This document shows, piece after piece, positions 1 to 64,000 of a stretch of 64,000 bases of DNA. Made by a program: the position numbers and the translations under genes. Origin of the DNA: Thermoproteota archaeon (GTDB lineage Archaea; Thermoproteota; EX4484-205; JAAOZP01); assembly GCA_049700215.1 (NCBI GenBank), contig JBNAVT010000001.1, positions 17,744 to 81,743 of the forward strand, read 5' to 3'. How positions within the stretch are numbered: the first letter of the stretch is position 1; the number at the start of each line of letters is the position of its first letter. The notes under the pieces are model-generated. The model had not been told where the DNA came from. It was given only the letters and a program-made list of their open reading frames with translations, and made no database searches.

Positions 1-2
1 GG

Positions 3-314
3 AACCTTTACAGCTACCTGCTTATTCAGAGTGTTAGAGGCGTACTCTACGCGTTTTTCACCGTCTCAGGAATGTCGATCAGCTCAAGCCTTGGAGGAAG
101 CAGGAGAAGAGGGCTTTACGCTGGCTTTTACAATCTTTCACTTCAACTGGGAACAGCCTCCGGCCCCTACTTTGGCGGCATGGTTTCGGATTACCAGGGA
201 TTATGGGCCATGTTTGCACTCTCTTCAGCCTTGTCCGTGGTCTCCGCAATGCTTCTCACCCCGTGGATAATGGGAAATCGTAAAAAAGGAGTACGGCAGA
301 GTGTTTTAGGCTAG
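3..314 (+). CDS. MFS-type permease, C-terminal fragment (5' end outside window)
   Basis: Frame is open from the window edge. Tail ...GLYAGFYNLSLQLGTASGPYFGGMVSDYQGLWAMFALSSALSVVSAMLL reads as the last TM helices of a major-facilitator transporter. Confidence 0.5.
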   Translation, partial: NLYSYLLIQSVRGVLYAFFTVSGMSISSSLGGSRRRGLYAGFYNLSLQLGTASGPYFGGMVSDYQGLWAMFALSSALSVVSAMLLTPWIMGNRKKGVRQSVLG

Positions 315-360
315 AGTAAACCTTTAATGAAGCGTTAAAAAACAGGGCATTCGTTAAGGC

Positions 361-1959
361 TTAGCTTTTCTCCTCTGTCTTGGGTTTCACTGTTAATATT
401 ACTTCGTCGACGCCTATTATCGTCGTAGCCAGTTCCACGGCTGAAACCATCCAGCTTTTAACTACGAGATAAGGGTCAACCACCTTTCCGTCCAGATCCG
501 CTACTTCCCGGCTGATAGCGTCTATTCCGTATCCCGCGCCATCTTTAGAATGCTTGCTGTTAAGCAGCGACATCGTTGTTAGAGGCTTCATGCCGACATT
601 TGTAGCAAGGGTTCTTACAAGCGATTCCAGGCTGTCGGCGAAAGCCTCGTATATCAGTCTATCCTCCTCAGACTGGTTCTCCGCACTTCTCCTCAACGCC
701 CTCACTATCTCAAGCAGCTCCGCGCCGCCGCCGACGACGCGTCTCGGATCCCTGTATAGGCTGAGGACTGCTGAGAGTGCGTGTTTAAACTCTCTCTCAT
801 ACTCTTTTAAAAGATCCTCGTTTACGCTTCTCAAAAGTATTGAAACAGCCTTTGGCTCGCGGCAGCCTTCTACGAAAACTATTTTCTCGTTTTCGAAAAC
901 CTCTTCCCTGACGGTGTCTGCCCTGCCAAGCTTATCCTCAGAAACATCCTCCGGGTCTGAAACGATCTTTCCATAGGTTGCTCTCTCAAGCCTCTCCATG
1001 TCTGACCTTTTCACCCGTCTGACTGCTGTGACGCCGTTCCTGTAGAGGTATTGCTGTGCAAGCTCGTCTATACCCTTCTGGCAGAAAACAACGTTGGCTC
1101 CAGACTTAACTATCCTGTCAACCCTTTCCCTTATCATCTCCTCCTCTTCCCTAATGAACCCGCGGAGCTCCTCAGTCGTCTTAACCTCTATTTCAGTCGA
1201 TATTTCAGTCTTCTTAACCTCCAGAGCGTAGTCTATCAGTGCAATCCTAGCGTCTTTAACTGTTTTACTCATGTTCGGATGGACGACTTCCTTGTCGACT
1301 ATAACACCGTTTACAAGCCTGGAGTCTAAAACCTCGTGCCCACGCTTCCTAACTATGCTCACCCAGTCTATGTCCGCGTAATACCCGCCGTCCCTCTTTT
1401 CAACAATTCTTTCAGCAGTGCTCAGAACTATTTCGGCAAGACGTTTCCTCTCGTCTGGAGAGGAGAAGAAAGTGATCGCCGTTTCAGCAATCCTCTTAAG
1501 CTTCTCCCTGTCTGAAAGGTCAACCGGCTTAGCGTCCTTCTCAAGCTTTTCAAGAGCCTCGGTGAGCGCCTTATTATACCCTCTGACTATTGAAATCGGG
1601 CTTATTCCCTGCTTATACAGGCTGTACGCGTTCCTAACTAGGTCGCAGGTTAAAAGTATGAGTGAAGTGGTACCGTCTCCAACCTCTTTCTCAAGAGCCT
1701 TGGCAGCGTCTATTATTATCTTGCCCACCGGGTGTTCAATACTCGCCTCGCTGAGAATAGTTACCCCGGTCTTAGTCACCGTGACGTCTCCGACTGTGCC
1801 TACTAGGAGCTTGTTTAAGCCTCTTGGACCATAGGCGGTTCTGACAACCTCGCCTATTACGAGCGAGGCTACAATATTGTTTTCATAAGCCTCCTCCTTG
1901 CTCCTCCTCACGGTTGTTTCTTTAAGCACTATTGCCGGTCTAGTCTGTTCATAGGCCAT
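361..1959 (-). CDS. ths: thermosome subunit (group II chaperonin)
   Basis: 532-aa ORF with AYGPRGLNKLLV, EVGDGTTSLILL and a GVDEVIL tail. The + strand ORFs inside it are antisense shadows. Confidence 0.95.
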   Translation of the reverse strand: MAYEQTRPAIVLKETTVRRSKEEAYENNIVASLVIGEVVRTAYGPRGLNKLLVGTVGDVTVTKTGVTILSEASIEHPVGKIIIDAAKALEKEVGDGTTSLILLTCDLVRNAYSLYKQGISPISIVRGYNKALTEALEKLEKDAKPVDLSDREKLKRIAETAITFFSSPDERKRLAEIVLSTAERIVEKRDGGYYADIDWVSIVRKRGHEVLDSRLVNGVIVDKEVVHPNMSKTVKDARIALIDYALEVKKTEISTEIEVKTTEELRGFIREEEEMIRERVDRIVKSGANVVFCQKGIDELAQQYLYRNGVTAVRRVKRSDMERLERATYGKIVSDPEDVSEDKLGRADTVREEVFENEKIVFVEGCREPKAVSILLRSVNEDLLKEYEREFKHALSAVLSLYRDPRRVVGGGAELLEIVRALRRSAENQSEEDRLIYEAFADSLESLVRTLATNVGMKPLTTMSLLNSKHSKDGAGYGIDAISREVADLDGKVVDPYLVVKSWMVSAVELATTIIGVDEVILTVKPKTEEKS

Positions 1960-2056
1960 TTCGTATCACCTCAGTACTCCTTCCTTTAAAAGACTTTTTA
2001 AAAGCTTTTCCTAAGAGACAACATTTATTAGGTTAGTGTTCTTCTTCTGCGCAAGT

Positions 2057-2284
2057 TTGGGAAAGATCTACGACAGCCGGGTTAAAGGGGTTGCGAGGAT
2101 GCTGCTGCTTAAATACGGTGATCTCTTCACCAACGATTATTACGCGAACAAGCAGGTTTTGAGGAAGATCGCGGTTTTCCAGTCTAAGAAGCTTCTGAAC
2201 AGGGTTGCCGGCTATATTACGTCAGTTAAATCCTCGGAGGGAGGAGGACGGCGGGAGGAGGTTATTGAGGTTGGAGAAGAGTGA
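2057..2284 (+). CDS. rps17e: 30S ribosomal protein eS17
   Basis: LGKIYDSRVKGVARMLLLKYGDLFTNDYYANKQVL...LLNRVAGYITSV matches the archaeal S17e pattern. I chose the TTG at 2057 over the track start at 2036. Confidence 0.8.
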   Translation: MGKIYDSRVKGVARMLLLKYGDLFTNDYYANKQVLRKIAVFQSKKLLNRVAGYITSVKSSEGGGRREEVIEVGEE

Positions 2285-2648
2285 GTTCCCAATCTTTCTC
2301 TCTGTCTTCGACTACGGCTGGTTGAAGAGGGCTCTGAGGGAAGCTGAAGCCTATCTAAAGGAGTCTAAGAAGGCTTCTCCGCCTTTAAAACTCATATACG
2401 CGAGGATGTCAATCCTTTCAAGCAGAATGCTTGTAACCATGCTTTTCCCACCGATGAGCAAGTATGAGAACGCTAACGTCAGCGAAGAGGCTTCCAACCC
2501 TGTTGAGTATAGGCTTCGAAGCCTATACGATAAGGCTCTTGAAAAGGTTGAAAAAATACAGCTTTCAGAGGACGAGGCTGTGGAGATAAGTGATTTCCTG
2601 TATAACCTTTCATCCACAATCCTCGAGCAGATTCTCAGCAAAAACTAG
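2271..2648 (+). CDS. hypothetical helical protein
   Basis: Open frame after eS17 with no recognisable motif. Start is uncertain (TTG at 2265 or 2271). Confidence 0.35.
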   Translation: MEKSEFPIFLSVFDYGWLKRALREAEAYLKESKKASPPLKLIYARMSILSSRMLVTMLFPPMSKYENANVSEEASNPVEYRLRSLYDKALEKVEKIQLSEDEAVEISDFLYNLSSTILEQILSKN

Positions 2649-2766
2649 CGTGTCAGGCGCTTGCTTTCAGGTTTAAATAGTTCCTTCAGCATATTTTCTC
2701 GAATGATGTGAACTGACCTGCTCTGAGAGAACGACTCTATGAAGACCATGCACCTCTCTGAGGTTT

Positions 2767-3360
2767 TCAATCCTGTTTAAAATGGCTGAGTCTCTTCAAG
2801 TAGCTGTCTACAATCATTGGCGGCAGCCCGATGTCTATCAGCATATCTCTGAATTCATCGAGTGTTTTACCGCCTTCTTTAAGATTCTTCTGAGCGAGGC
2901 TTCTCACTGTTTCCCCAATCTCATGGGGGAAAATGATCCATTTCTCAGTTTTCTTAACATAGTAGTCTGGCTTCAACGTGCTCCAAGGCTTATAGTATAC
3001 GGTTGCAACCCTAACCTCTCGAGCACCCTTGGCTTCAAGATGTCTGCGCACTATCTCCAAGCTTCTACCAGTATCTGCAACGTCGTCAACAACCAGCACC
3101 CTCTTCCCGTAAACGTCGACGTTAACATCCTGCAGGATTCTGGGCTCACGGCCTGTTTTTTTAACATCCTCGTAGAAGGCAACCCTTATGATCCCTATCT
3201 CCGGTTTTTCAAACTCGTCTGAAAAAATCCTGAGCGGGACGAGTCCTCCTCTTGAAACCCCGATTATGACTTCAGGCGTATATCCTGATTTCAAAACTTT
3301 CTCAACGAGCTCCAGCGTGAGCTGGTAGAAATGCTCCCAGCTTATTACTTCGAATTCCAT
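2767..3360 (-). CDS. purine phosphoribosyltransferase (Hpt/Gpt-like)
   Basis: PRTase motifs VIIGVSRGGLVP and RVLVVDDVADTGRSLE. Start placed at MEFEVISWEHFY (ATG 3360), because the upstream part of the track ORF looks non-coding. Confidence 0.8.
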   Translation of the reverse strand: MEFEVISWEHFYQLTLELVEKVLKSGYTPEVIIGVSRGGLVPLRIFSDEFEKPEIGIIRVAFYEDVKKTGREPRILQDVNVDVYGKRVLVVDDVADTGRSLEIVRRHLEAKGAREVRVATVYYKPWSTLKPDYYVKKTEKWIIFPHEIGETVRSLAQKNLKEGGKTLDEFRDMLIDIGLPPMIVDSYLKRLSHFKQD

Positions 3361-3460
3361 TCTGGCTTTAAAGCTTAAATGCTCTAAAATAAATGTTTTT
3401 ATCCCGTTTATCGGCTGAATATCCGTGTTGGACCCTGTTCGAAGCATGGATTCGCTGGGC

Positions 3461-3967
3461 ATGTGCTTCACGCTTCTAATGGTCAACAGCCTCCCGGAGG
3501 ACTGGGTTAGCCTAACGGCCGAGTTGAAGAAGAATAGGAGAGTTTTCATCCAGTTTTTCAACCCGGCCTGCCTAGTGAGCGAGCTAATCCCTTTCCTAGC
3601 CTATAATGTTCACCAGGCTTTCAAACACGGGTACAACGTGCTCAAAGGCTTTGAGCAAGAGCTTCTGGTGGCGCTTTACGGGAAGAGGAGCTTCCAGGAG
3701 GCGTCATCCACACTCGGAGCCTCGGTTTTACAGCGGGCGGCTATACTCCTTGTTTCAGAGAGTGCTGCAGTTTTAAAGGAGGCGGTGGCTGCTTTGAAGG
3801 AAGAGTTTTCTAAGAGAGGTCTGTCCGTTGAACCCTTCAAGGATGATGAGCAATTGTTCACATCCTTCTGGAGCAGCCTGCTTTCCAAGAACCTTAACGT
3901 TGAGGCGTTGAAGTATTCTGACGTGCTCGAGCTCGTCAAGGAGAGGATAGCGCTTCTATACGTTTAA
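3461..3967 (+). CDS. cgi121: Cgi121-like KEOPS subunit (tentative)
   Basis: VFIQFFNPACLVSELIPFLAYNVHQAFKHGYNVLKGFEQELLVALYGKRSFQEA resembles the Cgi121 core pattern. Start is uncertain (3425, 3446 or 3461). Confidence 0.45.
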   Translation: MCFTLLMVNSLPEDWVSLTAELKKNRRVFIQFFNPACLVSELIPFLAYNVHQAFKHGYNVLKGFEQELLVALYGKRSFQEASSTLGASVLQRAAILLVSESAAVLKEAVAALKEEFSKRGLSVEPFKDDEQLFTSFWSSLLSKNLNVEALKYSDVLELVKERIALLYV

Positions 3968-4089
3968 GTCAGGCTTGAACAGGCTGGGGAGGCGGCTCCG
4001 AGGAATTCGGGCTTTGAACGGCTTAAAGAGGCCTTCCTGGAGGCCTGACGGTTGAAACCGGGGCTCGCAAGATTAAAATACTAGTTTAC

Positions 4090-4833
4090 ATGCAGAAGAA
4101 TGCAGCCTTGGAGGCACCGGAAATAGTAGTGGACGTTAAGGAGGTCACTAAGGATTATGTTCTGAGGAGCGGTGTTGTGAAGGCTTTGAAAGGGATCGAC
4201 CTGCAGGTGAAGAGAGGGGAGTACGTGGTTGTGATGGGCCCCTCTGGAAGCGGTAAGACGACGCTGTTCAACATGATCGGCGGCTTGGATAAGCCTACGA
4301 GCGGAAGCGTTTCCATAGACAGTATAAACTTAGCTAAGATGAATGATCGCCAGCTCGCATGGGTTAGAAGCAGAAAAATAGGCTACATATTCCAGACTTT
4401 CAACTTGATACCTGTGCTTTCAGCCCAGGATAATGTTGCGCTGCCAATGGTCTTCCTCGGTATAAGCAAGGAGGAGAGGCGTAGGAAGGCTGCTGAGCTT
4501 CTTAGCCTAGTAGGCCTGGGGGACAGGCTCAGCCACAGGCCGCAGGAGCTTTCCGGTGGGCAGCAGCAGAGGGTGGCGATCGCAAGAGCGTTGGCGAACA
4601 ATCCCTCCATAATACTTGCGGACGAGCCTACGGGCAACCTCGACCTCTCAACCGGGCTTTCAATAGTTCAGCTGCTATACAGGCTTAAGGTGGAGAGAAA
4701 CACTACCGTGATATGCGCCACCCACGACCTTAAAATGGTGGACGTGTCTGACAGGCTTGCATGGCTTAGGGACGGAGTTATAGAGAGGATTGAGGAGAGG
4801 ACAACAGTAACCCTAACCGCGGAAGAAATATAG
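4090..4833 (+). CDS. ABC transporter ATP-binding protein (MacB/LolD-like)
   Basis: Walker [10 protein letters not shown], signature [15 protein letters not shown], Walker [12 protein letters not shown]. Confidence 0.9.
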
Positions 4834-4873
4834 TTTGGGGAAGGTGCTTCATACTTTTAACCAGGGGGATATG

Positions 4874-4881
4874 TTTTTATA
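4874..4881 (+). promoter_or_regulatory. TATA-box-like element upstream of the acidic sORF
   Basis: tttttata lies about 30 nt upstream of the ATG at 4911, which fits a leaderless or short-leader archaeal transcript. Confidence 0.35.
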
Positions 4882-4910
4882 CTGCTTTTCAAAGTTCCAT
4901 CCGACCCGAA

Positions 4911-5018
4911 ATGAGCGAGGATTTTGGCGAGGAGGAAGAAGAGGAAGAAGAATGGGAGGAAGAGGAAGAGGACTGGGAGGAAGACTGGGAAGAGGAAGAA
5001 CTAGAGGAAGAATGGTAG
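4911..5018 (+). CDS. 35-aa hyper-acidic Trp-containing small ORF (candidate)
   Basis: ATG...TAG frame reads MSEDFGEEEEEEEEWEEEEEDWEEDWEEEELEEEW. It is below the 60-aa track cutoff and lies between the ABC ATPase and ABCE1. Confidence 0.35.
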   Translation: MSEDFGEEEEEEEEWEEEEEDWEEDWEEEELEEEW

Positions 5019-5075
5019 TAAGGGCAAAGCTTTTTCTCAAATAGTTTTCAAAAAGTTTTCCAGGGTTGATACGGA

Positions 5076-6854
5076 TTGGTTAGAGTAGCCGTAATAGACA
5101 AGGACTCCTGCAAACCCACGAAGTGTGGAAAACCCTGCAGGAAATACTGCCCAATAGTTAGGATAGGCCAGGAGGCAATATACTTCGTTGAGGAAGAGAA
5201 TCCTCCCGTAATAAACGAGTACCTGTGCAGCGGATGCTGCATATGCGTTAAGAAGTGTCCTTTCAACGCCATATGGGTGGTAAACCTTCCGGACGAGCTT
5301 GAGAAGAAGGTTTTCCACAGGTATGGTGTTAACGCTTTCAAGCTCTACGGTTTCCCGGTTCTCTCTAGGGGGGCTGTTACAGGCATACTCGGCGAAAACG
5401 GAATAGGAAAGTCGACGGTGCTGAAGATAATAAGCGGGCTTGTGAAGCCGAACTTGGGAAGGGTTGGCGAAGAGGTAGGTGTGGATGAAATCCTGTCGTT
5501 CCTCAGGGGGAACGTTTCCTTCAGCCTTGTTGAAGATATTTTCAAGGGCAGGGTGAGATGCATCTATAAGCCACAGTACTTGGACGATATTCCTAGGATT
5601 ATCGGCGGTAAAAGCGTCGGGGAAACACTTGAGAAGGTGGATGAGAAGGGGGTTTTGAACGAGGTATTGGAAAAGCTGGAGCTGGAGAGCATTGTGGAAA
5701 ATAGGGTGAGCAGTCTAAGCGGTGGAGAGCTGCAAAGGCTGGCAGTTGCAGCAGCCTTTATGAGGAAGGGCGACGTATACCTGTTCGACGAGCCCTCCAG
5801 CTTCCTCGACGTGAAGCAGCGTCTCAAGGTTGCTGAGCTAATAAGCTCTCTGAAGGAGGATGGTAAGATAGTCGTTGTTGTGGAGCATGACCTCACGCTG
5901 CTCGACTATCTTGCTGACTACCTCGTGATACTCTACGGGCAGCCCTCAGTTTACGGGGTCGTCTCACAGGTTCTCTCAGCACGCGTCGGGATAAACTCCT
6001 ACCTGGAAGGCTACATAAGGCAGGAGAATATTCGTTTCAGGAGGGACAGGATAAGGTTCCATGCTCACAGCCTGGCGGAGGAGTCTCCAGCCCTGAAAAT
6101 GTTCGAATGGCCGTCGATGCAGGTTTCGCTAGGAGGCTTCACTCTTAAGGCTGAGAAGGGCTTCATAGGGGTGGGTGAGGTAATAGGCATAGCTGGCCCA
6201 AACGGGATAGGTAAGACAACTATGCTTAAAGAACTGTTAAAATATTTCTCCGGCGGAGAATCCTTGTCGGACAGCGATCTGGCTAAGAGGATAGGATACA
6301 AGCCGCAGTATGTCTCCGGCCTGTTTAAGGGGGTTGTGGGAGACCTTTTGAAAGAAGCATACGGCGGTGAGGTGCCTGAGGTTTTTGAAAGCGAGCTGAT
6401 AAAACCCCTTAAGCTGGACAGGCTTTCTGATAGGCTTGCGGAAACTCTTAGCGGCGGCGAACTTCAGGCTCTCGCGATAGCAGTAGCTCTTCTGAAGGAT
6501 TCCCCAATATACTTCTTAGATGAGCCGTGCGCATACCTGGATGTTGAACAGAGGCTTGTCGTTATACGTGCGATACGCCACACCGTTATGAATAAGAAGG
6601 CTTCAGCATTCGTTGTTGAGCACGATATTGCAGCCCTAGCCTTCCTTTCCGACAGGCTTGTCTTCATCAGGGGTGAGCCCGGTGTCCAGGGGTATGCCTC
6701 TGAACCATTGAACGTCGCCGAGGGCATGAATAGTCTTCTCAAGTATCTGGACGTAACCCTTAGAAGAGAGCCTGAAAACCTCCGTCCCAGGATAAACAAG
6801 AAGGATTCTAAGACAGACAGGCTTCAAAGGGCTCAGGGAAAGTATTACTACTAG
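5076..6854 (+). CDS. abcE1: ABCE1 / RNase L inhibitor (ribosome recycling ATPase)
   Basis: N-terminal Fe-S Cys clusters (CKPTKCGKPCRKYCP; CSGCCICVKKCP) followed by two NBDs (GENGIGKST, GPNGIGKTT; LSGGELQ twice). Confidence 0.95.
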   Translation: MVRVAVIDKDSCKPTKCGKPCRKYCPIVRIGQEAIYFVEEENPPVINEYLCSGCCICVKKCPFNAIWVVNLPDELEKKVFHRYGVNAFKLYGFPVLSRGAVTGILGENGIGKSTVLKIISGLVKPNLGRVGEEVGVDEILSFLRGNVSFSLVEDIFKGRVRCIYKPQYLDDIPRIIGGKSVGETLEKVDEKGVLNEVLEKLELESIVENRVSSLSGGELQRLAVAAAFMRKGDVYLFDEPSSFLDVKQRLKVAELISSLKEDGKIVVVVEHDLTLLDYLADYLVILYGQPSVYGVVSQVLSARVGINSYLEGYIRQENIRFRRDRIRFHAHSLAEESPALKMFEWPSMQVSLGGFTLKAEKGFIGVGEVIGIAGPNGIGKTTMLKELLKYFSGGESLSDSDLAKRIGYKPQYVSGLFKGVVGDLLKEAYGGEVPEVFESELIKPLKLDRLSDRLAETLSGGELQALAIAVALLKDSPIYFLDEPCAYLDVEQRLVVIRAIRHTVMNKKASAFVVEHDIAALAFLSDRLVFIRGEPGVQGYASEPLNVAEGMNSLLKYLDVTLRREPENLRPRINKKDSKTDRLQRAQGKYYY

Positions 6855-6881
6855 TGTTTTTCAAAAAGGTTAAGTTTTTAA

Positions 6882-7598
<717 letters not shown>

Positions 7599-7665
7599 GT
7601 CCAACTGGTTTATTGATAATCTGCAAAATCGGAACTATTTTCTAAAAGTTTTCTCCATCCCATAG

Positions 7666-7812
7666 CTATAAGTTTTTGAAACCAAGCATCCTGTAAAACT
7701 TAACCGGAGCCCTGTTCTCTTTCAACACATTAAGCCTAACGGTTTTCACACCCCTAGCCTTCAGAGTTTTCAAGCTTTCAACAACCAGCTTCCTGCCTAG
7801 CGCGTGCTTTTT
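7666..7812 (-). pseudogene. GNAT acetyltransferase C-terminal remnant
   Basis: Minus-strand frame reads KKHALGRKLVVESLKTLKARGVKTVRLNVLKENRAPVKFYRMLGFKNL*, a GNAT motif A/B tail. Frames upstream to about 8030 are broken by stops and shifts, and no intact ORF exists. Confidence 0.4.
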
Positions 7813-8029
7813 GAAAATTCTCTATACGGTGCCTCAGAATTCGAAATATACATGGAGGGCTTCTCTTTACTATGGTGGGAAGCAGATAGGCCTCGGCATG
7901 GTTAGGATTTACATCTCCACAGAGCCTGAACTCTTGACGGGTAAAGTACTGGTAGGCAGGAAGGCTTTAAACAATAAAATAAGGTCGTTGATAATGAATA
8001 TGCTGAAAAGGCGAGTTCTTCTAGAGTTT

Positions 8030-8041
8030 TAGCACGCGCTA
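8030..8041. repeat. GCGC-core palindrome copy (tagcacgcgcta)
   Basis: Member of the TAGCGCG(Y)GCTA family described in findings. Confidence 0.6.
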
Positions 8042-8087
8042 AACCCTTGTATAAACCTGTTCGACATCTTATGGCTGTTAAATAAAA

Positions 8088-8113
8088 CTTTTAATAGCAC
8101 GCGCTATTAAAAG
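8088..8113. promoter_or_regulatory. 26-nt palindrome immediately upstream of the Cys-rich ORF
   Basis: cttttaatagc-acgc-gctattaaaag has perfect 11-nt arms and ends 4 nt before the ATG at 8118. It contains TATA-like ttaata/tattaa and the tagcacgcgcta core. Confidence 0.5.
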
Positions 8114-8117
8114 TTGG

Positions 8118-8888
8118 ATGAAAAAAGAAGGAACCAAAGTTTTAACACTTATGGTTCTCAGTTTTCTTCTTATCCCTTTTTTTAATTCTGACATACGGAT
8201 TAGGTATAGATGCAGAAACTGTAGCGTAGGCTCTTCTCTATCTTTAGAAGTGGGTTCCACAGCTCCATTTGTCTGGAAGAAAATGAGAATACTTAAAGGT
8301 GAAGAAAGGAATATGCTTATCTCCAACATAATGAAGACCAATGACTATAAAATGGTGGCTCTCAGCTTGGAAAAACTAGGTCTTGAACCCCTCTTCGAAG
8401 AGGCTTGGGCAGTAGAGGTGTTAGAGGCTCGTGATGCGATACTGACCAGAACTTTAGGGGTTAGCGTTGAATTTCTTCGTAAATCTGATGGTTTTTCGCT
8501 TATCGCAATTTTCGTTCTGGAACCATATGCAAAATCGCTTGTTTACAGGTTTAACAAGGAGACGAACATGCTCAATCTGGTGAGTGGTACGATCGGCGGA
8601 AAGAACATCATCTTACCTTCAGAGGGACAAACTCTTTCATCATGCCCACCTTGCGAAGTTCTTGTGAGCGAGTGTGTATCGATCGATCTTGCCTGTGTTC
8701 TATTGCAATGCTATGACTGTTATGATGTATGCGAGATACCCACACCGGTTTGTGTCGGCTGCATCATCTTCTGGTGCGGCTTTGGTTCACTTTATCTTTG
8801 TTGCAACAGTCAGCTGGTCTGCAAACCTTGCGACCCGGCAAGTTGTTATTATGCGGAATGCATGGGTTGTCCAGGATGTGGCGGGTAA
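8118..8888 (+). CDS. secreted protein with extremely Cys-rich C-terminal tail (18 Cys in the last ~83 aa)
   Basis: N-terminal signal/TM MKKEGTKVLTLMVLSFLLIPFF. The tail SSCPPCEVLVSECVSIDLACVLLQCYDCYDVCEIPTPVCVGCIIFWCGFGSLYLCCNSQLVCKPCDPASCYYAECMGCPGCGG has many CxxC pairs. The gene is AT-rich. Confidence 0.7.
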   Translation: MKKEGTKVLTLMVLSFLLIPFFNSDIRIRYRCRNCSVGSSLSLEVGSTAPFVWKKMRILKGEERNMLISNIMKTNDYKMVALSLEKLGLEPLFEEAWAVEVLEARDAILTRTLGVSVEFLRKSDGFSLIAIFVLEPYAKSLVYRFNKETNMLNLVSGTIGGKNIILPSEGQTLSSCPPCEVLVSECVSIDLACVLLQCYDCYDVCEIPTPVCVGCIIFWCGFGSLYLCCNSQLVCKPCDPASCYYAECMGCPGCGG

Positions 8889-8910
8889 AAAGCCTCTGTG
8901 GAGCAAGTGA

Positions 8911-9345
8911 ATGAGAACATTGAATGAATACCTTCAAAAAATTTCTGAATGGAAGAAATTTGCAGTGTGGAGTATAATTACCCTAATTCCGTTAATCCTT
9001 CTCTGGTTCATAATACTCGACGAGAACATGTTCATGAGCCTGATCAGGAATCAGGGTTCCAGGGTTCCACTGATCATCGTGGCTATAGCCGCTTCAACAT
9101 CGTGGACCTATGGAGTATTGAAAAGGCTTAGACTTTATACCAGAGTCCTCCAGATCAAGCTATTACCGGGCAGGCTTATGGTCAGCATAGTGTTCTTCAC
9201 ACTATTGCTAACGGCGAAAGCAATATACTCGTGGCAAACTCAAAACTGGGGGCTGCTCGTAGGAGGTATTTTCTTCGCAACATTCTGCTTCCTACTTCTC
9301 TGGAAACTAGTTTACGGTCATCCTGAAGAAAAAGCTAAATCCTAG
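8911..9345 (+). CDS. small 4-TM membrane protein
   Basis: Four hydrophobic spans (FAVWSIITLIPLILLWFIIL, VPLIIVAIAASTSW, LMVSIVFFTLLLTA, LLVGGIFFATFCFLLLW). It starts 22 nt after the Cys-rich ORF on the same strand. Confidence 0.65.
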   Translation: MRTLNEYLQKISEWKKFAVWSIITLIPLILLWFIILDENMFMSLIRNQGSRVPLIIVAIAASTSWTYGVLKRLRLYTRVLQIKLLPGRLMVSIVFFTLLLTAKAIYSWQTQNWGLLVGGIFFATFCFLLLWKLVYGHPEEKAKS

Positions 9346-9359
9346 TAGCGCGTGCGCTA
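9346..9359. repeat. GCGC-core palindrome copy (tagcgcgtgcgcta)
   Basis: Starts 1 nt after the stop of the 4-TM ORF. Confidence 0.6.
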
Positions 9360-9511
9360 TAAACCACTTTCACCCAACCCTCTCTCTTAAGCGTTTACTT
9401 ACCGTAGTCTTTAAACACTTTCCCAGAGGATATGTAGGCATGCTGGGCGGGTACTTAACTGGGGAGCGTGCTGGAAAGCCTTATCTTAAGCCTACGCTCA
9501 GCATATTCAGA

Positions 9512-10084
9512 ATGGTTAAGCATGCTCTGAGGAGCCTGCTTTTAACAGTATTCTTCTCAGCATTCCTCGCGCTTCTCCCGCCCTGTTTAAGCCACCCGTT
9601 CAACAGGCCCACAGCCTTGGGGTCGCCTTCATCATACTCCTGGAGCAGCCTGAGCACGAATACCGTGACGATAACCTACTCTATCAGCGAGGAAGCGTGG
9701 TGCGGCGGGACAGGCTACCTCCACATTGACGCTAGACCCGGCCAGGGAACCTACGGCGACACTAAAGACGCTACTGCAAGGATAACAGTGCCGGAGGGCC
9801 TCGTAGCAGGAGTTTACGTTTGCGGCGATGACCGCAACCCTCCTCCAAACGGCTGGACGGTTCAGGATAAGTATCTCAGGATTGAGGTCGACGGGGCTAA
9901 GGTTTTCGAGCTCGGTAAGGAGTACTGGTGGGCGAAATGCTACTCTAAGGCCACTGTTCTAGGCCCAGGTACGCACGAGGTTAAGCTGACCATAGGCATC
10001 ACTGTTAAGGTTTCCTCGAACTACGAGGAGCGCGACATAGCCTACGCTGCGATGGATATCAGGCTAGCGCGCGCTATCCTTTAA
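9512..10084 (+). CDS. secreted hypothetical protein
   Basis: Start at MVKHALRSLLLTVFFSAFLALLPPCLS (signal peptide). The mature part is rich in beta-strand-like segments and has no known motif. Confidence 0.55.
   Translation: MVKHALRSLLLTVFFSAFLALLPPCLSHPFNRPTALGSPSSYSWSSLSTNTVTITYSISEEAWCGGTGYLHIDARPGQGTYGDTKDATARITVPEGLVAGVYVCGDDRNPPPNGWTVQDKYLRIEVDGAKVFELGKEYWWAKCYSKATVLGPGTHEVKLTIGITVKVSSNYEERDIAYAAMDIRLARAIL
10065..10076. repeat. GCGC-core palindrome copy (tagcgcgcgcta, perfect)
   Basis: Overlaps the last codons of the 9512..10084 ORF. The identical 12-mer recurs at 35819..35830. Confidence 0.7.
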
Positions 10085-10268
10085 GGGAAAGTACTTCGCC
10101 GATGATGAATGGAAAGATCAGTTTAAGGACGTTAGATATGGAATTCCTGTTGCCACTTTCATTAAAGTTGATGCTTTACCGAAGGCTTTGGCAGAGAAGA
10201 ATTTGGAAGGGATCATCGATGTTGCAGTAGATCCCGACTTTTATGAAAATCCCAACTATCAGCCATGA
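10068..10268 (+). pseudogene. start-less 3' gene fragment
   Basis: 66-codon open frame ...GKYFADDEWKDQFKDVRYGIPVATFIKVDALPKALAEKNLEGIIDVAVDPDFYENPNYQP*. It has no ATG/GTG/TTG start and begins inside the palindrome. Confidence 0.3.
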
Positions 10269-10426
10269 TCACTTGGAGAATAAAGCACCCATCCTCTTCT
10301 CCTTAATTTCTTCTCTTCCTTTCGTGAAAGAAAGATGTAGTTTATTGTGTGATTTGGATGGAAAGAATAGTATTGATATCCAGTATCCTCTACCCACCTA
10401 TTTATTTTCTTCACGGCCGAATCAAG

Positions 10427-10546
10427 GTTAAGAAAGTTGTGAAAAGTATAAATTTCAATAACATGCCCTTCACCCTTAAACTTAAAATGTACCTCGAAGC
10501 AATAACCCCACTTCTCTTCGGGCTTCAAGCTCGGGGGGATCTAATC
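10427..10546 (+). repeat. 120-bp dispersed repeat, copy A
   Basis: Near-identical to the reverse complement of 43121..43241. The only differences are a 1-nt and a 2-nt indel near one end. Confidence 0.9.
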
Positions 10547-10965
10547 CAGTAGGAGCCTTCCCTTTCCACTCTAACATTTTCTCAACTACATTAGTAGGCT
10601 GGAAGAAACCCCTAGAGATTCTACCAAGCTTCTTAACTAAGCCCGCTCCAACGCCTTCTTCTATTACGATATCCCAAATTTGGACGAGGACTCTTCGGAT
10701 CAAAGCAGGCTAATTCGTAATCTATCTCAGCGATCTTCTTTTTCATATACCTTGCCTCATGCTTCTTTATACGTTTTTTCAAAAGGGCACCCTGAGGGGT
10801 GTCCCATAACCTATCTTCCCAGTTCACTGCATAATCTATTTCTCCATTGAAAATCTTCTTAAGGATTTCTTCAGAGTTTAAATCAGAGTAGTCTTTGAAG
10901 AAATCCATCTCGCGAAGGAAATCGATTGAGCTTATGAAGCGTTTCTTTAGCTTAGAGTTCATCAC
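10482..10965 (-). pseudogene. frameshifted hypothetical gene
   Basis: Two overlapping minus-strand ORFs (10633..10965 and 10482..10703) read as one protein if a 1-nt shift near 10690-10700 is corrected. The C-terminus runs into repeat copy A. No family recognised. Confidence 0.3.
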
Positions 10966-11056
10966 GTAAAAAATTGTTGAGTAGGTTCTTAAGCATAACT
11001 GTCTGCACTATTACTTCCATCTCAATAAAGCAATTGCGGTAGTAGAAGTTAAGAAG

Positions 11057-11151
11057 CGGGCCCGCTGGGATTTGAACCCAGGCTCTCCGGCTCCGCAGGC
11101 ATGCGCAAGGCTATCCTTTCGACGCCTTTATCCTGGCTTGGCCACGGGCCC
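11057..11151 (-). tRNA. tRNA-Arg(GCG) with a 19-nt intron at non-canonical position 29/30
   Basis: Acceptor GGGCCCG/CGGGCCC, D-loop AGCCAGGATA, T-arm CTGGG-TTCAAAT-CCCAG. Removing 11101..11119 (AAAGGATAGCCTTGCGCAT) gives the anticodon arm TCGGC-CTGCGGA-GCCGG. The intron folds as a BHB: GCGT/GCGC central helix, CG|A and AT|G bulges, AAGG/CCTT inner helix. Confidence 0.75.
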
Positions 11152-11175
11152 TTTAAAATTCTGGCTGCAGGGGCT

Positions 11176-11183
11176 TATTTAAA
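11176..11183 (-). promoter_or_regulatory. TATA box for tRNA-Arg, overlapping the argS stop codon
   Basis: The minus strand reads TTTAAATA, ending 25 nt upstream of tRNA position +1. The argS TAA lies inside it. Confidence 0.5.
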
Positions 11184-13077
11184 CTTCATTCAGCTTCTCA
11201 ATACCTGCTATTTCAAACGCGTTGTCCATGGTTATCACGAAGGCTTTAACCAGCGCCAGCCTGTCCATTCTAATGCCCTCGCCCGTTATCACGGAGCATT
11301 TCTCGTAGAAGCTGTTGAACACGTCTGCTAGATGCCTCATGTATACTGCGATAATGTTCAGCGCCAGTGTTTCACTAGCCATGTTTAAAACCCATGAGAA
11401 TTTGCCTATCTGCTTAACCAGCTCCAGTTCTTCAGGAGTGTTGAAGGAGGCCTCGGTCAAACTGTTCACGTCGACACCCGCTTTCTCAAGTATTCTGCAT
11501 CCCCGCGCGTAAGTGTATTGAAGGTAGGGGGCAGTGTCACCCTCCAGCCTTGTGGCGTCCTTCACGTCGAAAACTATTATGTTGTTCCTGTCAGTCTTGA
11601 AAAGAGAGTATCTTATGGATGCGACGCTCAGATGAGTGCTAACGCTCCTAACCCACTCCTCATCCCTAGAAGGGTTTCTCCTCCGAGTCTCCTCGTAAAC
11701 CTTCTGGAACACCGTCTTAAGAAGCTCGTTGGCGTTGAAGACTATTCCCTTCCTACCGGACATGTGGACCATTCTCCTCCCCTTTAACTCCTCGACCCCC
11801 GTCAGCTCGCTCGCCGTCTCCCCAGAGAGGGCAACGACCTCATAGAGATACGGAAGATACTTTTTCCCAGAGGGGGCTCCAAGCTTCCTAAGAGCGTGCT
11901 CAACCACTTTCTGCGGGTACTCCTGCCTCTTGTCGACAACCGTTATTGCTACGTCCGCCCCAGGGTAATCATACTCCTCCCCGTCCCAATGTGTTGTTAA
12001 AAGAATCCTCCCGTTCGGCTGCTCAATCCACTTCTTCACTCTGAACCTTTTCGGCGTTAAGCCGAGCTTCCAGGCCGCGTAAGCAATATCCTTTCCAACG
12101 TAGGTGGCTGTGCCGTCTGACCTGACGAGAACCTCGTCGGGTGCCTTAAGCCTGCTAAACTCCTCAATATCCCTGAGCCTGATCATTAGACACCCCTTGT
12201 TCTCACCCTCCTTCTCCAAGTAGGCTTCACCCCTGCTTCTCAACTCGTTCACAGCCCACTCGAATATCCCTGACCTCAAAACATCCGTCTCCCAGTTAAG
12301 CAGATCATAATATATTCTGAAGCTCCAGGCTGTTTCAAGCTGGCATTCAACAACCTTCTCCGAGAACATTCTTGCGAAGCCAGCCACCTCGTTCCCACCC
12401 TCCTCAATCCTCCTTATTATCTCGCTCCTCAGCCTCCTCAGCTCCTCGTCCTTCTGGATCTTCTCACTATGCTCGGCGTAAACCCTACCGCTGTACTCGT
12501 CGAACCCCATGCCCTCCGGGGGCTCCAAAGGAACTTTCATAAAGTAGTGGGCAAGAATGTTATCAGCAACCTGTGAACCACTGTCGTCAATATAGTTGAC
12601 AACCATTACCTCGTGGCCCAGGAACCTTAGAAGCCTCGCCAAAACGTCTCCGATGACGGCGTTCCTCAGCGTTCCAACGTGCAGAGCCTTATTCGGGTTC
12701 GAATTAGTATGCTCTATAAGTATTTTCCTCCCGGCGACAGGAAACCTCCCGTAATCGCCGCGTTTGGAAAGAGCCTCGTTCAACACTCTGACGGAGTACT
12801 TCACGGGGTCGAAGCGGAAATTAATGAAGCCGTTCACGTTTTCAACATTCTTCAAAACCTCCAGCTTGCTGACGTCTATGGCTGCTATTATCCTGTCAGC
12901 GGCCTCTAAAGGGTTTAAACCGTGTTTCCTAGCTAGGTCGAAGGCTACGGGGGTCGCTAGGTCTCCGAGCTCGGGGCTAGGTGGCTCCTCAATCCTCGCC
13001 CTAGTGATAAACCCCAGTGTCTCCAACACTTGGTCCACGTGAACCCTTATCCTTTCAGCCTCCTCCAGAAACCCCAT
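11179..13077 (-). CDS. argS: arginyl-tRNA synthetase
   Basis: 632 aa. Class I HIGH-region NSNPNKALHVGTLRNAVIGD and KMSKS-like VHMSGRKG. Confidence 0.95.
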   Translation of the reverse strand: MGFLEEAERIRVHVDQVLETLGFITRARIEEPPSPELGDLATPVAFDLARKHGLNPLEAADRIIAAIDVSKLEVLKNVENVNGFINFRFDPVKYSVRVLNEALSKRGDYGRFPVAGRKILIEHTNSNPNKALHVGTLRNAVIGDVLARLLRFLGHEVMVVNYIDDSGSQVADNILAHYFMKVPLEPPEGMGFDEYSGRVYAEHSEKIQKDEELRRLRSEIIRRIEEGGNEVAGFARMFSEKVVECQLETAWSFRIYYDLLNWETDVLRSGIFEWAVNELRSRGEAYLEKEGENKGCLMIRLRDIEEFSRLKAPDEVLVRSDGTATYVGKDIAYAAWKLGLTPKRFRVKKWIEQPNGRILLTTHWDGEEYDYPGADVAITVVDKRQEYPQKVVEHALRKLGAPSGKKYLPYLYEVVALSGETASELTGVEELKGRRMVHMSGRKGIVFNANELLKTVFQKVYEETRRRNPSRDEEWVRSVSTHLSVASIRYSLFKTDRNNIIVFDVKDATRLEGDTAPYLQYTYARGCRILEKAGVDVNSLTEASFNTPEELELVKQIGKFSWVLNMASETLALNIIAVYMRHLADVFNSFYEKCSVITGEGIRMDRLALVKAFVITMDNAFEIAGIEKLNEV

Positions 13078-13136
13078 TCTGCAGACGGTTTTGGAAGCAT
13101 AACAGGGTTAATAAGTATTAAAGGGGGATAAACCGG

Positions 13137-13664
13137 CTACTGGCCTTTCAGCCTTTCCCTCAGCCTCCACTTGGAGGCCAGCCTCTCAAAATCCTTCTTG
13201 AAAGCCCTTCTGAGATAGGGCACGTAGAATTCTATTTCTTCCCGCGTCATGTATTGAAACTGGTACTCGCCCTCGTAGGGAGAAGGCTCTCCAGCTCTCG
13301 TTATGAACTCTATGTGCATAAAGGGCTCTCCCTTTCTGACAACCACCGGCTCCCTCTCGTTGTTCAGGTTCACGATCTCCAGTGCAAGCCTTCCGATAAA
13401 CCCGCTGTGAACCTTGGCTGCGTTTAAAAAGGACAGGCCTGCTCTCCCGTAACGGCTTTTAGCAGTAAGGTGCGCGACAATGTTCGGCGGTGTGAAAACT
13501 ATCTCGTTAGAAATAACGTTCTTATGCTCCAAGTATTGAAGCTTAACATCGTCCATCACCGTCAAAACATACCCGTCTCCATCCATGTACTTCTCGTCGA
13601 ACGGGTGTATTATCGGTAGTTTCTTCACCATCTTCAGCAGCTCGCTTTTCCCCAGTATGCTCAT
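13137..13664 (-). CDS. dcd: dCTP deaminase / dUTPase-fold protein
   Basis: SRYGRAGLSF...SGFIGRLALEIVNL...PYEGEYQFQ pattern of the Dcd family. Confidence 0.7.
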   Translation of the reverse strand: MSILGKSELLKMVKKLPIIHPFDEKYMDGDGYVLTVMDDVKLQYLEHKNVISNEIVFTPPNIVAHLTAKSRYGRAGLSFLNAAKVHSGFIGRLALEIVNLNNEREPVVVRKGEPFMHIEFITRAGEPSPYEGEYQFQYMTREEIEFYVPYLRRAFKKDFERLASKWRLRERLKGQ

Positions 13665-13685
13665 CGGCCTCTATGCTCCGGGGCA

Positions 13686-14582
13686 CTAATATAAATTTTC
13701 AAGGAGCCGTTTTAACGCTCTAACCCTGTTTTCAACCTCGCTAATGCTGAAGTCGAAGAATGATCCTGTTTTCTCAGCCTTTATGCTTGAGCAGGCTGAC
13801 GCGTAGAGGCTTGACTCTAACAGGCTTCCTGTTTCGAGATGCTTCGCCAGGAAAACAGCCGCGTAAACGTCCCCTGCCCCAGTCGGGTCAAGCGTCTCCA
13901 CCTCAACAATAGGCGTGTAGAAGCATCCCTGCTTGTAAACAATCATGGAGCCGTGTTCAGAGTTAGTCAGCTCAACAATCATGCCCGGGTTGATTTCGAA
14001 AAGCTCCTTAACGTCGCGATTCAGAAAGAAAAACTGCTCGTCAACATTCATGTGAACATAATCCACCCTGCTGAGAACATTATCCGGGAGCATTCTCTTA
14101 ACATGGTGAACACGCCCGTCGACACCGCTGGTCCTGATGAACCCCTGTGCGTCGATAGAGATTCTGCAGCCTGCTTCCTCAAGCTCCTTGAAAACCCCGT
14201 GGTCAACCTCGTTTAAAACAGGCGTAACGTGTACAGCGTCAAAGCCCTCGAGCCTACTCCTGTCGACAAATATCCTTCTAGAAGGCTCGCCGGAGGTCTT
14301 CTGGAGCCTAGTGGAATCCCGGTAAATGTTTTCAAAAAGAATGCTTTTCTCAAGCTCTGTGGCGTGGACCTCAACCCCCCTCCGCTTCAGATGCTCCACC
14401 CACTCCGGGTTCATATCGGGCCCGTAGGCTGTGAAAAGAACTGTTTCAACACTCATTCGGGAGAGGCTGAGCGAAGAGTAGAATCCTCCCCCACCCATGT
14501 AACTGTAGGCTCCGCCACGGCTCCTGTTAACGTCTATCGTTAAAGCACCTATCACGCCTATTCTGAGACGCCTCCTGGACAT
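13686..14582 (-). CDS. PfkB-family carbohydrate/nucleoside kinase
   Basis: C-terminal PfkB signature DPTGAGDVYAAVFLA and a ribokinase-like N-terminus. Confidence 0.8.
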   Translation of the reverse strand: MSRRRLRIGVIGALTIDVNRSRGGAYSYMGGGGFYSSLSLSRMSVETVLFTAYGPDMNPEWVEHLKRRGVEVHATELEKSILFENIYRDSTRLQKTSGEPSRRIFVDRSRLEGFDAVHVTPVLNEVDHGVFKELEEAGCRISIDAQGFIRTSGVDGRVHHVKRMLPDNVLSRVDYVHMNVDEQFFFLNRDVKELFEINPGMIVELTNSEHGSMIVYKQGCFYTPIVEVETLDPTGAGDVYAAVFLAKHLETGSLLESSLYASACSSIKAEKTGSFFDFSISEVENRVRALKRLLENLY

Positions 14583-14754
14583 TTAGACGCAGAATCAGAC
14601 TAAGCCCCCTATTTAACCACTATCGGGACAATGGGTCTTACTAAAAACTTAAAAACCTGTTTGCCGAAAAACAATGGTTAAACGTTTTCTGCTCCTAGAG
14701 CCTAGGGTTAGGGCAAAGTGTATAAGGCAGTGTTCTCAACTTTTCCCGAGGCTG

Positions 14755-15330
14755 ATGAGAATGGTGAAAACAAGTAGGATTGTTGAAATAAGGTGGCACG
14801 GCAGGGGAGGCCAGGGTGTTGTGCTTGCAAACCAGCTCGTAGGCATGGCTCTCTTCGAAGAGGGGAAAAACATTCAGACTTTCCCGGACTTCGGCCCAGA
14901 GAGGACAGGTGGTCCAGTAAGGGGTTACACACGCTTCTCAGAGGAGCCCATAGATATACATTCCTCAGTATACGAGCCCGACATATTGGCAGTGATAGAC
15001 CCCTACTTGGCTGAGGACCCGAGCGTCTACGCCGGCCTCAAACCGGAGGGTGTTGCAGTGGTTAACTCCGCTAAAACCCCGGGAGCCCTCAGGGGGAAGC
15101 TGGGTTTAAACGTTAAGACTCTCGGCGTCGTAGACGCAGCCAGGATCTCGAAGGAGGTCTTCGGAACCTATGTTTTCAACACGCCTGTCCTAGGGGGACT
15201 GGTGAGGCTCACAGGCATAGTCAGGCTTGAGACGCTTGAAAAACTGTTTTTAAGCAGGTTCCCAGGCAGAGTTGGGGAGCTTAACGTGAAAATGCTTAAG
15301 AGGGGATATGAGGAGGTGGCGGCCCAATGA
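14755..15330 (+). CDS. porG: 2-oxoacid (pyruvate/ketoisovalerate):ferredoxin oxidoreductase gamma subunit
   Basis: EIRWHGRGGQGVV motif. First gene of a gamma-delta-alpha-beta cluster. Start at 14755 or 14761. Confidence 0.85.
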   Translation: MRMVKTSRIVEIRWHGRGGQGVVLANQLVGMALFEEGKNIQTFPDFGPERTGGPVRGYTRFSEEPIDIHSSVYEPDILAVIDPYLAEDPSVYAGLKPEGVAVVNSAKTPGALRGKLGLNVKTLGVVDAARISKEVFGTYVFNTPVLGGLVRLTGIVRLETLEKLFLSRFPGRVGELNVKMLKRGYEEVAAQ

Positions 15331-15605
15331 GCACGACCGTAAGCTGGAGGGAGATAGATCTGGGTGGAAGCGTAGCCGGCGGGACGAGTGAGAAGTATAA
15401 GACGGGTAACTGGAGGGTTGAGAAACCCGTTATAGACTACGAGAAGTGCGTCAGATGCCTGATATGCTGGCTCTACTGCCCTGAGCCCGCGATAATCAGG
15501 AACGGGAACGAGGTTAAAATAGACTATGACTATTGCAAGGGCTGCGGCATATGTGCAGAGGAGTGTCCGAGGAAGGCGATAACGATGGTTCCGGAGGAGA
15601 TTTAG
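15327..15605 (+). CDS. porD: oxidoreductase delta subunit (2x[4Fe-4S] ferredoxin)
   Basis: CVRCLICWLYCPE and CKGCGICAEECP. Overlaps the gamma stop. Confidence 0.9.
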   Translation: MSTTVSWREIDLGGSVAGGTSEKYKTGNWRVEKPVIDYEKCVRCLICWLYCPEPAIIRNGNEVKIDYDYCKGCGICAEECPRKAITMVPEEI

Positions 15606-15606
15606 G

Positions 15607-16803
15607 ATGATGGCTGAAGCTTTAGCAAGGCAGCACAGGATCGCGCTGACCGGGAACGACGCTGTGGCCTACGCTGTTAAACAGGCTAACGTCGACGTGA
15701 TAAGCGCATACCCGATAACTCCACAGACATTCGTCGTCGAGACGCTTTCGAGATACGTTTACGACGGCGAGTTGAACGCCAAGTTCATAAACGTGGAGTC
15801 TGAGCACTCAGCCCTCTCCGCGGTGATAGGGGCCTCGCTAGCCGGGGCGAGAGCATTCACGGCGACAGCAAGCCAGGGCCTCGCCTACATGTGGGAGGCG
15901 CTCTACGCGGCTTCAGGATTAAGGCTGCCGATAGTCATGGCTTTAGCGGCAAGAGCATTATCCGCACCAATAAATATTCACAACGATCATTCAGACTTCT
16001 TCGGAATGAGGGACGCGGGCTGGGTAATGTTCAACGGCGAGGAGGCGCAGGAGACCTACGACCTCACAATCATGGCTTTCAAAATCGTTGAAGACCCTAG
16101 AGTACTCCTGCCGGTAGTGGTCTCGTACGACGGCTTCATAGTGTCACACGCGATAACAAACTTCTACGCTTTAAACGACGACGTTGTCAAGGAATTTCTG
16201 GGAGTGAGAACAACCGGGCCCAAGATAAACCCGGACGACCCGAGAACCTTCGGCGTCCTAGCTTTGCAAGACTCCTACTACGAGTTTAAAAGGCAACAGT
16301 ATGAGGCGATGGAGAACGCTAGGCAAGTAATACAGGAAGTGTTTAAAAAATACGGGGAGATTTCTGGGAGAAACTACAAGCCCCTGAAAGAATACATGAC
16401 GAGCGACGCGGAAACCTGCATAGTCGCGATGGGAAGCACCGTGGGAACAGCAAGACACGCAGCCAAGATGCTGAGGGAAGAAGGCGAGAAAGTAGGCGTC
16501 GTAGGAATACTACAATACAGACCATGGCCGATTAAGGAGGCTGAACAACTATTCTCAAGGTTCAAAAGGATAATAATCATGGAGAAGGTTATGAGCCCAG
16601 GAGCAAGAGCAGGGCCTGTCTACGAGGACATCGCTTCAACACTATACCCCAACCACAACGTTAAAATGGTGGACTTCACATACGGCCTTGGTGGAAGAGA
16701 CATCTCGACGCAAGGGATCATTGAGATATACAGGAGGGGGAAGGAGCTTATCGACAAGGGTAAGACGGACAGAACCCAGTTCTACGGGGTGAGGGGAGAA
16801 TGA
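15607..16803 (+). CDS. porA: oxidoreductase alpha subunit
   Basis: GNDAVAYAV...SAYPITPQT N-terminus typical of POR/VOR alpha. Confidence 0.9.
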   Translation: MMAEALARQHRIALTGNDAVAYAVKQANVDVISAYPITPQTFVVETLSRYVYDGELNAKFINVESEHSALSAVIGASLAGARAFTATASQGLAYMWEALYAASGLRLPIVMALAARALSAPINIHNDHSDFFGMRDAGWVMFNGEEAQETYDLTIMAFKIVEDPRVLLPVVVSYDGFIVSHAITNFYALNDDVVKEFLGVRTTGPKINPDDPRTFGVLALQDSYYEFKRQQYEAMENARQVIQEVFKKYGEISGRNYKPLKEYMTSDAETCIVAMGSTVGTARHAAKMLREEGEKVGVVGILQYRPWPIKEAEQLFSRFKRIIIMEKVMSPGARAGPVYEDIASTLYPNHNVKMVDFTYGLGGRDISTQGIIEIYRRGKELIDKGKTDRTQFYGVRGE

Positions 16804-17747
16804 GCAAGCTGGAACCAATATCCAAAATATCCGACCTCCCTGAGGAATCTAGATTCAGACCGGGGCACAGGCTGTGCGCAGGATGCGGGCCGGCAATAAC
16901 CGCTAAACTCATAACGCTCGCAGCTCCCGAGGCAATAATCGTCAACGCGACGGGCTGCGTAGAAGTCGGGACAACAATCTACCCGTACTCAGCATGGAAA
17001 ACACCATGGGTCCACGTACTCTTCCAGAACAACGCACCAGTCGCCTCAGGCATAGCAGCGGCGCTTGAAAAACTCTCAGTGGAAGGAAGAGCAAGAAAAG
17101 TACCGGTCATAGCACTAGGAGGAGACGGCGCAACATTCGACATAGGACTCGGAGCGATCTCGGGAGCACTAGAAAGGTTAGACAAATTTATATATATATG
17201 TTATGACAATTTTGCATATATGAATACTGGGATCCAACGGTCAGGAGCTACTCCTTTGGGCGTTGCGACGACGACTAGTCCTGCTGGCAGTGTGATTCCG
17301 GGTAAGCAGGAGAACAAGAAGGATTTGATTGGGATTGTTGCTTCTCATCATATCCCTTATGCTGCTACCGCAACCATTTGGCTTTGGCGCGACATGGTTA
17401 ATAAGATTAGGAAGGCTGTTAACTATAGTGAGCAGGGCCCAGCGTTTCTGCACATTCTTGCTCCATGCCAGTTCGGCTGGCGTTACGAGCCGCGTTTGAC
17501 GGTTAAGGTTTCGAGGATGGCTGTTGAAACAAGGCTGTTCCCGGTTTACGAGGTTGAGGATGGTCAGCTCAGGATTAACTATAGGGTCGCTAAGCCTACT
17601 CCGGTTGAGGAGTATCTTAAGATCCAGAGGTGGACAAGGCACCTTTTGGATCCTAAGAACGCTGAGACTTTGCAGAGGCTTAAGGCTTGGATTGAGTGGA
17701 ACTGGCTGCGCTTGGAGAACCTGGAGAAGGCTGGTAAAGTATTCTAG
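16800..17747 (+). CDS. porB: oxidoreductase beta subunit (TPP-binding)
   Basis: CAGCG, GGDGATFDIGLGA, YDNFAYMNTG. Confidence 0.9.
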   Translation: MSKLEPISKISDLPEESRFRPGHRLCAGCGPAITAKLITLAAPEAIIVNATGCVEVGTTIYPYSAWKTPWVHVLFQNNAPVASGIAAALEKLSVEGRARKVPVIALGGDGATFDIGLGAISGALERLDKFIYICYDNFAYMNTGIQRSGATPLGVATTTSPAGSVIPGKQENKKDLIGIVASHHIPYAATATIWLWRDMVNKIRKAVNYSEQGPAFLHILAPCQFGWRYEPRLTVKVSRMAVETRLFPVYEVEDGQLRINYRVAKPTPVEEYLKIQRWTRHLLDPKNAETLQRLKAWIEWNWLRLENLEKAGKVF

Positions 17748-17748
17748 G

Positions 17749-18201
17749 GAGCAGCGGTTTCACAATAGGTTTGGCGCGCCTATAGTAGGGAACCTTCGCG
17801 CGCTGCTTCCAAGACTGTTAGGCAGCCTTACAGAGCCATTCCCCTTCCTGAGGAAGCCTGATGCTTAGGAACCTTGCTAGGCTCTGGAGAAGGTTCTCAG
17901 GCATGTCCCTCGACTACAGGGATTACGTTAAATGGGTTGACAGGGGTGGTGTCGCACTGGCGGGCTTCCCCACCGGGATTAGGACAGTAAGGGTCTATGA
18001 GCATCCCAAGTCGAATAAATGGCGCGCGCGCTCATGGGCTTCACCAGTGCAGTGAGGTTCTCCATCCCCAAGGACATATATGCTGAGAGGTTTGCGAGGC
18101 TCACCGATGCGCTGATGAGGCTCGCGGAATACTCTAACGTTGGTGGCAATAGGACAGCTGGCTTCGGAGTCGTAAAGTATCTCCCTAAAAACACTTACTA
18201 G
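17749..18201 (+). pseudogene. Cas6-like RAMP endoribonuclease, 5'-truncated and frameshifted remnant
   Basis: Three frames concatenate to ...LTEPFPFLRKPD/MLRNLARLWRRFSG...GIRTVRVYEHPKSNKW/ARALMGFTSAVRFSIPKDIYAERFARLTDALMRLAEYSNVGGNRTAGFGVVKYL. The tail shows the Cas6 glycine-rich motif. The N-terminal half is missing because porB ends at 17747. Confidence 0.45.
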
Positions 18202-18382
18202 CACACTAGTATACGAGTTTCAACACGGATGACTTGAACAAGGGAGCAACGTTATTCGGAGTTTAATTTTTCAAATCGATTCGCATGGGTGCTTAAAAAC
18301 TTCTCGATTCACGTTTAGCGGGATGAAAATATGCTGTTATTCGAAAAACTTATTTAAAACCTTAACCCTTATTAATCCAGCT

Positions 18383-19201
18383 ATGAGTAAGCATATTCGG
18401 CTTGTTTTAACCATAGCCTTACTATCAACCGTCCCCTCAAGCCCTCTCAAGGCTTACGCTTCCCCCTTCGAGCTTGCTTACGATGATGGTGACTTCGACT
18501 ATGCTTGGAGCGATTTCTACCCTAATGGCGCGGGGGTCAGGTTTACTCCGCCAGCACTACCATGGAGGATAACCAGCGTTTTGCTCTACGGCCTGGCTTT
18601 GGAGAGGGGTGGAAACATGCTTTTCACCCTCGAGGTAAGGGACCAGTTTTTCGGCCTAGTCTACGTGACTCAGTATGCCACCCTCCAGTTCTTTGAGAAC
18701 GGCACGTTCAGCTGGGCCAGGATTCCCCTTCCAAACATTACTCTTAACAGCGAATTCTACGTGTGCATCTACCCATGCTTCTCCCTCGACGCGACTCAGC
18801 TCTGGATAGGCGTTGACGAGGATCCCCCAATAAGCAACAGGAGCCTCCTCGTGGACAGGGAGAATGATAGGATAGTCAAAGCATGGGATATTGGCAGCGG
18901 CAGGCCTAGGAACTTCATGATAAGGGTCGAGGTGGAAGGAGAAGCCAAGCACCTGATGGTCGACGCTCCCGGAGTATTAAAGGGCTTTGATGTGGAGAAT
19001 ATTGTTTTCAAAAGGCCTAAGGGCGATATTGTGAACCTGGTCGTGGCGTTTAAGAGCGGCGACGCAATCGGCTTCAGGCTGAGCCTGGGGGAAGACGGTA
19101 AGTCGGTGAAGATTACTCCGATGGTCGCTCGGGGAGAAGGCAACTACGACGAGATACTTAGCTTAGAGTATAAGTCGGAGGTGGGACTTCGATCCTGTTG
19201 A
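18383..19201 (+). CDS. secreted hypothetical protein
   Basis: Signal peptide MSKHIRLVLTIALLSTVPSSPLKAYA, then LAYDDGDFDYAW...GVRFTP beta-rich domain. No family assigned. Confidence 0.55.
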   Translation: MSKHIRLVLTIALLSTVPSSPLKAYASPFELAYDDGDFDYAWSDFYPNGAGVRFTPPALPWRITSVLLYGLALERGGNMLFTLEVRDQFFGLVYVTQYATLQFFENGTFSWARIPLPNITLNSEFYVCIYPCFSLDATQLWIGVDEDPPISNRSLLVDRENDRIVKAWDIGSGRPRNFMIRVEVEGEAKHLMVDAPGVLKGFDVENIVFKRPKGDIVNLVVAFKSGDAIGFRLSLGEDGKSVKITPMVARGEGNYDEILSLEYKSEVGLRSC

Positions 19202-19226
19202 CCGTGTTCCGGATATAACTTTGAAG

Positions 19227-19240
19227 AAGCGCGCGCGCTT
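19227..19240. repeat. perfect 14-nt palindrome aagcgcgcgcgctt
   Basis: Contains (GC)5. Starts 25 nt after the stop of the 18383..19201 ORF. Confidence 0.6.
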
Positions 19241-19597
19241 AGAAGTGCGGATCCCAACAATAAAAAATTGGGACATGTGGTTTCGCCGAGCAGCTGAAGA
19301 GGTTTTCTAGGGTTAGGCTTCTCGTCGAATCAAGCTGTGGGCGACGTGCGCTGCCAGTTCGACTAGTAACGGGCGTACAGAGCCTTCGGTTTCTAAGTTT
19401 GCAAAGCTGTTTTAAAAATAATGCAAAGAGTTTTTCAAAATGGTTAAGCATGGCGCGGTATCAGGCCTCCTCTGCTCGAGCTCATTATCCAACGTATCAT
19501 GTTCACCGACACGACTACTGTAAACACTGTTTTCCTGCAACGCGGAGCGTTAGAAATGACTTGTCTATCGAGGGCTGGAAGCATGCGGATTCCGGTT

Positions 19598-20386
19598 TCA
19601 ATAGAAGTATTCCGGCGGTTCCCTTCTCCAGGTTGATTCCTGTTGTCGGGTTGCCTCCTCCATCAGTCTGTCGAAATCTCTGCTAGCTATTTCGATATCC
19701 TCCAGGTCAATATCGATCTTCAGCATTTCAGCCAGTTTCTCAAGCATGGTGTAAATGCTTCTGGGATAAACACTGGCGGAAGGGGGGGCTTGCCCCCATA
19801 GGCTTATCACGTCAATGCCTCTTTTTTGACACGCGAGAACTAAGAGCGAGTGTATGCCTACTGGTGCAGGCTGTCGGCTGCTCCCATATGTCACGTATCC
19901 TATTCCATACTCTTTCAACTCGTCTTTCAACTTCGGGTCTCCAACTACTGCCTCCACCGGCTGTTCTCCCATGGCTGAAATCTCCGGACTCATGACTCCG
20001 CCAATTACGTATATCCTCCTAACTTTGTAAAAGCTTGCTAAATCAATAATCGCCTCCACGTATTCGTTGGGTCTGAAATTAGGCTCGTCGGCAAGCAAGA
20101 ATATTAAATCACTACCCCTAGTATTCTTATGGTAAAATAATTCCGTGGAGGACCATTCTATCTTTCTTATAATACCCTCCTCAATCCATCCTAATGGCCG
20201 AGAGTTTTGAAGGATGTAAAAATCGTAGGGAATCATCTCGCCGAATCTCCTTGCTCCCAATTTCCTTATCAAGTAGCCCACGCTTCCGCTTGAAATTCTT
20301 CCAGCATCCGCCCATCCCCTGAACCCTAGTACGAGCAGAGGATCTTTAAGCTCAGGCTCCTCGTAAATAATGAATCTCCCCTTCAT
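19598..20386 (-). CDS. PAC2-family proteasome assembly chaperone-like protein
   Basis: N-terminus LKDPLLVLGFRGWADAGRISSG and overall length and pattern resemble archaeal PAC2/PbaA-like proteins. Aromatic C-terminus ...EYFY. Confidence 0.55.
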   Translation of the reverse strand: MKGRFIIYEEPELKDPLLVLGFRGWADAGRISSGSVGYLIRKLGARRFGEMIPYDFYILQNSRPLGWIEEGIIRKIEWSSTELFYHKNTRGSDLIFLLADEPNFRPNEYVEAIIDLASFYKVRRIYVIGGVMSPEISAMGEQPVEAVVGDPKLKDELKEYGIGYVTYGSSRQPAPVGIHSLLVLACQKRGIDVISLWGQAPPSASVYPRSIYTMLEKLAEMLKIDIDLEDIEIASRDFDRLMEEATRQQESTWRREPPEYFY

Positions 20387-20566
20387 CCGCTCGGTTTAAA
20401 ACTTGATTGCAGGATTTAAATCTACTGTAACCGGAATACTGGATTTTCTGGCCGCTACCGGGGCTCATCCTTCTCCAGGGACCTTGAGAAGAGGTTGAGG
20501 GTGTGTTGATAAAAAATAAAAACATATAACCGTAAAATTTATATATTCCGAGAGGTTTGTGCCCAC

Positions 20567-20812
20567 ATGGTTAAAACAACGATAATTCTGGACGATGAGC
20601 TTTACAAGAAGCTTGTTCAAGAAGCCTTGGAGAAGTATGGGACGACGAAAAAGCTTTCTAAACTCATAAACGAGAAGTTGAGGGGTGAGGATGTTTGGAA
20701 AGCGCATAGAAAGGAGAGGCTTAGGATAAGGCTTGGGAAGGATCTTAAACGGGAGGATATTGAGAGGCTTATTGAAGACGGTTGGAGGGAGATAGTGAAA
20801 TGGAGGCCGTGA
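20567..20812 (+). CDS. vapB: VapB-like antitoxin
   Basis: VKTTIILDDELYKKLVQEA N-terminus. Overlaps the downstream PIN gene. A TATA-like aatttatata lies about 20 nt upstream. Confidence 0.6.
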   Translation: MVKTTIILDDELYKKLVQEALEKYGTTKKLSKLINEKLRGEDVWKAHRKERLRIRLGKDLKREDIERLIEDGWREIVKWRP

Positions 20813-21186
20813 TTGATACGAACGTACTGGTCTACGATACTTTCGAAGACTCTGTCTATCATAAGGATGCGGAGAGCAGGCTCTCTAATCTTAGGAAATG
20901 GGTTATTCCAACAGTTGTACTTGAAGAGTTCGTGATTGTTTTACTTCAACTTAAGATAGAAAGGAGCTTCATCAGGGAGAAATTGCTGGAGCTTCTTGAG
21001 GACGATAGGGTGGAAGTAGTCCCGCTTTCTAGACAAAACTTTCTAGACTCTGTTGGCATGATTTCGAGGGAGAACGTTTCTTTTAAAAGGTTAAACGACA
21101 AGCTTATAGTTTCTGTCGCTAAAGCAAGAAGACTACCGGTCTTAACGTACGATAAAGAGCTTAAGAAGGAGCGTCAAGCATCGTAA
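20800..21186 (+). CDS. vapC: VapC PIN-domain toxin
   Basis: MEAVIDTNVLVY..., VLEEF, LNDKLIV acidic PIN residues. Confidence 0.75.
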   Translation: MEAVIDTNVLVYDTFEDSVYHKDAESRLSNLRKWVIPTVVLEEFVIVLLQLKIERSFIREKLLELLEDDRVEVVPLSRQNFLDSVGMISRENVSFKRLNDKLIVSVAKARRLPVLTYDKELKKERQAS

Positions 21187-21526
21187 AAACTCATGGTCTT
21201 TCCCAAGTATGCAGCATCTGTTGAGCCCTTGGTTCTCCTTGTCTGGAGCCCTCCATAGAGCAACGCTTTCTCTGAAACCCTATGACTAAAGGCTTAAGAC
21301 TGGTTTTCAACTCTGATCTGTCGGAAAAGCACTGGGATAATCTTCCTAAGTATCTAGCCTCTTCCAAGTCTTAAAGCCGGTCTCCAGCATGCAACCAGCC
21401 TGAATTGTTTTAGCACGAATGGGCAGCGTTAGGCAGTAAGTTTTAGTAAAACAGGATTTCCATAACCAGAGTAAAGAGTTTGAAAAATCTTTAAAGCTAC
21501 AGGCTGTTCAAAAGCAAGTTTGAGAA

Positions 21527-22636
21527 ATGGTTGTATACAGCGATAAGTTTCTGGCTCTGATGGGGGGTCGTTTCGGCAGGCCTAGGCGTGTTCCGCACTG
21601 GGAACACTGGTCCTGCCCGGATGCTGAAACATACATTACTGGTATCGAATACTACGAGCATCCTAGACTCTGCAGGTTGAAGATGGCTGAGCTCTACCCG
21701 CAGCTGGAGCTACCGGTTCCAGAGAGTGACAGGCCTATTCCCCGTCCGGAGAGCTTGATGAACAGTGGAGACTTGTATGTTGACGAGTGTGGCCGTAGGC
21801 ATGTCCGCTGGGGAGATTCGCTCACCAGCCATTGGAACTGGGGGAGAGTTGTTCAAGACGCCGGAGGACGTTTTCGCCTTCTCGCCGTTGAGCCAGGGAG
21901 ACTTCACTAATATTCCTGTGGTGGAGTCCCGCGACTACCGTGACGAGGAGAAGCTTTACCGCGAGTATCGCGCCCGCTACCCGGCCGAGTGGGGCGACAG
22001 CGCACCCGAGGGCTCAACAGCCTCTGTTTCTTCAACACGATGTTCATGTGGCCACTTCTCACCTTCGGCTGGAGGCTGTTTCTGAGAACCTGCTTAGATA
22101 AGCGTTTCGAAAGGATAATGGACGAGTTTGCTGAGATCAATAGGCGTGTCTTCCGTGTTTTCGCAAGGCTACCCGTTAACTTCGTGGTTTGCCACGATGA
22201 TATTGCTACTTCCCGTGGGCCCGTTCTTTCACCGGCTTGGATGCGGAAACTGGTTTTTCCACGCTATAGAGAGTTCTGGGGGATTCTGAGAGACGCTGGG
22301 AAGACTGTTATCTTCATGTCAGACGGGTGTTTGGATGTTTTTGCAGACGATGTTCTCGCATGCGGTGCTCAGGGAATTATAACTGAGCCCCATACGAACA
22401 TTCAGGCAATAGCGCGTAGTCATCCGGATGTTTTCCTGGCTGGCGAGGGTGATTGCCGTATACTCCTGCGTAGCGACCCGGTTGAGATTGAAAACATGGT
22501 TAGGAGAATGGTGGAGACCGCTAAAACAGCAGGGGGTTACGCCTTCTGCGTTGGGAACCATATTCCCTGGAATACGCCTCCGCAGGCTGTTAAACTCTAT
22601 CTGGATCTCTGCGCTGAGCTTGGGCATCTGGACTAG
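21527..22636 (+). pseudogene. uroporphyrinogen-decarboxylase (URO-D)-family gene with two frameshifts
   Basis: Three overlapping ORFs in frames 2, 0 and 2 read as one URO-D-like protein (VVCHDDIATSRGPVLSPAWMRK...VIFMSDGC...GGYAFCVGNHIP). The first shift is at the G5 run 21840..21844, the second near 22010-22020. Confidence 0.6.
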
Positions 22637-22787
22637 TTTTTCCAAGCCTCTTTAAAGGCCTTTTGACAAGGGTTATTCCCCACGCCGGACTGAGGCTGCT
22701 CACGCTTTTCAGCGCTCTTTTCCAGCGCGCGTAGACCAGGGTTGAGGGGAAAGGGTTATATAGCCTTGCTCGTTAAAACGGTTAAGG

Positions 22788-23198
22788 ATGTCTACTGTCC
22801 AAACCTACCGGGGCAGGACCTTGGAGGAGCTGAACAGTCTTTCGATGAACGAGTTGATGAAGCTCCTTCCAGCCAGGATTAGGAGGAGTCTCAGAAGGGG
22901 GCTACATCCTGAGACTCGGAAGCTTCTTGAGACTGTTAGGAGGGTTAAGGCTGAGATGGCTCAGACTGGGGTTCAGCCTAAGAGGATAAGGACGCATAGA
23001 AGGGATATGCCTATTCTCCCCGAGATGGTTGGATTAACCATTGAGGTTCACAACGGTAAGGACTTCATACCTGTTGAAATCACTCTGGATAAGGTTGGCC
23101 ACTATCTAGGCGAGTTCGCAATAACCAACAAGAGGGTTGTTCACGGTAAGCCTGGAGTCGGAGCGAGCAAGGCTTCTACTTACGTGCCTTTGAAGTAA
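22788..23198 (+). CDS. rps19: 30S ribosomal protein uS19
   Basis: [11 protein letters not shown]...GHYLGEFA. Confidence 0.95.
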
Positions 23199-23231
23199 GG
23201 AAAAATAAAAAGATTGGGGAAAGTATTGGGC

Positions 23232-23462
23232 TTACTGCTTCTTAGGCTGCTCCTTCCAAACGTATGTTATCCTGTCGTCAATCACTAGGTATTCTCCACT
23301 GTCCTTGACTGAGACCATGGGTTTCTTCAATATTGTAGCTATCTTTCTAAGTCCTTCAAGCGACTTAACGTGTGCAACATATCCTTCAGGAGTTCTCTCA
23401 AGCTTGTCCACGTTCACTGCTCTGCGTATGCTGGGCTCGGCTTCAGCCGCCTCCTTGCTCAT
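23232..23462 (-). CDS. hypothetical 76-aa protein, antisense to the r-protein operon
   Basis: Clean ATG ORF with a TATA-like ttaaat about 30 nt upstream on the minus strand. No Cys and no recognised family. Confidence 0.45.
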   Translation of the reverse strand: MSKEAAEAEPSIRRAVNVDKLERTPEGYVAHVKSLEGLRKIATILKKPMVSVKDSGEYLVIDDRITYVWKEQPKKQ

Positions 23463-23567
23463 TTTCTATCGCTAAAGCTACTTTAGCCTAGGATTTAAGC
23501 ATTGCCTATAACGGGCAAAATATTTAATAGTTGGCACATATTCCTCTCCTGCTCCCGCGAGCCAAAG

Positions 23568-24044
23568 GTGTCGGGTTTGCCAAGCTTCAAATACAGTCTG
23601 GTGGAGGTGGATAGGGCCCGTTCGGCTAAGGCCAGTCTCAGAGAGGTTAGAGTGTCTCCTAAACACTCGGTTGAGCTAGCCCGGTTTATAAAGGGTTTAA
23701 GGATACCTGAGGCTAGAGAGAGGCTGGAGGCGGTTGCGGAGAAAAGGCTCCCCGTCCCCTTTAAAAGGTACAGGAAGAAGGTTCCGCACAGGCGGGGGGT
23801 TTTAAAGACAGGCTCCGGGAGGTATCCTGTTAAGGCAGCCAGGTTCTTCCTGAGACTGCTGTCGCAGCTTGAGGCTAATGCTGAGTTTAAAGGATTGTCT
23901 CCAGACAGTATGAGGATAACCGGTGTCGTTGTCCACTGCGGCAGGAAGCTGAAAAGGTATACGCCCAGGGCCTTTGGAAGGGCTACGCCAAGGTTTGAAA
24001 CCCTTGTTCACGTTGAGGCCCTGGCTGTTGAGGAGGCTGGTTGA
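23568..24044 (+). CDS. rpl22: 50S ribosomal protein uL22
   Basis: AKASLREVRVSPKHSVELARFIKG. GTG at 23568 chosen. Confidence 0.9.
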   Translation: MSGLPSFKYSLVEVDRARSAKASLREVRVSPKHSVELARFIKGLRIPEARERLEAVAEKRLPVPFKRYRKKVPHRRGVLKTGSGRYPVKAARFFLRLLSQLEANAEFKGLSPDSMRITGVVVHCGRKLKRYTPRAFGRATPRFETLVHVEALAVEEAG

Positions 24045-24045
24045 C

Positions 24046-24693
24046 ATGTCGGCTAGGAGAAAAGTTATTTTCTACAAGAGGGTTCTCGAGTTCGGGAAGC
24101 TCCACCAGAAGATCGACGATTTCCTAAGGGAGTACTTGAAGGAGGCTGGTTACAATGGTGTCAGACTGATGAACATCCCGATGGGCCTAGTGGTCACGAT
24201 ATACACTAGTAAGCCGGGGTCTGTTATAGGTCCGGATGGGAGGAGCATAAGGGAGCTTCAGAATGCTCTCCAGAAAAAGTTTGGGCTTGAGAATCCTCAG
24301 GTTAACGTGGCTGAGGTTGAGAACCCTGATCTTGAGCCTCAGCTTGTTGCGCAAATGATATGCAGGGCTCTGGAGCGGGGTGTTAAATATCGTAGGGCAG
24401 CCAGGGTTGCTCTACGAAGGATTGTCGCAGCCGGGGCCGTGGGGTGTGAGATAAGGATAGCTGGTAAGCTGGCGACTGACAGAAGCAGGTTTGAAAAGTT
24501 TACGTACGGCTATATGCCTGCAGCCGGGGACCCGGCTATGAAGCATGTTAAAATCGGGAAGGCGAGCGTGCTGCTGCCGCAGGGCCTGATAGGGGTCAAG
24601 GTTAAGATTCTCCGTAAAGCATCCTTCCCAGACGAGGTTCAGATAATAGAGGCTCAGAAGGAGGCTGTTGAGGTTGGCGAGGCTAAAGGCTAG
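24046..24693 (+). CDS. rps3: 30S ribosomal protein uS3
   Basis: KH-domain GSVIGPDGRSIRELQ. The ATG follows the uL22 stop by 1 nt. Confidence 0.95.
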   Translation: MSARRKVIFYKRVLEFGKLHQKIDDFLREYLKEAGYNGVRLMNIPMGLVVTIYTSKPGSVIGPDGRSIRELQNALQKKFGLENPQVNVAEVENPDLEPQLVAQMICRALERGVKYRRAARVALRRIVAAGAVGCEIRIAGKLATDRSRFEKFTYGYMPAAGDPAMKHVKIGKASVLLPQGLIGVKVKILRKASFPDEVQIIEAQKEAVEVGEAKG

Positions 24694-24874
24694 TGAAATA
24701 AGATCGATGCCTAGAGAGGAGAGGCTTAAGAGGCTTCGGGAGCTTAGGAGCGAGCTTATGATGGCGAGGATGAGGGCTGCCTCAGGGCTGGAGGAGAACA
24801 CTAAGATGGTTAGAGAGCTAAAACGCGCGATCGCAAGAATACTTACCGTCGAGAAGGAGGAGGATGGTAAGTGA
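24668..24874 (+). CDS. rpl29: 50S ribosomal protein uL29
   Basis: SEIRSMPREERLKRLRELRSEL. Confidence 0.9.
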   Translation: MRLARLKASEIRSMPREERLKRLRELRSELMMARMRAASGLEENTKMVRELKRAIARILTVEKEEDGK

Positions 24875-25140
24875 GGACCCCGAGTAACCTTGCGTACCAT
24901 GAGCTGAATGGTCTGCAGGTTAGGGTTGTGAATTCGAGTAGCGGCTTCACTATTGCTTCAGGCAGGGTTGTCTGGGAGACGAAGAACACTTTCACCATAC
25001 TGTCTGAGAAAGGCAGGCGTCTAAAAATACCTAAGCATGGTAACAGGTTCATTTTCAAACTTGGCGCTGCGGAAGTAGCCATTAACGGGGGCTCGATTGC
25101 TTTCAGGCCTGAGGACAGGACTGGGAGGGTTGACCCGTGA
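24871..25140 (+). CDS. rnp1: RNase P protein component 1 (Rpp29/Pop4)
   Basis: LNGLQVRVVNSS...GRVVWETKNTF...RPEDR, in the conserved position between uL29 and uS17. Confidence 0.85.
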   Translation: MRTPSNLAYHELNGLQVRVVNSSSGFTIASGRVVWETKNTFTILSEKGRRLKIPKHGNRFIFKLGAAEVAINGGSIAFRPEDRTGRVDP

Positions 25141-25460
25141 GCTTTCTTAAGGATCTTAGCATTTCTCCCCCGGAAGCCGGGTGCAGCGACAAGAAGTGTC
25201 CGTTCCACGGCGACGTGAAGATTAGGGGGAGTGTTTTCGAGGGGGTTGTCGTCTCAGACAGAATGAGGAACACTGTGATCGTTATGAGAGAATACCTGCA
25301 GTATGTTCCGAAGTATAAGCGTTACATGAGGAAGAGGAGCAGAATACCTTCTCACAACCCTCCCTGCGTCTCCGCCAGGACGGGGGATAGAGTTATAATA
25401 GGTGAAAGCAGGCCTTTAAGCAAGACGGTGCACTTCGTCGTGCTGGGGAAGGTGAAGTAG
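25137..25460 (+). CDS. rps17: 30S ribosomal protein uS17
   Basis: CPFHGDVKIRG...VVSDRM...SKTVHFVV. Confidence 0.95.
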   Translation: MSFLKDLSISPPEAGCSDKKCPFHGDVKIRGSVFEGVVVSDRMRNTVIVMREYLQYVPKYKRYMRKRSRIPSHNPPCVSARTGDRVIIGESRPLSKTVHFVVLGKVK

Positions 25461-25461
25461 C

Positions 25462-25899
25462 ATGGCTGTGAAGAAATCCAGAGCGGTTTCCGCGAGAGGC
25501 ATCTTAGAGTATAGGCTGAGGGGCTCCAGGGGTCTCCCAGTCGGAGCAAACCTTGTCTGCGCGGACAATTCTGGGGCTAAGCTCCTCAGGATTGTTCAGG
25601 TGGCTAAGTCCGGGGGACGGCTTAGGCGTCTACCTTCAGCCAAGGTCGGCGACCTGGTTACGGTTTCTGTTAAAAAGGGTACTCCCGACCTTAAGAACAA
25701 GCTTATGAAAGCGATAATAGTTAGGCAGCGTTTCCCCATAAGGAGGAGGGATGGTTTAAGAGTTGTTTTCGAGGATAATGCGGCTGTGCTTATGACGCCT
25801 GAAGGAGACTTGAAGGGTACTGAGGTTAAGGGACCGGTTGCCAAGGAGGCTGTAGACCTGTGGCCTAAGCTTTCAGCACTAGCTTCATCGGTGGTGTAG
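25462..25899 (+). CDS. rpl14: 50S ribosomal protein uL14
   Basis: VCADNSGAK motif. Confidence 0.95.
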   Translation: MAVKKSRAVSARGILEYRLRGSRGLPVGANLVCADNSGAKLLRIVQVAKSGGRLRRLPSAKVGDLVTVSVKKGTPDLKNKLMKAIIVRQRFPIRRRDGLRVVFEDNAAVLMTPEGDLKGTEVKGPVAKEAVDLWPKLSALASSVV

Positions 25900-25907
25900 G
25901 TGGGAGA

Positions 25908-26255
25908 ATGAACGAGAGACATTTAGCATACAGGGCTTCCTCCGTCCATCTGAGCCGTGAACTCAGGGGCAAGTATGGTTTTAGAAGCCTGCCTGTTAGA
26001 GCCGGGGACAGGGTCATGATAATCAGGGGAGACTATAAGGGTGTTGAGGGTGATGTGAACAGGGTTGACAGGGTAAGGGGCCGTGTTTACGTTTCAGGAG
26101 TCTACCGTGAGAATGCTCGCGGCGAGCAGCGCTTAATACCCATACCGTTAAGCTCTGTGATACTTGTTAAGATTGAGGATAAGGACAAGTGGAGGCAGCG
26201 CTTGATAGAGAGGAAGCGTGGGGCCGTTAAGGAGGCTTCGCAAAATGGCTCGTAA
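25908..26255 (+). CDS. rpl24: 50S ribosomal protein uL24
   Basis: KOW motif VRAGDRVMIIRGDYKGVEGDV. Confidence 0.95.
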   Translation: MNERHLAYRASSVHLSRELRGKYGFRSLPVRAGDRVMIIRGDYKGVEGDVNRVDRVRGRVYVSGVYRENARGEQRLIPIPLSSVILVKIEDKDKWRQRLIERKRGAVKEASQNGS

Positions 26256-26967
26256 AGGCGGTTCTAAGAGTCTAAAGAGGTATGCTGCACCATCCGTAAT
26301 GCAGGTTTCAAGCGTTAAGGAGAGGAAGTTCATCACCCGGCCCCAGCCCGGTCCGCACAGCCTCAAAATGTCCCTGCCGTTACAGGTTCTCGTCAGAGAC
26401 ATTTTGAAAATGGCTGAAACTGGTAGGGAGGCGAAATACGTGATAAGCCACTCAATGGTTCTCGTAGACGGGGTTGTTAGGACTTCCCACAGGTTTCCAG
26501 TAGGCTTAATGGATGTTGTAAGCATGAAGGAGCTTGGCAAACACTACCGGGTTCTAGTGGACAAAAAGGGTAGGCTCATCCCGGTTGAAATACCGCCGGA
26601 GGAGGCTTCCATGAAAATATGCAGGATAAACAGGAAATACCTTTACAAGGGTAGGCTGAGACTCGCTACTGAGGATGGGAGAACATTTGAAACAGACGAC
26701 TCGTCTCTGAACGTAGGGGGCTCGCTCCTAGTTAGGGTTCCGGAGGGCGCTATCCTAGACAAGGCGCCTCTCTCCGAGGGGAGCCTCGCATACGTGTTCA
26801 TGGGTAAGCATACTGGCACCATGGGTACTGTTAGAAGAATCTCTGGGTCGAGCCTAGTTAGAGAGAGCATTGTTACGCTGGGGCTTGAAGACGGGAGTGA
26901 GGTAAACACGGTCAGGGACTACGTTATTATCGTTGGGAGGGATAAGCCTTGGCTGAAACTGTTCTAG
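26245..26967 (+). CDS. rps4e: 30S ribosomal protein eS4
   Basis: MARKGGSKSLKRYAAP start and S4e body. Confidence 0.95.
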   Translation: MARKGGSKSLKRYAAPSVMQVSSVKERKFITRPQPGPHSLKMSLPLQVLVRDILKMAETGREAKYVISHSMVLVDGVVRTSHRFPVGLMDVVSMKELGKHYRVLVDKKGRLIPVEIPPEEASMKICRINRKYLYKGRLRLATEDGRTFETDDSSLNVGGSLLVRVPEGAILDKAPLSEGSLAYVFMGKHTGTMGTVRRISGSSLVRESIVTLGLEDGSEVNTVRDYVIIVGRDKPWLKLF

Positions 26968-27488
26968 ACGAGAGGAAAGCACAGGAGAATCCTATGAGGA
27001 GGATAATGATCGAGAAGGTTGTTGTTAACATTTCCCCCGGGAAGCCGGGTGAGCCCCTTGAGAAGGCTAAGCAAGTTTTAACACTTCTAACCGGCATGAA
27101 GCCTGTTGAAAGAAGGGCTAGGAAAACAATAAAGGAGTTCGGCGTAAGGAGGCGTGAAGCCATAGCTGCAATAGTGACTCTAAGGGGCAGGAAGGCTGAG
27201 GAGTTCCTCGAGAAGGCTTTCACCGCCGTCGGCAGGAGGGTTAAGGCTTCCAGCTTTCAGAACGGGGTCTTCAGCTTCGGCGTGAAGGAGCATATTCAGT
27301 TTCCAGGGGTTAAGTATGATCCTAAGATCGGTGTACTGGGCATGGATGTCTGCGTTAAGCTTTGCAGGCCAGGGTTCCGCGTGACGTATAGGAGGCGCCG
27401 GAGGAGCAGGGTGGGCAGGGCTCACAGGATAACAAGGGAGGAGACGATTAACTTTATGAGGGAGCGTTTTGGGCTGGAGGTTGTCTGA
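26949..27488 (+). CDS. rpl5: 50S ribosomal protein uL5
   Basis: [11 protein letters not shown]...; start uncertain. Confidence 0.9.
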
Positions 27489-27490
27489 AA

Positions 27491-27652
27491 ATGGCTCGGC
27501 AAACCCCTAAGAAGAGGACTTTCGGCAAGGGTTCTAGACCCTGCGTGAGGTGCGGCGCATACGGGCCGGTAATCAGACAGTACGGCCTGAACTATTGTAG
27601 ACACTGCTTCAGGGAGGTTGCTCCACTACTGGGCTTCAGGAAGTATAATTAG
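27491..27652 (+). CDS. rps14: 30S ribosomal protein uS14 (zinc type)
   Basis: 53-aa ORF below the track cutoff: [53 protein letters not shown]. Confidence 0.9.
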
Positions 27653-27664
27653 GGTGTTGCGCGA

Positions 27665-28057
27665 ATGACTCTTAATGATCCCCTGGCCAACGCGTTGACG
27701 GCTCTTCAAAACGCTGACTTGCGCAGGAAGAGGGAGTGCGTAATCTCTCCTGCTTCAAACCTCATCGGCCACGTGCTTAAGATTCTCCAGCAATCAGGCT
27801 ACATAGGCGAGTTCGAGTTTATAGATGACGGTAAAGCAGGCTTCTTCAGGGTTCAGCTCGTCGGGAGGATCAACAAGTGTAGGGCGATTAAGCCCAGGTT
27901 CCCAGCATCCTACCGCGATATTGAGAAGTTTGAGAAAATGTTTCTCCCGGCTTACAGCGTTGGGCTTCTAATCGTTTCAACACCCCAGGGCTTAATGACA
28001 CACTCAGAGGCTAAGAGCAAGAAGGTTGGAGGAAGGCTGATCGCGTATGTCTACTAG
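27665..28057 (+). CDS. rps8: 30S ribosomal protein uS8
   Basis: [13 protein letters not shown]. Confidence 0.95.
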
Positions 28058-28616
28058 CGCTCTCGAGCCTGCTGTGCATTCGGCAACCGTGGAAATACCT
28101 GATGGTGTAAGAATCAGCCTGCAGTATTCAACTGTGACTGTTGAGGGGCCTCTTGGAAAGCTTTCCAGAGACTTTTCACACACCGGTTTGAAACTTGCTC
28201 TAGAAGGAAACGTTCTAAAGGTTTTCAGCGTGAACAAGGGTAGAAGGTTTAAGGCGAGGGTTGGAACCGTCGCGAAGCTTGTTAGGAACATGATCGAAGG
28301 CGTTCTCCACGGTTACGTCGCTAGGTTGAAAGTCGTCTATTCCCACTTCCCCGTCACGGTTAAGTATGATAAGCATACTGGAACGGTTTCCATACATAAT
28401 TTCATGGGTGAGAAGTCGCCTAGGCTCTTCAAAATACCTTTTCCAAACGTTGACATTCAGGTTTCGGGTCAAGACATAACCGTCACGGGGCTCGACAAGA
28501 ACGAGGTTACTCAGGTTGCAGCCATGTTCGAATTAGCAACCAAGATTAAGGATAAGGATCCAAGGATCTACGTCGACGGCATATACGTTGTTGAGAAAGG
28601 ATTATGGAGGAAGTGA
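28047..28616 (+). CDS. rpl6: 50S ribosomal protein uL6
   Basis: Position and sequence [14 protein letters not shown]. Confidence 0.95.
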
Positions 28617-29032
28617 AGATGACTCCTGAAGCTAGGAAGCTGCTCTCCGCCAGGAGGAGGCGGAAGGAAACAAAGCCTGAGTTCGTCAGGCAGGAGAGCT
28701 GGCGCTACATCAGGCTTAGTGAAAACTGGCGTAGGCCTAGGGGGAAGGATAGTAAGATGAGGCTCAGCGTCAAGGGCTGGCCTAAGACTGTCAACATTGG
28801 CTACGGCACGCCGAGGCCGGCTAGGGGCCTCCATCCCTCAGGCCTAAAGCCAGTCCTCGTCTCCTCAAAGCGAGACTTGGAGAAAGCAGGTTCACCGGAG
28901 GGTAAGATACTGGTCTTCTCCTCCAGGCTCGGCAGGAGGCTGAGGGAGGCTCTTGCCAAGGAGGCTTCTTCCAGAGGCTTCGCTATAGCGAACTACGAGA
29001 GGAAGGTTATTGAGAAGGCTGAGGAGGGTTAG
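28604..29032 (+). CDS. rpl32e: 50S ribosomal protein eL32
   Basis: WRRPRGKDSKMR. Confidence 0.9.
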   Translation: MEEVKMTPEARKLLSARRRRKETKPEFVRQESWRYIRLSENWRRPRGKDSKMRLSVKGWPKTVNIGYGTPRPARGLHPSGLKPVLVSSKRDLEKAGSPEGKILVFSSRLGRRLREALAKEASSRGFAIANYERKVIEKAEEG

Positions 29033-29035
29033 GGG

Positions 29036-29467
29036 TTGAGCATTAAGACTGTTAGGAGACTGGCTGCTGACATCATGAAGGTCGGGGAGTCGAGAATCTG
29101 GATAGACCCGGCGAGGATTGAAGAGGTTGAGGATGCTATCACAAGGGCTGACGTCAGGAGGCTTATTAAAAGCGGCGTGATAAGGGAGAAGCCTCCCTCA
29201 ACCCCGAGCCGGGGGAGGGTTAGGGAGAGAAGCGGGAGAAGAGGCCCTGGAAGCAGGAAGGGCGCCAAGGGCGCCAGGATGACTGTGACATGGGTTGAGA
29301 GAGTCAGGGCTCAGAGAAGTCTTCTAAAGCAGCTTAGGGACAAGGGGGTTGTTTCCAGGAGGCTCTACAGGAGGCTCTACCTGATGGTTAAGGGGGGAGC
29401 TTTCTCCAGCAGGAGGGTTTTAATGAACTATGTTGCTTCGCTGAAGGAGAGGGGTGAGGCGGCTTAA
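29036..29467 (+). CDS. rpl19e: 50S ribosomal protein eL19
   Basis: RRLAADIMKVGESRIWIDP. Confidence 0.95.
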   Translation: MSIKTVRRLAADIMKVGESRIWIDPARIEEVEDAITRADVRRLIKSGVIREKPPSTPSRGRVRERSGRRGPGSRKGAKGARMTVTWVERVRAQRSLLKQLRDKGVVSRRLYRRLYLMVKGGAFSSRRVLMNYVASLKERGEAA

Positions 29468-30042
29468 TGGCTAGGTCAGCATCCTACAGGGTTAAGTTTA
29501 AGCGTCGCAGGAATGGTTTTACAGACTACTATCTGAGAACCAAGCTTCTCAGGTCAGGCTTACCAAGGGTCGTCGTAAGGGTTTCGAACAAGCATGTACG
29601 CGTGACGGTTGTTTCAAGCAGGCCTACGGGTGACATTGTGGTTGCTTCAGCGTTTTCCCAGGAGCTTAAAGGATTCGGCTGGCCCTTCAGCTTCAACAAT
29701 ACTCCGGCAGCCTATCTTACAGCATACTTAGCTGGATTAAGGTGTTTGAAGAAAAATGTTTCAGAGGGTATTCTAGACGCTGGGCTCAGTAAGCCGACTA
29801 AGGGTGGAAGAATATATGCTGCTTGCAGCGGGCTTCTAGACGCGGGCTTTAAGGTGAGGGTTGATCCGTCTATGCTTCCGGATAAGGTCAGGATAACGGG
29901 GGGACACATAGTCAGCTTTTTCAAAGAATCTGGGGGGCAAGGTTTTTCAAGGTATGTTGAAGCCGGCCTGAAGGTGGAGGAGATGCCGAGAATACTGGAG
30001 GAGGTTAAAAGCAGGATTAGGGAGGCTGTTGGAAATGGCTGA
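29467..30042 (+). CDS. rpl18: 50S ribosomal protein uL18
   Basis: FKRRRNGFTDYY. Confidence 0.95.
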   Translation: MARSASYRVKFKRRRNGFTDYYLRTKLLRSGLPRVVVRVSNKHVRVTVVSSRPTGDIVVASAFSQELKGFGWPFSFNNTPAAYLTAYLAGLRCLKKNVSEGILDAGLSKPTKGGRIYAACSGLLDAGFKVRVDPSMLPDKVRITGGHIVSFFKESGGQGFSRYVEAGLKVEEMPRILEEVKSRIREAVGNG

Positions 30043-30694
30043 GGAGGAGGCGGGGGAGCCTGAGGAGGAAGTCGGGGAGATCACCGTAGAAACCCCTTTA
30101 ATAAGGATGATTAAAGAGGGCAGGGTTTCATCGGTTGAAGACGTTTTCAACATGGGTCTGAAGATAAGGGAGCCTGAGGCGATAGACCTTCTGCTGCGCA
30201 AGATAAGGGAGGAAGTCATATCGATGAGCCCTGTTCAGAAGCAGAGCGACGCTGGCGAGAAGACTCGTTTCAGAGCACTCGTGGTCGTCGGGGATGAGGA
30301 CGGTCACGTCGGCATAGGCTCAGCCAAGGCTAAGCAGGTTAGGGATGCGATTGAGAAGGCTGCGAGGAAGGCCAGGCTGAACATAATACCTGTGCCAAGG
30401 GGATGCGGCTCATGGGAGTGTAAATGCGGGGAGCCCCACTCAATACCTTCTAAAACATTCGGGAAGACTGGAAGCGTCTATGTCGCCTTCTTCCCCGGAC
30501 CCAAGGGCCTCGGCCTAGTTGTAGGGGATGCTGCGAAGCCTCTTTTCAGGCTCGCCGGAATAAGGGACGTATGGTCTAAGACTAAGGGCTCAACCTCTAC
30601 CAGCCACTCGTTCGTAGCTGCCGCCTACTCTGCTCTGAAAAGGCTTTACACAACTAGTTTCCTAGCTTCGGAGGCTGCTCGCGTTGAAGGCTGA
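30029..30694 (+). CDS. rps5: 30S ribosomal protein uS5
   Basis: RFRALVVVGDEDGHVGIGSAKAKQV. Confidence 0.95.
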   Translation: MEMAEEEAGEPEEEVGEITVETPLIRMIKEGRVSSVEDVFNMGLKIREPEAIDLLLRKIREEVISMSPVQKQSDAGEKTRFRALVVVGDEDGHVGIGSAKAKQVRDAIEKAARKARLNIIPVPRGCGSWECKCGEPHSIPSKTFGKTGSVYVAFFPGPKGLGLVVGDAAKPLFRLAGIRDVWSKTKGSTSTSHSFVAAAYSALKRLYTTSFLASEAARVEG

Positions 30695-31175
30695 GGAAAA
30701 CCTTCCTCCGCTTGCAGTCGTCGTCAGAGTAAGGGGGTCTGTCAACGTTACCAGGGATGTTTCAGCCACGCTGAGGAAGCTCAGGCTTCTCAGGGTGAAC
30801 TCGTCGACGCTCGTCAGGCTAACCCCCCCGGTTGAAGGCATGTTGAGAAGGGTGAAGGAGCATGTTTTCTGGGGCAGGGTGGATAAAAACATGCTTCGCC
30901 TGCTGCTCTTGAAGAGAGGAAGGCTTCCGGGAGACAGGCGTTTAAGCGACGAGAATGTTTCAAAATACACTAGGTACCGGACGCTGGATGAGCTGGTTGA
31001 AGCAGTCTGGCTTAGCAGCTCTCCGGCTGAAGCCATCAAGCCTGTTAAACCTGTTTTCAGGCTAACCCCGCCTAAGGGCGGTTTTAAGAGGAGTGTTAAG
31101 AAGCCTGTTAAGAAGGGCGGGATACTGGGAGACTGGGGCGATAGAGTAGGCTGGATACTGAGACGGATGGTCTAG
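30684..31175 (+). CDS. rpl30: 50S ribosomal protein uL30
   Basis: LAVVVRVRGSVNVTRDVSATLRKLRL. Confidence 0.9.
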   Translation: MKAEENLPPLAVVVRVRGSVNVTRDVSATLRKLRLLRVNSSTLVRLTPPVEGMLRRVKEHVFWGRVDKNMLRLLLLKRGRLPGDRRLSDENVSKYTRYRTLDELVEAVWLSSSPAEAIKPVKPVFRLTPPKGGFKRSVKKPVKKGGILGDWGDRVGWILRRMV

Positions 31176-31305
31176 CTGCCGGATACGGCTGAAGGCTTTT
31201 TAAAGCTGTTGCGGATTAATGGATGATGGTGGAAAACCGGTTTAAGGCTTGCGCTGACCAAACGGTAAGGGTTAAAAAGTCCAGAATACTCCTCTCGCCG
31301 AGAAA

Positions 31306-31725
31306 TTGCCGACCAGGTTGAGAAAAGTTAGGAGGATGCGGGGCAGCAGGACCCACGGCTGGGGCCAGATAGGCCAGCACCGTAAATCAGGGTCGAGGGG
31401 CGGCGTTGGCAGGGCTGGCAGCATGGGGCACAAGTTTCTAATGTTCTACAAGGAGGAGAAGGATAAGGGTTTCATAAGGAGGGTTCCAAAGGCTGAGGGG
31501 AAAAGGATAAACGTCGGGGAACTGGATGAACTCTTCAGGAGGACGCGTGGGCAGGCCGCGGAGGGTGAGAAAACACTGGATCTTGCTGCGCTCGGCTATT
31601 CTAAGCTTCTGGGTTCGGGGAGTGTTTCCACAGCCTACGTGGTTAGGGTTGCCTCCTGCAGCGAGAAGGCGAGGATGAAGGTGGAGGCTAAGGGCGGTAG
31701 GATTGTTAAGCCTGGTGAACCCTGA
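31306..31725 (+). CDS. rpl15: 50S ribosomal protein uL15
   Basis: RMRGSRTHGWG. Confidence 0.9.
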   Translation: MPTRLRKVRRMRGSRTHGWGQIGQHRKSGSRGGVGRAGSMGHKFLMFYKEEKDKGFIRRVPKAEGKRINVGELDELFRRTRGQAAEGEKTLDLAALGYSKLLGSGSVSTAYVVRVASCSEKARMKVEAKGGRIVKPGEP

Positions 31726-33131
31726 TGGGCTTCCTGGAAGCCATGGAGAGCATCGAGCCATACGTCCCCCAGATAGAGGCCCCGACTAGAAAGGTTAGCT
31801 TCACTACAAGGCTGATGTGGACAGGGCTCGTGCTAGCGCTCTACCTGGTTATGGGCTATGTTCCTCTCTACGGGGTTGGAAGCCAGGGAGCTGACCCATG
31901 GGCGTCCTACAGGATCATAATAGGGGGGCAGCAGGGTTCTCTCCTACACCTCGGCATCGGCCCCCTCGTGACAGGCAGCCTCGTAGTACAGCTTCTAGCG
32001 GGCTCAGGCTTGATCAGGTATGACCCGGGCTCAGAGTATGACAGGAGGATGCTGCAGGTTGCTACGAAGCTGGCTACCCTTCTGCTTATCCTCTTCTCAG
32101 CCGGCTCGACTGTTTTCAGCGGGTCGCTGGGGGCATTGAGTTTGAAGGCTGAAATCATAGCTATGGTGCAGCTCTCAATAGCCTCGATCCTACTGCTATT
32201 CATGGATGAGACGCTTCAAAAAGGCTGGGGCCTGGGCAGCGGGATAAGCCTCTTCATACTTGCCGGTGTAGCTAAGGAGATATGGCTGGGCTGTTTAAAC
32301 CCGCTCCCGGCGCCCGACGGCTACATGTGGGGAGTGCTGCTCTTCTTCTTCCAGAAGGCTTTCGCTCTTAAAAGCCCTCTGGCCGACTTCTTCTACAGGG
32401 GTGCCCCGACGGTTCCCACGATTTTCCAGCTGATTGTAACCGTGGTCTTCATACTCGTGCTCATCTACCTTGAAAACGTTAGGATTAACGTTCCTATTTC
32501 ACACGGGCGTTTCAGAGGCTTCTCCAGAGGCTTCCCCATTAGGCTGCTTTACGTTTCGAATATTCCAGTCATTCTCGCGGCGGCAATATTCTCAAACATA
32601 CAGCTGATGGCTAATGTTGCGAGTGGAACCTGGCTCGCCAACACTCCGGTGGCTGATTTCATAGGCAGGGTTGAAGTGGTTAACAACACGTATGTTCCTG
32701 TTTCAGGCTTAGCTTGGCTTGTGAATCCTCCGCGAGGCATCACGCATGTTGCTGCAGAGCCTCTTCGTGCAGTAGGCTACATACTACTGCTCGCCCTCTT
32801 AAGCCTAGGCCTGTCAATGGTTTGGCTCTCTGTTTCAGGCATGGATGCTAAATCGGTTTCCTCTCAGCTGGTTGACTCAGACGTTTTTCTAAGGGGCTTC
32901 AGGTCCACCCCGGGAGTGATTGAGAGTAAAATAGCCCCGTACATAAACACGGTTGCGCTGCTGGGGGGTTTGATTATCGGGCTTATCGCGGGCGTTGGGG
33001 ACGTGCTAGCCGTCATAGGCGGGGGCATGGGTGTCCTGCTGGCGGTGGACATAGTGCAGCAGTACTACCAGTTAATCATGGAGGAGACTATTGAAACCCA
33101 CCCCGGCCTGCTTAGGGTGCTGGGAAAGTAG
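31725..33131 (+). CDS. secY: preprotein translocase SecY
   Basis: 468-aa polytopic membrane protein directly after uL15. Confidence 0.95.
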   Translation: MGFLEAMESIEPYVPQIEAPTRKVSFTTRLMWTGLVLALYLVMGYVPLYGVGSQGADPWASYRIIIGGQQGSLLHLGIGPLVTGSLVVQLLAGSGLIRYDPGSEYDRRMLQVATKLATLLLILFSAGSTVFSGSLGALSLKAEIIAMVQLSIASILLLFMDETLQKGWGLGSGISLFILAGVAKEIWLGCLNPLPAPDGYMWGVLLFFFQKAFALKSPLADFFYRGAPTVPTIFQLIVTVVFILVLIYLENVRINVPISHGRFRGFSRGFPIRLLYVSNIPVILAAAIFSNIQLMANVASGTWLANTPVADFIGRVEVVNNTYVPVSGLAWLVNPPRGITHVAAEPLRAVGYILLLALLSLGLSMVWLSVSGMDAKSVSSQLVDSDVFLRGFRSTPGVIESKIAPYINTVALLGGLIIGLIAGVGDVLAVIGGGMGVLLAVDIVQQYYQLIMEETIETHPGLLRVLGK

Positions 33132-33231
33132 CCAGAAACATTTATTTAACAACAGTTTTTTCAGTGATTAAGCATGGCGCGTAATGTTGAGCATCCGGCT
33201 GCGAATTGTTTAAACCCGTGTTCAGTGGGGG

Positions 33232-33690
33232 GTGAGAAGGTTGTCCGCTAGTGGGGTTGCCATGGTTACGCTGGTTACAGCAGTCTCCTCGCTCCTGGGT
33301 CACTTAGTTCTGAAATTCGTCCTCCACCCTGAGAGAATGCGGTTGAAGACGGAGGAGTTGAAAGCATACAGGTTGGAGCGTGATGCCGCAACCAAGCTTA
33401 AGGACCAGAAGCTTCTTAAAAAGCTCGACAAGCAGAAGGTATACATGTCTAAGGTTGAGCAGGAGGTCTCCTCCTTCCAGCTTAAAACAATGCTTGTTAA
33501 CATGGGCATCATGTTTTCAGCATTCTACTTTCTATGGTTCACCATACCTATGGGGGATGTGGCTGGCCGCTTCTCAGCGTCGCTCTACGGCGGAAACGAG
33601 GAAATACAGTTAAGCTACGGCCTCTGGTACTTCATAGCTCTCTCCTTCTTCATACAGGTCTTCCGGAAGGCGTTTGGAGTAGGCGGCTGA
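33232..33690 (+). CDS. DUF106/EMC3-like membrane protein (archaeal YidC/Oxa1-like)
   Basis: TM, lysine-rich coiled coil, then TM pair, in the conserved position downstream of secY. Start may be the ATG at 33262. Confidence 0.5.
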   Translation: MRRLSASGVAMVTLVTAVSSLLGHLVLKFVLHPERMRLKTEELKAYRLERDAATKLKDQKLLKKLDKQKVYMSKVEQEVSSFQLKTMLVNMGIMFSAFYFLWFTIPMGDVAGRFSASLYGGNEEIQLSYGLWYFIALSFFIQVFRKAFGVGG

Positions 33691-33691
33691 G

Positions 33692-34255
33692 GTGGTTTGG
33701 TTGAAGAGGCCGAGAAACCCGATAATAATAATAACGGGCCTGCACGGGGTTGGGAAATCAACTTTCGCAGCCCCGCTTGCAAGAGAGTTCAACCTTAAGT
33801 ATGTTTCAACGGGCTCCGTTTTCCGTTCGATAGCTGAAAAGAAGGGGTTGACGCTCGCCCAGCTCTCAGAGCTCTGCAAGAAATCTCCCGAGTTCGACAG
33901 GGAGATAGACAGCGTTACTCTCTCTCTGCTCGACTCAGGCGGGGTTGTTCTAGACAGTCTCCTCGCAGGATGGTTCGCCAAGGGTGTTGAGTCCTTCAAA
34001 ATATATTTGAAGGCGCCTTTCGAAGAAAGGTGCAGGAGGATCGCCGTCAGGGAGAAAAGGCCGTTTGAAGAAGTAGTTTCTGAAACCCTTACCAGGGAGG
34101 ACTCGGAGAGGAAAAGGTTCGTTGAATACTACGGGTTTAACATTGATGATCTGAGCATCTACGACATTGTTATCGACACAGGGAGCCTCTCCCAGGAATC
34201 AGTCGGTGGAATACTTAAGTTAGCCGTCTCAGCCTACTTAAAGGAGAAATGGTGA
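33692..34255 (+). CDS. cmk: cytidylate kinase (archaeal type)
   Basis: P-loop IIIITGLHGVGKST and a short-kinase layout next to eL14. Confidence 0.8.
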   Translation: MVWLKRPRNPIIIITGLHGVGKSTFAAPLAREFNLKYVSTGSVFRSIAEKKGLTLAQLSELCKKSPEFDREIDSVTLSLLDSGGVVLDSLLAGWFAKGVESFKIYLKAPFEERCRRIAVREKRPFEEVVSETLTREDSERKRFVEYYGFNIDDLSIYDIVIDTGSLSQESVGGILKLAVSAYLKEKW

Positions 34256-34261
34256 TGGAGA

Positions 34262-34555
34262 ATGCCTAGGGAAGTGTTGCGACCAGGAAGGATTTGCGTG
34301 ATAACCCGCGGCAGAGACAAGGGGAAGAAATGCGTCGTAGTCGGCAGCGTTGACGATACGAGTGTTCTCGTAACCGGTCCGAAGGAGTTGAACGGCGTTA
34401 AGAGGGGTAGGAAGAACATCCTCCATCTCATGCCTCTCGCTGAAAACGTTAGAGTAAGGGTTAACTCTAAGGATGAGACTGTTCTAGCAGCCCTGGAGAA
34501 AAGCGGCTTGAAAGAATTCATGAGGGAGATAATGAGGGTTGAGGATGCTGGTTGA
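34262..34555 (+). CDS. rpl14e: 50S ribosomal protein eL14
   Basis: KOW-like LRPGRICVITRGRDKGKKCVVV. Confidence 0.9.
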   Translation: MPREVLRPGRICVITRGRDKGKKCVVVGSVDDTSVLVTGPKELNGVKRGRKNILHLMPLAENVRVRVNSKDETVLAALEKSGLKEFMREIMRVEDAG

Positions 34556-35538
34556 CTTCGTAAAGTTCAGGACGCTGGTTAAGGAGGAGTGTGAAACCGA
34601 CGAGAAGTACGGTGAGCACCCGGATAAGAGGAGCGTCTCCAGGCTTCTGCAGCTGGGGGTTGTGAACCTGGATAAGCCGCCAGGGCCCTCGAGCCACGAC
34701 GTTTCTTCAACAGTTAAGAGGATTCTTAACGCTGAGAAGGCTGGGCACGCCGGGACCCTTGAAGCAATGGGGAGATCCCGGTGTCTCCGGTGTTCTACCC
34801 GTATGCCTCAACGACGCTACTAAAACAATAGAATACCTCCATCTGATGAGTAAAGAGTATGTCGGAGTGTGCGAGGTCCACAGGGATTTCGACGAGAAGG
34901 CTCTGCGAAGATGGGTTGAGAAGATGACTGGCCCGATATACCAGCGGCCACCGGTTAAATCATCCGTTAAAAGATCGCTACGGCGGAGGATTGTTCTAAA
35001 GTTTACAGTCGAGGATGTTTCAGAGAGAAGGTTTGTCTTCAGGGTTGCTACTGAACCCGGCACGTACATCAGGAAGCTTCTTCACGATCTTGGCCTGCTC
35101 CTGGGAACTGGTGCACACATGGTTGAGCTTAGAAGAGTTAGGGACGGTTTTCTCAACGAGGATTCTTCAACAACCCTCCTCGAGCTCTACGCAGCCTGGC
35201 AGCTCTACTCTAAGAAGGGTGACGAGACGCTTATCAGGAGATTCGTTAAGCCTGTTGAAGAAGCTTTCAAAGGATTTCCATCAGTCTACATTAAGGACAG
35301 CGCGGTCGCGGCAGTTGCACACGGCGCCCCCCTCGCCTCCCGGGGTGTTTCAAAAATAGACCACCCGCTTTCCAAGGGCGACGTAGTATGCATAAAAACC
35401 CTGAAGGGAGAGTGCGTAGGCTTCGGCACTCTCACCATGGGTTCAGACGAGGTTCTGCAGGCTAAGAGCGGGATAGTTGTTTCAGTGGAGAGAGTTGTGA
35501 TGGATAGGAGCCTCTACCCCAAGATGTGGGGCGGCTAA
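34539..35538 (+). CDS. cbf5: H/ACA RNP pseudouridine synthase Cbf5, interrupted by a 13-nt BHB intron
   Basis: The two track ORFs (34539..34823 and 34759..35538) join to KAGHAGTL|DPGVSGVLPVCLNDATK when 34762..34774 is removed. TruB catalytic motif and C-terminal PUA-like region are present. Confidence 0.85.
34762..34774 (+). other. 13-nt bulge-helix-bulge intron in cbf5 mRNA
   Basis: Outer helix ccggga (34750-55) / tcccgg (34776-81). 3' bulge aga (34773-75). Central 4-bp helix ccct (34756-59) / gggg (34769-72). 5' bulge tga (34760-62). Cleavage after the 2nd nt of each bulge removes 13 nt and restores the frame. Confidence 0.75.
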
Positions 35539-35594
35539 GAAGGCTTTAACCCGCCAGCCTCCTATCGTCGTGTTCAGTGCTCCGGCAAACAAAA

Positions 35595-35602
35595 CTTAAA
35601 AA
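35595..35602 (+). promoter_or_regulatory. TATA-like box for tRNA-Ser
   Basis: cttaaaaa ends 25 nt before tRNA position +1. Confidence 0.4.
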
Positions 35603-35627
35603 CATGCCTCGCAAGCACTCTTCAAAT

Positions 35628-35756
35628 GCCGAGGTGCCCGAACTTGGCTAAGGGGCAAGCCTGGAGCACGCGCGCTGGCGTGCTAAAGCAGTTAAAGCGG
35701 TTTCAGCGAGCTTGTGGCCCTCCTGGGCCTTAGGGGTTCAAATCCCCTCCTCGGCG
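35628..35756 (+). tRNA. tRNA-Ser(GGA), class II, with a 42-nt canonical-position intron (35667..35708)
   Basis: Acceptor GCCGAGG/CCTCGGC, T-arm AGGGG-TTCAAAT-CCCCT, long variable arm GGCCC-TCCT-GGGCC. Anticodon stem CAAGC/GCTTG, loop CTGGAG|intron|A. CTGG/TCAG central helix flanked by 3-nt bulges. Confidence 0.8.
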
Positions 35757-35818
35757 TTTTAAATATTTATGTTTATTCAAGTAATGCGCTGGTTAAAAAC
35801 CTGGATATTCTGTCCCTA

Positions 35819-35830
35819 TAGCGCGCGCTA
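35819..35830. repeat. GCGC-core palindrome copy (tagcgcgcgcta, perfect)
   Basis: Identical 12-mer to 10065..10076. Confidence 0.7.
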
Positions 35831-36029
35831 GTTGCGGCATCATCGTGAGCGGATAGGGCTGCGACGATGACAGCGTTAGGCGAAGGATGAATCCGGGTAT
35901 TAAGTGTGCCGGAGGAAGGGTTTTATGAGGCTGGTTAAATGGCGTTTAGAGGACAGAAACCCGTTGGACTAGTTGAGCAGGTTCTCAGGCTTCAAACAGC
36001 CGTAGGATTAAACCGCTGTTTCCCAGGCA

Positions 36030-36054
36030 CCGGCAGTCGTCCCGCCGGGTTTTT
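36030..36054 (+). terminator. hairpin plus T5 run (terminator-like)
   Basis: ccggc-agtcgtccc-gccgg followed by g-ttttt, about 30 nt upstream of the uS13 region. Confidence 0.3.
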
Positions 36055-36126
36055 AAACATCCCTGCTTGTTTCTTTGAAAAATAATGTTTATAACCAGCC
36101 TTATCCAGAGCCCTTTAGGCCTGCTT

Positions 36127-36603
36127 ATGAGCAACAGGGAGTTTAGGGAGATAGTGCGGATCGCCGGTGTGGATTGCGACGGCAAGAGAAAGGTATTGGA
36201 CGGTCTATCGCTGGTTAAAGGCATAGGCTGGTCCACGGCTAGAGCGCTTTGCATAGCGCTGAACATACCTATGGACACTAGGCTGGGCTACTTGTCTGAG
36301 GAGGAGGTGGCTAGGATAGAGGCTGCGCTAAACAATCCCGGGTCGCTGGACATGCCTGTTTGGATGCTCAACAGGAGGAGAGACCCCCTGACCGGTGAGG
36401 ATAAGCACTTGTTAACGTCTGATCTAGAGCTTACTCAGAAGATGGATATTGAGAGGATGATGAGGATTAAGTCTTGGAAGGGTGTTAGGCATTCCCTCGG
36501 CTTAAAGGTGAGGGGGCAGAGGACTAGGACGACCGGAAGGACAGGCGGCCCAATAGGTTTTTCAAAGGCTGCCTTGAAGCAGGCTGAGAGCAGCAAGCAG
36601 TGA
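36127..36603 (+). CDS. rps13: 30S ribosomal protein uS13
   Basis: MSNREFREIVRIAGVDCDGKRKV. Confidence 0.95.
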   Translation: MSNREFREIVRIAGVDCDGKRKVLDGLSLVKGIGWSTARALCIALNIPMDTRLGYLSEEEVARIEAALNNPGSLDMPVWMLNRRRDPLTGEDKHLLTSDLELTQKMDIERMMRIKSWKGVRHSLGLKVRGQRTRTTGRTGGPIGFSKAALKQAESSKQ

Positions 36604-36609
36604 TGAGCA

Positions 36610-37101
36610 TTGGGCGACCCGCGTAAGATTAGAAGCAAAATCCTGCATCCGAAGCACCCCTGGGTTAAGGAGCGTCTGGCGGAGGAGCTTGTCCTAGTCG
36701 GGGAGTATGGTTTGAGGAACAAGAGGGAGCTTTGGAGGGCTGCTTCCCTACTTAGGGGTGTGAGGGCTTCAGCCCGCTCCTACCTAAGCCTGACTGGTGA
36801 GGAGAGGGTTAAGAGAGAGTCTGAGCTTATTTCGAGGCTTCACAGGCTCGGCTTAGTGAGCAAGGATGCGAAGCTTGACGATGTTCTCTCCCTGACTGTT
36901 TCAAACATTCTTGAAAGGAGGCTTCAAACAATCGTCTACAGGAAGGGTTTTGCGAAGACTATTCACGGCGCTAGGCAGGCGATAGTACACGGCAAGATCA
37001 TGATAGGCAGCCAGGTTGTAAGATCCCCCGGCTACTTCGTCACCAGGGACGAGGAGCCTCTCATACGGGTTAAGACAGTCGAGGAGACTAAAGCAGCGTA
37101 G
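36610..37101 (+). CDS. rps4: 30S ribosomal protein uS4
   Basis: GDPRKIRSKILHPKHPW start and an S4 domain. Confidence 0.95.
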   Translation: MGDPRKIRSKILHPKHPWVKERLAEELVLVGEYGLRNKRELWRAASLLRGVRASARSYLSLTGEERVKRESELISRLHRLGLVSKDAKLDDVLSLTVSNILERRLQTIVYRKGFAKTIHGARQAIVHGKIMIGSQVVRSPGYFVTRDEEPLIRVKTVEETKAA

Positions 37102-37254
37102 ACTAGTTTCTCAACAGCAGGGCTGAGTTTAAACCCTTATGCGTGCCTGCTAAAGTAGTGAAGCAAACGTGTCTTTTATTCGGGGCTAAGCCTAAACTTA
37201 TCTGTGTACCGCCGTCTCTCAAGCATGCTTACCGTAAACCATAGTCTTAAAAGC

Positions 37255-37650
37255 CTAGAACCTTCTTCCCCTTCTACCGCCTGGCTTCCTAGTTCCATCG
37301 GTTGGAATAGGAGTGACGTCTTCAATAGCTATTATCCTTAGTCCGGCTCTCGTCAACGCTCTTATGGCTGCCTGAGCCCCCTGCCCAGGGGTTCTCGACT
37401 TTATGCCTCCTGGAGCCCTAACCCTGACCTTTATGCTTGTTATCCCCAGCTTTTTCAAGGCTCCAGCCACAGTGTTTGCAGCCACCATCGCGCCGTACGG
37501 GCTGCCGCCAAGCCTGTCAGCCTTAACATGCTGGCCTGCCGCGGATATTGCTAGGGTTGAGGAGCCGCTTGGGTCAGTAGCGTGAACTATAGTATTGTTG
37601 CCGGACGAGTATATTCGTACGACTGCGTATTTCTCTTGCTCAGTGCTCAC
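37255..37650 (-). CDS. rps11: 30S ribosomal protein uS11 (inverted relative to its operon)
   Basis: SPYGAMVAA...[18 protein letters not shown]...[24 protein letters not shown] at 37650 chosen. Confidence 0.95.
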
Positions 37651-37771
37651 GCAGCCATCCTGCGTAAGGAGGTTAATAAGCGTTCTCAAGACGGCTTCGG
37701 AGCCGGGTAGGGCCCATGACTGTGGAAACGCTAACCCTTAAATACCTTCCCGGGAAAATAGCACGTTAATA

Positions 37772-38458
37772 TTGGATGTAAAGATACTTAGGCTGAGCGA
37801 CGACTATCTGGAGGCTAGGCTGGAAGGCTGTTCAGAGGCGCTTGTAAACGCGATTAGAAGGGCTATTCTCGAAGAGGTTCCGACGCTGGCGATACACGAG
37901 GTCTTCATCTTCGAAAACTCCAGCCCGATGTTCGACGAGGTTCTTTCAAACAGGCTTGGCCTAATACCTTTGAGAACCCCGCCTGGGAAATACCTGCCGA
38001 TGGATTCTCAAGAATGTCTGCAGGGCTCCAGCGAGAGGTGCTTCACCTCGCTGAGCATAGATGTTTCCGCCGGCGACTCCCCGTTGACGGTTTACTCTAA
38101 GCATCTCGTCTGTAGGGATGAGGAGGTCTACCCTGTCTACGGCAATATTCCTATAACCAAGCTTCCCCCTGGTGGAAAGCTTAGGCTTGAGGCAATAGCC
38201 AGGCTTGGAAGGGGTAAGATGCATGCTAAATGGCAGCCTGCCTCCCTAGCAACGTACAGCTTCACGGATTCCCCGGATACGTTTGTTTTCAGGCTTGAAT
38301 CAACGGGTTCTCTGCCCGCAATAGAGGTCTTCAGGCAGGCTCTGGGTATCCTGAGAGATAAGTTTAAAACGCTTCTGGATTCTCTCATGCTTCCTGAGGT
38401 TGAAGAGAAGCGTGGCGGCGAGGAGGGTGTTGCTTTCGGTGAGGAAGGCGGCAGGTGA
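37772..38458 (+). CDS. rpoD: DNA-directed RNA polymerase subunit D (Rpo3)
   Basis: ALVNAIRRAILEEVPTLAIHEV...SNRLGLIPL. Confidence 0.9.
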   Translation: MDVKILRLSDDYLEARLEGCSEALVNAIRRAILEEVPTLAIHEVFIFENSSPMFDEVLSNRLGLIPLRTPPGKYLPMDSQECLQGSSERCFTSLSIDVSAGDSPLTVYSKHLVCRDEEVYPVYGNIPITKLPPGGKLRLEAIARLGRGKMHAKWQPASLATYSFTDSPDTFVFRLESTGSLPAIEVFRQALGILRDKFKTLLDSLMLPEVEEKRGGEEGVAFGEEGGR

Positions 38459-38744
38459 CTCCAGGTTCTGGAGGAGTGTTGAGAGGCTTTTATCCAGACC
38501 AGGGAGCAGGATGGCTGAGGTTAACGTGGGTAAGATTGCGCGTTTAACCCAGCGGGGCGACCGTGTAGTAGTGCCTGGAAAAGTCTTGGGGAAGGGGGAG
38601 ATTAACCATAGCGTCACGGTTGCCGCCCTGTTCTTCTCCTCAGCCGCGCTCGATAAGCTTAGGTCAGCCGGATGCACGGTTATGCGGCTTGACGAGTTTG
38701 CCAAGGTTGAGCAGAAGGGCTCAGGGGTGAAACTAATTGTCTGA
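38400..38744 (+). CDS. rpl18e: 50S ribosomal protein eL18
   Basis: AEVNVGKIARL...VVVPGKVLGKG. Start uncertain and overlaps the rpoD end. Confidence 0.85.
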   Translation: MKRSVAARRVLLSVRKAAGDSRFWRSVERLLSRPGSRMAEVNVGKIARLTQRGDRVVVPGKVLGKGEINHSVTVAALFFSSAALDKLRSAGCTVMRLDEFAKVEQKGSGVKLIV

Positions 38745-39177
38745 GAAAATCCTTGTTGTGGATGCTACTGACCAGGTTCTAGGAAGGATGTGCTCAATCA
38801 TAGCTAAGAGGCTCCTGGAGGGATACAGGGTTTACGTGGTTAACGCTGAGAAGACAAGGATCTCTGGGGGGAGAGACAGCTTCATCAGGGAGTACGAGGC
38901 CTTCCTGGGGGTGAAGAGCGTTAGGAACCCTAAGCATACGCCGAGGCATCCGAGGAGCCCGGTGACATACGTTAGGAGCGTTGTTAAAAGCATGCTTCCA
39001 ATGGATAAGCCGAAGGGGATGGAGGCGTTTAGAAGGCTCAGGGTCTACTGCGGCTGGCCGAGCAGCGTTAAGGGTGGGGCTGTGAGGTTTAAGGATGCTG
39101 ACGCATCCAGGCTTGGGAGAAGATCGTTCACTCTTTCAGACTTGAAGGGCTTTTTCAACATTCCGGAGGCTGATTAG
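38737..39177 (+). CDS. rpl13: 50S ribosomal protein uL13
   Basis: VVDATDQVLGRMCSIIAKRLLEG. Confidence 0.95.
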   Translation: MSEKILVVDATDQVLGRMCSIIAKRLLEGYRVYVVNAEKTRISGGRDSFIREYEAFLGVKSVRNPKHTPRHPRSPVTYVRSVVKSMLPMDKPKGMEAFRRLRVYCGWPSSVKGGAVRFKDADASRLGRRSFTLSDLKGFFNIPEAD

Positions 39178-39179
39178 GT

Positions 39180-39593
39180 TTGCCGACTCCTAGGAAACTG
39201 CCTTTGGTTGTAACGGGTTCCGTCAAGAGCTCGGTTGCTAGGGCTGTTGTTAAGCAGGGTTCCGGGCGCGTCACGATAAACGGCTACCCTGCTGAAAACT
39301 GGCTTTACGACCCGTACAGGATGCTCGCCTTAACGCCTTTGAAGCTTCTCCCTGAGCAGTTTAAGGATGTTGACGTCGAGGTTAAGGTTGAAGGCGGGGG
39401 TCATGCTTCGCAGGCTAGGGCGGTTATGCAGGCTTTAGCCAGGGGTATTACTCAATGGACGAGGAGCACGAGCGTTAGAAACGTTTTCAGAGTGTTCGAC
39501 AGACATCTTCTCTCAGGAGACCCGCGGAGGAAGGAGCCTAAGAAGTTTGGAGGACCCGGTGCTAGAAGGAGGTTCCAGAAGTCCTACAGGTAG
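39180..39593 (+). CDS. rps9: 30S ribosomal protein uS9
   Basis: GGGHASQARAV...FGGPGARRRFQKSYR. Confidence 0.95.
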   Translation: MPTPRKLPLVVTGSVKSSVARAVVKQGSGRVTINGYPAENWLYDPYRMLALTPLKLLPEQFKDVDVEVKVEGGGHASQARAVMQALARGITQWTRSTSVRNVFRVFDRHLLSGDPRRKEPKKFGGPGARRRFQKSYR

Positions 39594-39604
39594 GTGATTA
39601 TGGC

Positions 39605-39829
39605 TTGATGTTCCCAGTTAGGTGTTTCACGTGTGGCAAAGTAATAGGCCACTTGTGGGAGGATTACCAGAGGAGGGTTGCTTCAGGCGAGGATCCGAAG
39701 CAGGTGCTTGACTCTCTCAGCGTCACAAGAATCTGCTGTAGGCGAATGTTTATTTCCCATGTCGATTATATTGACGAGCTGCTCTCATACTCTAGGGGAC
39801 TATCTCTGGGGGAGGACTACAGGCAATGA
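39605..39829 (+). CDS. rpoN: RNA polymerase subunit N (Rpo10)
   Basis: MMFPVRCFTCGKVIG...CCRRM. Confidence 0.95.
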   Translation: MMFPVRCFTCGKVIGHLWEDYQRRVASGEDPKQVLDSLSVTRICCRRMFISHVDYIDELLSYSRGLSLGEDYRQ

Positions 39830-40464
39830 GCACCGGTGAGAAAAGCGGGGAAGGACTGCTGATCCTTAGGACGGAGTATATTGCTGCAGGCGTCCACATA
39901 GGGACCAAGGTCTGCACCGTATGCATGAGGCGCTTCGTCAGGTTCACTAGGCCTGACGGGCTGAACCTGATTGAGATCGCTCAGACCGATGAGAAGATCA
40001 GGGTTGCCGCCAAGGGGCTTTCAAGGTATGAGCCTGGTGACGTGATAGTTGTTTCAGGCAAGGAGTATGGGCGGATGCCTGTGCTTAAAATGTGCGAGTA
40101 CACTGGCTTCAAGCCTATTGTCGAAAGGTTTCCCCCCGGGATCTTCTCAAACCCGAAGTATGAGGGCTATATTTCCCCGAAGATAATTCTTGTTTCAGAC
40201 CCTAAGGTTGACGAGAAGGCTATTCGCGAAGCCACGCTCATCGGAATACCGGTTATAGGCATATGTGACACGGACGACTCCTGCTCCTACATAGACCTAA
40301 TAATACCTGCAAACAATAAGGGGCGCAGCTCCCTAGCCCTCGTATTCTGGCTTCTAACCAGGGAGGTTCTTAGAAACAGGGGTGTCCTCTCTCCGACTGA
40401 AAGCATGAGCGAGAACTTCCATGCTTTCGAAACCCAGATCGAGGAGGCTGCGGAGACAGTCTAG
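39826..40464 (+). CDS. rps2: 30S ribosomal protein uS2
   Basis: Position after rpoN. YIAAGVHIGT...LVSDPKVDEKAIREA. Confidence 0.9.
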   Translation: MSTGEKSGEGLLILRTEYIAAGVHIGTKVCTVCMRRFVRFTRPDGLNLIEIAQTDEKIRVAAKGLSRYEPGDVIVVSGKEYGRMPVLKMCEYTGFKPIVERFPPGIFSNPKYEGYISPKIILVSDPKVDEKAIREATLIGIPVIGICDTDDSCSYIDLIIPANNKGRSSLALVFWLLTREVLRNRGVLSPTESMSENFHAFETQIEEAAETV

Positions 40465-40465
40465 C

Positions 40466-41311
40466 ATGGCTAGGGTTAGAAGGCCAGCGTACGCCGGAAG
40501 CTGGTACGAGGGCACTAGGGAGCGTCTTCTCGAGCAGCTTCAGAGCTTCTTCAAGGGTAGGCTCGGCTACGGGAGTCTTCCGGTTTTAGGCGAGTATGAC
40601 TCTAGGCTGCTCGGGCTGATGGTTCCGCACGCCGGCTACGTGTACTCGGGCATGGCTGCCACATGGGCCTACGGGGAGGCTGCTAAACATGGCCCGAGGG
40701 AAACCGTGGTAGTGATGGGGCCGGACCACCATATGGCTTCAACGGGCTTCGCCACCATGAGCGAGGGCGTGTGGCGTACTCCGCTGGGGGATGTTGGGGT
40801 CGACAGGCAGACGGTGAGCCTGCTGCTCAGCTCAGCGCCCTTCGTCGAGGATAATTTTCACGCGCACGCTTTCGAGCACTCTGTTGAAATACAGCTACCG
40901 TTCCTCCAGCTCGTCTACGGAGGCTCCTTCAAGCTCGTCCCAATAATAATACATGATTTCAACCTTGACAGGAACATTAGGCTTGGGAAGGCTTTGTCTA
41001 AGGCTCTTGAAGGAAAGAAGGCTATTGTTATCGCTAGCTCAGACATGAGCCATTATGTTCCCGCGGGGGAAGCGGGGGAGAACGATATGAAGACGGTTAG
41101 GGCGATAGAGTCGCTGGATGAAAGGCTGATTCACTCCGTCGCCACCAACTATGAGTCGCTATGCGGCCTAGGGCCAGTTATAGCCCTAGTATCCTATGCG
41201 AAAGAAACCGGGTGCTCAAAAGCAAGCTTGCTAAAATATTATACTTCCGGTGAAATCACGGCTGACTATCAGGGTGTAGTAGGATACGCTTCAATAGCCT
41301 TCTACAAGTGA
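40466..41311 (+). CDS. MEMO1-family protein
   Basis: RRPAYAGSWY...VPHAGYVYSG...SSDMSHY. Confidence 0.8.
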   Translation: MARVRRPAYAGSWYEGTRERLLEQLQSFFKGRLGYGSLPVLGEYDSRLLGLMVPHAGYVYSGMAATWAYGEAAKHGPRETVVVMGPDHHMASTGFATMSEGVWRTPLGDVGVDRQTVSLLLSSAPFVEDNFHAHAFEHSVEIQLPFLQLVYGGSFKLVPIIIHDFNLDRNIRLGKALSKALEGKKAIVIASSDMSHYVPAGEAGENDMKTVRAIESLDERLIHSVATNYESLCGLGPVIALVSYAKETGCSKASLLKYYTSGEITADYQGVVGYASIAFYK

Positions 41312-41317
41312 CGGGGT

Positions 41318-42274
41318 TTGAAAGTAGTTTGCAGGGCTCCTGCAAAAGTAATAATTTCCGGCGAGCACTCCGTAGTATACGGACACCCCGCTCTAGTGGT
41401 TGCGGTTAACGTTTACTCGAAGGTTTCTGTTGAAGCTTTCGACGAAATCGGTGCCCATGAGATTTTCTCCGATAAGTATGGGGTTGCGAAGATGATAGGG
41501 AGGGCCTTCTCCGGACCCAGCCAGCTGAAGCCTTTTGCGAGAATCATAGATGTTTTCAAGGATTCTGAAGGGTTCAAAGGCAGGCTCAGGGTTCGCATAA
41601 GCTCCGAGATTCCCCCCGCCTCCGGAATGGGTTCTTCAGCATCATTATCCGTCGCGCTGGCTAACGCCCTGCTTAAACTGGTTTACGATAAGCCTAGTGA
41701 CGAGAAAGTGTTCAGCCTCGCCATGGAGGGGGAGAGGGTTGCCCACGTTAACCCGAGCGGCGTGGATGTGGCTGTAGCCCTCTGGGGCGGCCTAATCCTG
41801 TTCGTTAAAGATAAAGGGGTTGAACGGCTTGAGGCTGGGCAGGGAGTATTCCTGCTAGCAGACTCAGGCTTGGAGAGGAGTACGAAAGAAATGGTTCTTA
41901 AAGTAGCATCCCTAAAGGAGAGGGAGCCGAATCTCTTCAACATGATAATGACATCCGTAAGCGATGTCACGATCAAGATAAGCCGCCTCTTGAAGACCGA
42001 TATTGTTGAAGCAGGCAGGCTCATGACGCTTAACCATCTCCTCCTATCCCTAATGGGCGTTTCAAACAGTAGGCTGGACTCCCTGGTGTGGACAAGCATA
42101 TCGGCAGGCGCCTATGGCGCTAAGCTTACTGGCGGAGGAGGCGGGGGCTGTGTCCTGACGCTGGTTGACGAGAAATCCTTGAACCCTGTTGAGGAAGCAT
42201 TACGCAATTCGAACGCTCCCACAATGCTTCTTAAAATGGTTGAGAAAGGAGTTTACACGGAGGAATTAGACTAG
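41318..42274 (+). CDS. mvk: mevalonate kinase
   Basis: GHMP kinase motifs KVIISGEHSVVYGHPAL and PPASGMGSSAS. Confidence 0.9.
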   Translation: MKVVCRAPAKVIISGEHSVVYGHPALVVAVNVYSKVSVEAFDEIGAHEIFSDKYGVAKMIGRAFSGPSQLKPFARIIDVFKDSEGFKGRLRVRISSEIPPASGMGSSASLSVALANALLKLVYDKPSDEKVFSLAMEGERVAHVNPSGVDVAVALWGGLILFVKDKGVERLEAGQGVFLLADSGLERSTKEMVLKVASLKEREPNLFNMIMTSVSDVTIKISRLLKTDIVEAGRLMTLNHLLLSLMGVSNSRLDSLVWTSISAGAYGAKLTGGGGGGCVLTLVDEKSLNPVEEALRNSNAPTMLLKMVEKGVYTEELD

Positions 42275-42449
42275 AAGCCTTTTCGAACCCTTGCAGAATC
42301 CCTTTAACACATCACCCGCCGTGTCTGGCAGATTCAGATTCTACCTTGTTAAAGGCAAAAAGTCTTGGAGTAACCTAGCCATGCGGAATAATCAGTTTTA
42401 TACGGATTTTTCTAAGCATACGCCGTGTAGATATTCGCATAAGACTCGC

Positions 42450-43102
42450 TTATGAAGGTGGAGGAGGCGGAGGAAACGGAGGAGGCTTAGGCTTTCTCCA
42501 GAGCTTCAGCGCAATGAGAATCACTATGAGGAGGACCACTATCGCTATAGCGCCTAAAATCAGGAATACTTGCGTGTAATTCTCGTCGTAGATTGCAATG
42601 AGCGTTAAGCTCGTCTGCTCACCCATCATCTGGATAACGACCTCACCATCTCTAGATTCGACTACACTCGTCCAACGGTTAAACCGGTACTTGCCCCCGA
42701 GCATTCCGAAGAAGCCTTTCATCGGCTCCTCCGCAGGGGCCTTCGCCCTAACCACGTCACCCTCCTCATAGGCTCCTGAACCCTCGATCATCAACCCCAC
42801 GTTGGAACCCACGGTCAGAGTGTATGTCTTAATCTGCTCCGGTTCAACAATCTGCACGTGTATGATTTTCACAGCCGTGTTAACACCATCAGTAGACTTA
42901 ACCTGTATCTCGTAACTGCCCTCCGGAAAGTCGCTTCTCCCAAGCTTTATTCTTTCACTGCCCAATGATATTCTGTCCTCAGTTATCCTGCTTGCTTCCT
43001 CCTTATCAGAACAGTATACCAGAGCGTATCGCCGTCAGCGTCAGTCCCCCTCCAGGCCAGGGTGTAGTTGCGGCCGATCCCGAGCTTCTTACTCTTCTTC
43101 TT
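42450..43102 (-). pseudogene. surface-anchored protein, C-terminal portion (Ig/cadherin-like domain, TM, poly-Pro tail), frameshifted
   Basis: ORF 42450..42965 ends in the TM VFLILGAIAIVVLLIVILIAL plus KPKPPPFPPPPPPS. An upstream fragment in another frame reads LGIGRNYTLAWRGTDADGDTLWYTVL and continues the same domain. Confidence 0.45.
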
Positions 43103-43113
43103 TTAGAAGAAGA
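43093..43113. other. perfect 9-bp hairpin tcttcttct-ttt-agaagaaga
   Basis: Lies directly beside repeat copy B and overlaps the last codons of the 43089..44021 ORF. Confidence 0.4.
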
Positions 43114-43120
43114 AAATAAA

Positions 43121-43241
43121 GATTAGATCTCCCCCCGAGCTTGAAGCCGAAGAGAAGTGGGGTTATTGCTTCGAGGTACATTTTAAGTTTAAGGGTGAAG
43201 GGCATGTTATTGAAATTTATACTTTTCACAACTTTCTTAAC
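43121..43241 (-). repeat. 120-bp dispersed repeat, copy B (inverted relative to copy A)
   Basis: Its reverse complement matches 10427..10546 except for ggg/gg and an extra ag. Confidence 0.9.
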
Positions 43242-44269
43242 GCCAGACTGCGATCTGCCCCTTATTGTTACCAGGTGGTATCTTCTAGCACCTCCTGGTC
43301 CAGCAAGCTCCATCCAGCTGCCCGTTTTACTAACGTAGAAGCTCATTGTGAGAGTAGCCTCTCCGTCGAGAAACAGGTTCTCCAAGACTAGGCTCTCAGG
43401 GGCTTCGATGTAATTGCCTGAGACCTGCATTACGACGCCCCTGGGGAGTCCTTCCTGCTCCAGCCTTATCATCTCGCTGTCACCACTCAGCTTCCTTAGC
43501 CTTATGGTGTAGTTCTCCTTTTCAATAAGGCCCTGGTCGAAGGCTAATGGTGTCAGGTCGAACTCCACAACGTTCGTGACGCCTACATCAACATCTATAT
43601 GGTAATTTATCCTTTCGACGGGGGGAAGTGTTTCAGAAGGTTGGATCGTTATCATATACCTTTTTGAACAGTATGTGGTTCCATCCGGAATGGTTTCCCT
43701 AGCGTCAACAGTGAAGTAGAAGTCCCCTGCTTCACGGGGGAAGCCTGACAACGTGAGAGTCCTTGACTCCACGCCTAGCGATGGGGAGGCTCCAAGCCCT
43801 GCTGGGGGAGAGCCGTCTTTTATTCTCCAAATCATGTTGTTTGGATAGGAGGACCCTGTGGTTGAGAATACTGCTGAGTAATACTCGCCCACCCTGCCAT
43901 CCGGCAACTTGAGATAAAGCTGGCCTTCATGAGTCACCGTGTCGATGGGCGACGGGTTTGAGATTATATCCATGTTGCTGCACTGCGCGTACGCTGCTAA
44001 CAACGTGAAAGATGCTGGCAATTAGGTAGGCTAGAAATAGCGAAATCCTCATCTTCAACACGCTTCGCCATTCTCGTACTCTAAAAGCTATATTTAAGCA
44101 TTCATTTGCTCTGAAAGGAGTGGGACTGTTTGGGCGACTAGGCTCCGTTTTTTATCAGGTTGCGTACGCTTGCTGAAGACGAATGGTGTGAGAAAAGCAT
44201 CATGCCCCTGTTCACGTCTTGCCGGAGGCTTGGCAACAGAGTTAAAAACTCTCTGAGAGTCTTCAAACC

Positions 44270-45364
44270 GTGGAAACAGAGAGCAGGAAGGCTGAGCACA
44301 TCCGAATAGTCCTTGAGAAGGATGTTTCCTCCAGGGTTTCCGCGGGCTTCGAGGATGTCGAGCTTATTCACAATGCTGTTTGCGAGATTGATTTGAGCGA
44401 GATAGATACTAGTGTCACAGTCATGGGTAAGAGGCTTAGGCTGCCGCTCATAATAGAGGCTTTAACGGGTGGAACAAGGGAGGCTAAAAGGATAAACACG
44501 GGTCTGGCTGAGGTTGCTGAAACCGAGGGGATTGGGATCGGTGTTGGAAGCGTCAGGGCTGCGATGGAGGATCCTAGCCTGGCTGACACTTACTCGGTGG
44601 TCAGGGAAAGGGCTTCGAGGACACTGGTGATTTCGAACATAGGGGCTGCCCAGGTTGCTAAGCACGGTTCAGAGTATGCTTTGAAAACAATGGAGGTTGT
44701 TGGAGCCGACGCTTTAGCCATACATTTCAACAAGCTTCAGGAGCTGGCTATGCCTGAGGGAGAAACATGTTTCAAAGGATATGGGCCGCATATAATTGAG
44801 CTTTCCAGGAAGCTCGGCGAAAAGCTGTGTTTGAAGGAGACTGGCGCAGGCTTCAGCTGCGAGGCTGCAAGGCTCGCAGAATCCTGGGGTGTTGAATGGG
44901 TTGACGTCGCTGGTGTCGGTGGGACAAGCTGGTACGCTGTGGAGTATTACCGTTCAAAGGGTAGCGGGAGTAAGGCTTCTCTGCTGGGTAAGTCTCTCTG
45001 GGACTGGGGTGTCCCGACGGCTGTCAGCATCGTTGAATCAAAGATGTGTGCAAAGAGCCTTAGGGTGATCGCGAGCGGGGGCGTCAGGACTGGTGTTGAC
45101 GCTGCTAAGGCTATGGCGCTTGGAGCCAGCTGCGTGGGCATGGCTAGGCCTTTCCTAGTCTCCTTCTCGAAGGGTGGTGTAGAGGAGGCTAGAAGGCTGG
45201 TTAAATCGTTCGAGCTCGCCTTAAGATTCACAATGCTCCTCGTCGGCGCCAGGAGTGTTGAGGAGCTCGGCTTAGTGCCGCTGGTGGTAACGGGTAGGAC
45301 GGCTGAATGGCTTGAGCAGAGAGGGCTTTTGAAAAAGCTTCTAAGCGGGAGGGGGAGCATATGA
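44270..45364 (+). CDS. fni: isopentenyl-diphosphate delta-isomerase, type 2 (FMN-dependent)
   Basis: RKAEHIRI...FEDVELIHNAV...GVGGTSW. Confidence 0.9.
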   Translation: METESRKAEHIRIVLEKDVSSRVSAGFEDVELIHNAVCEIDLSEIDTSVTVMGKRLRLPLIIEALTGGTREAKRINTGLAEVAETEGIGIGVGSVRAAMEDPSLADTYSVVRERASRTLVISNIGAAQVAKHGSEYALKTMEVVGADALAIHFNKLQELAMPEGETCFKGYGPHIIELSRKLGEKLCLKETGAGFSCEAARLAESWGVEWVDVAGVGGTSWYAVEYYRSKGSGSKASLLGKSLWDWGVPTAVSIVESKMCAKSLRVIASGGVRTGVDAAKAMALGASCVGMARPFLVSFSKGGVEEARRLVKSFELALRFTMLLVGARSVEELGLVPLVVTGRTAEWLEQRGLLKKLLSGRGSI

Positions 45365-47085
45365 GCGAGGAGCTCCTCAGCCTGATCGAGAGGCTTGCCC
45401 TGGAGAACGCTCTGGCTTTCAAGGGCGTGGCTAGGGCTGAAGCGGTGCTTGGGAAACTGCTCGGCATGAACCCTAGCTTGAGAAGCAGTGTTAAGGAGCT
45501 TATTCCGGTGATCCGGGAGGTGGCTGAAAGAGTTAACAGGCTTACGCTTGACGAGCAGGCTGAGCTTCTCAGGAGGCTCGGGGCTTTTGAGAAGACGGAG
45601 AAGGCTTTGAAGCAGGAGCCTCCGTCACTACCCAGGGCAGAAGGCTTCAGCCAGGTGGTTTTAAGGTTCGCCCCGAACCCAGACGGGCCGCTTACGCTCG
45701 GCAACGCTAGGCCAGCCGTGCTCTGCGACTATTATGCTAAGAGGATGAACGGGAGGCTTATCCTAAGGTTTGAAGACACGTCGCCGTCGGTTAAGCCGCC
45801 GTTAAGAGAGGCTTACGACTGGATTGTTGAAGACCTGGAGTGGCTCGGCATCCATCCGGATGAGACGCATTACCAGTCGGACAGGCTTCAAACATACTAC
45901 GGCTATGCTGAGGAGTTTCTGGAGAAGGGCTTCGCATACGTCTGCTTATGCAAGCCTGAGGAGTTCAGGCTTTTCGAAAAAAAGGGTGAGCCGTGCCCAC
46001 ATAGGGATCAGGAGCCCAGCGTAAGCCTGAGCCTCTGGGAGAAGATGCTGAACGGGGGCCTTAACCCGGGTGAGGCTGTTGTGAGAGTCAAGACTGACAT
46101 GAAGCATCCTAATCCTGCTGTGAGAGACTGGCCTGCGTTAAGAATAGATGTTGCAAAGCATCCCAGGGTTTCGGGCTTCAGGGTCTGGCCGCTCTACAAC
46201 TGGTCGTGCGCCATCGACGATTATGAGATGAGGGTTTCCCACGTGATAAGGGGTAGGGAGCATTTGACCAACGAGGTCCGCCAATCCTACGTTTTCAAAT
46301 ACTTGAACTCTCCGCCACCGGTTTCAATACATATAGGCAGGGTCAGGCTTGAGGGCAGTGTTTTAAGCAAGTCTAGGATAATGAGGGGTCTGGCGGAGGG
46401 GTCTTACATCGGTCTTGACGATCCTAGGCTAGGCACGCTTAAGGCTCTGAGGAGAAGAGGCTTCAAGCCCGAGGTGATCAGGAGGGTTGTGCTTGAAATG
46501 GGTTTGAACATAGCTGAGTCAACCGTTAAATGGGAGAACCTTTACGCTTACAACAGGGAGGCTGTCGACTGGGAGGCTGAGCGATACTATTTCGTTAAAG
46601 ACCCTGTAACGATGATTGTTAGAAGCATCCCGCAGCAGGTTGAGGCAAGGCTTTTCAGGCACCCGAGCAGGCCTGAGCTTGGTTCTAGAATTATTGTTTT
46701 AAAGCCTTCAAACGGAGAGGCTAGGCTGATCGTCTCCTCTGAAGACGTTGAGAACCTGGCTCCCGGTTCAAGGCTCAGGCTAATATCGCTCTTCAACGTT
46801 GAGGTCGAGGATGCTGACCCGCATAGTAGGACTGTTAAAGCCGTTTTCAAGGGCCTAGAGGTTCCTGAGAAATCCTCCGGAGTAAAGCTGATCCAGTGGG
46901 TTCTCCCGAGTGACGCTGTGAAAACAGTGGTCCTGATGCCTGACGCCAGTGTCGCAGAGGGCCTAGGCGAGTCCCCTTTAACACTTCTTGATCCAGGCAG
47001 GGTTATCCAGCTTGTTCGATTCGGCTTCTGTAGGGTGGAGGCTGTTTCTAAAGACGCGGTCAACCTGGTTTTCTCACACCCTTAA
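45361..47085 (+). CDS. gltX: glutamyl-tRNA synthetase (archaeal type)
   Basis: VVLRFAPNPDGPLTLGNAR (HIGH region) and VLSKSR (KMSKS). Confidence 0.95.
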   Translation: MSEELLSLIERLALENALAFKGVARAEAVLGKLLGMNPSLRSSVKELIPVIREVAERVNRLTLDEQAELLRRLGAFEKTEKALKQEPPSLPRAEGFSQVVLRFAPNPDGPLTLGNARPAVLCDYYAKRMNGRLILRFEDTSPSVKPPLREAYDWIVEDLEWLGIHPDETHYQSDRLQTYYGYAEEFLEKGFAYVCLCKPEEFRLFEKKGEPCPHRDQEPSVSLSLWEKMLNGGLNPGEAVVRVKTDMKHPNPAVRDWPALRIDVAKHPRVSGFRVWPLYNWSCAIDDYEMRVSHVIRGREHLTNEVRQSYVFKYLNSPPPVSIHIGRVRLEGSVLSKSRIMRGLAEGSYIGLDDPRLGTLKALRRRGFKPEVIRRVVLEMGLNIAESTVKWENLYAYNREAVDWEAERYYFVKDPVTMIVRSIPQQVEARLFRHPSRPELGSRIIVLKPSNGEARLIVSSEDVENLAPGSRLRLISLFNVEVEDADPHSRTVKAVFKGLEVPEKSSGVKLIQWVLPSDAVKTVVLMPDASVAEGLGESPLTLLDPGRVIQLVRFGFCRVEAVSKDAVNLVFSHP

Positions 47086-47149
47086 AAGCGCATCAAGTTT
47101 TTATACCCCTCTATCCCCGTGTGTGGAAGGGTAGAGGTGCTTAACGGAA

Positions 47150-47542
47150 ATGGTTAGGGTTACAACGGCTGAATACGAGCCGAGTAAGGAGCTCGTCGAG
47201 GAAGCGTTAGAACTGCTTAGGATCGCCTCCAAGACTGGTAAGGTTAAAAGAGGCACCAATGAAACCACGAAAGCCCTTGAAAGAGGGGTGGCTAAACTAG
47301 CGTACGTGGCTGACAACACTGACCCGGTTGAGGTCGTCCTCCACATACCCTTGCTGAGCAGGGACAGGAAAATCCCTTACATAGTTGTCCCTGATAAGAA
47401 GCAGCTCGGCGAGGCTGCTGGGCTCTCCAACGTTTCAGCCGCGGCCGTGGCGATAATAGACCCGGGTGAGGCTGCTCCCATGCTTGAAAGCGTCGCTAAG
47501 AAGATAGAGTCTGCAAGGGCTAAGGCTGGGGGAAGCAGTTGA
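47150..47542 (+). CDS. rpl7ae: 50S ribosomal protein L7Ae (eL8)
   Basis: [17 protein letters not shown]. Confidence 0.95.
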
Positions 47543-47745
47543 GCGAGGAAGCTACTCCTGCAGAGGTTGTCGAGCTGGTAGCAAGGTCCGGTGCTTCAGG
47601 AGAGGTTACTCAAGTCAGGGTGAGGATTCTCACGGGAAGAGACAAGGGCAGGGTTATTCTCAGGAACGTGCGCGGCCCGGTTAGGGTTGGAGACGTACTT
47701 ATGCTGAGGGAGACTGAGAGGGAAGCCAGAAGGTTCTCAGGGTGA
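47539..47745 (+). CDS. rps28e: 30S ribosomal protein eS28
   Basis: [32 protein letters not shown]. Confidence 0.95.
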
Positions 47746-47748
47746 TGA

Positions 47749-47949
47749 GCCACGCCCACAGCCTTCAAATGCAGCTTCTGCGACAAGACGTTTCTGATCG
47801 GTGAGGGTGTTCTTTACGTTAAGAGAGACGGAAGCATCCTGAGGTTCTGCAGCTCCAAGTGCTTGAGAAACTCTGTTAAACTCGGCAGGAACCCTAGGAA
47901 GGTCAAGTGGGCTGCTGGGAGAACTCGGCCCGGAGGCTTGTCTCAATGA
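47749..47949 (+). CDS. rpl24e: 50S ribosomal protein eL24 (no canonical in-frame start)
   Basis: Frame reads ATPTAFKCSFCDKTFLIGEGVLYVKRDGSILRFCSSKCLRNSVKLGRNPRKVKW... It is absent from the ORF track because the only ATG (47745) is one frame off. Confidence 0.8.
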   Translation, partial: ATPTAFKCSFCDKTFLIGEGVLYVKRDGSILRFCSSKCLRNSVKLGRNPRKVKWAAGRTRPGGLSQ

Positions 47950-48605
47950 GGCTCGTGATCTTCGGCCCGCCTGGCTCAGGCAAGGGCACGTATGCTTCAA
48001 GGCTTGCGCCGAGGCTTGGAGTACCGCATATTTCAACCGGGGATATTTTGAGGGATGAGGTGAAGAGCGGCTCCGAGCTTGGGAAAAACATATCGAGCTA
48101 TGTTTCAAGCGGGAGGCTTGTTCCAGACGAGGTTGTGAACATGGTTATGGCGAAAAGGCTTTCTCAGGAGGACTGTAGGAAGGGCTTCATACTTGACGGT
48201 TACCCGAGGACGCTGCAGCAGGCCTGTTTCCTGGAAAAGGTTTCGAAAATAGACTTCGTGATAAACCTGAACGTTCCGGATGAGGTGATAGTCAGACGCT
48301 TGTCTTCAAGGCTTGTCTGCAGGAAATGCGGCGCAATATACAATAGGATAACGATGCCGCCGAAGGTTGACTGTGTTTGCGACAAGTGTGGCGGCGAGCT
48401 TTATCAGAGGGATGACGATAAGCCTGAAGTCGTAAGGGAAAGAATAAGGATCTATAAGAGTGAGGCTGCTCCGCTGCTTGAGCACTACCGTAGGGCTGGG
48501 GTGGCTGTAATAGATTTCTTCTACGAGCCCGATGAGACTGGTGGAGACGTTCCGCCAGACGTTGCCGCGGAAAGGATTCTTAAGGCTCTTAAAGGCTCAT
48601 GCTGA
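47946..48605 (+). CDS. adk: adenylate kinase, bacterial/eukaryal long type with zinc lid
   Basis: IFGPPGSGKGT and lid CRKCGAIYN...CDKCGGEL. The ATG overlaps the eL24 stop (ATGA). Confidence 0.9.
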   Translation: MRLVIFGPPGSGKGTYASRLAPRLGVPHISTGDILRDEVKSGSELGKNISSYVSSGRLVPDEVVNMVMAKRLSQEDCRKGFILDGYPRTLQQACFLEKVSKIDFVINLNVPDEVIVRRLSSRLVCRKCGAIYNRITMPPKVDCVCDKCGGELYQRDDDKPEVVRERIRIYKSEAAPLLEHYRRAGVAVIDFFYEPDETGGDVPPDVAAERILKALKGSC

Positions 48606-48810
48606 TTCCGAGGCTTCGACGGGCTGCGCTAACGCGAGGCCCTAGAGCGTCTAGACGGGGAGCACGTTTCTCTCCAAAGGCTAATCCACGTGTTTTTAAG
48701 CCTGTTCACGGCTTTTTCAACCCTCAGACTAGTGGCCAGCCTGCTTAATCACGGGAGATAGAGATTAATACTTCCACGCCGCCAGTGACCCTGAAGGTGC
48801 TGTGTTAAAA

Positions 48811-50580
48811 ATGGGTGTTAGAGAGCCCATCGTGGTCGTCCTTGGGCATGTCGACAGCGGTAAGACGTCTCTGCTGGACAAGATACGCGGCACCTTCGTC
48901 GCTATGAGGGAGGCCGGCGGCATAACTCAACACGTCGGGGCAAGCCTAATACCGGCTGAAGTCATAGTTAGAGTGGCTAAGACGCTTAACATAAGGCTGG
49001 AGGAGAGGCTAAGGGTCCCTGGAATACTTTTCATCGACACGCCTGGGCACGAGGCCTTCGTAAACCTTAGGAGGAGAGGCGGGTCTATCGCCGACTTCGC
49101 CATCCTCGTGATAGACCTTGTTAAAGGGGTTGAGCCCCAGACTGTCGAGTCCCTAGATATCCTTAGGGCTAGGAAGACCCCGTTTCTTATCGCGGCGAAC
49201 AAGATTGATCTTCTCCCTGGTTGGAAGCCCCAGGGTGTTTTAAGCGTGCTTCAATCACTCTCCAAGCAGGATGAGAGGGTTAAGCGGAGTCTTGACGAGC
49301 ATCTCTACAGGATAATCGGTGATCTTTCAGCAATGGGCTTCAGGTCAGACAGGTTCGACCGGTTGACTGACTTCAGGAGGAATGTTGCGATAGTGCCTGT
49401 GAGCGCGGTAACAGGGGAAGGGGTCTCCGAGCTTATAGCGGTCTTAATCGGGCTTGTCCAACAGTTTCTGATAAGCGGGCTTGAGTGCAGCGAGGGCCCT
49501 GCGAGGGGTGTTGTGCTGGAGGTTGTTGAGGAGACGGGGATGGGAACTACTGTGAACGCTGTCATCTTCGACGGCGTGCTGAGGAGCGGCGACACGATTG
49601 TGCTAATGGGCCTGAGCAAGCCGATCGTTACAAAGGTTAGGGCTCTTCTCATGCCTAAGCCTCTTGACGAGATGAGGGATCCGAGGGACAGGTTCAACCA
49701 GGTTGAAGAAGTCAGGCCATCCGCAGGGGTTAAGATTGTTGCGCCAAACCTGGAGGATGCTCTACCCGGCTCTCCTTTAACAGTCGCCTCCGGGAGCATT
49801 GAGGAGGCTGTTAGAGGAGTCACGTCTGAGGTGGAGTCGATAAGGATCAGGAGTGGCGAGGAGGGCGTCGTGGTTAAAGCGGACACGCTCGGCTCTCTTG
49901 AAGCCATCGTGGGGGAGCTTGAGAAGAAGGGTGTTCCAGTCAGGCTTGGAGACCTTGGTCCTGTTTCCGAGAGGGACGTTATTGAAGCATCCATCTCTTC
50001 GCAGGACCCGACTCTCAGGGTCCTGCTGGCGTTCAACGTTAGACTGATGCCTGAAGCGGTTGAGGAGGCTAGGAGGAGGAGTGTTCCGGTTTTCCACGGC
50101 AGGATCATCTACAGGCTGGTTGAAGAGTTTCTAGAGTGGCGTAGGCAGGAGAAGCAGAGGGAGGCAAGCATGCAGCTAGAGCAGCTAATACTCCCAGCCA
50201 GGATTAGAATCCTGCCTGCATACGTCTTCAGAAGGAGTAAGCCCGCTATAGTCGGCGTTAAGGTTGAGGCGGGCGGAATAAAGCCGGGCTACCCCTTGAT
50301 AAATACTAAAGGCGAGAAAATAGGAGTTATCGACCAGATTCAGAAGGAGGGTAAGAGTGTTCCCAAGGCTGAGGCTGGGGAGGAGGTTGCAATCTCCATA
50401 CCTGAGGCAATAGTTGGCAGGAACCTGAGGGAGGAGGATGTTCTCCTTGTAGACGTGCCGAGTAGGGACGCATCCCTGATAAACAGGGTTTTCAAAGAGC
50501 AGTTGGAGCCCCACTATCTCCAGGCGTTGGAGGAGGTCTCTAGGCTTAAGAAGAGGGATAACCCGTTCTACGGCTTGTAG
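48811..50580 (+). CDS. infB: translation initiation factor aIF5B (IF2 family GTPase)
   Basis: VLGHVDSGKTSLLD, DTPGHEAF, NKID. Confidence 0.95.
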   Translation: MGVREPIVVVLGHVDSGKTSLLDKIRGTFVAMREAGGITQHVGASLIPAEVIVRVAKTLNIRLEERLRVPGILFIDTPGHEAFVNLRRRGGSIADFAILVIDLVKGVEPQTVESLDILRARKTPFLIAANKIDLLPGWKPQGVLSVLQSLSKQDERVKRSLDEHLYRIIGDLSAMGFRSDRFDRLTDFRRNVAIVPVSAVTGEGVSELIAVLIGLVQQFLISGLECSEGPARGVVLEVVEETGMGTTVNAVIFDGVLRSGDTIVLMGLSKPIVTKVRALLMPKPLDEMRDPRDRFNQVEEVRPSAGVKIVAPNLEDALPGSPLTVASGSIEEAVRGVTSEVESIRIRSGEEGVVVKADTLGSLEAIVGELEKKGVPVRLGDLGPVSERDVIEASISSQDPTLRVLLAFNVRLMPEAVEEARRRSVPVFHGRIIYRLVEEFLEWRRQEKQREASMQLEQLILPARIRILPAYVFRRSKPAIVGVKVEAGGIKPGYPLINTKGEKIGVIDQIQKEGKSVPKAEAGEEVAISIPEAIVGRNLREEDVLLVDVPSRDASLINRVFKEQLEPHYLQALEEVSRLKKRDNPFYGL

Positions 50581-50692
50581 TTTAAAACACGCCTGTAAAG
50601 GGCTACGCTTTCTTCCGAGTGTTTTTAAACGTTGCAGAGGCTTCTCGACGCTGGGTAATGTTTTAATACTGGTTTAACAGCCATACTGCTGC

Positions 50693-51037
50693 ATGCCGCC
50701 TGAATTCAAGCTGTGCATCTCCGACCCTAAGAGTGGTAAAACCGAGTCGGTTAAGCTGGAGGGAAGTAGTGCTATCCCTCTGCTCGGCTTAAAGATAGGA
50801 AGCGTTGTAGACGGCTCTATCGCCGGTAAGCCGGGAGTCAAGCTAATGATAACCGGGGGGTCGGACAGGTCCGGCATACCGATGGTCCCCTCTGTCCAAG
50901 GCGGTGTTAAAAAAGAGATCTGGGTTAAGAGGAAGACTGTTGTCGGAGAAACAAGGAGGAAAATGCTGGTGAGGGGTAACCAGGTTTCTGAAGAGATTTA
51001 CCAGGTTAACATGAAGATTATCACTGGAGACGCTTGA
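50693..51037 (+). CDS. rps6e: 30S ribosomal protein eS6
   Basis: KLCISDPKSGKTESV...ITGGSDRSGIPM. Confidence 0.9.
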   Translation: MPPEFKLCISDPKSGKTESVKLEGSSAIPLLGLKIGSVVDGSIAGKPGVKLMITGGSDRSGIPMVPSVQGGVKKEIWVKRKTVVGETRRKMLVRGNQVSEEIYQVNMKIITGDA

Positions 51038-51128
51038 AAACTAAGCTTGTAGGCGCGTCGAGCTCGCGTAAGCACTCGCCATTTAAAGATTATAAATAGG
51101 CTTGCCTCATCTACGGTGAGTTGGGAAC

Positions 51129-52424
51129 ATGTCGCAGCCAGCTGAGTCCGCGAAAATGATGGTCGCTCATGGTTCTGGTAAAGAAATAGATAATTATAAA
51201 CGTATTCAACCATGTCTAAATTTGGGGACTCTGGGTCACGTAGATCATGGGAAGACTACTCTCGTACAAGCCATCACCGGTGTCTGGACCGCTAAGCACA
51301 GTGATGAACTGAAAAGGGGTATAACGATAAAGCTTGGCTACGCTAACTTCAGTGTTTTCCAATGCCCGAAGTGTCCGCTGCCATACAACTTCGTGACGAC
51401 CCCCAGATGCTCATGCGGCTCCGAGGCTGTCTTCCAGAGGAAGATAAGCTTCGTGGACTCGCCTGGCCACGAGATATTGATGACTACTATGCTGAGTGGT
51501 GCCGCCGTCATGGATGCCGCAATACTTGTGATCGGCGCGGATGAGGTTTGCCCTCAGCCCCAGACCTATGAGCATCTCCTGGCTGCTGAGATAATGGGCA
51601 TTAAGAGGCTGATCGTAGTCCAGAATAAGATCGACATAGTTTCCAGGGAGAGGGCCTTGAAAAACCTGGAGGAGATTAAGAACTTCCTCTCTGAAACGAG
51701 GTTTGCCGACGCTACCATAGTGCCGGTTTCCGCGCAGCACAAGGTTAACGTGGACGTGTTGCTCTACGTTATTCAGAAAGAGGTTCCAACACCGGTTTTC
51801 GACCTAAGCTCCCCGGCTAGGATGATAGTGATAAGGTCTTTCGACGTTAACAGGCCTGGTACTCCGGTTAGAGAGATGAGAGGCGGAATACTGGGCGGCT
51901 CGATCATCAGGGGGGAGATAAGGGTTGGAGATGAGGTTGAAATACTGCCTGGCCTAAGGGTTAAGAAGGATGACGCTGTTGAAACCATACCGCTTATTGC
52001 TGAAGTGGTTTCAGTGGGCTTCGACAATGTTTTTGTAGAAAGCGTCAGGAGCGGGGGTCTAGTCGGAATTGGGACAACCCTCGACCCTTCCCTGACTAAG
52101 AACGACCTGCTGGTGGGAAACCTTGCCGGGAAGCCCGGTACGCTCCCACCCGTTACAAGAAGCATTACCCTTGAATACAGCATGTTTGAAAGGGTTGTTG
52201 GCGTCAGAGGCCTTGTGAAGACGGAGCCCATCCGGGCTGGGGAGGTTTTGAACGTTAACGTCGGCTCAGCGTTAACGCAGGCGGTCGTGAAGGATGTTAA
52301 GGATAACAGGATCAACCTAAGCCTCAAGATGCCTGTCTGCGCTGAGAAGGGTCAGAGGATTGCTGTGAGCAGGCTTGTCGAGAGGCGTTGGAGGCTTATC
52401 GGCCACGGTGTGCTTGTTGATTGA
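51129..52424 (+). CDS. eif2g: translation initiation factor aIF2 gamma
   Basis: GHVDHGKTT, VDSPGHE, zinc knuckle CPKCP...CSCG. Start uncertain. Confidence 0.95.
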   Translation: MSQPAESAKMMVAHGSGKEIDNYKRIQPCLNLGTLGHVDHGKTTLVQAITGVWTAKHSDELKRGITIKLGYANFSVFQCPKCPLPYNFVTTPRCSCGSEAVFQRKISFVDSPGHEILMTTMLSGAAVMDAAILVIGADEVCPQPQTYEHLLAAEIMGIKRLIVVQNKIDIVSRERALKNLEEIKNFLSETRFADATIVPVSAQHKVNVDVLLYVIQKEVPTPVFDLSSPARMIVIRSFDVNRPGTPVREMRGGILGGSIIRGEIRVGDEVEILPGLRVKKDDAVETIPLIAEVVSVGFDNVFVESVRSGGLVGIGTTLDPSLTKNDLLVGNLAGKPGTLPPVTRSITLEYSMFERVVGVRGLVKTEPIRAGEVLNVNVGSALTQAVVKDVKDNRINLSLKMPVCAEKGQRIAVSRLVERRWRLIGHGVLVD

Positions 52425-52810
52425 TGGTGCTCCTGGATTCCAGCGCGCTGCTGGCCCCCTTCGAAACCGGGGTTGACTTCATAAACGGGATAACTGGTTT
52501 AACTCACGGCAGGGTGCTGTTTCTAGTGCCTTTCGAAACCCTCGTTGAGCTTAGGAGGCTTACCGGGGGTAGGCCTAAGCTGGCTGGCATGGCTAGGCTA
52601 GCCCTATCCGTTGCAAGCGGCTTCAGAACCTTGCTTCCAACCGGAATGGGCTGCGACGACGCGCTTGTCTACCTTGCAAAAACTTATAAAGCGGCTGTGG
52701 CGACAGGCGACAGGACGTTAAGCAGGAGGCTTAGGACCTTGCGTATACCTGTTTTCTATCCTTCCGGAGGGGGAAGGATAATTGGGAAAGGATGGTTCGA
52801 AAAGGGGTGA
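52421..52810 (+). CDS. PIN-domain protein (Fcf1/Utp24-like neighbour of aIF2 gamma)
   Basis: VLLDSSALL..., CDDALVYLA, TGDRTLSRRL. Conserved position before Rpo7. Confidence 0.6.
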   Translation: MMVLLDSSALLAPFETGVDFINGITGLTHGRVLFLVPFETLVELRRLTGGRPKLAGMARLALSVASGFRTLLPTGMGCDDALVYLAKTYKAAVATGDRTLSRRLRTLRIPVFYPSGGGRIIGKGWFEKG

Positions 52811-52843
52811 TGAGGGTTATTTAAGATAATCGAGCTTGAAGAC

Positions 52844-53398
52844 GTGGTTAAGGTCCCCCCTTCCAGGCTCGGGGAGCCTGTGACAGAGATTTTCAGAAAC
52901 GTTCTTAAAGACAGGTATGAGGGTATGGTTATAGAAGGAATCGGCTACATAATTCTCCTCATTGACTACGAGTTCAACCCTGTGGGGCAGATATCTCCTG
53001 GAGACGGTCACAGTTACCACAGGGTTAAGGCGAAGGTGCTTTCCTATTACCCTGAGGTCAACGAGGTTGTTGAGGGGAGGGTTGTTGAGGTGGAGGAGTT
53101 CGGGGTTTTCGTGAGGCTTGTTACGACCGACGCCTTGATGCATGTGAGCCAGATAACCGACGACTACATGGATTACAATAGTTCTCAGGGGATACTTGTT
53201 GGGAGGCAGACTAAGAGAATAATTCAGAAGAACGACTGGGTTAGGGCGAGGGTGGCTGCAGTTTCGATAGGCAGGGGAGCAATGACCGACAAGATTGGCT
53301 TGACTGCTAGGCAGCCCTTCCTAGGGAAGAGCGAGTGGATTGAGGAGGACATTAGGAAGCTGGCTGGGGAGAAGCCTAAGCAGGAGGCTAAGGCTTAA
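52844..53398 (+). CDS. rpoE: RNA polymerase subunit E' (Rpo7); the true N-terminus probably starts at ATG 52810 in another frame
   Basis: S1 domain EVVEGRVVEVEEFGVFVRL. The in-frame upstream codons LFKIIELEDV fit the Rpo7 N-terminus but lack a start. Confidence 0.85.
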   Translation: MVKVPPSRLGEPVTEIFRNVLKDRYEGMVIEGIGYIILLIDYEFNPVGQISPGDGHSYHRVKAKVLSYYPEVNEVVEGRVVEVEEFGVFVRLVTTDALMHVSQITDDYMDYNSSQGILVGRQTKRIIQKNDWVRARVAAVSIGRGAMTDKIGLTARQPFLGKSEWIEEDIRKLAGEKPKQEAKA

Positions 53399-53583
53399 TG
53401 CCTCTTAGAGCATGCTTAAACTGTAGAATGATAAGCGATTCGCCGCGGTGTCCAAACTGCGGCGGGGAAGAGTTTACGCAGGAGTGGAGTGGCGAGGTTC
53501 TTGTTTTCAACCCTGAGGCCTCTTCAATAGCTAAACTCATCGGGGCGAGGGTTCCGGGAAGATACGCGGTGAGGCTGAGGTAG
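53398..53583 (+). CDS. spt4: transcription elongation factor Spt4 (RpoE'')
   Basis: CLNCRMISDSPRCPNCG zinc ribbon, 61 aa. Confidence 0.9.
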   Translation: MPLRACLNCRMISDSPRCPNCGGEEFTQEWSGEVLVFNPEASSIAKLIGARVPGRYAVRLR

Positions 53584-53585
53584 GA

Positions 53586-54083
53586 GTGTTGAAAGCCTCG
53601 GAGGAAACGAGAAGGATCGTTAGAAAGCCGTTGGGAGCCCTGCTTGATACGGATGGTTTAAGAAGGAGGCTGAAAGAGTTTAAAGGGGTCGTTGTCTCCG
53701 TCGGCGACGTTGTTTCCCAAAGCCTGTTAGACGCGGGTTTCAACCCGGGTGTATGCGTGGTTGACGGGAAAACCCTGCGGACACGCCCATACGGTGTCGA
53801 GCGCTTCCAACAGGGGAGAAGAGTCTTAAGGCTGGTGAATCCTCCGGGGACAATATCCGGTGAATCCTGGAGTGTGTTCAAGCAGGCGCTTGACCTAAGG
53901 CCTTCAACAATACTGGTTGAAGGCGAGGAGGATCTTCTGACGCTTGTAGCGGTTGAAACAGCGCCCGACGGCTCCCTAGTGGTTTACGGGCAGCCGGGGG
54001 AGGGCGTGGTCTTAATAGAGGTTAACGCTTCTTCCAGGAAAGTGGTCTCGGAGATCCTTGGGACAATGGAGGCGTGCGACTAG
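53586..54083 (+). CDS. DUF359 / GTP-dependent dephospho-CoA kinase
   Basis: VVSVGDVVSQSLLDAGFNPGVCVVDGKT...LVEGEEDLL. Confidence 0.7.
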   Translation: MLKASEETRRIVRKPLGALLDTDGLRRRLKEFKGVVVSVGDVVSQSLLDAGFNPGVCVVDGKTLRTRPYGVERFQQGRRVLRLVNPPGTISGESWSVFKQALDLRPSTILVEGEEDLLTLVAVETAPDGSLVVYGQPGEGVVLIEVNASSRKVVSEILGTMEACD

Positions 54084-54095
54084 CGTCTGCTCAGC

Positions 54096-54107
54096 GTAGC
54101 GCGCTAC
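54096..54107. repeat. perfect 12-nt palindrome gtagcgcgctac
   Basis: Starts 12 nt after the DUF359 stop. Same GCGC-core family. Confidence 0.6.
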
Positions 54108-54234
54108 TTTACGCATTAAGGATGTGGGTGCTGCTAGCCTAATAATGCGATTTATACGGGTTGCATACTCCACGCCGCGCTCGGTCTGTCTACAGTAATG
54201 TTTAAAGCCTGACTGCCCGTGGGGAGCACAGCAA

Positions 54235-54594
54235 ATGGTGGAGATAAGGATACTTAAAGAGGTTGAGAACCCTCTTTTAAAGAGGAGGGAAGTAGTGTTC
54301 GAGATTCCGCACCCCGGGGGTAAGACTCCCACTATTGTTGAAGCCAGGGAGGCTGTTTCAGCCTTGAAAAGAGTCCCCATGGAGGCGGTCTACGTTAGGA
54401 GTCTTAAGAGCGTTTCAGGCAGGCAGTCTTCAATAGGCGAGGCGCATGTCTACTTTTCCCCGGAGTACGCCAGGATCGAGCCTATGCACGTCAGGGTTGC
54501 GAACCTGCCTCCGGAGGAGAAGAAGCGTAGGAAAGAGGAGCTTAAGAAGATGAGGATGGAGATGAAGGCTAAGGCAGCCGGCGGTAGGAGATGA
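54235..54594 (+). CDS. rps24e: 30S ribosomal protein eS24
   Basis: [21 protein letters not shown]. Confidence 0.95.
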
Positions 54595-54752
54595 AGGACA
54601 CTGTGAAATATTATGAGGTTGACGCGAGCAAGGCCTCAGTGAGGCTTAGAAACAGGAAGTGCCCCAGGTGCGGCAGGGTCATGGCTTTCCACAAGGAGGG
54701 TAAACCCAGGTGGCACTGCGGCGCTTGCAACTATACGGAGTTCCAAAGGTGA
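54591..54752 (+). CDS. rps27ae: 30S ribosomal protein eS31 (S27ae)
   Basis: 53-aa ORF below the track cutoff: [57 protein letters not shown] overlap with eS24. Confidence 0.85.
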
Positions 54753-54769
54753 GGGGGAGCGTCTAGCCT

Positions 54770-55771
54770 GTGGGGGAGCGTCTCACGTGCATCGGCGTTG
54801 AATCCACTGCTCATACTTTCGGGATAGGTGTCGTGAGGCATCCTCCTTTCGAGGCTCTTTGCGACGTCCGAAGGGTTTACAGACCTTCGGCAGGCGGCAT
54901 ACATCCGAGTGAGGCTGCGAAGCATCATTTGGACAAAGCTTCCAGCGCGCTTCAGGAGGCGCTGTCGAAAATAAGCGTTGAAGACATAGACCTGGTTTCC
55001 TTTTCACGAGGCCCCGGCCTGGGGCCGTGTTTAAGGGTTGGAGCAGCCTTGGCTAGAATGATTGCTCTAAAGCTTGGTAAACCACTGGTGGGGGTTAACC
55101 ATGCTGCTGCACACGTGGAGATCGGGAGGGCTCTAACCGGGGCCGCTAACCCGGTTGTGCTCTATGTTTCCGGAGGCAACACTCAGGTTATTCATCCTTC
55201 TGAAGGAAGATACGTTGTTCTCGGGGAGACTGAGGATATTGCTGTCGGAAACCTTATAGACGCTTTCGCTAGGAAAGCAGGCCTCGGTTTCCCTGGTGGC
55301 CCAAGAGTTATGGAGCTGGCTTCGAAGTCGCGCAGGCTGGTAAGGCTACCCTACAGTGTTAAAGGCATGAACGTATCCTTCTCAGGAATGCTGACGATGC
55401 TTGAAAACCTGGTTGAGAGGGAGCCGCTTGAAGACCTCTGCTTCTCGCTGCAGGAAACCGCTTTCTCCATGCTGATAGAGGTTTCGGAAAGGGCTATGGC
55501 GATGCTCGGGCTCAACGAGTTCATAATAGCCGGTGGCGTTGGCGCCAACCAGCGGCTTAGGGAGATGGCTGGGGAAATGTGTAGGGAGAGGAGAGCCGTC
55601 TTCCTGGATTACCCTGTTGAGTACTACGCTGACAACGGTGTCATGGTAGCTTGGGAGGGGATTGTGCAGTACAGGCTGGGAGAGTCTCTAAGGATTGAAG
55701 AGTCTATTGTTAAACCGAGGTGGAGGCTGAGCGATGTCAAGTCTCCTCCCCCAGGGATGTACTCGAGTTAA
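54770..55771 (+). CDS. kae1: Kae1 (tRNA t6A threonylcarbamoyltransferase, KEOPS)
   Basis: GVESTAHTFGIG, GVNHAAAHVEIG, ADNGVM. Confidence 0.95.
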   Translation: MGERLTCIGVESTAHTFGIGVVRHPPFEALCDVRRVYRPSAGGIHPSEAAKHHLDKASSALQEALSKISVEDIDLVSFSRGPGLGPCLRVGAALARMIALKLGKPLVGVNHAAAHVEIGRALTGAANPVVLYVSGGNTQVIHPSEGRYVVLGETEDIAVGNLIDAFARKAGLGFPGGPRVMELASKSRRLVRLPYSVKGMNVSFSGMLTMLENLVEREPLEDLCFSLQETAFSMLIEVSERAMAMLGLNEFIIAGGVGANQRLREMAGEMCRERRAVFLDYPVEYYADNGVMVAWEGIVQYRLGESLRIEESIVKPRWRLSDVKSPPPGMYSS

Positions 55772-56420
55772 AACCCTATACCAGGGTGCGGAGGCGGTTG
55801 TAGACCTCTGCGAATGGCTCGGAATAAGGGTTGTTGTTAAGACTAGGGTCGCTAAAGGCTACAGGGTTAGGGAGCTTGACGATTTTATAAGGCGCTCGAG
55901 AACAGTGAGGGAAGCATCCCTCCTGAGCTTGGCTAAGAAGGCTGGTGTAAAAACTCCTTTCGTCTACCACGTGAACCCTCTAGAGGGCCGCATAATAATG
56001 AGCTACGTTGAAGGCCAGAGTCTGAGGAGCATGCAGGGCTCAAGCATTTTCGCCAGTTTAATACGCATGCTTGGAGGCATCGTTGGGAGGCTTCACTCGG
56101 CAGGGATTATTCACGGCGACCTAACGCTTTCAAACGTGCTTGCCTCAGAGGACGGGCTCACCCTGATAGATTTCGGCCTAGGAGAGTTTTCAAACGAGGT
56201 TGAGAAGAAGGCTGAGGATGTTTACACGCTTTTCTCAAGCCTAAGGGCGCTCCCGGATTCTGGGACACTGGTGGCAGCCTTCCTCGAGGGCTACAGGCCT
56301 TCAGCCGGAGAGTCCGCGGCGAGGGTTGAGGAGAGGCTTAGGGAGATAGGCAGCAGGGGCAGGTATGTTGAGAAGGAGCTTAGACGAGGCTCAGCGGGAA
56401 GAGTGGAACGTAGATGCTGA
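55734..56420 (+). CDS. bud32: Bud32 atypical kinase (KEOPS)
   Basis: LYQGAEAVV, HGDLTLSNV, IDFGL. Start uncertain and overlaps the kae1 end. Confidence 0.85.
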   Translation: MSSLLPQGCTRVKTLYQGAEAVVDLCEWLGIRVVVKTRVAKGYRVRELDDFIRRSRTVREASLLSLAKKAGVKTPFVYHVNPLEGRIIMSYVEGQSLRSMQGSSIFASLIRMLGGIVGRLHSAGIIHGDLTLSNVLASEDGLTLIDFGLGEFSNEVEKKAEDVYTLFSSLRALPDSGTLVAAFLEGYRPSAGESAARVEERLREIGSRGRYVEKELRRGSAGRVERRC

Positions 56421-56446
56421 AACCGGTTGCCGTCAGCCTGAGGAAG

Positions 56447-57799
56447 CTAAAAACCAAGGATAATCCTGTCGTGAACAGCTTTAACAGCTTTCTCAGCATC
56501 GCCCATCGACACGGCGAAGGATATGCTTGTCTCAGACGAGCCTTGAGCTATGGCTAGAACATTAACCCCTGCTTCTGCAACGGCGGAGAATATTCTGGCT
56601 GCAACACCCTTAGTCCCCCTCATGCCCTCCCCGACGGCGGATATTACTGCAACACCCCTCTGTATCCTGATTCTTTTAACAAGCCTCTGTCTGCTAAAGC
56701 CTTCCCTCAAGCCTTTCAAAGCCATGTCTAGATCCCTGTCTTTAACAAGCAGGGTTATGCCGATTTCTGAAGCATCCTGGCTTATCATGGAGACGCTCAC
56801 CCCTCTCTTCGCAATCTCGCCGAGTATGGCTGAGGCCACGCCAGGGGCCCCCGCCATCGCAGCCCCCTCAACGGTTATAATACTCATGTCGGGTATCATC
56901 GCCACAGCCTTAACAATCTGTTTTTCAACAGCCTTCTCAAAGCCTATTGTCGTGCATTCCTTGAAAGGTTCCTGAATGCTTGAAACTATGATTCTTACCC
57001 CAAGCTCCTCGGCAAGCTCCACTGCCTGGGGGCTCACAACCCATTCTCCGAGCCTTGAAAGCTCCAGCGCCTCCGAGTAGGATAGGCTTGGTATTACCCT
57101 TGCCTTGTCGGCGATCCAGGGGTCGGCTGTGTAGACGCCGCCGTTAGCCTTCGGAACATACACCTCGTTAACCCTGAGCTCGCTAGCAGCAAGTATCGAT
57201 ACTACGCTGCCCATCCCTTTCCTGAGCGATGCTTCGCCGCCCTCGTGGTCGACGCAGGCCCTGCCGGATATTACGAGGGCTCCTTTCGAAACGCTTTTCA
57301 ACCCATCCGGGTTGACGAGGCTCACGTAATGGCTCCACGGCGGCTCATAGTCCTCTACGATCATGAATCCCGCTTGCCCGGCGGAAACCCATTTAGCGTC
57401 GACACCAACCGCGTTCAAATGGCTTGAAACAACCTTGGAAACAGTGTTTCCAAGCAGGTTTAGCATTACATGCAGCCCCCTGGGCGTTGCACCCTCCGCC
57501 TTCTTCTCAGCATGCAGGTACTCAGCGATCCTGTTCAAGCTTTCAACAAGCTCAGCTTCAACACCCCTTCTAAGTCCACCGGGAACTCCTTTCGCCAGAC
57601 TGTTAAGCTCGCCAGCCAGCTTCGCCAAAGCCTCGTCCTCGCTCACTCGTGAAGCAGCAGCCTCAGTTAAAACCCTCAGGGCTTCCTCGCGCGGCTCGAC
57701 TATGATCACCAGCCCCTGCGGTGCTTTTTCAGCAAGCTTCTCCAATAGCTCTTTTAACTCGAGCCCCGTGTTCTCAAGGTTAAGGTTTACAATCATCAA
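56447..57799 (-). CDS. aspartokinase-like protein with two ACT domains but degenerate catalytic motifs
   Basis: GGVYTADPW and the ACT regions align with aspartokinases. KFGGTS, GRGGSD and GAKVLHP are replaced by VNLNLENT, LRKGMGS and GEWVVSP. Confidence 0.7.
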   Translation of the reverse strand: MMIVNLNLENTGLELKELLEKLAEKAPQGLVIIVEPREEALRVLTEAAASRVSEDEALAKLAGELNSLAKGVPGGLRRGVEAELVESLNRIAEYLHAEKKAEGATPRGLHVMLNLLGNTVSKVVSSHLNAVGVDAKWVSAGQAGFMIVEDYEPPWSHYVSLVNPDGLKSVSKGALVISGRACVDHEGGEASLRKGMGSVVSILAASELRVNEVYVPKANGGVYTADPWIADKARVIPSLSYSEALELSRLGEWVVSPQAVELAEELGVRIIVSSIQEPFKECTTIGFEKAVEKQIVKAVAMIPDMSIITVEGAAMAGAPGVASAILGEIAKRGVSVSMISQDASEIGITLLVKDRDLDMALKGLREGFSRQRLVKRIRIQRGVAVISAVGEGMRGTKGVAARIFSAVAEAGVNVLAIAQGSSETSISFAVSMGDAEKAVKAVHDRIILGF

Positions 57800-58806
57800 C
57801 GCTTCTCCTCCTCCAGTATTTCAAAGATGTCTCTAATTATTGCGGCGGCTGTTTCAAACGGTCCAGCTCCTCTCCCAAGCAGGTAAACCGGCCCAGCCCT
57901 CCTCATTCTGAACTCCACCGCGTTCAGCGTCCCGCTCACATCAAGCACGCTCCCCCTCTTAAGCTTTGAAGGACCAACCCTGAGCCTACCTTCCTCAGTG
58001 AACTCTCCTATGAGCCTTATTGAGCAGCCGTTTAGAGCAGCTTCACGCAGGTCCCTTGGCTCAACGCCCTCTATACCCTTCAACTCGACCTCGTCAACCC
58101 TGTGACCCCCCTCGATACTGTTGGCTATTATGGTTATCTTGTAGGCAGTATCCATCCCCGAGACATCCATAGTTGGGTCGGCTTCAGCAATACCTATTTC
58201 GCGTGCAAGCCTCAAAGCCTCCTCGTAGCTCTTCCCCTCCTCCATCAGTGTGAGAATATAGTTGGAGGTCGCGTTTAAAACTCCTCTGAAGCCCTCGACA
58301 ACATCCCCAACGGTGAGCGTCCTGAGAGTTTTCAAAACGGGCAGTCCACCGCCGACCGTCGCGCTATACTTCACCATTCTCCCCCGTGTAAGAGCCGTCC
58401 TCATGACAGTGTCGTAATCATAGGCGAAAGGAGCCTTGTTCGCTGAGACAACGTGGGAGCCATGCTCGAGAGCCTTAAGAATGTGTTTTAAAGCCGGTCC
58501 TGAGCCACCCCTGCTCGTTGGCGTTGCTTCAACAGTCACATCGGGCTGGGCGAGCCTTATCGCCTCCGCCGCATCCATACTTGGAAAACCCCCCTGCTCA
58601 GAATAGGCCACGGAACCCCTCGCGATCTTCGTGGCCAAAAGGCTGCTGGCCTTAACACCGTTCTCCGAGAGCGTCGCTCCACCTCTGTCCACTATTCCAA
58701 CAATCCTCGGGTCTGCTCCGAGCCTTCTGAACCCCCTCCTCTCCTCCTCCATCAGCTGGAGGAATGCTCTTCCAACGTTTCCAAAGCCGATTAAAAGTAT
58801 CCTCAT
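57796..58806 (-). CDS. hom: homoserine dehydrogenase
   Basis: ILLIGFGNVGRAF Rossmann start. ATGA overlaps on both sides. Confidence 0.9.
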   Translation of the reverse strand: MRILLIGFGNVGRAFLQLMEEERRGFRRLGADPRIVGIVDRGGATLSENGVKASSLLATKIARGSVAYSEQGGFPSMDAAEAIRLAQPDVTVEATPTSRGGSGPALKHILKALEHGSHVVSANKAPFAYDYDTVMRTALTRGRMVKYSATVGGGLPVLKTLRTLTVGDVVEGFRGVLNATSNYILTLMEEGKSYEEALRLAREIGIAEADPTMDVSGMDTAYKITIIANSIEGGHRVDEVELKGIEGVEPRDLREAALNGCSIRLIGEFTEEGRLRVGPSKLKRGSVLDVSGTLNAVEFRMRRAGPVYLLGRGAGPFETAAAIIRDIFEILEEEKR

Positions 58807-60020
58807 AACAGTTTCCTCAAAGCCTCCGCAGGGTTTTCACCGGGGTTGATCACGAGCTCAGCATAGGGCTTTATGTCGACGCTCGGATCCTTCAAGCCGT
58901 GTCCAGTCGCCACGACGACGATTGTTTCATCACCCTTAAAGAACCCTTCTTTAGAAAGCTTAGCCAAGCCCGCCACAGGGGCTGCTCCAGCCGGCTCCGC
59001 GAACAAGCCCTCCATCCTGGCGAGGTCCACCTGAGCCCTCAATATTTCACGGTCGCTCACAGTAACCGCCGTCCCCCGGGAGTCTCTAATCGCCTTCAAC
59101 GCTTTTTTCCATGAAAACGGCCTTCCGATTCTTATTGCTGTTGCAACGGTCTCAGGCTTCTCAACAGGCTCTATAGTTTCCTCTCCCCGGAGGTATGCTT
59201 TTGCTATCGGGGCGGCTCCCTCAGCCTGAACCCCTATCATCCTCGGCTTAGACTCCGCCAGCCCGGCTTCAACAAGCTCTTTAAAACCCTTCCAGCCTGA
59301 AGATATGTTGGCAGCGTTTCCAACAGGGTATACGACGAAATCCGGCGTGTGGTTCAAGCCCTCCCATATTTCGAAGGCAACTGTCTTCTGGCCTTCAATC
59401 CTATACGGGTTCACTGAGTTTAAAACGTAAACCCCAAGCTCCTCTCTGTGGGAAAGAAGTGTTTCCAAAGCTTCGTCGAAGTTCCCTCTGACCCTGACTA
59501 CGGTGGCCCCGTGGGCAACAGCCTGGAGAAGCTTCCCGGGGGCAACGTAGCCGTCTGGAAGGAAGACGAGGCTTCTCAAGCCAGCTCTTGCCGCGTAGGC
59601 TGACATTGATGCTGAAGTGTTGCCTGTTGAAGCACACGCTACGCTCCTGGCGTGGAACCTGAGGGCTATGCTGACGGCGACAGTCATACCCCTGTCTTTA
59701 AAAGAACCAGTTGGATTAGCTCCCTCAAACTTGACGTAGAGGCTTCTCAAGCCCAAGTATTCCCCAAGCCTTTCAGCCTTAATGAGGGGAGTATCACCCT
59801 CACCTAGCGTGACGATTCTCCCAACCCTGGGAAGGAGGCTCCTATACCTCCAAACACCCCTGCCGTTGAACGAGACGCTTCTGAAGACACTCCTAGGGTA
59901 AACAACCTCCAAGAGGCCTCCGCACCTCCCGCATACAAGCACGCCTCCCCCGGGCGCATGGGTTGCGCCGCAATCCATGCACACCAGAGCCTCGTCACCC
60001 TGATACTCCATTACGCGCAT
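58803..60020 (-). CDS. thrC: threonine synthase
   Basis: N-terminal Cys4 ribbon CMDCG...CGRCG and PLP motif GANPTGSFKDRG. Confidence 0.95.
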   Translation of the reverse strand: MRVMEYQGDEALVCMDCGATHAPGGGVLVCGRCGGLLEVVYPRSVFRSVSFNGRGVWRYRSLLPRVGRIVTLGEGDTPLIKAERLGEYLGLRSLYVKFEGANPTGSFKDRGMTVAVSIALRFHARSVACASTGNTSASMSAYAARAGLRSLVFLPDGYVAPGKLLQAVAHGATVVRVRGNFDEALETLLSHREELGVYVLNSVNPYRIEGQKTVAFEIWEGLNHTPDFVVYPVGNAANISSGWKGFKELVEAGLAESKPRMIGVQAEGAAPIAKAYLRGEETIEPVEKPETVATAIRIGRPFSWKKALKAIRDSRGTAVTVSDREILRAQVDLARMEGLFAEPAGAAPVAGLAKLSKEGFFKGDETIVVVATGHGLKDPSVDIKPYAELVINPGENPAEALRKLL

Positions 60021-60075
60021 ACTCGCCTCCTCAGAGTTTTAAGCTTTAATAGTTCTCAGCATGGAAAAATGGCTG

Positions 60076-60642
60076 ATGAAGCTAGTGTTCATAACGGGGA
60101 ACCCTGGGAAATTCCTCGAGGCGAGGAGGCTGCTTGAAGAATACGGGATAATTCTTGAACAGGCCGATGTTGAAGTAACAGAGCCGCAGACAGATAGCCT
60201 GGAGGAGGTTGCTGAGAAATGCGCTGAGGAGGCTTTGGAAAAAATTGGTGAAAGCTTCCTAATCGAGGACTCCGGGCTATTCGTAAACTCTCTAAACGGC
60301 TTCCCAGGAGTATACTCCTCATACGTCTACAGGAAAATAGGCTGCGAAGGAATACTCAAGCTTCTCACAGGCTCAGCAGACAGGTCAGCATACTTCATGA
60401 CGGCCCTAGCCTACGGCGAGCCAGGCAAAGGCGTCAAGATATTCACCGGAAGAGTCGACGGAACAATCGCAACAGAGCCACGCGGGAAAAGCGGGTTCGG
60501 TTATGACCCCTTATTCATCCCTCTGGGCTCTAATCTGACTTTCGCGGAGATGAGCACTGAGGAGAAGAACAGGTTTTCCCACAGGGCTAGGGCGTTGAGA
60601 AGCTTTGCGTCATGGTTTCTGAGCAGGCATGAGGAAAAGTAG
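60076..60642 (+). CDS. non-canonical purine NTP pyrophosphatase (ITPase, RdgB/HAM1)
   Basis: FITGNPGKFLEA, EDSGLFV, GFGYDP, SHRARA. Confidence 0.9.
   Translation: MKLVFITGNPGKFLEARRLLEEYGIILEQADVEVTEPQTDSLEEVAEKCAEEALEKIGESFLIEDSGLFVNSLNGFPGVYSSYVYRKIGCEGILKLLTGSADRSAYFMTALAYGEPGKGVKIFTGRVDGTIATEPRGKSGFGYDPLFIPLGSNLTFAEMSTEEKNRFSHRARALRSFASWFLSRHEEK
60575..60620 (+). repeat. direct repeat, left copy (ITPase 3' end)
   Basis: Aligns gap-free with 63515..63560: 16 identical nt, 19 nt partly diverged, 11 identical nt. Confidence 0.8.
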
Positions 60643-61738
60643 GTGTGGCGTCTCGTGTAGAGACTGCCATTATTACGATTACAGACAGCTATGCCCAGGA
60701 TGCGCGATTGAACGTTGTCTCGTAGATTCGTGTCTAAGGGGCATTTCTTTTTCAGGTATTACATACCCCAAATCGTTCTGCAAGTTAAGAGCATATTGTC
60801 CTATTGGAGGGATGCCGAGACCGTTTCCAGTCCTACTTCCCCAATTAAGGAAAAAGGATATGCTTAGGATTAATTTTCCGTCATTCATTCCTCAAATCGA
60901 TATATGGAATCGTGAATCATGGTTTTGGATAGAAGGGGTAGATGCACCTGCTGTTTTTGTACCCCTCTGGCAACTGATTTTTAATAGTAGTTTAATATCA
61001 GAGGCTTCACGTAAAGGTCTTCACGATTTTCTCGGCTTTAATGGAAAAATATTGTTGTCTACGGTTATGCCTGACGAGCTTATTGATAGACTTACAAAGG
61101 ATGATTACTTTAAGCTGATTAAAGAATTAAGACCCGATGCCACAATGATTCCCGATAACTATACTTATGTTGACGCTCCATTATACCAATCTTGGTCTCA
61201 AACTATGCGGTTAATATCGTTTGCAAATGATTTTCTAGATCTCGATATCCCGTTAATCGGCTTAATCAAGGGTGCAAATCTGCGCCAAATCTACGTATCG
61301 CTTAAAAGTGAGGTTGAAATGAATTATGTTTCATTTGTTATGCCTGCGAGAGAACTTTTTGAGCAGGGCTTGTTAAATGATCTTCTTTCTCATGTGTTAA
61401 TCATGTTAAAGAGGTTGGGTAGAGTTAATAATAAAAAACTTGAAATACTTATTTACGGGGTTGGACGAAAGCTTGGGTACAAAGGGATGAGCTATAGTAA
61501 TTTTTCATGGTTTCTTGAAGCCAAACATGGTCTTTATTTTCGAGACGGCAAATTATACGATATGCGTGACGAGAAAATAAGATTTAGGGAGTGTTATTGT
61601 GATGCTTGCGAAGGCAAGATGCCACAGGACCTTATCAATCTATGGGTGGAAAATTCAGAATCTTGTAGAAGAATACTGGCTCTTCATAACCTGCTGGATT
61701 GGCTGAGGAGAAGTAAGAGTTGGGTGGGGGCTCTTTAA
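60629..61738 (+). CDS. TGT-fold (tRNA-guanine transglycosylase / DpdA-like) protein with N-terminal Cys cluster
   Basis: C-terminal ECYCDACEGKMPQDLINLWVENSESCRRILALHNL is CxCxxCx25H, the TGT zinc-site spacing. Alternating beta/alpha pattern upstream. N-terminus CGVSCRDCHYYDYRQLCPGCAIERCLVDSC. Confidence 0.6.
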   Translation: MRKSRCGVSCRDCHYYDYRQLCPGCAIERCLVDSCLRGISFSGITYPKSFCKLRAYCPIGGMPRPFPVLLPQLRKKDMLRINFPSFIPQIDIWNRESWFWIEGVDAPAVFVPLWQLIFNSSLISEASRKGLHDFLGFNGKILLSTVMPDELIDRLTKDDYFKLIKELRPDATMIPDNYTYVDAPLYQSWSQTMRLISFANDFLDLDIPLIGLIKGANLRQIYVSLKSEVEMNYVSFVMPARELFEQGLLNDLLSHVLIMLKRLGRVNNKKLEILIYGVGRKLGYKGMSYSNFSWFLEAKHGLYFRDGKLYDMRDEKIRFRECYCDACEGKMPQDLINLWVENSESCRRILALHNLLDWLRRSKSWVGAL

Positions 61739-61949
61739 TAGATCAGCATAAATCAAGGTTCCGGGAGGGAGACCAGGTTCTAACAGAACGGAAGGAAGAA
61801 TGGGAAGAATGCCGTAAAGAGGCCTATAGCGAGGTGAAGGAATTCGGTGAGTATAAAGTGGCATAACAGAAATTGGAGAATATGAGCTACTTAAAGGAAA
61901 TATCGTTATCTCAACGTTTGTAGAGGCAAGAATAGAAGAAGATAGGATT

Positions 61950-62638
61950 TTGTTTCCTTTGAGCCATGGAACCCTATTAGAAATCTCTTTTAGTGGGATT
62001 AGAGAAATTCTTACTCCTGAGAAGGCGGAATTATGCGGCCTTATAGCTGCAGAAGGCAGCTTATCTCCCTATGAAGGAGAGTCTCGCCAAATCTTCTTTC
62101 ACTCTGCAGATATGGAACTTATTGAAAGGTATATTGAGTTGTTCGAGAAGATTTATAACAAAACTCCGCATATTTACCAAGGTAAGGGCGAATTTATTGC
62201 GGGAATAAAGAATAAAGAGGCATATTACGATCTGAGGGAGATCGGGGCTAAACCGGGCCTTACAGGTACCACGTTCCTTTAAAACATTTAGACGAAGAGG
62301 GTGTTAAGGCATATTTAAGAGGGTTTTTCTCTGGTGATGGAAGCGTAGCAAGGCATGGAAAGTATTCGATTAAACTTAGAATATCCTCAAAGTACGGGGA
62401 TTGCCTAGAGGAGATAAGAGAGGCTTTGGTGAAGATTGGTTTTCAGCCTTCTGAGGTTCGTCTGGATAAGACTTATGGGACACATTATTTGGAGATATAC
62501 GCTCAAGATCGGATAAGGTTTATCGAAGAAATAGGAAGCTATAACCCTGCACATGTAAAGAAATTCGAAGAATTCTTAAAAGCGTATGAGGAGGATAAAT
62601 TAAAGGGAGGAAGACCAAAAAGGAATGATGACAAATGA
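61950..62638 (+). pseudogene. double-motif LAGLIDADG homing endonuclease with one frameshift
   Basis: Motif 1 LCGLIAAEGSL (ORF 61950..62282). Motif 2 YLRGFFSGDGSV lies in frame +2, open from 62252 and continuing into ORF 62426..62638. The shift is in ccgggcc around 62253-62259. Confidence 0.7.
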
Positions 62639-63336
62639 GTAAAATCACTGTTTGGGGATGGGGTGATAAATATGAGGCTGCCAGAGTCAATAGTGAAGCA
62701 TGCGTTGAGAAGTTTTGGAGAGAAGCAACTAAAGAGTGTCGAATAGCTTTAGTGGGTAAAGATCGGCGTGAGGGCATGATTTTTGGAATTGATGTTTACA
62801 CGGATGATCCGAAGAGTGTCGGATTTTTAGTGGAAAGACTACTAAACCTAGTCCTTACAAGAAAAAATAAGGTTTACGAAATTACAATAGAATTTCTTAC
62901 GGAGGAAGTCTCTTATAAGGGACACTTGAAAACACTTGAGGAGATAGAGAAACAGTACGAAACCCTGGCAAGTATATGTATCGAGAAAGTTAAAGACGAT
63001 CCGCGGGTGAAACCATTAACCGGCGGAAGGAGAATACTGGTCTTCCCGGATATGAGCTTATTTATCGAGCTTGAACCCGGGTACGGATTAAGGATGAAGG
63101 TGGGAGTCTTCCACTTCAATTTCGATGAGATGCTTAAATTCATCCAATTACTATCAGAGGATTTGATTAAAAGTAAACTGGCTAAGCGTATTTTAGGTTA
63201 TGGACTTTCGTTGGACATAGATAGGCTCGAGATTTCTGATGTTGATGTTACTGATGATGAGGTTCTGGTGGATCTTGCAGTGTCCGAGTCCGAAAATCTA
63301 ACACTCATTAGTTTTGATTACCATTATTATGATTAA
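62635..63336 (+). CDS. hypothetical 233-aa protein (acidic C-terminus)
   Basis: ATGA overlap with the LAGLIDADG ORF. No recognisable motif. Confidence 0.5.
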   Translation: MSKITVWGWGDKYEAARVNSEACVEKFWREATKECRIALVGKDRREGMIFGIDVYTDDPKSVGFLVERLLNLVLTRKNKVYEITIEFLTEEVSYKGHLKTLEEIEKQYETLASICIEKVKDDPRVKPLTGGRRILVFPDMSLFIELEPGYGLRMKVGVFHFNFDEMLKFIQLLSEDLIKSKLAKRILGYGLSLDIDRLEISDVDVTDDEVLVDLAVSESENLTLISFDYHYYD

Positions 63337-63513
63337 AAGAGTTATGTACATTCTATAGATAAGGTCAAATAAGTACTATATTTTCACTTTAATCGGTATT
63401 GTCACACTCATCTCCGAAAGCAATGCCATTGTCCCTACCTGCCTCAACATAATCCATGTAAATAATGTTCACATCCCTGTCCATATGGTGCGCATGACCC
63501 TTATTAGCGCGTG

Positions 63514-63600
63514 CTTTCCCACAGGGCTAGAGCTTTAAGAGCATTCGCCTCATGGTTTCTTAATGAGAAAATCGCGCGCGCTATCCTTTTTCAACCGTAA
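63514..63600 (+). pseudogene. displaced, start-less ITPase 3' end
   Basis: Reads LSHRARALRAFASWFLNEKIARAILFQP*, compared with the ITPase tail FSHRARALRSFASWFLSRHEEK*. Confidence 0.7.
63515..63560 (+). repeat. direct repeat, right copy
   Basis: See 60575..60620. Flanked by GCGC-core motif copies at 63505..63515 and 63574..63583. Confidence 0.8.
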
Positions 63601-64000
63601 GCTTAGCGTGGGGCCCGTTGAGAATGATCTTCAACTTGTTGAGCATCTTCCTGCCGATTACAATATCCTCGACGAGGTCTGGGGCAGACAGGGGTACAAA
63701 GATTTCGTTCAAACCCAAGTCGATTATACGGTTAGCTTCTTCAGATATTAGGAATACTGGGAGCTCGAAAACTTCTCCCTTAATCAAGTGTCCAGGAGCC
63801 TCCATCTGCCTTGTGGAGACCGGCTTAAGGTTAAGGAGGAACTCTGCCAGTTCAAAGTTGGAGTATAAGGCCCCGTCGAAACCCGTGTCGACCAGACCCT
63901 CCACTATGGCGGCTTTACGTAAGTCATGCCTGACTATGAGAAGGCTCATCACAGGTATATCGGGTAGTTTAAAACCGTCAGACAGGACCCCGTCTTCATG
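63581..64000 (-). CDS. retropepsin-like aspartic protease (may extend beyond the window)
   Basis: LVDTGFDGAL (DTG active site) and IVIGRKMLNKLKIIL. The frame stays open upstream of the GTG at 63952 to the window edge. Confidence 0.6.
   Translation of the reverse strand, partial: HEDGVLSDGFKLPDIPVMSLLIVRHDLRKAAIVEGLVDTGFDGALYSNFELAEFLLNLKPVSTRQMEAPGHLIKGEVFELPVFLISEEANRIIDLGLNEIFVPLSAPDLVEDIVIGRKMLNKLKIILNGPHAKLTVEKG

Follow-up and report, generated by a model that had tools for sequence, protein, structure and literature searches.

The AT-rich 2.8-kb block behind the ITPase gene in the analysed window, a 64,000-nucleotide stretch of DNA, is an old copy, since disabled, of a small mobile element present in multiple copies in Brockarchaeota. 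Comparison with related loci, all of them derived from MAGs and metagenomes, shows it to be a vertically inherited, partly decayed member of a compact family of about 2.7 kb with three genes; it has co-diverged with its host and did not arrive recently. Members of the family are shown to occupy the 3' end of a target gene, usually a tRNA gene and in the window lineage ITPase, retaining one intact copy of the target and leaving a partial 3' copy at the opposite end.

To our knowledge, the archaeal integrating elements described so far rely on tyrosine recombinases, transposases or Cas1. The present family is conserved, multi-copy and under purifying selection, bears tRNA-type attachment scars and has no known recombinase. 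This points to one of two things: integration driven by the endonuclease, with the target's 3' end replaced, or a recombinase that has so far escaped recognition. It is tentatively suggested, with the balance of probability still against it, that these are autonomous archaeal elements of a new class, which integrate at the 3' end of tRNA and protein genes and restore that end with neither a tyrosine or serine recombinase nor a transposase or Cas1, using a LAGLIDADG nuclease, a re-purposed TGT-fold protein with serines for catalytic aspartates and a protein of orphan fold.

The ITPase locus and its relatives

The first-pass annotation had read the block as an AT-rich integrated insertion of co-oriented, overlapping genes, bounded by a 46-nt imperfect direct repeat and ending in a displaced ITPase tail, and the computed profiles and alignments agree on each of these points. 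G+C inside 60650-63400 averages 0.396, against 0.511±0.039 elsewhere (400-nt windows), and the tetranucleotide L1 distance of the block is 0.451, against 0.199±0.032 (maximum 0.313) for the other 2.7-kb chunks of the window, which places it about 8 sd off the rest. ITPase and ORF1 overlap by 14 nt, the LAGLIDADG gene and ORF3 by 4 nt. The two repeat copies (Table 1) align without gaps and match at 38 of 46 positions, whereas in shuffled flanks (n=200) the best 46-nt diagonal reached 24.8±1.0 matches and at most 28, so that the observed repeat stands 13 sd above chance. The ghost reading frame translates as LSHRARALRAFASWFLNEKIARAILFQP followed by a stop, and 8 of the 17 codons it has in common with the window tail differ, six of them synonymously, as read from the sequence. 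DR1 ends at a homologous codon in L121 and in the window (...KWL/...WFL), and the final ITPase codons, past ...SWFL, are read from element DNA, whose left end GAGCAGGCATG matches GAGCAGAAATG, located right after the repeat in L084.

Table 1. Coordinates of the element, its repeats and the adjoining genes in the window
Feature	Position	Strand	Description
ITPase (Ham1) gene, integration target	60061..60642	+	Pfam PF01725, E 1e-54; synteny thrC/HSDH/AK in L001, L002, L004
DR1-L, left direct-repeat copy	60575..60620	+	ITPase codons about 172-187; ends exactly at element start
Element body	60621..63346	.	~2.73 kb, AT-rich; 87% nt identity to L081 over window 60380-63346
ORF1, 369 aa	60629..61738	+	Cys-rich N-terminal ~75 aa and TIM barrel of tRNA-guanine transglycosylase (TGT) fold
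DR2-L, inner repeat left copy	60662..60708	+	Within ORF1 codons about 12-27
LAGLIDADG endonuclease pseudogene	61720..62638	+	Two motifs, LCGLIAAEGS and LRGFFSGDGS; Pfam PF14528 on both halves
ORF3, 233 aa	62635..63336	+	Orphan alpha+beta protein; always co-occurs with ORF1 and LAGLIDADG
DR2-R, inner repeat right copy	63316..63346	+	Truncated in window; 54 nt in L081, perfect 33 nt in L091
AT-rich spacer	63347..63514	.	No homologue: no match in any fetched locus
DR1-R, right direct-repeat copy (displaced 'ghost' ITPase tail)	63515..63560	+	Ghost frame 63514-63600
(GC)n run	63573..63583	.	Directly 3' of the ghost's ATGAGAAAATCG
Clan-AA aspartic-protease-like gene	63581..64000, runs to 64027	-	NCBIfam TIGR03698, E 2e-5, below cut-off

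The extent first given to the element has to be corrected: the insertion itself stands, but its right border is more complex, and the body common to relatives stops at 63346, where homology to L081 ends and the right end was accordingly set, not at the ghost tail. Positions 63489-63500 (ATGACCCTTATT) may represent ITPase codons 148-152, followed by filler AGCGCGTGC; this 12-nt match was spotted by eye where the alignment is ambiguous and is only suggestive, and it is the sole hint left by attempts to extend the ghost upstream with gapped alignment. Similarity is equally uninformative as to which tail is native, the ghost being 77-85% identical to every fetched ITPase tail. Two GCGC motifs had been noted at the right junction; the (GC)n run is there, but rather than recombination sites these motifs look like filler at deletion junctions, similar AGCGCGCT filler occurring at the deletion junctions of L001 and L107, and enrichment of GCGCGC in the window is weak (19 observed, 11±3.5 expected). 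No terminal inverted repeats were found for the element. The protease-like gene that converges on the ghost tail continues beyond the end of the window, and its own contig (L116) shows an RHH gene and rpS15 as the next genes in that order; it is absent from all relatives among the fetched loci, and both it and the RHH gene lie outside the element.

Empty ITPase alleles, named at the outset as a check, exist in two related Brockarchaeota (L002, L004), where ITPase is followed by about 130 nt and rpS15 in the same thrC / homoserine dehydrogenase / aspartate kinase synteny. Full copies occupy the site in the window, L081, L091 and L084, an internally deleted copy remains in L001 and a solo remnant in L115; the sequence enclosed by two perfect 33-nt repeats is exactly what distinguishes L091 from L115. 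The cassette of L084 lies within a perfect 135-nt repeat (135/135) of ITPase codons 149-192 that starts inside codon 149. The host ghost of L121 also begins at about codon 149, and there both repeat copies are host-like (GC-rich) around an AT-rich insert. Ka/Ks values of 0.10-0.19 for all three element genes, like that of ITPase, indicate purifying selection, and an ORF1 Ks about that of ITPase indicates long vertical co-divergence.

A three-gene family at many loci

The ORF1-LAGLIDADG-ORF3 cassette, whose recurrence elsewhere had been put forward as a test, is present at more than 100 loci and several times per MAG: it keeps a constant order at 34 genome loci and in 80 of 162 metagenome matches, with about nine loci in one MAG. 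Together with the empty sites and the deviating composition, this backs the reading of the block as an integrated element. ORF1 identity is 60-81% between paralogues within a MAG and 83-91% between same-site copies across MAGs. Direct repeats of 31-137 nt flank 18 of the 52 complete copies, and a tRNA gene detected by ARAGORN adjoins 17 of the 52, a lower bound, since ARAGORN misses many tRNAs here (probably intron-containing ones). Those repeats that were read represent the 3' portion of a tRNA gene or of ITPase, with tRNA halves in L090, L092, L096, L097 and L106, among others. Different lineages use one and the same tRNA-Glu in opposite orientations, and ORF3-to-ORF1 junctions in L148, L151 and L164 may reflect tandem arrays or circles, which cannot be distinguished without reads. 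The ghost tRNA half of L090 is a different allele, with a fully paired T-stem, identical to the intact allele of L092; this alternative half, the ITPase repeat of L084 and the mainly synonymous differences between the window tails all support the initial idea that the element carries a replacement 3' end.

The lack of an integrase, originally remarked for this block, holds family-wide in the libraries searched: Pfam, NCBIfam, PHROGs and PADLOC give no tyrosine or serine recombinase for any ORF of the block, and no transposase or Cas1 either. The genes around the element in L116 and L199-L203 include no integrase, a statement that covers 6-10 kb at five elements and not entire MAGs. A viral or plasmid origin was considered and rejected, as none of the copies is embedded in a virus, a plasmid or another larger element, IMG/VR and PLSDB contain no ORF1, and the phage collection contains no ORF3. 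The family accounts for one class of partial tRNA copies and gene-tail duplications in the genomes of Brockarchaeota.

The encoded proteins

The LAGLIDADG enzyme had been described as the only nuclease aboard. Its assignment is supported by the Pfam matches to both halves, but the window gene is a pseudogene: compared with the intact L081 gene, it has lost one nucleotide each at 61860 and 62250; tblastn matches to it are split over two frames, and the broken gene calls are identical in three assemblies. With two frameshifts in its endonuclease gene, the window copy is therefore unable to promote its own spread. Across the family the acidic residues of both motifs are kept in 47 intact copies, which make up a natural collection of LAGLIDADG enzymes whose probable recognition targets are tRNA genes; cleavage is inferred, no cut site having been mapped. 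The gene is free-standing and does not meet the criterion of residence in an intron or intein, and that reading of the block was rejected on the absence of any Rfam intron or other RNA family in 59500-64000 and on the duplication of the target tail.

The AF2 model of ORF1 (pLDDT 84.7) finds its best Foldseek match in ArcTGT (1iq8; E 2e-12, TMq 0.64), to which the family profile also aligns (E 1.7e-7); its 140 homologues are all unnamed. The TGT active site comprises three invariant aspartates acting as general acid/base, base-binding residue and nucleophile (PMC10164549). In the profile alignment ArcTGT D95 corresponds to Ser144 and D249 to Ser290, and only D130 to an aspartate (Asp176), an assignment that rests on the HMM alignment without structural superposition. 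ORF1 thus shares with the TGT/DpdA superfamily the TIM-barrel fold, the base-binding aspartate and a CxCxxC...H zinc site (C322, C324, C327 and H353, nearly invariant), but differs in the serines at the general acid/base and nucleophile positions, an extra Cys-rich N-terminal domain, and the lack of PUA or C-terminal tRNA-binding domains and of dpdB/dpdC partners. Since ORF1 lacks two aspartates of a trio that is invariant in TGT and DpdA, base exchange is doubtful, and the TGT fold would here gain a role outside it.

The fold of ORF3 is predicted with confidence (AF2 pLDDT 89.8), its last ~14 residues, coded by the DR2-R remnant, being disordered. It has no fold match in PDB or BFVD (best TM 0.26 or below), and 1.84 billion representatives yield only 73 matches, all of 232 aa or shorter. 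A hidden integrase or HUH enzyme was rejected, with Rep/NS1 (HUH-type) matches at TM 0.10-0.16 and no conserved His-x-His. The possibility that ORF3 and ORF1 are halves of a split 'suicidal' integrase gene of SSV type was likewise rejected, because tRNA-type copies have a separate stop for ORF3 ahead of the repeat and a separate, conserved start for ORF1.

Routes of integration

The most likely mechanism, inferred and held with no more than moderate confidence, is recombinational integration that is set off by the endonuclease and brings in a replacement 3' end. The endonuclease would cut the target gene in a genome lacking the element, in ITPase near codon 148/149 if the ghost starts of L084, L121 and possibly the window are an indirect guide. 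The break would be repaired from element DNA bearing its own functional copy of the target 3' part, the repair copying or integrating the cassette, and the native 3' part from the cut onward would be displaced downstream as the ghost; ORF1 and ORF3 could act as accessory factors in target recognition, protection or end handling. A partial parallel is the 'intronless homing' of the free-standing phage T4 seg/mob nucleases: in both, a nuclease gene lies between conserved genes outside any intron or intein, the cut probably falls in the neighbouring conserved gene, donor flank is co-transferred and the nuclease gene degenerates after fixation. Those nucleases, however, are GIY-YIG or HNH rather than LAGLIDADG, whereas the present family is chromosomal and archaeal, occurs in multiple copies at many tRNA genes, has two further conserved genes as constant companions of the nuclease and leaves a duplicated target segment. 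Several points weigh against the endonuclease mechanism. Simple homing predicts no target duplication, and the intact target keeps its cut site after integration unless an imported allele or a modification protects it; the conserved ORF1 and ORF3 have no assigned role in this scheme; a repeat is detectable in only about a third of complete copies; and the host-like repeats of L121 fit target duplication better than an element-borne copy. The proposal can be tested directly, since public assemblies contain intact gene sets as well as the corresponding empty target alleles.

It remains possible, if unlikely, that the cassette is non-autonomous and that a tyrosine integrase of SSV or pNOB8 type, encoded elsewhere, recombines tRNA or ITPase att sites in trans, the three genes being cargo such as a defence or addiction module. 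The repeat architecture, with a tRNA 3' part and an intact copy at one end, is exactly the one left by archaeal tyrosine integrases, and elements of these types share with the family integration into the 3' parts of tRNA or protein genes, target-derived direct repeats, target restoration, decayed remnants and tandem arrays, if the junctions described above are arrays and not circles. Of the criteria for integrative elements, target-derived repeats and an empty site are met, an encoded tyrosine or serine recombinase is not, and the family further differs in its size of only ~2.7 kb, its three fixed genes, its repeats of up to 135 nt and its use of one tRNA-Glu in both orientations. Gene content and order are, moreover, uniform across 35-60% protein divergence and at least 10 different targets, and each lineage is tied to its own site, so that a matching set of helpers would be required; the failure to find an integrase near five elements, or any copy within a larger element, virus or plasmid, also speaks against help in trans.

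A new recombinase, with ORF1 and/or ORF3 performing site-specific integration and excision and the LAGLIDADG protein serving only as helper or DNA-binding factor, appears rather improbable. The two proteins equal the nuclease in conservation and are always found together with it, and in ORF1 the retained base-binding aspartate and zinc site, with Ser144 (invariant) in the general acid position and Ser290 (conserved) in that of the nucleophile, suggest chemistry that is altered rather than lost. The L091/L115 difference is what precise excision would leave, but is equally explained by homologous recombination between the repeats. We know of no case in which a TGT fold carries out recombination, and ORF3 offers neither a fold relative nor an HUH motif.

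Little weight can be given to a selfish pair akin to restriction-modification (R-M), in which the endonuclease attacks unprotected targets, the TGT-like protein protects by modifying or binding guanine, and inserts arise 'with long target duplication'. Low-G+C bacterial R-M units without mobility genes are flanked by target duplications of more than 30 bp, one 46-bp repeat overlapping a gene 3' end and one involving a tRNA gene (Furuta et al. 2010, PMC2853133), and the present family fits the survey's criteria for the insertion itself (insert <20 kb, duplication >30 bp, no other mobility genes); that survey holds no archaeal case (PMC2853133). The host-like repeat copies of L121, a weak match of ORF1 to the PADLOC TGT model and a distant ORF1 branch in which LAGLIDADG gives way to another downstream protein, faintly matching PD-(D/E)xK-like proteins, are in keeping with such a pair. 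Of the restriction and modification homologues that such a unit should contain, a nuclease is present, while ORF1 is only a TGT-fold protein without two of the three aspartates, which leaves base exchange doubtful, and no methyltransferase or restriction enzyme is recognisable; in at least two cases, by the synonymous-change pattern and the L090 allele, the extra copy seems imported, not duplicated.

The criteria for transposons and casposons are not met, as the element lacks terminal inverted repeats, transposase and Cas1 and has long repeats of variable length. Vertical co-divergence and purifying selection would suit the alternative that the block is no insertion but a conserved host operon behind ITPase, its repeat being due to chance. 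This alternative is already refuted by the empty sites in L002 and L004 and the tRNA-flanked paralogues, and is further contradicted by the deleted copies, the many copies at unrelated loci bounded by target-gene repeats, the outlying composition and a repeat far above chance.

An insertion at the 3' end of the ITPase gene

The first-pass annotation had described three co-oriented frames between the ITPase end and a start-less copy of its tail (here, the ghost), and the region reads as described (see the table). The imperfect 46-nt direct repeat claimed for its two ends also holds, with 38 matches against 24.8±1.0 (maximum 28) in shuffled flanks, as does the compositional difference previously estimated by hand: G+C is 0.396 within the element versus 0.511±0.039 outside, and its tetranucleotide distance from the remaining window sequence is 0.451, where other chunks of equal size give 0.199±0.032 (maximum 0.313). 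Tail and ghost, as read from the sequence, differ at eight codons, six of them synonymously, so both still coded for a working tail as they diverged, which would be expected had one of them been imported.

Positions of the features discussed
Feature	Position	Remark
ITPase (Ham1) gene end	window 60642	Pfam Ham1, E 1e-54
ORF1 start	window 60629	within last ITPase codons
Three reading frames		downstream of ITPase, same orientation
Ghost	window 63514-63600	ITPase tail copy without start
46-nt direct repeat	window 60575-60620 / 63515-63560	
ITPase at putative cut	window 60503-60514	GGTTATGACCCC
Inner direct repeat	window 60662-60708 and 63316-63346; L081 284-337 / 2947-3000; L091 6034-6066 / 8687-8719; L115 6030-6075	ORF1 codons ~6-29
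GC-alternating palindrome	L001 6827-6834; L107 6755-6761; window 63501-63509 and 63573-63583	AGCGCGCT / (GC)n
Disrupted host ITPase and foreign ITPase region	L120 692-946; L121 3-278, 970-1536, 4312-4434	
MRKSR-coding stretch	window 63563-63577	ATGAGAAAATCGCGC
RHH/protease-like pair	window 63581-64000, on to about 64274 on contig CAZIZW010000008.1; L116 10947-11640	convergent
Other low-G+C islands	window 7600-8600, 10000-11000, 20400-21200	G+C 0.375-0.425
Distant ORF1-family branch	L203 6001-9562	Ga0315280_10000032

Related loci were compared where they share thrC, homoserine dehydrogenase and aspartate kinase on the left and rpS15 and a RecJ-like gene on the right. Empty-site alleles, whose discovery would favour an integrated element, are present in two of them (L002, L004), where the ITPase is followed by ~130 nt and then rpS15. 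Locus L081 carries the full cassette, 87% identical across window 60380-63346, with an intact LAGLIDADG gene (267 aa) and rpS15 directly next, both ghost and protease gene being absent. At L084, ITPase codons 149-192 form a perfect direct repeat of 135 nt on either side of the cassette. Decayed forms also occur: in L001 all that is left is the first ~290 nt of ORF1, fused to ~250 nt from the end of ORF3, and L115 is the full copy L091 without precisely the stretch that separates two perfect 33-nt repeats, which points to precise loss by recombination between inner repeats or to a second attachment site. This inner direct repeat recurs after the ORF3 core in elements at the ITPase locus. Three independent internal-deletion or truncation junctions each coincide exactly with a short GC-alternating palindrome, which resembles filler DNA and could be a hairpin-opening footprint, but remains unexplained.

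A further arrangement is seen in a host of ~0.6 G+C (L120-L122), whose own ITPase, 46% identical, is broken. An insert separates host codon ~87, after which comes an internally deleted tail, from host codons ~149-189. It consists of ~700 nt of unidentified DNA, an entire ITPase of the window type (83% identical) and the cassette. The codon at which the host-type repeat stops, ...KWL / ...WFL, is also the one where the window repeat stops. Judging from these gene remains, the host apparently relies on the putatively functional foreign ITPase that arrived with the cassette.

A family of cassettes at tRNA genes

The three-gene module, whose recurrence elsewhere had been raised as a question, is found at 34 loci in the genome scan and 80/162 in the metagenome scan, nearly always in the order ORF1, LAGLIDADG, ORF3. 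Every sequence stems from a MAG or a metagenome contig; the 140 ORF1 homologues, all unnamed, come mostly from Thermoproteota and Brockarchaeota MAGs, and ORF1 was not found in IMG/VR or PLSDB, nor ORF3 in the phage collection. Single MAGs hold several copies (about nine in one), which share 60-81% ORF1 identity, versus 83-91% for same-site copies from different MAGs, so that each lineage is tied to its own site.

Flanks were available for 52 complete copies: direct repeats of 31-137 nt bound 18 of them, and ARAGORN places a tRNA gene next to 17 (Leu with four anticodons, Ser, Val, Arg, Glu, Gly, Met, Ala, Thr, Trp). The repeats that were read consist of tRNA 3' halves, with the intact gene at one end and a partial copy at the other, and cassettes occur in both orientations, even at one tRNA-Glu(CTC). 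The partial copy at L090 has a different, fully paired T-stem that equals the intact allele of L092, indicating that the functional 3' half was replaced. In the window, 8/12 positions of the ITPase at the putative cut agree with the tRNA T-arm consensus GGTTCGAATCCC; this likeness of short sequences could be a clue to the way a lineage that targets tRNA genes gained a protein-gene target. One complete cassette beside an archaeal-type tRNA-Ser (L085, JBMFNR010000018.1, 2950 nt) is on a contig binned as the bacterium Fervidobacterium, most likely a binning error. In a distant branch of the family (L203), the ORF1 relative (280 aa) is followed by proteins of 526 and 381 aa in place of LAGLIDADG and ORF3, the former with faint TnsA-like and CdiA-tRNase matches (E 0.02-0.04).

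Taken together, empty sites, family, composition and repeats considerably strengthen the earlier reading of an integrated element. They show a site-specific insertion that keeps its target functional and displaces a 3' copy without any known recombinase. No description of such a family was found in a full-text literature search.

Encoded proteins and possible routes of insertion

The AF2 model of ORF1 (pLDDT 84.7) best matches archaeosine TGT 1iq8 (Foldseek E 2e-12) and bacterial TGTs, and the family profile detects ArcTGT by sequence (E 1.7e-7). The zinc motif and base-binding Asp (D176) are retained; of three aspartates reported invariant in TGT and DpdA (PMC10164549), however, two correspond to serines, the invariant Ser144 aligning with ArcTGT D95 and Ser290 with D249, so that ORF1 has the TGT fold but fails a defining catalytic feature. 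Its conserved, Cys-rich N-terminal domain (~75 aa) is poorly modelled. ORF3 (pLDDT 89.8) forms two alpha+beta halves without significant structural match in PDB or BFVD, and only 73 relatives, none above 232 aa, were matched among 1.84 billion representative proteins. The LAGLIDADG protein has two motifs, and 47 intact copies conserve their acidic residues; intact genes include those at L081 1341-2261 and L199 7090-8004. The window gene is broken by two 1-nt deletions, both in homopolymer runs and called identically in three assemblies. Ka/Ks is 0.13-0.15 for ORF1, 0.13-0.19 for ORF3, 0.105 for LAGLIDADG and 0.11-0.13 for ITPase, with similar Ks for element genes and ITPase, which indicates long co-divergence under purifying selection.

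It is inferred, without biochemical data, that the LAGLIDADG enzyme would cut a naive target and that recombinational repair would then import the cassette plus its own copy of the target 3' part. Such cut-and-repair accounts for the synonymous divergence between ITPase tail and ghost and for the fixed ghost start, which is codon 149 in L084, ~149 in L121 and possibly 148 in the window. It likewise accounts for the L090 allele, for the arrival of a complete ITPase in a foreign host together with the cassette (L121), and for the way the nuclease gene has decayed in copies that have long been resident. The host-like appearance of both L121 repeat copies counts as a problem, and avoidance of re-cutting, the reason for duplication and the roles of ORF1 and ORF3 are left unaccounted for. 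The cassette resembles free-standing homing endonuclease cassettes but differs by two extra conserved genes and the repeats left. It behaves like archaeal tRNA-targeting integrative elements but lacks their integrase; a helper integrase could act in trans, and whole genomes have not been screened for one. ORF1 and/or ORF3 could alternatively constitute a new recombinase. A further rival is a selfish pair of the restriction-modification type, inserting with long target duplication (PMC2853133); the cassette resembles such units, but no modification enzyme is recognisable.

The right side of the window

The window represents a Brockarchaeota-like archaeon, and its own contig, L116, identical over the 5 kb compared, continues past the window end with a protease-like gene (148 aa), an RHH gene and rpS15. 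The pair formed by this CopG-like RHH gene and the clan-AA aspartic-protease-like gene, between ghost tail and rpS15, was seen only in the window's species among all fetched relatives and could be an insert akin to toxin-antitoxin systems. In the family, tandem arrays are common, as are remnants of earlier copies (L148, L151, L159, L164, L177), L096 bearing an ORF3-end remnant on its left side, and similar serial events probably underlie the complexity at the right side of the window. After the ghost tail, a stretch encodes MRKSR, the first five residues of ORF1, with different Ser and Arg codons; this short coding match could mark where an earlier copy, since deleted, began, or it could be chance.

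None of the other low-G+C islands is related to the cassette; the first holds genes for a membrane protein of 144 aa and for a 256-aa protein whose C-terminus is very rich in Cys.

Follow-up and report, generated by a model that had tools for sequence, protein, structure and literature searches.

A probably non-exchanging TGT-fold protein in an apparently mobile three-gene element of hot-spring archaea

Background

The window, a 64,000-nucleotide stretch of DNA from a Thermoproteota archaeon, carries directly behind a ham1/ITPase gene an open reading frame whose product combines a zinc site of the tRNA-guanine transglycosylase (TGT) type with a cysteine-rich N-terminus. A sequence-only reading of this DNA had assigned the gene to a mobile, AT-rich island and had suggested that the protein is a DpdA-type enzyme, which would exchange bases in DNA as a minimal module of one gene. 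The question raised by the locus is whether a TGT fold in such a setting still exchanges bases or serves the DNA that encodes it in some other way.

Three active-site aspartates are reported to be invariant in both the TGT and the DpdA families, being kept in DpdA as Asp95, Asp130, and Asp256, and mutation of the general acid/base or of the nucleophile abolishes the exchange reaction (PMC10164549).

Results

The TGT fold and the zinc site

The 369-residue open reading frame (Table 1), its nine N-terminal cysteines, and the CxCxxCx25H site followed by Asn-Leu were exactly as the sequence-only reading had quoted them. Single-sequence searches with the protein (phmmer against the PDB, NCBIfam, PHROGs) returned nothing useful, so that a family profile was required. 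More than 140 homologs were found, and the profile built from 50 of them had a sole match, the archaeosine TGT (ArcTGT) structure 1iq8 (E 7e-7), over residues 106-362, the whole catalytic domain. The AF2 model of the protein had a mean pLDDT of 82.9, with residues 70-363 mostly above 90, and the best Foldseek match of this model was again 1iq8 (E 1e-12, TM 0.65), followed by the bacterial (Z. mobilis) TGTs, with more than 180 TGT structures at E<=1e-3. The suspected TIM barrel of the TGT kind was thus borne out by the profile, the model, and the structural search: the fold is the (beta/alpha)8 barrel of the TGT superfamily, with the canonical zinc subdomain.

Weak matches to PF01702 were present in 38 of the 50 family members; in the window protein the match was restricted to the zinc region and had a score of 17.2 bits (cutoff 26.3), and the NCBIfam model for ArcTGT, TIGR00432, scored 11.8 against 350. 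The zinc ligands were kept in 105-108 of about 110 homologs and the site aligned with those of ArcTGT and E. coli Tgt (HMMER; hhalign). The family shares with ArcTGT and the bacterial TGTs the barrel, the CxCxxC...H zinc subdomain, and the base-recognizing aspartate, as well as the motifs 'LHDF..G.IL', 'PD....(I/F)xD', 'YG.G', and 'S(W/Y)..(A)K', but it differs from them in that it lacks the helix between strands 7 and 8, carries an additional nine-cysteine N-domain, and is multi-copy and borne on a mobile element. The chain ends 16 residues past the zinc-site histidine, and the PUA and C-terminal domains of ArcTGT are therefore absent. With this truncation, up to about 10 copies per genome, and a distribution limited to about 14 metagenome-assembled genomes (MAGs) of one clade, the protein is, as had been surmised, something other than the housekeeping archaeosine TGT.

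Table 1. Positions of the element, its parts, and its chromosomal target in the window
Feature	Position	Strand	Remarks
ham1/ITPase gene, chromosomal target	60061..60642	+	Pfam Ham1p_like, E 1e-54
Left flanking repeat (att-like), last ~60 nt of ham1	60575..60637	+	local alignment
TGT-fold protein gene, gene 1 of the element	60629..61738	+	369 aa; ORF, profile, AF2, Foldseek
Nine-Cys N-domain, residues 1-70, Cx3Cx2C...CxxCx4Cx4C...Cx5C	60629..60838	+	presumed metal (Fe-S or Zn) module
Ser144 codon, position of the general acid/base Asp	61058..61060	+	ArcTGT D95; E. coli Tgt 'TDSGGFQ' Asp
Asp176 codon, base-recognizing Asp, kept	61154..61156	+	ArcTGT D130; E. coli Tgt 'FDEC' Asp
Ser290 codon, position of the nucleophile Asp	61496..61498	+	ArcTGT D249; HMMER alignment to 1iq8
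Zinc site C322-x-C324-xx-C327-x25-H353, then N-L	61592..61687	+	read from sequence
LAGLIDADG endonuclease gene, gene 2	61720..62638	+	start overlaps the end of gene 1; frame analysis
Gene 3, 233 aa	62635..63336	+	ORF; start overlaps gene 2 stop; present at nearly all loci
Right flanking repeat, orphan decayed ham1 3' end, reads SHRARALRAFASWFLNEK	63515..63571	+	local alignment

The nine-cysteine N-domain

The first 60 residues contain C6, C10, C13, C22, C25, C30, C35, C51, and C57, within motifs that include CGVSCRDC and CPGCAIERCLVDSC, and all nine are invariant in the homologs in which the region is present. Homologs of about 290 residues that appeared to lack the cysteine domain were rejected as start-calling artefacts, because tblastn showed that the N-domain is encoded in frame, from residue 1-3, at nearly all loci. 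The extra module noted by the sequence-only reading is thus real and conserved, and it had no match in Pfam even at E<=10. For the same reason its assignment as DUF3795, a radical SAM domain, or a ferredoxin was rejected. C6, C10, and C13 form a Cx3Cx2C motif, yet the domain of about 60 residues precedes a TGT barrel and not a radical-SAM barrel. The confidence of AF2 in the N-domain was low, and it is presumed to bind metal, either as an Fe-S cluster or as zinc.

Active-site residues

The catalytic positions were mapped by HMMER alignment to 1iq8 and by hhalign alignment to E. coli Tgt anchored on 'LHDF..G.IL', both being remote alignments at 18% identity. The residue aligned with the general acid/base (Zm D102, ArcTGT D95, DpdA D95) was serine in 113 of 114 homologs. 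The column aligned with the nucleophile (Zm D280, ArcTGT D249, DpdA D256) contained Ser in 95 sequences, Ala in 13, Thr in 2, and Ile in 1, with no Asp or Glu, and none of the homologs had an acidic residue anywhere in residues 288-294. Asp176, the counterpart of Zm D156, ArcTGT D130, and DpdA D130, was invariant (121/121). As aligned, both aspartates needed for exchange at the glycosidic bond appear to have been replaced by serine and the aspartate predicted to read the Watson-Crick edge of guanine to have been retained. With two of the three invariant aspartates missing, the DpdA-type base exchange that had been proposed is unsupported.

Other parts of the pocket were altered as well. The Gln of the TGT base pocket was Lys (K214) and the Gly-rich loop that faces the 7-substituent in TGTs was replaced by P-A-R-E, in which R241-E242 is invariant. 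About 30 polar or aromatic residues were invariant over 121 sequences at about 40-60% identity, and conservation was extreme at D149, E150, D153, D170, D182, K214, Q220, R241, and E242. This pattern looks more like that of an enzyme than of a passive binder, and D149/E150 or E242 could conceivably stand in as catalytic residues.

The three-gene unit

The TGT-like gene is followed by a LAGLIDADG nuclease gene and by a gene for a protein of about 225 residues, an order that is kept in about 50 loci and in the basal lineages. The start and stop codons of neighboring genes overlap, the unit measures 2.7-2.9 kb (about 2.9 kb in the window), and at the roughly 50 loci nothing besides these three genes lies between the repeats. 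Since the TGT-like gene is always coupled with the two others, the idea of a one-gene minimal module had to be given up. The description as a mobile AT-rich island held for the mobility of the DNA and for its low GC content, which drops from about 0.54-0.55 upstream to about 0.40 across the three genes, but not for its size, the island being a sharply bounded unit of about 2.9 kb.

In the window, the frame of gene 2 is interrupted twice, by single-nucleotide deletions in homopolymer runs at about 61859 and 62249, as compared with the intact 306-residue ortholog at locus L001, which matched Pfam LAGLIDADG_3 with an E of 4e-15. The motifs 'LCGLIA(S/A)(D/E)G' and 'LRGFFSGDG', with both acidic residues, are kept in 28 intact paralogs. 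Gene 3 gave an AF2 model with a pLDDT of 89 that matched no fold in the PDB (best E 0.02, TM <0.3), and no match was obtained for it in Pfam, NCBIfam, PHROG, or PADLOC, nor with its profile against the PDB sequences. It has an invariant tyrosine, Y189. The possibility that it is a hidden tyrosine recombinase, raised by a C-terminal 'RILGY', was rejected on the strength of the confident model, which matches neither a recombinase nor any other fold in the PDB, and of the profile, which had no match among the PDB sequences.

The family matches of the unit were limited to LAGLIDADG and the weak one to TGT. The preQ0-pathway (Que), DpdB, and DpdC genes were absent from the unit at about 50 loci and PADLOC gave no Dpd match; no tyrosine or serine recombinase was found in the unit with Pfam, NCBIfam, PHROGs, and PADLOC. 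The unit has no large antisense open reading frame and no match to Rfam at E<=1. Frameshifts occurred at comparable rates in all three genes. Among distant homologs of the TGT-like protein there are fusions with a calcineurin-like phosphoesterase domain of the nuclease type, and one distant relative adjoins a ThiF/E1-like gene in a neighborhood that resembles a conflict system.

Insertion sites and flanking repeats

The end of ham1 and the start of the TGT-like gene overlap by 14 nt, and the same arrangement was present at the orthologous loci L020, L009, L011, L061, and L062. The flanks in the window form a 46-nt direct repeat, 83% identical, with the partner at 63515-63560, which local alignment extends to the limits given in Table 1; ham1 itself is intact there, and its orphan tail lies beyond the element. 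Orphan ham1 tails were also found at L011, where the tail is perfect over 135 nt, and in decayed form at L061. Target-derived direct repeats of 27-135 nt with 92-100% identity flank the unit at at least 15 loci, an intact tRNA gene abuts it at at least 24 loci, and in several lineages the target is the 3' end of a protein gene, such as ham1 in the lineage of the window or a methyltransferase gene. In the group-D elements the repeat and the LAGLIDADG gene overlap, at the conserved region that encodes the C-terminus of the nuclease, so the repeat is not simply target-derived in every case. Species-specific substitutions were present in both copies of the repeat pairs. A T-loop-like motif common to the non-tRNA repeats was set aside, because the likeness was within chance expectation.

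These comparisons suggest that the element inserts in the 3' ends of tRNA genes and, in some cases, of protein genes, duplicating 27-135 nt of the target, and that after insertion a complete gene would stand at one junction and an orphan fragment at the opposite one. No empty site was found among the examined loci or the Ham1-anchored metagenome loci, and the screen for flank adjacency among the loci gave no clean one; all Ham1 homologs at 74% identity or more carry the element. No excised circle was found, contig L013 (2,950 nt) being linear, with ends that do not overlap, and representing an integrated copy at tRNA-Ser.

Distribution and mobility

All sequences of the family come from MAGs or metagenomes, and the three-gene unit is confined to about 14 Brockarchaeota-type MAGs with at most about 10 diverged copies per genome. 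The elements at L041 and L027 are 84% identical, yet they reside at different tRNA genes, and the tRNA-Glu site of L041 is also occupied, in the opposite orientation, by elements of about 63% identity at L043 and L049. Close relatives at different tRNA genes and one site with opposite orientations imply that the unit is, as judged by comparison of the loci, a mobile element. Its GC content is decoupled from that of the flanks, the strong AT-richness relative to them being a property of the group found in the window and not a general one. Orthologous copies are common to different MAGs at syntenic sites and inheritance occurs mostly at fixed sites, so the current activity of the element is uncertain.

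For the same orthologous groups at syntenic sites, the view that the island was recently acquired was rejected in that form. A viral or plasmid origin was also rejected, as there were no relatives in the IMG/VR contigs, the GenBank phages, or the PLSDB plasmids. A search of the literature for elements combining TGT-like and LAGLIDADG genes, or for mobile elements of Brockarchaeota, found nothing relevant; this 2.9-kb element in one group of hot-spring archaea was previously undescribed. With up to about 10 copies per genome and frameshifts in all three genes, it behaves selfishly.

Discussion

Proposed role of the TGT-like protein

The reading that we favor, with a little less than even confidence, is that the TGT-like protein is a non-exchanging, base-flipping nucleic acid-binding subunit that would serve the integration or maintenance of an element without an integrase. 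The protein would no longer swap bases but would flip them and read guanine, and it may team in the life cycle of the element with the LAGLIDADG nuclease, with which it is co-translated, either by recognizing the attachment site when the element integrates or excises or by masking the duplicated target from the element's own nuclease, since the target, unlike that of classical homing, would survive insertion. In the simplest route to integration, the nuclease would make a double-strand break that is repaired by crossover with the target copy carried by the element; such 'ends-in' recombination would account as well for the continued identity of the two repeats within a genome. Integration and excision are deduced here from comparative structure, as neither an empty site nor an excised circle was encountered.

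A bolder proposal, possible but doubtful, is that the three proteins constitute a new self-contained machine for site-specific DNA integration outside the tyrosine, serine, DDE, HUH, and Cas1 classes, in which the LAGLIDADG protein would cut, the exapted TGT barrel with its Fe-S-type domain would flip or process a guanine of the attachment site, and the novel-fold protein with the invariant Y189 would finish the reaction.

Relation to known systems

DpdA is likewise a TGT-fold protein encoded on mobile or defense-type DNA and acts, as the TGT-like protein presumably does, on DNA rather than tRNA. However, DpdA has all three aspartates and the TGT-like family only the middle one, the DpdB, DpdC, and preQ0 genes are missing from the element, and the TGT-like protein is structurally nearer to ArcTGT than to any phage protein. 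The eukaryotic QTRT2 subunit and the TGT-like domain of ArcS are catalytically inert TGT paralogs. They resemble the protein in having kept the barrel and the zinc site and lost the transglycosylation residues, in favor of a role in binding or presentation, but they serve tRNA modification together with a catalytic TGT or radical-SAM partner, whereas the TGT-like protein belongs to a mobile element and has a LAGLIDADG DNA endonuclease as its partner.

Archaeal elements of the SSV/pNOB8 type integrate by means of a tyrosine integrase, and their att site lies in the 3' portion of a tRNA gene (PMC3293823). The use of tRNA-gene 3' ends, the direct repeats of about 40-60 nt, and the one reconstituted gene with an orphan fragment are common to both, but the present element has no integrase gene, consists of three unrelated genes in 2.7-2.9 kb, and can be present in a genome in as many as about 10 diverged copies, each of which has a separate site. 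Free-standing LAGLIDADG homing endonuclease genes have the same two motifs with both catalytic acidic residues and a similarly selfish, decay-prone, and site-specific distribution. Classical homing, however, disrupts the target without duplicating it, and the nuclease travels alone or within an intron or intein, whereas this element duplicates its target, and its nuclease is always accompanied by two further conserved genes.

Alternative explanations

The protein might instead be an enzyme that modifies DNA or excises bases in a non-canonical way, with a catalytic set of a new kind (for instance D149/E150, E242, K214, and Ser144/290), an alternative that we regard as unlikely. A guanine of the repeat would be flipped, the nine-cysteine domain would hold an Fe-S cofactor, and the DNA would be marked or nicked, giving immunity to the element's own LAGLIDADG nuclease or initiating recombination. 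The set of about 30 invariant polar and aromatic residues is typical of an active site, the Cx3Cx2C of the cysteine domain is invariant, the duplicated target outlives insertion so that some self-protection is logically needed, and the phosphoesterase fusions of distant homologs point to DNA processing. Nevertheless, neither catalytic aspartate of the only chemistry known for the fold is present, K214 and R241/E242 map by alignment to the base pocket rather than to the C1' side of the sugar, the N-domain, at 60 residues far too small for a radical-SAM core, matches no family, and the element carries no genes for cofactor synthesis. We give a similarly low probability to the possibility that the TGT-like gene is passenger cargo, for instance for defense or addiction, and that an integrase of the host or of a virus acts in trans on tRNA-type att sites. 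Although the repeat architecture is exactly of the SSV/pNOB8 type (about 40-60 nt from the 3' portion of a tRNA gene, with the gene reconstituted), about 10 att sites would demand up to about 10 integrase specificities per genome. Weak matches of the family and of its barrel-only relatives to the PADLOC 'TGT' candidate-defense model, together with the ThiF/E1-like neighbor of one distant relative, fit cargo of this kind, but the same three genes stand alone between the repeats in every lineage, the most basal included, their similar decay is that expected if all three serve the element, and the family is missing from the viral, phage, and plasmid collections.

An inert TGT paralog that acts on tRNA is a quite improbable explanation. 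Such a protein would bind the tRNA of the occupied gene, or tRNAs generally; it might in this way sense the consequences of insertion or cushion them, or be led by the tRNA to the gene that encodes that tRNA. That the partner protein is a DNA endonuclease, that several lineages, including that of the window, use the 3' ends of protein genes, and that the protein lacks the PUA and C-terminal domains with which ArcTGT binds tRNA all weigh against it, even though structurally the nearest relative is ArcTGT, which acts on tRNA, and not DpdA, the zinc subdomain, an aid to tRNA binding in TGTs, is intact, and tRNA genes are the target of most elements. Least probable of all, and scarcely to be expected, is the DpdA-like DNA transglycosylase, which would take preQ0 or some other 7-deazaguanine out of the host pool and insert it into DNA for self-marking or as protection against restriction. 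The TGT fold with its zinc site, the mobile context, and the remaining base-recognition aspartate are in its favor, as is the fact that archaea generally make preQ0. However, the general acid/base and nucleophile aspartates that are essential in TGT and DpdA are serine in the family, the sub-pocket for the 7-substituent appears from the alignment to be filled by the invariant Arg-Glu pair, DpdB, DpdC, and the Que genes are lacking in the element, the scores against the Pfam TGT and NCBIfam ArcTGT models are below threshold, and tblastn against phage genomes gave no DpdA-like match.

Conclusions

The results call for care in annotation: a TGT fold and a zinc site on a mobile island do not make a protein 'DpdA-like' unless the catalytic aspartate pair has been checked. 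The tiny archaeal element acts like an integrase element, with tRNA 3' ends, att-like repeats, and retargeting among tRNA genes, and its route of insertion could reveal a new mechanism of integration and perhaps even yield a compact tool for programmable insertion. With this protein the TGT superfamily gains a new branch, in which the exchange residues have, as aligned, been systematically replaced, the base pocket and the zinc module kept, and a nine-cysteine domain added, and this branch is a natural test case for the re-purposing of a nucleic acid-modifying barrel. If the proposal of an integration machine is true, the TGT fold would have found, after tRNA and DNA modification, a third life in an apparatus for recombination or self-immunity.

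Fold of the TGT-like protein

The open reading frame and the 369-aa product quoted in the sequence-only reading matched the DNA exactly, as did its two cysteine features, a cluster of nine cysteines within the first 57 residues (C6, C10, C13, C22, C25, C30, C35, C51 and C57) and a C-terminal zinc site, C322-x-C324-xx-C327-x25-H353-N-L. Neither is a chance pattern, because both are conserved across homologs. Among 120 database homologs, all nine N-terminal cysteines were invariant wherever the region was included, and the four zinc ligands were retained in 105-108 of about 110 sequences. The Cys domain was coded in frame at almost all loci, so many database entries of ~290 aa, considered as genuine short homologs, were rejected as start-calling artefacts. 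For L062 and L075, two copies of the window's ortholog from metagenomes, tblastn returned overlapping segments, residues 1-120 and 95-367, indicating an internal duplication or a frameshift.

Searches with the single sequence remained below threshold: Pfam TGT, 17.2 bits over residues 297-355 with a cutoff of 26.3; NCBIfam ArcTGT, 11.8 against 350; PADLOC 'TGT', E 9e-4. A profile of 50 homologs had a sole match in the PDB, archaeosine TGT (1iq8, E 7e-7), in which residues 106-362 aligned with ArcTGT 59-318, the entire catalytic barrel and zinc subdomain. The AlphaFold2 model was confident over residues 70-363 but not over the Cys-rich N-terminus, and Foldseek ranked 1iq8 first (E 1e-12, TM 0.65), followed by dozens of Z. 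mobilis TGT entries; viral predicted structures gave weaker matches. The suspected TGT fold, with its zinc site, is confirmed by profile, model and structural comparison, and the protein belongs to the TGT superfamily at the fold level.

Active site

The TGT and DpdA families have three invariant active-site aspartates, which in DpdA are D95, the general acid/base, D130, which recognises the base, and D256, the nucleophile; guanine exchange is abolished by alanine at the general acid/base or at the nucleophile (PMC10164549). In the HMMER alignment, ArcTGT D95 ('VDSGSFQ') was aligned with Ser144 ('LLSTVMPD'), D130 with Asp176 and D249 ('LFDSAS') with Ser290 ('SYSNFSW'). An independent hhalign alignment to E. 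coli Tgt, anchored on the common 'LHDF..G.IL', also paired Ser144 with the Asp of 'TDSGGFQ' and Asp176 with the Asp of 'FDEC'. The register in the nucleophile region differed from that of the HMMER alignment, and residues 288-294 contained no acidic residue. Across the family, position 144 was Ser in 113 of 114 sequences, position 290 was Ser (95), Ala (13), Thr (2) or Ile (1), and D176 was present in 121 of 121. The pocket Gln (ArcTGT Q169) was replaced by an invariant Lys214, and the Gly-rich loop housing the 7-substituent by an invariant P239-x-R241-E242.

By alignment, therefore, Asp176 alone was retained and the catalytic Asp pair appears to have been lost. These remote alignments suggest that the part of the pocket that reads guanine was kept, that the exchange chemistry disappeared and that the pocket was remodelled, and the hallmark residues place the protein outside the catalytically active TGT/DpdA group. 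The earlier proposal of a DpdA-like enzyme exchanging 7-deazaguanine bases became the least supported reading, because two of the three defining residues fail.

A three-gene integrated element

Two further genes followed the TGT-like gene in every context examined, each stop codon overlapping or abutting the next start codon, and the most basal members maintained this order. One lineage was different in that its third gene lay upstream in divergent orientation. Linkage of the TGT-like gene with the genes for a LAGLIDADG nuclease and a novel protein is obligatory. The nuclease, a LAGLIDADG_3 protein of ~300 aa with a conserved N-terminus 'MGGGS..KQ.ERRF', kept both LAGLIDADG motifs and the acidic residues in 28 intact paralogs. 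The frameshifts of the window copy (Table) reflect either very recent decay or assembly error. In L052, the nuclease gene was split by ~2.5 kb of unrelated DNA carrying a UDP-glucose-dehydrogenase-like fragment and a 392-aa secreted-looking protein; this copy is a rearranged, dead element. The third protein, ~220 aa without a family match, was modelled with confidence (pLDDT 89) as a pair of repeated alpha/beta units. It had no significant match among PDB folds (best E 0.02, TM <0.3) and was therefore discarded as a recognisable recombinase.

Coordinates of features in the window and at related loci
Locus	Feature	Coordinates	Strand	Remark
Window	Upstream repeat	60575-60637		
Window	TGT-like gene	60629..61738	+	ORF, 369 aa
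Window	LAGLIDADG gene	61720-62638		Differs from intact L001 ortholog only by two 1-nt deletions in homopolymer runs (~61859 and ~62249), otherwise stop-free
Window	Downstream repeat (orphan ham1 tail)	63515-63571		
Window	Segment resembling TGT-like start	63563-63571		
Window	123-aa ORF	63581-63952	-	Just beyond element; weak PADLOC 'protease' match, E 0.011
L001	Copy of N-domain coding segment	2950-2986		
L010	Copy of N-domain coding segment	2964-3000		
L020	Copy of N-domain coding segment	8687-8734		
L002	620-aa fusion	7666-9528	-	
L002	755-aa protein	5395-7662	-	
L002	Anomalous tRNA gene	13535-13627		
L017	Anomalous tRNA gene	7190-7280		
L021	Anomalous tRNA gene	5833-5926		
L042	Anomalous tRNA gene	5763-5855		
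L005	Flanking repeats	6896-6953 / 9718-9775		
L052	Region of interrupted LAGLIDADG gene	7454-9947		
L059	Region of ThiF/E1-like gene and barrel-only relative	6517-9459		
L062	Overlapping TGT-like segments	771-1870		
L075	Overlapping TGT-like segments	261-1360		

The three genes make up a discrete, integrated element. In the window, GC fell from ~0.54-0.55 to ~0.40 over the three genes, and the GC of elements in general was ~0.40-0.48 against flanks of 0.32 to 0.60. In the window's orthologous group, the element was located in the 3' end of ham1, the upstream ITPase gene. At L011, a perfect 135-nt direct repeat, corresponding to the last 135 nt of ham1, stood on both sides of the three genes, its copies 2,803 nt apart. 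The window had the same structure in decayed form, with a 46-nt core 83% identical; its downstream repeat still reads SHRARALRAFASWFLNEK, the Ham1 counterpart being SHRARALRSFASWFLSRHEEK followed by the stop. The ham1 tail of L061 was similarly decayed. At 14 or more further loci, the unit was flanked by repeats of 27-61 nt with 92-100% identity, most of which comprised the 3' part of a tRNA gene and a few trailer bases, and ARAGORN placed an intact tRNA gene (Leu, Ala, Val, Met, Arg, Glu, Thr, Ser or Gly) beside the unit at at least 24 loci. The target duplications at the 3' ends of tRNA and protein genes are att-like. The 2.65-2.95 kb between repeats contained the three genes only, with no large antisense ORF and no Rfam match.

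Several details of the boundaries were recorded. Directly after the orphan ham1 tail, the window reads ATGAGAAAA (M-R-K), resembling the TGT-like start ATGAGGAAA, and the duplication may once have taken in the first codons of the element. In L001, L010 and L020, the closest relatives of the window's element, a 33-48-nt copy of codons ~13-25 of the N-domain ('CHYYDYKQLCPGC') lay just past the third gene and may be what is left of a second copy in tandem, or of a circular junction. Some adjoining tRNA genes (Table; also the L023 and L030 repeats) were called 'tRNA-???' with odd anticodon loops, or were missed despite clear T-arm/acceptor sequence; such genes may harbour introns of the archaeal type or be reconstituted hybrids. 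Where the third gene is divergent (L005, L022, L024 and L032), the 49-58-nt repeat overlapped the conserved C-terminal LAGLIDADG coding segment 'KPEHVEKL...' and, read in another frame, provided the final 16 codons of the host methyltransferase gene upstream. SSV-type integrases offer a parallel, as they carry the att site within their own gene. The 123-aa ORF beyond the window's element had no Pfam match and was missing at the equivalent position of L001, where the ribosomal protein S15 gene follows, so the downstream region varies between close relatives.

Mobility and distribution

Comparative evidence supported mobility of the element, including retargeting between sites: 1) the TGT-like proteins of L041 and L027 were 84% identical, and the elements lay at tRNA-Glu and tRNA-Leu, respectively, 2) L043 and L049 carried, at the tRNA-Glu site of L041 and between the same conserved chromosomal flanks, a ~63%-identical element in inverted orientation, 3) sister copies in one genome lay at tRNA-Leu and tRNA-Met, and 4) in the methyltransferase/tRNA-Gly group, species-specific substitutions were present in both repeat copies, implying that the copies were homogenised, or the element re-integrated, after the species diverged. 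About one copy in four had a frameshift or truncation in any given one of the three genes, the pattern expected of selfish DNA. No empty site was found among the fetched and Ham1-anchored metagenome loci, and no excised circle.

A scan of one genome per species gave 50 loci limited to ~14 MAGs, all Brockarchaeota-type archaea under various labels apart from one mis-binned contig. This 2,950-nt contig (L013), binned in a bacterial Fervidobacterium MAG, carried a complete element, bounded by a 27-nt repeat, at a tRNA-Ser of archaeal type and is almost certainly archaeal rather than evidence of bacterial transfer. The richest MAG had up to ~10 loci, the next 7 and then 6. In a neighbour-joining tree, the copies formed orthologous groups common to different MAGs; such paralogs are old and in most cases passed on at a fixed site. 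IMG/VR, GenBank phages and PLSDB plasmids yielded no relatives.

An exhaustive profile search gave 273 clusters. Beyond the Brockarchaeota family were unannotated barrel-only proteins, some bacterial and mostly without the zinc subdomain, and 530-620-aa fusions with a calcineurin-like phosphoesterase domain, which suggest a DNA-processing context for the fold. One 620-aa fusion lay directly upstream of the L002 element on the opposite strand; its N-terminal ~350 aa were a distant homolog (27% identity) of the Cys domain and TGT-like protein, followed by the Metallophos domain. The next gene encoded a 755-aa protein with weak coiled-coil-type matches only, and both genes also occurred in L003, L004 and L012. 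In L059 and L060, a 305-aa barrel-only relative without the zinc subdomain directly followed a ThiF/E1-like gene among small unknown genes. The PADLOC 'TGT' model matched this and other relatives (best E 1.6e-7), which may be a distinct TGT-like clade that lacks annotation and is associated with conflict systems.

Possible functions of the element

The flanking architecture is that left by SSV1/pNOB8-type integrases (PMC3293823), but the three-gene element, which works like an integrase-type one, lacks the defining recombinase. An integrase may act in trans, the three genes being cargo. That the three proteins themselves constitute a categorically new integration system is a tentative proposal with a substantial, though less than even, chance of being right. 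The literature searched contained no account of a unit of this kind. A non-canonical enzymatic role of the TGT-like protein is a live alternative in view of its many strongly conserved polar residues.

We favor the interpretation that the TGT-like protein no longer exchanges bases and would serve as the element's base-flipping, guanine-reading DNA-binding, possibly RNA-binding, subunit. It could recognise the attachment site while the chromosomal target recombines 'ends-in' with the copy carried by the element, in a reaction started by the nuclease; such a mechanism would create the flanking repeats and keep them identical. Alternatively, it could mask the duplicated target from the element's own nuclease. 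Despite its LAGLIDADG gene, the element differs in behaviour from a classical homing endonuclease gene, and its duplicated target, unlike in classical homing, stays intact after insertion. Either role would fit this anatomy.
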